Positions 1 through 10,234 of a stretch of 10,234 bases of DNA are shown here, piece after piece. Every line of letters starts with the position of its first letter. Within the stretch, counting starts at the first letter, position 1. The DNA is from a virus. Taxonomy: Duplodnaviria > Heunggongvirae > Uroviricota > Caudoviricetes. Location: IMG/VR virus record IMGVR_UViG_2681813268_000007; one strand, given 5' to 3'. The notes beneath the pieces were generated by a model. It was not told the origin of the DNA. It made no database searches and saw only the letters and a list, made by a program, of their open reading frames with translations. The position numbers and the translations under genes were made by a program.

Positions 1-49
1 CCCCGTCAGTAGCTGAACAGGAGGGACAGCTGATAGAAACAGAAGCCAC
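1..49 (-). CDS. insA: IS1 InsA, N-terminal fragment only (start codon GTG at 49-47, runs off window)
   Basis: Minus-strand translation from 49 gives V/M-ASVSISCPSCSATDG, the InsA N-terminus. Confidence 0.7.
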   Translation of the reverse strand, partial: MASVSISCPSCSATDG

Positions 50-104
50 TGGAGCACCTCAAAAACACGATCATACACTAAATCAGTAAGTTGGCAGCAT
101 CACC
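1..104 (-). mobile_element. IS1 end (partial; element continues beyond window start), terminal inverted repeat at about 82-104
   Basis: Reverse complement of 1-104 matches the IS1 left end as I recall it (GGTGATGCTGCCAACTTACTGAT...GAGGTGCTCCAGTGGCTTCTGTTTCTATCAGCTGTCCCTCCTGTTCAGCTACTGACGGGG); one apparent mismatch near position 69 relative to my memory of the canonical sequence. Confidence 0.8.
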
Positions 105-155
105 TTTTGTCTCTATGTTGATATAACCGTTTGTACTTATAAACCTGGAGGCATC

Positions 156-368
156 GTGGAAAAAATAAAGAAACTATTTAGTAGTAAATACGCAGTCATA
201 CGTCGTGATGACCTGTCAGTTATAGTCGAAATGGATTACTTCCCTGAAACCAAAAAATCAATGATGTATCGTAATGGTCGAAAGGCAATTTTTTTACCGA
301 TGAGGGTAAGTGACATTATGGGAAATGATAAACTGCTGGATGAATTGCGAGTCAGAGCATCCTGTTAG
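156..368 (+). CDS. hypothetical small protein (70 aa), AT-rich moron-like ORF
   Basis: GTG start at 156 preceded by GGAGG (147-151); clean 70-codon frame; base composition visibly more AT-rich than neighbouring genes; no recognisable motif. Confidence 0.4.
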   Translation: MEKIKKLFSSKYAVIRRDDLSVIVEMDYFPETKKSMMYRNGRKAIFLPMRVSDIMGNDKLLDELRVRASC

Positions 369-392
369 TATTGGCATTAATTCTGGTATACT
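365..392 (+). promoter_or_regulatory. putative sigma70 promoter with extended -10 (TGgTATACT at 384-392; weak -35 TTAGTA at 365-370)
   Basis: Motif match only, read by eye; positioned about 50 bp upstream of the ATG at 440. Confidence 0.2.
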
Positions 393-439
393 ACATAACG
401 GGCTGAACACCCATTCTACTGCGCCAGCGGAGAACTACG

Positions 440-1039
440 ATGGCGCATATACAACTGATCAAACAAACCTCTTCCGGATTACTTCTCCCGGCGACGCCGG
501 AGAGTTGCGATTTTCTGCATCAAATCAAAACAGGTGAGTGGATACACGCAGACTTTAAGCGTGTGCGTAACTACGCATTCCACAAGCGTTTTTTCAAACT
601 CCTGCAACTGGGATTCGATTACTGGACTCCGGTCGGTGGGGCGATCACGCCTCGCGAACGAGAACTGCTGTCTGGTTTCGTTGATTACCTGTGCGAATCA
701 GTAGGTCGGGAACATACGCCAGCTCTGAGCGAAGCCGCAGAGCAATATCTGAATACAGTTGCGACACGCAGAACCCGGGATACGGCATTGCTAAAGTCGT
801 TTGAGGCTTTTCGCGAGTGGGTAACCATTCAGGCTGGATTTTACACCGAACATTTTTATCCGGACGGTAGCCGCGGGCGTCGGGCAAAATCCATCGCTTT
901 TGCGAATATGGACGAAACCGAGTTTCAGCAGGTTTATAAATCTGTTCTGAATGTGCTGTGGAACTGGATTCTGTTCCGTAAATTTTCCTCTCCGGAACAA
1001 GTCGAAAATGTGGCCGCGCAGCTGCTGGAGTTTGCGTAA
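440..1039 (+). CDS. conserved lambdoid nin-region protein of unknown function (DUF1367-like, 199 aa)
   Basis: ATG at 440 with GGAG 7 nt upstream; long clean ORF; stop overlaps next start (TAATG at 1037-1041); family name from memory, unverified. Confidence 0.6.
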   Translation: MAHIQLIKQTSSGLLLPATPESCDFLHQIKTGEWIHADFKRVRNYAFHKRFFKLLQLGFDYWTPVGGAITPRERELLSGFVDYLCESVGREHTPALSEAAEQYLNTVATRRTRDTALLKSFEAFREWVTIQAGFYTEHFYPDGSRGRRAKSIAFANMDETEFQQVYKSVLNVLWNWILFRKFSSPEQVENVAAQLLEFA

Positions 1040-1329
1040 TGGTGGATTTACGTAAAGCGGCGCGGGGGCAGATGTGCACCGTCAGAATTCCTGGCTACTG
1101 CAATCACGATCCGGAAACGTCTGTGCTGGCGCATTACCGACTGGCGGGAACGTGCGGAACAGCGATAAAGCCACACGATATGCAGGCAGCGATTGCCTGT
1201 AGCTCGTGCCACGATTTAATCGACGGGCGGGTAAAAACCAGCGATTACACCAAAGAAGAATTACGCCTGATGCATGCAGAAGGTGTTTTTCGCACACAAG
1301 AAATCTGGAGAAAGGAGGGATATTTATGA
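1039..1329 (+). CDS. ybcO: YbcO-like protein (DUF1364, putative zinc-binding nuclease, 96 aa)
   Basis: 96-aa product MVDLRKAARG...CTVRIPGYCNHDPETSVLAH...IACSSCHDLIDGR resembles DLP12 YbcO as I recall it, including its Cys/His pattern; translationally coupled on both sides. Confidence 0.7.
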   Translation: MVDLRKAARGQMCTVRIPGYCNHDPETSVLAHYRLAGTCGTAIKPHDMQAAIACSSCHDLIDGRVKTSDYTKEELRLMHAEGVFRTQEIWRKEGYL

Positions 1330-1880
1330 TTTACCCAACGAATACAGGAAAAAGCGGAGAACACCTTCGTCTCACCACGCTGGAAAGTGTCTGGATTCAG
1401 GGAAAACTACGTATGTGGGGGCGCTGGTCGTATATTGGTGGCGGTAAGACGGGGAATATGTTTAACCTGATGTTGACCTCTAAAAAGCTGACAAAAACGG
1501 CAATTAACGAGGCGCTCCGGAGGATGAAAAAAGCAGGTCTGAACAAGTCTGAACTTGAGGCTTTTTTGCGGGATATGATTAACGGTAAGCAAAAGAGCTG
1601 GCTGGCGCATTGTACTGATGCAGAGGCGTTATGTATTGATCGGGTCATAAGTGAGGTGCTGGCAGAGCATCCAGGATTGATTAGCGTCCTTCGGCAACGG
1701 TATGAGGGGCGGGGGATGACCAAACGCAAAATGGCTGAACTGCTGAATGATGCACACCCGAAATGGAGTTTAAGAACCTGTGAAAGACGCATTGAGCATT
1801 GGCTAAAGGTGGCAGAATTTATTTTGTACAAACCAATGGTTATGGCTTTTGGTATAGAGAAAAAAGTTATTGCTTTTTGA
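1326..1880 (+). CDS. putative late-gene antiterminator (Q-like, phage-82/QuuQ-type), 184 aa
   Basis: ATG at 1326 with AGGAGGGA upstream and ATGA overlap with ybcO-like stop; last gene before a strong terminator and the late region; N-terminal LRMWGRW resembles the LERWGAW motif I recall in QuuQ-type Q proteins. Assignment is positional plus weak motif. Confidence 0.5.
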   Translation: MIYPTNTGKSGEHLRLTTLESVWIQGKLRMWGRWSYIGGGKTGNMFNLMLTSKKLTKTAINEALRRMKKAGLNKSELEAFLRDMINGKQKSWLAHCTDAEALCIDRVISEVLAEHPGLISVLRQRYEGRGMTKRKMAELLNDAHPKWSLRTCERRIEHWLKVAEFILYKPMVMAFGIEKKVIAF

Positions 1881-1957
1881 CGTAAAAACTGCTTCAATTC
1901 TTGTACGCTTCGCAAAGCTGTACCGCGAGGCGAATAGCAGACATGGACATTTGAAAG

Positions 1958-1983
1958 AGCCCGCTTTATGCGGGTTTTTTTAT
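1958..1983 (+). terminator. rho-independent terminator (tR'-like) downstream of Q-like gene
   Basis: Stem AGCCCGC/GCGGGTT (1958-1964 with 1970-1976) with a 5-nt loop, followed by a T-run through 1981. Confidence 0.7.
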
Positions 1984-2069
1984 ACCTGAAAAACGGCACA
2001 GGACGTTAAACGTGCTGGTGGTCAGATGAGTTTGCAGATGTGATGACATATGGTTATTATTCTGCCTCC

Positions 2070-2146
2070 GGCCCTTTAGCTCAGTTGGTCAGAGCGAGCG
2101 ACTCATAATCGCCAGGTCGCTGGTTCAAGTCCAGCAAGGGCCACCA
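2070..2146 (+). tRNA. tRNA-Ile2 (anticodon CAU, lysidine type; formally could read as Met), 77 nt with encoded CCA
   Basis: Cloverleaf: acceptor GGCCCTT/AAGGGCC, D-stem GCTC/GAGC, anticodon loop CTCATAA, T-arm GGTCGCTGGTTCAAGTCCAGC; close to E. coli ileX as recalled. Confidence 0.85.
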
Positions 2147-2147
2147 A

Positions 2148-2224
2148 CCACCACTAGCTCATCCGGATAGAGCATCAACCTTCTAAGTTGACGGTGCGAG
2201 GTTCGAGTCCTCGGTGGTGGGCCA
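2148..2224 (+). tRNA. tRNA-Arg (anticodon UCU, reads AGA/AGG)
   Basis: Acceptor CCACCAC/GTGGTGG, D-stem GCTC/GAGC, anticodon stem TCAAC/GTTGA with loop CTTCTAA, T-stem CGAGG/CCTCG with TTCGAGT loop, G73 and CCA. Confidence 0.85.
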
Positions 2225-2226
2225 GC

Positions 2227-2302
<76 letters not shown>

Positions 2303-2305
2303 TAT

Positions 2306-2380
<75 letters not shown>

Positions 2381-2386
2381 GTCAGA

Positions 2387-2432
2387 GTCTTTCAGTCTGC
2401 GATGATGGGAAATCCCGGAGTGACTGAAAGAC
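2387..2432. repeat. perfect 11-bp inverted repeat (GTCTTTCAGTC / GACTGAAAGAC) with 24-nt spacer
   Basis: Direct inspection; arms at 2387-2397 and 2422-2432. Confidence 0.8.
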
Positions 2433-2439
2433 GTTTAAG

Positions 2440-2512
2440 TTATGAATGATCGCCTTTTTTTGCAAAATTGCTGTGCAGAAATACTAACCTTCGGGCGTGC
2501 GATCATTCATAA
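2440..2512. repeat. perfect 14-bp inverted repeat (TTATGAATGATCGC / GCGATCATTCATAA) with 45-nt spacer
   Basis: Direct inspection; arms at 2440-2453 and 2499-2512. Confidence 0.8.
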
Positions 2513-2605
2513 GCACTCTGCTTTTATTCCGATTAACTGTGGGTGGTTTGTTGGATAGAGTGTGAGGTGTACTGGCAATAGCGGACACTACCATTTGTTC
2601 TTTTT

Positions 2606-3424
2606 TTAAGCAGCCATCTGATGATATTTTTCCCTGAAGGCTGCCGGGGAGATATTCCCCAGACGAGAGTGACGACGCTGACGATTGTAGAAAATCTCAA
2701 TGTATTCCCGTATTACTGAGATGGCTTCATCCCGGTTATTAAAACGATAGTGGCTCAGGCTCTCATTTTTCAGCGTTCCCCAGAAGCTTTCCATCGGAGC
2801 GTTGTCGTAACAGTTACCTTTACGCGACATTGATGTTTTCAGACCAGACTGCTCCTGTATGACCCGGTAATCGTATGCGCAGTACTGTGAACCTCGATCA
2901 GAGTGGTGGATTAGCCCGGCAGGTGGGCGCTGGCTCCTGAGCGCCATAAACAGGGCTTTACCTGTCAGCTCTTTTGTCATGCGCTCTCCCATGGCGTAGC
3001 CGACAATTTCGCACGTATAAACATCTTTGATGCCAGCGAGGTACAACCATCCCTCCTGTGTGGCAACATACGTCAGGTCCGCCACCCAGACCTGATTTGG
3101 TGCTGTAGGAGCGAACGTCTGGTTCAGCAGATTTGGCGCAACTGGCAGATTGTGGTTCGAGTTCGTAGTCGCTCTGAACTTGCGTTTCTGCTTACAGCGT
3201 AGCCTTAGCTCCTTACGAAGACGTGCCAGTCGGTCACGACCAACGATGATGCCATTCTCTGCCAGCTCCGTCTGGAGCCGCCGGGTTCCATATGTTTCGC
3301 GAGTGCGGATATGTGCCACCTTAATCTCCAGTTTTAGCCGCTCATCACTTTGTTTTCTGTCTGAGGGTTCATGCTGTACCCAGTTGTAATAACCGCTCCT
3401 GGATACACCAAATACCTGACACAT
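2606..3424 (-). CDS. IS3-family transposase OrfB (DDE catalytic domain); in vivo made as OrfAB fusion by -1 frameshift, so the true frame extends upstream to about 3510
   Basis: 272-aa ORF with IS3-type OrfB sequence (MCQVFGVSRSGYYNW..., ending ...YDNAPMESFWGTLKNE...GNISPAAF); the -1 frame upstream of its Met reads SNSVFCTGVAEKYALIEQWRQQFPIEA, continuous with it. Confidence 0.85.
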   Translation of the reverse strand: MCQVFGVSRSGYYNWVQHEPSDRKQSDERLKLEIKVAHIRTRETYGTRRLQTELAENGIIVGRDRLARLRKELRLRCKQKRKFRATTNSNHNLPVAPNLLNQTFAPTAPNQVWVADLTYVATQEGWLYLAGIKDVYTCEIVGYAMGERMTKELTGKALFMALRSQRPPAGLIHHSDRGSQYCAYDYRVIQEQSGLKTSMSRKGNCYDNAPMESFWGTLKNESLSHYRFNNRDEAISVIREYIEIFYNRQRRHSRLGNISPAAFREKYHQMAA

Positions 3425-3459
3425 CGCTTCAATGGGAAATTGTTGTCGCCATTGTTCGA

Positions 3460-3762
3460 TTAACGCGTATTTTTCAGCGACTCCTGTGCAAAATACGCTG
3501 TTGCTTTTTTTAATATATCTCGCTCAAGGCGAGCTTCATTTAACGCCTTACGCAGTTGCAGAATTTCAGATTCCAGTTCAGCCACCGTGCGGGAACCAGG
3601 AGTACCGAGCCCTTTTCTGGCGGCGGTAACCCATTGTCCTAAAGTGCCTTCAGGAAGAGATAATCGGGAAGCGCCTTCACTGATCGAAAGTTGATTTTCA
3701 AGAACCGTTCTGACAGCTTCGGCTTTGAACTCTTTAGAGTAACGTTGGGTTTTTCTGCTCAT
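3460..3762 (-). CDS. IS3-family transposase OrfA (helix-turn-helix / leucine-zipper subunit), 100 aa
   Basis: MSRKTQRYSKEFKAEAVRTVLENQ... is typical IS3/IS600 OrfA; ATG at 3762 with GGAG-type RBS on the minus strand. Confidence 0.85.
   Translation of the reverse strand: MSRKTQRYSKEFKAEAVRTVLENQLSISEGASRLSLPEGTLGQWVTAARKGLGTPGSRTVAELESEILQLRKALNEARLERDILKKATAYFAQESLKNTR
3505..3511 (-). other. programmed -1 ribosomal frameshift slippery site (A7 run followed by G on the minus strand) joining OrfA to OrfB
   Basis: Plus-strand T7 at 3505-3511; OrfA zero-frame reads TTA AAA AAA GCA; OrfB-like sequence continues in the -1 frame. Confidence 0.7.
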
Positions 3763-3826
3763 TATTAGCTCCTTCTGATGCCATTCTATTTCAGGAAGGA
3801 GTGTCCGTTAAACTCAGGCTACCTCA

Positions 3827-3837
3827 NNNNNNNNNNN
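3827..3837. other. assembly gap (11 N) abutting the last base of the IS600-like element
   Basis: Run of n characters in the sequence. Confidence 0.95.
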
Positions 3838-3921
3838 CTGAAAAACGGCACAGGACGTTAAACGTGCTGGTGGTCAGATGAGTTTGCAGATGTGATGACA
3901 TATGGTTATTATTCTGCCTCC

Positions 3922-3998
3922 GGCCCTTTAGCTCAGTTGGTCAGAGCGAGCGACTCATAATCGCCAGGTCGCTGGTTCAAGTCCAGCAAGGGCCACCA
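3922..3998 (+). tRNA. tRNA-Ile2 (CAU), second copy
   Basis: Identical to 2070-2146. Confidence 0.85.
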
Positions 3999-3999
3999 A

Positions 4000-4076
4000 C
4001 CACCACTAGCTCATCCGGATAGAGCATCAACCTTCTAAGTTGACGGTGCGAGGTTCGAGTCCTCGGTGGTGGGCCA
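4000..4076 (+). tRNA. tRNA-Arg (UCU), second copy
   Basis: Identical to 2148-2224. Confidence 0.85.
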
Positions 4077-4078
4077 GC

Positions 4079-4154
<76 letters not shown>

Positions 4155-4157
4155 TAT

Positions 4158-4232
<75 letters not shown>

Positions 4233-4846
4233 GCGAGATTTGAGACGAAGGTTGTTATTTGCACTGACACAATATTGTGTGGGAATGTCTGACTCCTTAC
4301 CATCTCCTGTTCTGTGATGTTGTTTTGTTGCAGTTCCAGTGCTCTTTTTTCAGCACCAGAATGGTGCATTGTCGGTCAGGTTACGTAGTGAACCTCTGGC
4401 AGGGGACTGATGATTCATCATTCTGGTGTTGTAAATATCTCTTCGGACAACTTACAAAATATTCTAAGCAAACCCCGGGAACACACTCTTAACTGCCTTG
4501 GCTGGCGGTTTTTTGTACAGCGCTCGGTATGTGTGAGCTGGAAATCAGATTTTGCATGGACTGGAATCATGCTGTTATTTAGGGGCGAAGAACTGGCTTT
4601 TTCTTCCGCCTTCTCACCAGTAACGATTAGAAAAATAATGAAATGCCCCCCTCCGGGGAGGAGGACCGTAGAAAAAAGGACCCGCCAGCAAAAACATTGG
4701 GGATGAACAGCTTTCGCTACTCAGATTGCTGGCGGGTAAAGTTCCTCATGAATTAAGAATGCTACGCGATCTTTTTTAATGGAAATGAAAATTATTGTCA
4801 ATTAGTCGTGCGTGTTTTTTCATACAATATTGGTAAAGGTGATTCA

Positions 4847-4881
4847 GGCCATCAGAGTTTTGCTGATGGCCTTTTTTCTTT
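4847..4881 (+). terminator. rho-independent terminator about 30 bp upstream of holin gene
   Basis: Perfect 9-bp stem GGCCATCAG/CTGATGGCC (4847-4855 with 4863-4871), 7-nt loop, then TTTTTTCTTT. Confidence 0.75.
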
Positions 4882-4912
4882 CCGATAGCACAGGTCTGTC
4901 GGGGGGCGGGAT

Positions 4913-5128
4913 ATGTATCAGATGGAAAAAATATCAACAGGCATTGCCTACGGCACCTCCGCCGGCAGTGCCGGCTACTGGTTTTTGCAGTGGTTGGATC
5001 AGGTCAGTCCATCACAGTGGGCTGCGATTGGTGTGCTGGGAAGTCTGCTTCTGGGGCTTCTGACTTATCTGACAAATCTGTATTTCAAAATAAGAGAAGA
5101 CAAGCGTAAGGCTGCGAGAGGTGAATAA
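4913..5128 (+). CDS. S: phage-21-type pinholin S (71 aa) with dual-start motif (Met1 and Met4: antiholin and holin forms)
   Basis: [28 protein letters not shown]...[13 protein letters not shown] matches S21 as recalled; two hydrophobic segments; stop overlaps R start (TAATG at 5126-5130). Confidence 0.9.
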
Positions 5129-5625
5129 TGTCGCCATCATTACGCAAGGCTGTTGCAGCTGCTATTGGTGGTGGGGCTGTTGCTATAGCATCTGTGTTAA
5201 TCACTGGCCCAGGTGGTAACGATGGTCTGGAAGGTGTCAGCTACATACCATACAAAGATATCATTGGTGTATGGACTGTATGTCACGGACACACCGGAAA
5301 AGACATCATGCTCGGTAAAACGTATACCGAAGCAGAATGCAAAGCCCTCCTGAATAAAGACCTTGCCACTGTCGCCAGACAAATTAACCCGTACATCAAA
5401 GTCGATATACCGGAAACAACGCGCGGCGCTCTTTACTCGTTCGTTTACAACGTGGGCGCTGGCAATTTCAGAACATCGACGCTTCTTCGCAAAATAAACC
5501 AGGGCGATATCAAAGGCGCATGTGACCAGCTACGTCGCTGGACATATGCTGGCGGTAAGCAATGGAAAGGGCTGATGACCCGTCGTGAGATTGAGCGTGA
5601 AGTCTGTTTGTGGGGGCAGCAATGA
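5128..5625 (+). CDS. R: SAR endolysin (phage-21 R-type lysozyme with N-terminal signal-anchor-release domain), 165 aa
   Basis: N-terminal Gly/Ala-rich weakly hydrophobic SAR segment ([20 protein letters not shown]) followed by a lysozyme-like catalytic region (GLEG...YKD...WTVCHGHTG); coupled to S and Rz. Confidence 0.9.
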
Positions 5626-6086
5626 GCAGAGTCACCGCGATTATCTCCGCTCTGGTTATCTGCATCATCGTCCGCCTGTCATGGGCTGTTAATCATTACC
5701 GTGATAACGCCATTACCTACAAAGAGCAGCGCGACAAAAACGCAAGAGAACTGAAGCTGGCGAACGCAACCATTACTGACATGCAGCAGAGACAGCGTGA
5801 TGTTAATGCACTCGATGCTAAATACACGAAGGAGTTAGCTGATGCGAAAGCTGAAAATGAAACTCTGCGCGCTGATGTTGCCGCTGGTCGTCGTCGGTTG
5901 CACATCAAAGCAGTCTGTCAGTCAGTGCGTGAAGCCACCACCGCCTCCGGCGTGGATAATGCAACCAGCCCCCGACTGGCAGACACCGCTGAACGGGATT
6001 ATTTCACCCTCAGAGAGCGGCTGATGACGATGCAGATGCAACTGGAAGGGGCACAGGAGTATATCCGCACTCAGTGCATTAAGTAG
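5622..6086 (+). CDS. Rz: Rz i-spanin (inner-membrane spanin subunit)
   Basis: ATG at 5622 overlaps R stop (ATGA); N-terminal TM segment ([14 protein letters not shown]) then coiled-coil-like charged region; an alternative GTG start at 5610 is possible. Confidence 0.85.
5842..6024 (+). CDS. Rz1: Rz1 o-spanin (outer-membrane lipoprotein), embedded in the +1 frame within Rz
   Basis: Signal peptide with lipobox (LVVVGC), proline-rich stretch PPPPP; GGAG 7 nt upstream of ATG at 5842; lies wholly inside Rz in a different frame. Confidence 0.8.
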
Positions 6087-6128
6087 CCTTTTTATCGTGG
6101 TAAACATTTCGCAGGGTATGAGGTATTT

Positions 6129-6479
6129 ATGCCATCACTAATCCCACGTGCCTGCCGTAAGCGTGGATGTGCAGGTACAACCACAGACAGTTCGGGTTAC
6201 TGCGATAAACATCGCGGTGAAGGCTGGGTGCAGCACCAGCGCGGACTGAGCCGCCACCAGCGTGGCTATGGCTCAAAATGGACGGTGATTCGTGCCCGTA
6301 TTCTGAAGCGCGATAAAGGTCTGTGTCAGTTGTGTCTGCGTGTCGGTGTGGTGAGCGAGGCGAAAACCGTCGACCACATCATCCCGAAAGCGCATGGCGG
6401 AACAGACGCAGACAGCAACCTGCAGAGTCTGTGCTGGCCCTGCCATAAAGCGAAAACAGCGCGCGAACGAATCCGGTGA
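6129..6479 (+). CDS. HNH endonuclease (phage packaging-associated), 116 aa
   Basis: Cys-rich N-terminus (CRKRGCAG...CDKH) and HNH core (DHIIPKAHGG...N...LCWPCH); located immediately upstream of terminase genes. Confidence 0.85.
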   Translation: MPSLIPRACRKRGCAGTTTDSSGYCDKHRGEGWVQHQRGLSRHQRGYGSKWTVIRARILKRDKGLCQLCLRVGVVSEAKTVDHIIPKAHGGTDADSNLQSLCWPCHKAKTARERIR

Positions 6480-6501
6480 TAATTATTCTCACTTGTAGGG
6501 A

Positions 6502-6562
6502 GGGGCGGGGCAAATCCCTGTGACCTGACGTCTTCCGGACTGCCCGCCCCATCGTTTTTTTA
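6502..6562 (+). terminator. GC-rich imperfect hairpin (GGGGCGGGGCA ... TGCCCGCCCC) followed by a T7 tract; candidate terminator and/or part of the cos region
   Basis: About 10-bp stem with one bulge, 28-nt loop, then ATCGTTTTTTTA; sits between HNH and terS. Confidence 0.45.
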
Positions 6563-6600
6563 TACCCGCGAAAAATGAAATTTAACCAGGAGTGCCGCAT

Positions 6601-7095
6601 ATGGCTGGAACGGCGGGGCGTTCCGGGCGTCGCCCCAAGCCAACGGCGCGCAAGGCGCTGGCCGGAAACCCCGGCAAGCGAGCCCTGAACAAAGATGAAC
6701 CTGTTTTTACGCCCATCAAAGGTGTTGAGCCACCAGAGTGGTTCGCTGAAGAAGATCTCCCTCTCGCCACGATCATGTGGCAACTGACAACCAAAGAACT
6801 CTGCGGTCAGGGCCTGCTGTGCGTGACTGACCTGGCGGTACTTGAGCGGTGGTGCGTGGCCTATGAGTTCTGGCGACGTGCCGTGAAAAATATTGCCATA
6901 CAGGGCAACACCATCACCGGTGCAATGGGCGGCAGGGTCAAAAATCCGGAGCTGACCGCCAAAAAAGAACAGGAGTCCGAGATGAGCAGCACGGGGGCAA
7001 TGCTCGGACTCGACCCCAGCAGCCGCCAGCGTCTGATTGGCCTGGCGGGGCAGAAGAAAGCCACTAACCCGTTTCTGAAAATTATCGAATCATGA
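6601..7095 (+). CDS. terminase small subunit (P27/HK97-type), about 164 aa
   Basis: ATG at 6601 with AGGAG (6586-6590) upstream (in-frame GTG at 6592 is the alternative); basic N-terminus; product resembles P27-family TerS as recalled; ATGA overlap with terL. Confidence 0.8.
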
Positions 7096-8825
7096 GCCGG
7101 AAATCTTACCCCAACGTAAATGCTGCAAATCAGTATGCCCGGGATGTCGTGCGCGGAAAGATTGTTGCCTGCCAGTTTGTGATTCAGGCCTGCCAGCGCC
7201 ATCTTGATGACCTGATGGCGGAAAAAAGTAAGTCGTTTCGTTACCGCTTCGACAAGGACCTGGCTGAACGGGCCGCGAAATTTATTCAGCTGTTGCCGCA
7301 CACCAAGGGGGAGTGGGCATTCAAACGGATGCCCATCACGCTGGAGCCGTGGCAGCTATTTGTGATCTGCTGTGCGTTTGGCTGGGTCAATAAAGGCACC
7401 CGGTTGCGCCGCTTCCGGGAGGTGTACACCGAAATCCCCCGTAAGAACGGCAAATCAGCAATCTCTGCCGGTGTTGCCCTGTATTGTTTTGCCTGTGATA
7501 ACGAGTTTGGCGCGGAAGTGTATTCCGGTGCCACGACAGAGAAACAGGCGTGGGAAGTCTTTCGCCCGGCGCGACTGATGTGTAAACGCACACCCATGCT
7601 GACGGAAGCGTTCGGGATTGAGGTTAACGCCTCAAACATGAACCGTCCGGAGGATGGCGCGCGGTTTGAACCGCTGATCGGCAACCCAGGTGATGGTTCA
7701 TCACCCCACTGTGCCGTGGTTGATGAATATCACGAGCATGCCACCGATGCGCTTTATACCACAATGCTTACCGGGATGGGGGCGCGACGTCAGCCACTGA
7801 TGTGGGCCATCACCACCGCCGGGTACAACATTGAGGGGCCGTGCTACGACAAGCGGCGGGAAGTCATCGAGATGCTCAACGGCTCGGTGCCTAACGATGA
7901 ACTGTTCGGGATCATCTATACCGTTGATGAAGGTGACGACTGGACCGGCCCGCAGGTGCTGGAAAAAGCCAATCCAAATATTGGCGTGTCGGTTTATCGC
8001 GAATTTTTGTTAAGTCAGCAGCAGCGTGCGAAAAATAACGCCCGTCTGGCAAACGTCTTTAAAACAAAACACCTCAATATCTGGGTGTCGGCGCGTTCGG
8101 CGTATTTCAACTTGGTGAGCTGGCAGAGCTGCGAGGATAAATCACTGACCCTTGAGCAGTTCGAGGGGCAGCCGTGCATTCTGGCCTTTGACCTGGCGCG
8201 TAAGCTGGATATGAACAGCATGGCGCGACTTTATACCCGCGAGATTGACGGTAAAACGCATTACTACAGTGTGGCCCCGCGTTTCTGGGTACCGTATGAC
8301 ACGGTGTACAGCGTCGAGAAAAATGAAGATCGACGGACAGCCGAACGCTTTCAGAAATGGGTGGAAATGGGCGTTCTGGCCGTTACCGATGGTGCGGAGG
8401 TGGATTATCGCTACATCCTCGAGGAGGCCAAAGCGGCGAACAAAATCAGCCCGGTCAGTGAGTCACCCATCGACCCCTTCGGGGCGACCGGGTTGTCACA
8501 TGACCTTGCTGATGAAGACCTGAATCCCGTCACTATCGTCCAGAACTTCACCAATATGTCCGATCCGATGAAAGAGCTGGAAGCAGCGATTGAATCGGGA
8601 CGTTTTCATCATGACGGCAATCCCATCATGACCTGGTGTATCGGCAACGTGGTCGGCAAAAACATGCCGGGTAACGATGATGTGGTGAAACCCGTCAAAG
8701 AGCAGGCGGAAAACAAAATCGATGGTGCAGTTGCGCTGATTATGGCGGTTGGCAGAGCCATGCTGTACGAGAAAGAAGACACGCTGTCTGACCACATTGA
8801 GTCCTACGGGATCCGCTCGCTTTAA
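7092..8825 (+). CDS. terminase large subunit (ATPase plus nuclease), 577 aa
   Basis: Long ORF with Walker-A-like motif (PRKNGKS), acidic nuclease-type motifs downstream; coupled to terS. Confidence 0.9.
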
Positions 8826-8836
8826 CTGAGGTAATT

Positions 8837-9019
8837 ATGATCATGCTGATTCTCGCGCCTCTGGTGGGCGTGCTGGGTGCGCTTTTGCTGGCGTATGGTG
8901 CCTGGCTGATTTATCCCCCGGCGGGTTTTGTTGTTGCCGGGGCGCTGTGCCTGTTCTGGTCGTGGCTGGTGGCGCGATATCTCGACCGTACACGGCAGTC
9001 TGTCGGCGGAGGTAAATAG
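8837..9019 (+). CDS. small hydrophobic protein (60 aa, two predicted TM helices), unknown function
   Basis: ATG at 8837 with GAGGT 4 nt upstream; product [26 protein letters not shown]...[14 protein letters not shown] is strongly hydrophobic; its stop abuts the GTG I take as portal start. Confidence 0.45.
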
Positions 9020-10175
9020 TGTTCTTTTCGGGATTATTTCAACGAAAAAGCGATGTGCCGGTGACCACGCCAGCAGAACTGCTGATGCTATCGGGCTGTC
9101 ATACGACACCTATACCGGAAAGCGGATCAGTAGCCAGCGGGCCATGCGCCTGACGGCGGTCTATTCTTGCGTCAGGGTGCTGGCAGAGTCTGTTGGTATG
9201 CTGCCCTGCAGTCTCTACAAAATCAGCGGTACCCTGAAAACACGGGCGGTGGATGAACGACTGCATAAGTTGGTTTCGGCAAAACCTAATGGCTACATGA
9301 CACCGCAGGAATTCTGGGAGCTGGTTATTGTCTGCCTGTGTCTACGGGGGAATTTTTACGCCTACAAGGTAAAGGCACTGGGAGAAGTGGTGGAGCTTCT
9401 TCCGATAGATCCGGGCTGTGTGGAACCGAAGCTGAACAGCCAGTGGCAGCCGGTTTATCAGGTGACGTTTCCGGATGGTTCCGTGGATGTGTTGACCCAG
9501 AATGAAATCTGGCATGTGCGCACCCTGACGCTGGATGGACTTGTCGGGCTGAATCCCATTGCGTATGCGCGTGAGGCCATTTCACTGGCAGCGGCAACCG
9601 AGGAGCACGGTGCCAGGTTGTTTAGTAATGGTGCGGTGACATCCGGTGTGTTGCGTACGGAACAAAAGCTCACGCCGGATGCTTACGAGCGTCTGAAGAA
9701 AGATTTTGAGGAGTGTCACACGGGGCTTGGCAATGCTCACCGCCCGATGATTCTGGAAATGGGGCTGGACTGGAAGTCGATGGCGCTGAACGCCGAGGAC
9801 AGTCAGTTCCTGGAAACCCGCAAGTTTCAGCTGGAAGAAATCTGTCGTCTGTTCCGGGTGCCGTTGCACATGGTGCAGAACACCGATCGCGCCACCTTCA
9901 ACAATATCGAAGAGCTGGGGCTGGGATTTATCAACTATTCACTGGTGCCGTATCTGACCCGCATCGAACAGCGGATCAACACCGGACTGGTACGAAAAAG
10001 TAAGCAGGGCGTTTATTACGCCAAATTTAACGCCGGGGCGTTACTGCGCGGGGATATGAAGTCCCGTTTTGAAGCCTACGCCACCGGGATCAACTGGGGA
10101 ATTTACTCTTCCAATGACTGCCGCGACCTGGAAGATATGAATCCGCGTCCCGGTGGTGTAATGCCGATCAGTTAA
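9019..10175 (+). CDS. portal protein (HK97 family), with apparent frame disruption near 9079-9150: N-terminal 44 codons (GTG 9019 to stop 9153) in one frame, remainder (to 10175) in the adjacent frame; first in-frame ATG of the main frame is 9144
   Basis: Main frame contains the portal-like motif RAMRLTAVYSCVRVLAESVGMLP close to any possible N-terminus; GTG at 9019 has GGAGGT 5 nt upstream and encodes MFFSGLFQRKSDVPVTTPAEL; the span is not a multiple of 3. Confidence 0.7.
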
Positions 10176-10210
10176 GGATCAGTTGACCGATCCAGTGGCT
10201 GTGTAAGAAT

Positions 10211-10234
10211 CCGGAAACGCTCACTTGTTTCCGG
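10211..10234 (+). other. perfect 8-bp inverted repeat hairpin (CCGGAAAC / GTTTCCGG) after portal stop; context cut by window end
   Basis: Direct inspection. Confidence 0.4.

Follow-up and report, generated by a model that had tools for sequence, protein, structure and literature searches.

ORF70, the small gene that lies next to an IS1 end in this prophage fragment, probably encodes a small antirepressor of the GfoA/Rem class. We put the probability of this reading, which was drawn from sequence comparison and genomic position, at about 65%. The window, by which we mean the entire 10,234-nucleotide stretch of viral DNA (Caudoviricetes; IMG/VR record IMGVR_UViG_2681813268_000007) that was analysed, begins inside IS1 and continues through ORF70 into nin-region genes (Table 1). 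Small antirepressors decide when prophages of the Rac/Qin/Gifsy type switch on; the cargo of such prophages includes defence systems and virulence genes as well as toxins and cell-division inhibitors. To our knowledge, just a handful of such antirepressors have been studied, namely GfoA, GfhA, GftA, FsoA, and Rem. A preliminary description of the DNA, made from its letters, had listed ORF70 as an orphan with the look of a horizontally acquired moron and had named a regulatory protein as one option. The orphan label proved wrong, and the regulatory option is consistent with the homology to GfoA that is presented below.

Table 1. Position of the features discussed, in window coordinates
Feature	Position	Strand	Description
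IS1, terminal 104 bp (insA-proximal end)	1-104	-	99-100% identity to IS1 ends in >5000 plasmid records
Candidate IS1/phage fusion promoter	91-119	+	-35 TTGGCA at 91-96 (IS1), 17-nt spacer, -10 TATGTT at 114-119 (phage)
Remaining native 5' leader of ORF70	105-155	+	51 bp including the Shine-Dalgarno sequence GGAGG; alignment to intact prophages starts at 105
ORF70	156-368	+	70 aa, GTG start; phrog_1813, predicted homologue of GfoA/Rem-class small antirepressors
DUF1367 gene	440-1039	+	PF07105, E 2.9e-96; conserved downstream partner in the irsA-homologue position
YbcO/DUF1364 gene	1039-1329	+	Pfam and PHROG matches; nin-region
DUF1133 Q-like antiterminator gene	1326-1880	+	Pfam and PHROG matches; nin-region
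IS3-family element	2563-3826	-	orfA 3460-3762, orfB 2606-3424; flanked by two tRNA-cluster copies

ORF70 is a complete and conserved gene

The preliminary description had reported a reading frame with a good ribosome-binding site, a GC content clearly below that of its neighbours, a position directly beside an IS1 terminus, and flanking nin genes, all of which were borne out. The Shine-Dalgarno sequence GGAGG was read directly at positions 147-151, 4 nt 5' of the GTG codon, and IS1 ended at base 104, 51 bp upstream of the gene. The GC content of ORF70 was 37.1% (GC3 34.3%), versus 50.0% for the DUF1367 gene, 51.5% for YbcO, and 45.8% for the Q-like gene, i.e. 37% against 46-52% in round figures. 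The nin genes downstream were those for DUF1367, YbcO/DUF1364, and the DUF1133 Q-like antiterminator.

The 213-bp CDS was present in 175 of the 5426 complete E. coli genomes that were scanned (~3%), and in 173 of the 175 genomes holding the segment, window positions 105-440 were conserved at an identity of at least 95%. The exact 70-aa protein occurred in 3755 blocks of the assembly index. Comparison of ORF70 with a 71%-identical variant gave a dN/dS of 0.18 when the annotated frame was used; the two shifted frames gave 0.44 and 1.9. ORF70 is under purifying selection and is a real, conserved phage gene.

The identical 213-bp CDS was annotated in the complete phage record PP818812.1 and in E. 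coli M19. In the window, the frame of ORF70 was open upstream into IS1 as far as a stop codon at 87-89. A longer gene cut by IS1 was nevertheless ruled out, as intact prophages annotate the same 213-bp CDS; because both start and length agree with that annotation, ORF70 is complete and not truncated. The annotation of this gene was inconsistent across sources, with calls of 45, 70, and 83 aa. The 83-aa calls of ORF70 homologues (P0006; cluster of 277 sequences) start further upstream, at a GTG codon for which the window has GTT (117-119), and the 45-aa calls (P0014 and P0016), which start from an internal ATG (window position 231), were named 'bacteriocin' in NCBI.

An earlier AlphaFold model of ORF70, built on a shallow alignment, was unusable (pLDDT 54). 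The AlphaFold2 monomer had a pLDDT of 82.6, with four strands and a C-terminal helix predicted, and structure comparison gave no match speaking for or against the antirepressor assignment. No signal peptide or transmembrane segment was evident in the ORF70 sequence. Pfam returned no match and NCBIfam noise-level matches only, with no toxin or defence model in either.

The record PP818812.1 (L001/L075) deserves a separate remark. It is named 'Actinobacillus phage vB_Apl-pPE4', and it was 98.5% identical to E. coli prophage DNA across the region. Its genes, among them hok, ydaT, and one for a DicA-like repressor, are typical of E. coli lambdoid prophages. The stated host looks doubtful, and contamination or mislabelling is possible.

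The phrog_1813 family is homologous to GfoA

ORF70 matched the phrog_1813 HMM with an E-value of 1.6e-32, residues 2-70 being aligned with profile positions 13-81 of 91. An exhaustive profile search returned 31 representative clusters at 50% identity, and a word-indexed profile search returned 297 clusters at 90% identity, with members in Escherichia, Shigella, Citrobacter, Klebsiella, Enterobacter, Leclercia, and Hafnia. The conserved core of the family was YAVIRCxDxxVVA..xFPxxxRALMYRxGxxxxFxPL....I.GTP.LF..ML.RAGY. It was the profile match, the 297 clusters, and this core that removed ORF70 from the orphans. The C-terminal third of ORF70, GNDKLLDELRVRASC, departed from the family consensus, GTPTLFTQMLERAGYRV, and the distant members in Citrobacter, Klebsiella, Enterobacter, and Salmonella phage SPN3UB were ~30% identical to ORF70. 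Since small antirepressors are unmatched in the Pfam and NCBIfam copies searched, the proteins with a name among the 120 phrog_1813 matches listed are all called 'hypothetical', bar one whose UniRef name began 'Bacteriophage protein'.

The breadth of this family also bears on whether ORF70 is a gene at all. A short, AT-rich frame with a non-ATG start beside an IS element could be a chance ORF in IS-flanking junk, an outcome the preliminary description had tied to a lack of conservation and of expression evidence. Conservation was found and refutes this explanation, which we regard as practically untenable: the phrog_1813 match and the clusters extend across genera with conserved motifs, the low dN/dS was confined to the annotated frame, and the CDS is present in intact phages.

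To obtain GfoA, we searched viral contigs for primer pp866, whose sequence is published (PMC3121763). This yielded the GfoA ORF of 82 aa, which starts with TTG or GTG, and its C-terminal region (...GYRVTPPSD...) agreed with the annealing part of the reverse primer. A 66-sequence family alignment headed by ORF70 (A4) was matched to GfoA by hhalign with a probability of 98.2% (E 4.4e-14, 75 columns). ORF70 alone gave a weak BLASTP match to GfoA (E 4e-5; 33% identity over 39 residues), and with a narrow E. coli-only profile the hhalign probability was just 46%. When searched against PHROGs, GfoA matched phrog_340 best (E 7.6e-21) and phrog_1813 with an E-value of 3.5e-11, and SPN3UB gp59 matched phrog_1813 (E 2.7e-38) and phrog_340 (E 4.7e-6). 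On these profile comparisons, the phrog_1813 family is homologous to the characterised Gifsy-1 antirepressor GfoA. What was found thus amounts in effect to a confident match to a known nin-region gene, the result that the preliminary description had said would count against its own reading of an orphan moron.

The Rem family is phrog_340 by PHROG assignment. Direct homology of ORF70 to Rem, suggested by their common position after hokD, was rejected: neither ORF70 nor its family was aligned with Rem by BLASTP, and the hhalign probability was 0.5%. As these direct comparisons were negative, the link between ORF70 and Rem is positional, and transitive via GfoA only. Homology to GftA was likewise rejected. 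A 73-aa ORF between dinI (STM2621) and STM2620 in LT2 Gifsy-1 matched the gftA cloning primers at both ends and was assigned to phrog_4847, and no similarity between GftA and the ORF70 family was detectable. GfoA and GfhA are themselves merely distant relatives of GftA (PMC3121763).

One family member, P0130, carried the precomputed Pfam tag PF27490, which was absent from the Pfam copy searched. Accessions near it, PF27493 (YdaE) and PF27398 (KilR), are K-12 prophage proteins, and for this reason a family of the Rem/GfoA kind may by now be included in a recent release of Pfam.

ORF70 occupies an antirepressor slot

In the Gifsy prophages, a LexA-controlled operon combines dinI with an irsA homologue and, between the two, a small antirepressor gene that starts with GUG or UUG (Lemire et al., PMC3121763). 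The gene order in Gifsy-1 of LT2 was dinI, gftA, STM2620, and further on Q. The DUF1367 protein of the window was 53% identical (E 2e-73) to STM2620, whose gene is directly 3' of gftA, and therefore ORF70 occupies the antirepressor slot. Salmonella phage SPN3UB had the order DinI, family member, a 200-aa gene annotated NinB/Orf, and Q, and the DUF1367 gene of the window carried the same NinB/Orf PHROG label as that 200-aa gene. Family members in Citrobacter, Klebsiella, and Enterobacter were located between replication genes and RusA/DUF968/Q, where each followed, on one strand with it and at a distance of ~40 bp, a gene for a 77-aa DinI; the Klebsiella loci retained dinI and were without a DUF1367 neighbour.

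ORF70 was followed by DUF1367 in all ORF70 loci, with true cargo varying around the pair. The hok gene was upstream of ORF70 in L001, L076, L078-L081, and L083-L086, and some intact prophages had hok together with phd/doc. Rem in Qin directly follows hokD, and ORF70 in intact prophages likewise follows hok. In Rac/Qin/Gifsy-type lambdoid prophages the family thus had a fixed position, with dinI or hok on one side and DUF1367 (the irsA slot) on the other. In size and place, ORF70 was a 70-aa stand-alone protein gene upstream of DUF1367-YbcO-Q and, in intact relatives, 6-7 kb from the repressor.

At L003 (E. coli M19), a phd/doc-type toxin-antitoxin pair was located at 5145-5828, between hokD and the module of terminator, spacer, and ORF70. 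In L004-L013 (Citrobacter, Klebsiella, and Enterobacter), the cargo next to the dinI-antirepressor pair was highly variable and comprised a colicin-domain pore-forming gene, a SIR2_2 + AAA_31 pair, and a BstA-like gene. The site adjoining the dinI-antirepressor operon looks like a hotspot for defence genes and other cargo.

Such cargo might suggest that ORF70 is itself a horizontally acquired moron (toxin, immunity, anti-defence, or accessory gene) unrelated to the lysis-lysogeny switch, as the preliminary description had proposed. That proposal was right in so far as ORF70 is a real small gene of distinct composition, with a GC content of 37% against ~50% around it, and it would fit a region rich in hok, phd/doc, colicin, SIR2+AAA_31, and BstA genes, a terminator and spacer of its own upstream, and the name 'bacteriocin' that a source gave to some truncated calls. 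The moron itself, however, was unsupported. The position of ORF70 is fixed and its family is homologous to the life-cycle regulator GfoA; the DUF1367/irsA-slot gene always follows it, while the true cargo varies; and no secretion or membrane segment and no toxin or defence model in Pfam or NCBIfam was evident. We consider a moron quite unlikely.

The invariant adjacency to DUF1367, with its PHROG label of NinB/Orf-like protein and no predicted terminator between 368 and 440, could also mean that ORF70, together with the nin genes for DUF1367 and YbcO, serves DNA metabolism or recombination and does not act on a repressor. This seems improbable, as deletion of the Gifsy irsA homologue was without effect on induction and the small ORF was necessary and sufficient (PMC3121763), and as the Klebsiella family member keeps dinI but not DUF1367. 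YbcO/DUF1364 and the Q-like gene are probably on the same transcript as the genes upstream of them. The stop codon of ORF70 and the start of DUF1367 are 71 bp apart, and this gap contains an extended -10 motif, TGGTATACT, at 384-392; judged by its sequence, it could be an internal promoter for DUF1367-YbcO-Q that is independent of the IS1 disruption.

The native upstream region carries no LexA box

Gifsy-1 and each of the five family loci linked to dinI had a LexA box, with 16-18 of 20 consensus positions, at 35-40 bp upstream of dinI. For ORF70, in contrast, the 400 bp upstream contained neither dinI nor a CTG-N10-CAG or near-consensus LexA site in seven intact loci and the window. ORF70 is thus not part of a LexA-controlled dinI-antirepressor operon of the Gifsy type, and with both dinI and the LexA box missing, the Gifsy regulatory logic is absent here. 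The E. coli/Shigella branch of phrog_1813 appears to have lost, or never to have had, SOS control.

In intact loci, ORF70 was preceded by a strong intrinsic terminator, AACCCGCTTCGGCGGGTTTTTT, and then by a conserved AT-rich spacer of ~190 bp, in which no plus-strand sigma-70 match was above 8/12 and thus no convincing promoter was found. Identity between the differing upstream contexts (hok; hok with phd/doc) resumed just upstream of the terminator. Since this marks a recombination boundary, ORF70 seems to move between prophages as a unit with its terminator and spacer. As to translation, the GTG start of ORF70 stood behind a strong ribosome-binding site, and gftA and gfoA have been reported to start with GUG and UUG, respectively (PMC3121763).

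IS1 has replaced part of the native upstream region

Bases 82-104 were the reverse complement of the IS1 terminal inverted repeat, the element ran on leftward beyond the window, and homology to uninterrupted prophages started exactly at base 105. The near-identical loci L077, L081, and L082 contained the full 768-bp IS1, which ended 51 bp before ORF70 with insA/insB on the minus strand and is therefore transcribed away from ORF70. In these three loci, IS1 was placed between the T-run of the terminator and TTTTGTCTC, ~134 bp of the spacer was missing, and no target-site duplication was found around the element. The loss of ~134 bp without target duplication is the hallmark of an adjacent deletion mediated by IS1; rearrangements of this class are reviewed in PMC9330008. 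What the preliminary description had missed is that IS1 did not merely land nearby, but replaced ~134 bp of the native upstream region of ORF70. A scan of GTDB representative genomes for the IS1/phage junction gave no match.

The junction created a candidate fusion promoter, with 9/12 positions matching the sigma-70 consensus; it was the sole plus-strand match in bases 1-700, and the best plus-strand match in the native spacer was 8/12. IS1 fusion promoters have been documented (Prentki et al. 1986, as cited in PMC9330008). As the 768-bp IS1 replaced ~134 bp of the spacer, any native control of ORF70 is gone in this lineage, and any expression of ORF70 would therefore depend on the possible IS1/phage fusion promoter.

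With its control removed, ORF70 may be an intact but silent relic in a defective, IS-riddled prophage, an explanation that is compatible with membership in an antirepressor family. The spacer was replaced by IS1 without target duplication, insA points away from ORF70, an IS600-like element and duplicated tRNA clusters follow downstream, and L077 and L082 were without the whole left arm, including the repressor. On the other hand, the CDS was 100% identical to the allele common in intact prophages and kept its ribosome-binding site, the 9/12 fusion promoter match spans the junction, L081 still has a 139-aa repressor ~9 kb upstream, and other prophages can be targets of an antirepressor in trans (PMC3121763). 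We regard a silent relic as possible, though we lean against it.

Candidate target repressor and proposed function

All of the intact ORF70-bearing prophages retrieved (PP818812.1, L076, L078-L080, and L083-L085) had a divergent immunity region, in which a 129- or 139-aa repressor faced an 80-aa HTH protein and ydaT. These repressors matched HTH_3/HTH_31 only and were without a domain for autoproteolysis (RecA-dependent autocleavage), i.e. they were of the short DicA/RacR/GfoR type. Compared over the full length, they showed 28-30% identity to both DicA and the LT2 Gifsy repressor. The C-terminal signature LLELFNQLPxSEQ was common to all of them, with the form LLELFNALPESEQ in DicA and LLSLFNQLPEAEK in Gifsy. 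The repressor is outside the window; the near-identical locus L081 (HE616528.1) had the 139-aa type ~9 kb upstream, and in L077 and L082 it was gone with the whole left prophage arm.

The same ORF70 allele occurred with both the 139-aa and the 129-aa repressors, which are 61% identical to each other, and the 71%-identical ORF70 variant occurred with the 129-aa type. Repressor/antirepressor co-variation in the retrieved loci gave no specificity signal. Because one allele occurs with two repressor types, no specific pairing of ORF70 with a repressor was demonstrated.

The dinI-linked members of phrog_1813 are almost certainly functional equivalents of gfoA. By analogy with GfoA, GftA, and Rem, the ORF70 protein would bind the short DicA/RacR/GfoR-type repressor of its prophage (an HTH domain with a C-terminal LLELFNQLPxSEQ helix), and such binding would free the repressor from its operators, so that the early promoters would be derepressed. 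That ORF70 itself binds a repressor, and which one, is what we infer from these counterparts. ORF70 may possibly also act in trans, as FsoA of Fels-1 does.

A further proposal is speculative, and we think it unlikely. The hok-linked E. coli/Shigella branch of phrog_1813 would be an SOS-independent antirepressor, and the conserved AT-rich spacer would encode its native trigger. After replacement of that spacer in the Shigella-type lineage, the IS1 fusion promoter would give constitutive or IS1-dependent expression, and the DicA/RacR-type repressors both of this prophage and of other cryptic ones could be targets of the protein in trans. If so, an IS1-rewired ORF70 would alter the expression of toxic or defence cargo of resident cryptic prophages.

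The prophage is a mosaic

The window was 99.9-100% identical to L077, L081, and L082 up to base 3826, the end of an IS copy, and then diverged. Further downstream, the lysis genes (4922-5872) were 98% identical to those of L081, and the HNH/terminase/portal block (6129-10175) was not found in L077, L081, or L082. The prophage is a mosaic joined at IS copies.

The IS copy concerned is the IS3-family element in Table 1, which we take to be IS600. A cluster of four tRNA genes was present twice, at 2070-2380 and 3922-4232, within a repeat of ~396 bp (about 1986-2381 and 3838-4233). Each cluster contained a tRNA with anticodon cat (Met by ARAGORN, Ile in RefSeq), Arg-tct, Thr-tgt, and Gly-tcc. Since a ~396-bp duplication around an IS is no normal target duplication, it suggests that recombination between IS copies in two related prophages produced it.

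Comparison with known systems

For the window itself the result is ordinary: an intact regulatory gene was stranded by an IS1-mediated deletion in a decaying prophage. For the family, the antirepressor assignment of phrog_1813 would give a testable function to a gene that many Shigella assemblies and ~3% of the complete genomes of E. coli contain. Its use lies mainly in an annotation fix and in a comparison lineage for Rem, and its general interest is modest.

GfoA, GftA, and GfhA are antirepressors; the Gifsy antirepressor binds a short, non-cleavable repressor and frees it from DNA, and inactivation of the repressor by GfoA switches on the Salmonella Gifsy prophage (PMC3121763). An A2B2 complex has been reported for GfoA with its repressor GfoR. 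GfoA and ORF70 are alike in being small (82 versus 70 aa), in their non-ATG start, and in a common core motif. Both genes are outside the immunity region, directly 5' of the DUF1367/irsA-slot gene and before Q, and in both cases the repressor of the host prophage is short and without a protease domain. They differ in that ORF70 is without dinI or a LexA box and has upstream of it hok or phd/doc, followed by a terminator and then an AT-rich spacer; the GfoA-type arrangement of dinI and LexA box is complete in other phrog_1813 members but not at ORF70. The C-terminal third of ORF70 is also divergent, and the best PHROG of GfoA is phrog_340, not phrog_1813.

GftA (Gifsy-2 and LT2 Gifsy-1) resembles ORF70 in its slot, between dinI and a DUF1367-type gene, its size class, and its GUG start. 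It differs in belonging to phrog_4847, without detectable similarity to the ORF70 family. FsoA of Fels-1 resembles ORF70 in its independence of LexA, and the repressor on which it acts in trans is that of another prophage (PMC3121763). Tum of phage 186 and AntC of N15 are LexA-controlled antirepressors, as cited in PMC3121763. As far as that citation describes them, they resemble the role proposed for ORF70 in that a small protein binds and inactivates a non-cleavable repressor; Tum is unlike ORF70 in its size, which is roughly double, and in containing a fused DinI-like half, and Tum and AntC belong to different phage groups.

Rem of the Qin prophage was found by iterative searches from GfoA and derepresses the DicA-controlled dicB promoter (dicBp) 165-fold (Ragunathan et al. 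2023, PMC10448788). Rem is in phrog_340, and the downstream gene in Qin is annotated ydfU, not DUF1367, in both of which it is unlike ORF70. Each of the two connects to GfoA by sequence, and they share a position directly after hok/hokD, before the nin/Q genes and several kb from the immunity region, a repressor of the DicA-like class, and the absence of known SOS control. Beside Rem, the ORF70 branch would be a second E. coli antirepressor lineage without SOS control, and with two such lineages the trigger of these antirepressors becomes approachable by comparison.

Follow-up and report, generated by a model that had tools for sequence, protein, structure and literature searches.

A complete insertion sequence occupies positions 2563–3826 of a Shigella sonnei draft scaffold, downstream of a gene for a Q-like antiterminator and a tRNA array and, as the record is written, upstream of a block of phage late genes. 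This raises the questions of what the element is, how it came to lie in this interval, and whether the late genes that follow it on the scaffold belong to the same prophage. The stretch analysed here (henceforth the window, 10,234 nucleotides) makes up the whole of public record CXEW01000162.1 (assembly GCA_001260755.1), and its scaffold is made up of two contigs, at positions 1–3826 and 3838–10234, with 11 N between them. Relatives of the left contig were found by looking up its Q-like protein (1326–1880) in public assemblies, which led to closed chromosomes, and relatives of the right contig by looking up its HNH protein (6129–6479), likewise in public assemblies. The fetched loci are referred to by L numbers where they need to be told apart.

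Identity and anatomy of the element

The element is 1264 bp long, with its transposase on the minus strand, and matches at 1264 of 1264 nucleotides (100% identity) the copies annotated as 'IS3-like element IS600 family transposase' on S. sonnei plasmids. The reference copies at 100% include that of S. sonnei Ss046 pSS_046 (NC_007385.1), and 890 plasmid records have a match to window positions 2563–3826. IS600 of S. sonnei, which belongs to the IS3 group of the IS3 family, was reportedly described by Matsutani et al. in 1987. The sequence-only reading had named this a complete IS600-like element and had proposed a comparison with known IS600 and related IS3-family members as the check; the full-length identity to annotated IS600 copies bears the description out. 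The element is canonical IS600 itself, beyond merely IS600-like, and is structurally intact. It is without difference from the reference copies, and only its insertion site and the later changes to its flanks are specific to this copy.

Two open reading frames on the minus strand give the only family matches in 2563–3826, and no cargo was found there. The first, orfA (3460–3762), encodes 100 amino acids with the Pfam domain HTH_Tnp_1 (E = 1.5e-20), and the second, orfB (2606–3424), encodes 272 amino acids counted from its first ATG and matches Pfam HTH_21, rve (E = 8.7e-26), rve_2 and rve_3. The DD(35)E catalytic core could be read from the translation of orfB, with the first aspartate in WVADLTY, the second in HSDRGSQY and the glutamate in APMESFW, the spacing from the second aspartate to the glutamate being 35 residues. 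An A7G slippery run on the minus strand (3504–3511), in phase 0 with orfA, is a predicted site of programmed −1 frameshifting, and a shift at this run would yield an OrfAB fusion of 385 amino acids, as long as the product that the public record gives for this gene. RefSeq likewise annotates a 'programmed frameshift' for IS600 in the E. coli locus L001.

The terminal inverted repeats lie at 2563–2589 (the orfB end, TGAGGTGTACTGGCAATAGCGGACACT) and 3800–3826 (the orfA end, which finishes in ...CCTCA at the very edge of the N gap) and match each other at 19 of 27 positions. Both termini open with TGAGGT and have GGACAC in common, giving the 5'-TG...CA-3' pattern. The earlier statement that orfA and orfB are intact and that both inverted repeats are present is thus upheld by the Pfam domains, the 385-residue fusion and the agreement between the ends. 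Identity and length, the orfA/orfB arrangement with its frameshift motif, the DD(35)E core and the TG...CA ends all place the element in the IS3 family; the 3-bp target-site duplication of the family is seen in relatives (L010, L033 and L037), the window's own right flank being behind the gap. Given the intact structure, the identity to other copies and the published recent activity of IS600 in S. sonnei, where it is among the five expanded insertion sequences with the highest recent activity (PMC7373316), this copy is putatively still able to transpose, by the copy-out, paste-in route via a circular intermediate.

Insertion site and its later history

The left contig is bounded by an IS1 end (1–104), which is 99% identical to IS1A in L003 and falls where closed genomes carry an IS1 gene. 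In those genomes the order of genes is dbpA-like, ttcA-like, a truncated integrase, IS600, IS1 and a few early genes, then a second IS1, followed by a 70-aa ORF, DUF1367, YbcO, the Q-like DUF1133 gene, the tRNAs and the IS600 of the window. Going by the Pfam content of the neighbours (DbpA, ATP_bind_3 and a truncated integrase), which is the one basis for this placement, the remnant that holds the left contig, here called prophage A, probably sits at the Rac/ttcA site. Its Q-like antiterminator (1326–1880, plus strand) matches Pfam DUF1133 (2e-107) and Phage_antitermQ (8e-07) as well as PHROG 753, 'anti-termination protein Q-like' (9e-80). A hairpin followed by a U run lies 3' of the gene (1952–1981, plus strand; −18.7 kcal/mol, z = −3.96 on folding of the stretch) and is a candidate intrinsic terminator of the tR' kind; it was not listed by a consensus terminator scan, and folding supported it.

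A 412-bp module on the plus strand (1970–2381), which prophage A shares at 100% identity with the prophage of the right contig (prophage B, see below), contains four tRNAs, namely a CAU tRNA (Ile/Met), Arg-UCU, Thr-UGU and Gly-UCC; an Rfam scan of the window returned eight tRNAs and nothing else. The tRNA-Gly ends at 2380 and IS600 starts 181–182 bp downstream of the array, in agreement with the 181 bp given previously. The intervening sequence (2382–2562, plus strand) is prophage-specific and corresponds to the left part of the tRNA-to-holin spacer, the late-operon leader of prophage A; in uninterrupted relatives (L001 and L002) it runs on into the region upstream of the holin. Its last three nucleotides, at 2560–2562, are GTG, as had been noted for the left flank, and filled and empty sites in relatives identify this triplet as the left copy of a 3-bp target-site duplication.

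The empty site, AGAGTG|CTTTCC, is found in the E. coli relatives L001 and L002 in the context ...GGATAGAGTG|CTTTCCTTACTG..., about 108 bp ahead of the gene for a class II holin. The corresponding filled site, AGAGTG|IS600|GTGCTTTCC, is found in CP061367.1 (L010), S. sonnei 53G (HE616528.1, L033) and CP060117.1 (L037), which have GTG on both sides of the element, followed by holin, lysozyme and Rz genes; the right junction of the simple insertion reads CCTCA|GTGCTTTCC, and the insertion point is about 110 bp upstream of prophage A's own holin. Because empty sites are present in the two E. coli loci and GTG-flanked filled sites in the three others, the original event is best described as a standard simple transposition into a phage spacer with duplication of GTG, by which IS600 entered a lambdoid prophage remnant in the leader of its late operon. 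Among the fetched loci, four further simple insertions of IS600 show 3-bp duplications too, the duplications listed being GTG, CTA, TGA and GAG. The prophage of E. coli FDAARGOS_943 (NZ_CP065615.1, L001) has a closely related Q/tRNA/holin module (96.6% identity) with an IS600 in its lysis region and a GTG duplication; this is an independent insertion, however, about 430 bp further downstream and inside the lysozyme gene, and the site equivalent to window position 2562 is empty. A nested origin, with IS600 entering an older IS600, was considered and rejected, as the left flank is phage spacer and the spacer of 53G-type genomes carries a perfect GTG duplication.

Closed genomes identical or nearly identical to the left contig have a different right flank. 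Window positions 1–3826 are 100% identical to L006 and L013, the latter being S. sonnei FDAARGOS_90 (CP014099.2; strain named in PMC5447701), and 99.95–99.97% identical to L005 and L009, the value for L005 being 99.95%. In the FDAARGOS_90 type the right end of IS600 abuts a truncated second IS600, which is followed by the 3' end of a tape-measure gene. The IS600-internal sequence at the right terminus starts at the equivalent of window position 3348 in L005, L007, L009 and L013 and of 3572 in L006; the truncated second IS600 is 482 bp long, and 255 bp in L006, and the right junctions read CCTCA|CTTTGTTTTC or CCTCA|TCCAGTTCAG. Beyond it lie the last 112 codons of the tape-measure gene (phrog_6747, 2e-67) and then the tail genes gpM, L, K, I, J and Lom, and this deleted type has lost the genes for lysis, packaging and the head, together with most of the tape-measure gene and any tail genes that stood ahead of it. 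Yet another right flank is seen in CP146298.2 (L034). The right-hand GTG was not found in L005, L006, L009, L013 or L034, in which the flank has been replaced.

The sequence-only reading had held that the absence of a 3-bp direct repeat would point to IS-mediated deletion or rearrangement and away from simple insertion. The closed genomes divide this alternative: those identical to the left contig lack the right GTG, but 53G-type genomes carry it on both sides. Since the IS end abuts a truncated IS600 and tail genes, with no right-hand GTG, in genomes identical to the left contig, an IS-associated deletion would have followed the simple insertion. In many S. sonnei genomes a later rearrangement has placed the right end against a truncated second IS600 in the tape-measure gene and removed the lysis, packaging and head genes.

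Which of these states the source isolate carries has to be judged from the left contig, and the deleted type is favoured because the contig is 100% identical to that type and is without IS2. In the 53G-type genomes L010, L033 and L037, an IS2 is nested in this IS600 at the point that corresponds to window position 3379, as it is in L007, whose right terminus runs into IS600-internal sequence. 53G and CP061367.1 share with the window the same IS1, Q-like gene, tRNA array and IS600 insertion point and differ in having the right GTG, their own holin, lysozyme and Rz genes and the nested IS2, whereas FDAARGOS_90 and CP104423.1 (L005) share with it positions 1–3826 at the identities given above and show the truncated IS600, the tape-measure 3' end and tail genes M to J, without a lysis cassette. 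That the isolate has nevertheless kept a simple insertion as in 53G, with GTG and the holin, lysozyme and Rz genes of prophage A at the right, seems improbable: precisely this arrangement, with an identical left junction, is seen in L010, L033 and L037, and an IS2-free draft sequence could stem from other IS600 copies, but the 53G-type genomes carry the IS2 and differ from the window at two positions in 1–3379, while L006 and L013, of the deleted type, match 1–3826 throughout and, like the window, are without IS2.

A related concern is the state of the element itself, since a short-read draft may give a consensus of copies, and the intactness of this copy in the isolate therefore rests on closed relatives. 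The left contig crosses the whole of a multi-copy element and halts exactly at its far terminus, and the same copy is broken by IS2 in the four genomes named above, as would be expected if the IS of the window were an assembly consensus of many IS600 copies and the true copy were truncated or interrupted. We regard this as quite unlikely, given that an uninterrupted full-length IS600 is present at the exact site in L005, L006, L009, L013 and L034, the copies of L006 and L013 being 100% identical to that of the window.

At least four sequences are joined exactly to the orfA-side terminus among closed S. sonnei genomes, namely GTG with the holin region, IS600-internal sequence from 3348, IS600-internal sequence from 3572, and an unrelated flank that leads into an inverted IS600. 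It is possible, though we hold it only tentatively, that breaks have recurred at this IS600 copy, the terminus on its orfA side having served again and again in intramolecular events mediated by the transposase. The junction of the terminus with IS600-internal sequence may have arisen in either of two ways, by intramolecular transposition into the second IS600 in the tape-measure gene (an adjacent deletion) or by homologous recombination with a third IS600 inserted in that second copy. We had considered terminus-precise junctions as proof of the copy's activity and dropped this argument, as recombination with an IS600-in-IS600 arrangement gives the same junction.

The scaffold gap and the second prophage

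The junction as scaffolded ends at the left in ...GGCTACCTCA and, beyond the 11 N (3827–3837), opens at the right with CTGAAAAACGGCAC, so that as a read signature the join would be CCTCA followed by CTGAAAAACGG within 30 nt. The right contig begins with a second copy of the tRNA module (3838–4233, plus strand), starting 16 nt inside the 412-bp repeat; positions 1986–2381 and 3838–4233 form an exact repeat of 396 nt (100% identity) that includes the four tRNA genes; past tRNA-Gly, at 2382 and 4234, all similarity between the copies ends. Because the right contig opens with this exact repeat of the tRNA array and then diverges, the sequence after the gap does not continue the sequence before it. 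The second exact copy directly after the gap had gone unrecorded in the earlier reading, and it changes the view of the context. The record shows holin, lysozyme, Rz, HNH, terminase and portal genes after the second array, and these late genes (4913–10175) are those of a second prophage, here prophage B. Its portal gene is truncated by an IS4 end (10158–10234) that is 100% identical to IS4 in L004, and an IS4 gene lies 3' of the portal in L018 and L019.

The two contigs could be located separately in a single closed chromosome. Window positions 3838–10234 are 99.97% identical to L017, with two SNPs at 5673 and 8379, and L017 and L005 belong to the same chromosome (CP104423.1), in which the left contig maps to about 1,986,541–1,990,366 and the right contig to about 924,651–931,047, in the same orientation and about 1.06 Mb apart. 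The exact terminase large subunit (TerL) protein was found only in this record and in one Logan contig, a restriction owed to the SNP at 8379; the Logan assembly of run ERR028703, apparently from the same sample, carries the identical terminase. Upstream of its tRNA array, prophage B carries DnaB and RusA, a Q of 128 aa from a different family and an ORF6N gene, and it has a terminator hairpin of its own; its identity with prophage A begins only at the equivalent of window position 1970, which delimits the 412-bp common module. The linkage across the gap, on which an effect of the IS on the late genes of the window had been made conditional, therefore fails, as those genes sit in a second prophage about 1.06 Mb away with another Q upstream.

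The join was also absent wherever it was sought. An IS600 right end was found within 1.5 kb upstream of the tRNA leader in none of the 22 loci carrying that leader, none of the 5426 complete E. coli genomes searched with a synthetic junction sequence had a place spanning both halves, and an exact-pattern scan for the junction in species-representative genomes (genome_contigs) gave no matches. The scaffold join is thus very probably false, uniting two unlinked prophage remnants, and we are almost as confident in the account as a whole, that is, an ordinary IS600 insertion in the prophage A remnant together with a scaffolding artefact at the gap.

It is hard to credit, by comparison, that the scaffold is correct and that a strain-specific rearrangement truly gives IS600 a tRNA array on either side, ahead of the holin-to-portal block, either by recombination between IS600 copies or by a new IS600 insertion just upstream of the prophage B array. 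The record was deposited in this form with a gap of only 11 N, rearrangement at IS copies is extensive in S. sonnei genomes, this very IS600 has at least four different right flanks among closed genomes, and 3.3 kb ahead of its tRNA array prophage B carries a further IS600, oriented the same way. However, the junction is absent from every closed genome or locus examined, and recombination with that IS600, which lies in dnaB of prophage B, would leave 3.3 kb before the tRNA array, compared to the approximately 11 nt of the scaffold. Further, the first base of the right contig falls 16 nt into the common repeat and not at a novel junction, and the last base of the left contig is the IS terminus itself; both gap edges are repeat boundaries and fit contig extensions that stalled there.

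A plausible origin of the false join lies in read pairs misplaced through the 412-bp repeat, followed by gap filling. The assembler would have had a single tRNA module to work with, that of the left contig, and forward reads of prophage B from the module would have been placed on that contig while their mates fell in the unique spacer from 4234 onward. The misplaced prophage B pairs would then have tied the two contigs together, and gap filling perhaps pushed each contig edge out to the point where reads diverge, which is a repeat boundary. The opposite read-pair geometry, in which pairs from prophage A have their forward read on the tRNA copy of the right contig, was tried and set aside, as its orientation and distance do not agree with the gap.

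Separation of the two remnants also alters how the signs of decay are read. The IS1 end at the start of the window and the truncated portal, which had been combined with the IS600 insertion as marks of a decaying prophage, are both real and the decay stands, but the IS1 end and the portal belong to two different remnants.

The late-operon slot and the meaning of the insertion

The insertion had further been described as lying between the antiterminator and the late genes. The position from the Q-like gene and tRNAs to the holin is confirmed by relatives, but the late genes in the window are those of prophage B. The additional suggestion that this is the slot which carries stx or other moron cargo in related phages agrees with phage 2851 (FM180578.1), in which the order Q, tRNA-Ile, Arg, Arg, stx2AB places stx2 at the same position. 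The window and phage 2851 are alike in Q, tRNA genes, cargo slot and lysis order, and their Ile/Arg tRNAs are 88% identical; more generally, window positions 2053–2224 are 88–90% identical to the Ile/Arg tRNAs of Stx2 phages. A Q-type antiterminator and a terminator hairpin lie upstream of the slot, and the tRNAs are homologues of the ones found ahead of stx. The window has no holin and lysis genes from the same prophage immediately after the IS, and only the 53G-type relatives have them there; a host-affecting cargo gene is not found, the family matches in 2563–3826 being confined to orfA and orfB. Unlike the Stx phages with their stx cargo, the slot of the window holds the IS only, and its Q is of a different family (DUF1133). 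In S. dysenteriae 1, IS600 has been described upstream of stx (PMC7819885), beside the same slot.

In the ancestral prophage the insertion moved the holin a further 1.26 kb away from the region of the Q-dependent late promoter and terminator, with the transposase gene antisense in between; the promoter and terminator region is placed upstream of the IS on the strength of the Q-like gene and the hairpin at 1952–1981. RNA polymerase modified by Q reads through terminators, so any polarity on late expression need not be complete. The effects to be expected are purely insertional, in that the element would disrupt the leader and would supply homology and an active end for later rearrangements. The consequence that can be demonstrated is structural: IS600 is a breakpoint at which the prophage was cut down.

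The finding is a combination of already-known biology, an ordinary IS600, with an assembly artefact. IS600 expansion and IS-driven decay of prophages and genomes in Shigella are well documented (PMC7373316), and the scientific weight of the locus is small. Its practical value is one of caution about a public draft scaffold that is chimeric and fuses two prophage remnants via a repeat. Inference of gene order across the N gap would mislead, suggesting an IS upstream of lysis and terminase genes and a tandem duplication of the tRNA array. The locus further shows that closed relatives allow a target-site duplication to be recovered where a gap conceals it. For the biology of S. sonnei prophages, if the nested terminus-precise junctions are adjacent deletions made by this copy and not products of RecA recombination with other IS600 copies, they would document how IS activity took apart a prophage late operon step by step in a single species.

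Variable flanks of one IS600 copy

Comparison of closed S. sonnei-type genomes revealed that at least four different sequences are joined exactly to the right terminus (equivalent to window position 3826) of one IS600 copy, the loci compared being L005 (the prophage A locus of CP104423.1), L006, L010 (CP061367.1), L013 (FDAARGOS_90), L033 (53G) and L034 (CP146298.2). Similarly, the more upstream IS600 of prophage A has a constant right flank (CTATGCAGCGCG) and left flanks of two kinds. We also observe an IS2 nested within the IS600 copy at a single position, equivalent to window 3379, in L007, L010, L033 and L037 (CP060117.1). These IS2-bearing genomes differ in the right flank of the IS600, which is of the deleted type (the right end abutting a truncated IS600 and the tape-measure 3' end) in L007 and of the simple-insertion type (GTG duplication and holin) in the other three. 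The shared IS2 position together with the differing flanks implies that recombination followed the insertion of IS2 or, alternatively, that IS2 inserted repeatedly at a single site.

A closely related prophage in L001 (E. coli FDAARGOS_943) has an independent IS600 at 9556-10819, within its lysozyme gene; this insertion too is flanked by a GTG duplication. A third IS600 copy, in L017 (the prophage B locus of CP104423.1), is directly preceded by ...GGTGA. Judging from these target sequences, a weak target preference of IS600 is possible.

The portal gene and IS4 end of the second prophage

In the second prophage, the portal gene (window 9019-10175) is doubly damaged. It carries a frameshift near 9085-9100, along with a GTG at the position of an ATG in the intact relative L026, and an IS4 at 10158 cuts off its 3' end. 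The resulting 343-aa remnant is likewise called in closed genomes. The right contig differs from CP104423.1 by only two SNPs, at 5673 and 8379, and because of the latter this sample is the only one in the protein index with this terminase large subunit sequence. Past the IS4 (beyond the position equivalent to window 10234), the chromosomal neighbors vary among the closed genomes L017-L025, viz., raiA-pheA-tyrA-aroF in L018 and L025, and IS2 followed by bamE-recN-nadK-grpE in L017, L019 and L021-L024. These differing neighbors suggest that this prophage end has undergone inversions or deletions mediated by IS elements.

A four-tRNA module common to two prophages

Copies of a four-tRNA module lie at window 1970-2381 in prophage A and 3838-4233 in prophage B. 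ARAGORN assigns its CAU-anticodon tRNA (2070-2146 and 3922-3998) to Met, and RefSeq labels the homologue in relatives tRNA-Ile; on the latter reading, it would be an ileX/ileZ-like, lysidine-dependent CAU tRNA, as in Stx phages. In the E. coli relatives L001 and L002, the annotation gives Val (71 nt), not Gly, for the fourth tRNA. Between the tRNAs and the holin, the second prophage has a 680-bp spacer (4234-4912), with a 98-aa ORF at 4410-4706 that has no PHROG match and, just upstream of the holin, a strong hairpin with a T run after it (4846-4872). The corresponding spacer in prophage A, of 290 bp, is not related to this one.

The 412-bp module is 100% identical between the two prophage remnants, which lie ~1.06 Mb apart on one S. 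sonnei chromosome (L005 and L017); their Q genes and the spacers downstream are unrelated. The sequence comparison suggests that the module was exchanged, or homogenized by gene conversion, between resident prophages.

Follow-up and report, generated by a model that had tools for sequence, protein, structure and literature searches.

The portal gene of the prophage remnant described here is, very probably, an ordinary broken gene: a genuine 1-bp deletion lies near its start, and this lesion appears to be fixed in a defective phiP27-like remnant that is also cut by the insertion sequence IS4. The window, meaning the whole 10,234-nt stretch of DNA that was analysed, is the entire record CXEW01000162.1 of assembly GCA_001260755.1. 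It was noted that the window contains no uninterrupted full-length portal frame, as the frame changes at codon 21/22 and is cut at residue 380 of 413. The disruption is reproducible when set against intact orthologues and is accompanied by further lesions and module loss, which together are the two marks of a fixed pseudogene. Judging from the sequence, it is likely that no functional portal is made. A pseudogenising mutation was among the explanations put forward in the first-pass annotation, and it is the one that was upheld, with the deletion splitting the conserved N-terminus from the core, IS4 cutting the gene, and the head/tail module missing.

The split portal frame

By direct reading of the sequence, the ribosome-binding site and the ancestral portal start were located at 9008-9021 on the plus strand, comprising GGAGGT at 9008-9013, the 5-nt spacer AAATA, and a GTG at 9019-9021. 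The homologous GTG is the annotated start of the portal CDS in phiP27, SfIV, and E. coli A36, and in the window it shares bases with the TAG that ends the 60-aa ymfR-like ORF upstream (TAGTG). From this codon, both the ORF list and the codon listing give a stub of 44 codons (9019-9153, plus strand) ending in a TGA at 9151-9153, of which codons 1-21 represent the true portal N-terminus and codons 22-44 are out-of-frame read-through to the stop. The portal core is found in the adjacent frame, as part of a long ORF that ends at 10175. Within this core frame, three TTG codons occur at 8928-8934, all inside the ymfR-like gene, and scanning from these codons to the core identified the ATG at 9144 as the sole start codon; alternative start codons between 8934 and 9144 were considered and rejected, none having been found. 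The start, its spacing, the early stop, and the position of the first ATG in the core frame had all been called from the bare sequence, and each was found as described.

The position of the frame change was assessed by two comparisons. A four-way DNA alignment of the window with phiP27, E. coli A36, and SfIV contained a single gap in the window, at column 92, where CT-GC stands against CTGGC in the relatives. A GG doublet at about position 9081 has lost one G, with the ancestral CTGGC reduced to CTGC at 9080-9082 on the plus strand. The tblastn search with an intact portal that had been recommended for locating the frame change was carried out with the phiP27 protein, and it matched residues 1-21 to the 9019 frame and all later ones, as far as residue 380, to the other, with the change between residues 21 and 22, again at 9081. 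The first-pass annotation had expected a CTGGCTG-type loss around 9079-9090, and both comparisons agreed with this interval. When the G was re-inserted as a computed repair, the two frames fused to read PVTTPAELADAIGLSYDTYTGKRISSQRAMRLTAVY / TTPAELADAIGLSYDTYTGKRISSQRAMRLTAVY, in which the stretch PVTTPAELADAIGLSYDTYTGKRISSQRAMRLTAVY is identical to the fusion that had been predicted, and the repaired protein was identical to that of SfIV over PAELADAIGLSYDTYTGK. This demonstrates that reasoning from reading frames in the bare sequence had placed the lesion to within a few bases.

In the intact relatives phiP27, SfIV, and E. coli A36, the portal gene is a single uninterrupted frame of 1242 nt that starts at the same GTG and encodes 413 aa. 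This also bears on the possibility, raised as a potential refutation, that homologous portals might begin at the equivalent of the methionine at 9144; the close relatives instead start at the GTG. A phiP27/SfIV-type (HK97-family) prophage portal gene has thus lost one G, which shifts the frame after codon 21. Because of the loss at about 9081, frame 0 runs into the stop at 9151-9153, and the core is carried on in the -1 frame. Ribosomes that initiate at the normal GTG would read only 44 codons, which leaves the portal core without a start of its own.

We also examined where the conserved family domain lies relative to the ATG at 9144. In the intact portal, PF04860 begins at residue 47, four residues past the methionine of this ATG, while the match to TIGR01537 begins six model positions before it. 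Since both models begin near this methionine, a product restarted there would keep almost the whole family core. The ATG had been said to fall right on the motif and to give a truncated protein; the truncation was confirmed, while the motif itself starts slightly further downstream. Such a restart product would not include the 42-residue N-terminal extension, which is conserved in the close relatives compared.

A programmed -1 ribosomal frameshift joining the 9019 frame to the portal core had already been rated the less likely explanation, and we consider its probability to be close to nil. The two frames do share 9019-9153, and joining them would take a -1 shift, the common direction of programmed frameshifts. 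However, no X XXY YYZ heptamer was found in 9019-9153 in any phase, and the portals of phiP27, SfIV, and E. coli A36 are each encoded in a single frame, with the extra base also present in all of the E. coli matches listed. Shifting at any point other than 9081 would replace conserved residues, and the gene is in any case truncated by IS4 and has no partner genes beside it. The candidate was rejected on the basis of the heptamer scan and the single-frame portals of the relatives.

Recurrence of the deletion

A further alternative is that the deletion is a sequencing or assembly error, with the genome truly reading CTGGC and a single frame covering both the N-terminus and the core. The window is a draft scaffold built from short reads and has a gap of 11 Ns at another place, and the missing base belongs to a two-base run, both of which would be compatible with an error; a GG doublet, however, is not the kind of homopolymer that is prone to such errors. 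An independent assembly, made by Logan from run ERR028703, was identical over the 231 nt around the deletion, and the same 231 nt were identical in ten chromosome-level assemblies (L006-L015) from different projects. In addition, the 343-aa product was found in 1695 blocks of a public collection, of which 46 hold contigs longer than 1 Mb. Without the frameshift this product would not be the longest call, and IS4 supplies its last five residues, so that it exists only with both lesions. Given the identity of independent assemblies and the wide indexing of a product that depends on the shift, the deletion is taken as real, and the error explanation, which had also been offered at first, is extremely unlikely.

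One of the ten chromosome-level assemblies, L010 (CP022457.1), is Shigella sonnei 2015C-3566 (PMC6456863). Another sequence, CP037997, belongs to strain FC1653, described in a paper on clinical Shigella strains, and the plasmid name pSS1653 suggests that this strain is S. sonnei as well. From the sequence comparisons, the deletion is thus a genuine mutation that has become fixed in a lineage, one member of which has been identified as Shigella sonnei, the base call of the window being verified indirectly through the identical assemblies. The deletion and the IS4 junction together could serve as a lineage marker.

Among the 1315 complete E. coli genomes that carry at least 80% of the deletion-site stretch, none (0/1315) matched it at an identity of at least 99%. 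All of the E. coli matches listed span 143 bases against the 142 of the window and are annotated as an intact 'phage portal protein'. Exact-pattern scans of a collection holding one genome per species found neither the deleted allele nor a repaired allele bearing the window's own SNPs, and accordingly no intact direct ancestor of the allele was found. The scanned collection probably does not contain Shigella as a separate species, in line with the GTDB taxonomy.

It was also noted that, in L009 and L013, the terminase and several of its neighbours, including the chromosomal genes recN and nadK, were called as split ORFs. These splits look like uncorrected long-read indel errors rather than biology, and the 231 nt of the portal are still identical in both assemblies.

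The IS4 junction and the remaining prophage genes

The remaining portal frame extends from the ATG at 9144 to 10175 on the plus strand and encodes 343 aa, consisting of portal residues 43-380 followed by five IS4-encoded residues (VMPIS) and a stop. The portal is cut after ...NPRPGG, at residue 380 of 413, where the window reads GGVMPIS* and the phiP27-type protein reads GGDVYLTP..., so that the last 33 portal codons have been removed by IS4. The IS4 end occupies 10160-10234 (no strand assigned); from about 10154 onward the sequence is 100% identical to IS4 (InsG transposase record), and the contig ends inside the element. In complete genomes, the IS4 transposase gene is the next gene downstream of the portal remnant. 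Beyond IS4, these genomes carry either another IS followed by bamE-recN-nadK, or raiA-pheL-pheA-tyrA-aroF. The difference in chromosomal genes at the far side of IS4 implies IS-mediated rearrangements between strains.

Within approximately 6 kb downstream in the complete genomes, we found no portal C-terminus, prohead protease, or capsid gene. At the position of the head module, the terminase and the ymfR-like gene are present upstream as in phiP27 and SfIV, while neither a protease nor a capsid gene follows downstream. Because no head genes follow, heads could not be assembled from the remnant even with the frame restored, and the portal gene itself carries at least two inactivating lesions, of which the frameshift is one. 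The frameshift may represent neutral decay after the prophage became defective, or it may have been one of the inactivating events itself; either lesion may have come first.

The genes upstream of the portal are better preserved. The large terminase subunit (7092-8825, plus strand) is intact at 577 aa, carries PF03354 and PF20441, and is annotated as such in the relatives. The ymfR-like gene (8837-9019, plus strand), which lies directly upstream of the portal, is an intact frame in the ORF list encoding a small membrane protein of 60 aa, and its counterparts in the relatives are annotated as ymfR or membrane protein. The order of the neighbourhood is HNH endonuclease, P27-family small terminase (TIGR01558), large terminase, ymfR-like gene, and portal, which is a packaging module of the phiP27/SfIV/ST64B type. 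Over 4913-8825, the holin, lysozyme, Rz with an embedded Rz1 (5842-6024), HNH, and small and large terminase genes were all intact. As the terminase, HNH, and lysis genes are intact, decay is not uniform across the remnant.

It was further noted that, in the comparison with L011 (CP044191.1), nearly all of the 78 differences over 6.4 kb fell within a patch of approximately 900 bp at 5157-6053 covering the lysozyme and Rz/Rz1 genes. This suggests recombination in the lysis cassette.

An intriguing question is whether an N-terminally shortened portal could be produced from the ATG at 9144 by reinitiation after the stub and be kept for a host or satellite function. Termination-reinitiation is conceivable, because the ATG lies only 7 nt before the stub stop TGA at 9151-9153 (ATGCGCCTGA); the 343-aa product retains positions 2-321 of the 321-position Pfam model, and the sequence is invariant across many assemblies. 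However, direct reading identified no Shine-Dalgarno sequence before the ATG at 9144, the product has also lost its last 33 residues and ends in the five residues encoded by IS4, and the neighbouring genes include neither a capsid nor a protease as a partner. With just 2 mismatches separating the compared assemblies over 6.4 kb, the invariance gives no evidence of selection. We therefore regard a maintained short portal as very improbable. In a more elaborate form of this idea, the clipped portal (residues 43-380), reinitiated at 9144, would form a functional unit with the intact HNH, terminase, and lysis genes, which Shigella sonnei would maintain, perhaps to hinder or to take advantage of infecting phiP27/SfIV-like phages; this proposal is speculative and is given a slightly lower chance again.

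Under the preferred reading of a decayed gene, the locus should be annotated as a frameshifted, IS4-truncated portal pseudogene rather than as a 'phage portal protein' of 343 aa. Pseudogenes and IS-mediated prophage erosion are well known in Shigella genomes. The portal pseudogene is of an already known kind and brings nothing mechanistically new, adding one more case of prophage decay in the IS-rich, genome-reducing lineage of Shigella sonnei.

Portal relatives and the structure of the scaffold

The membership of the remnant in the portal family was assessed with profile and sequence comparisons. PF04860 matched the 343-aa remnant at 359.8 bits against a cut-off of 39.1 (E = 1.7e-107; model positions 2-321 of 321), and TIGR01537 (portal_HK97) matched it at 258.9 bits against a cut-off of 112.05 (E = 6.7e-77). 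The phiP27 orthologue matched the HK97 portal structure 8cez_A over residues 17-387 (E = 1.5e-53). By tblastn, the portal of the window was 93.6% identical in protein sequence to that of phiP27 over residues 5-380. At the DNA level, the segment 8800-10153 shared 93.8% identity with phiP27 and 88-89% with SfIV, SfII, and ST64B, and its identity to prophages in complete E. coli genomes was at most 93.6%. The matches point to a member of the HK97-type portal family by descent, closest to the phiP27/SfIV/ST64B group and here apparently a pseudogene.

The closest known portals are those of the Stx2e phage phiP27 (L38, NP_543090.1), the Shigella phages SfIV, SfII, and SfI, and the Salmonella phage ST64B. 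The window shares with these phages the order of small terminase of the P27 family, large terminase, ymfR-like gene, and portal, as well as the same GTG start and ribosome-binding site. In these phages, an intact portal of 413 codons is followed by the prohead protease and capsid genes, whereas the copy in the window is one base short at codon 22 and has lost its last 33 codons along with the downstream head genes. The HK97 portal protein gp3 (8cez, 8fql) belongs to the same family as a distant homologue of this pseudogene copy. In E. coli K-12, the e14 portal fragment beeE adjoins ymfR. This fragment and the prophage pseudogenes of IS-rich Shigella genomes present a similar picture, namely a portal beside ymfR that is inactivated in a defective prophage and flanked by IS elements; unlike in those cases, the 1-bp deletion at 9081 and the IS4 cut at codon 380 are specific to the present lineage.

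The eleven Ns at 3827-3837 indicate that the window is a scaffold of two pieces. The left piece (1-3826) was 100% identical to complete genomes at about 1.95 Mb, beside lambda-like tail genes (e.g., GCA_965230885.1), and the right piece (3838-10234) was located at about 0.89 Mb in the same complete genome. Either the scaffolder joined them wrongly across repeats, or an IS600-mediated rearrangement brought them together in this strain. The portal finding is unaffected by the join, because it lies well inside the right piece.

Two 100% identical copies of a 396-bp segment, at 1986-2381 and 3838-4233, each contain four tRNAs, Met(CAT), Arg(TCT), Thr(TGT), and Gly(TCC). One of these arrays is located after a Q-like antiterminator gene and the other ahead of the lysis cassette, and in complete genomes they belong to two different prophage remnants. 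The duplicate arrays probably misled the scaffolder. The left piece ends in a complete 1264-bp element of the IS3 family on the minus strand (2563-3826), with overlapping transposase ORFs at 3460-3762 and 2606-3424. This element, which we take from its protein sequences to be IS600, is present in multiple copies in related chromosomes.
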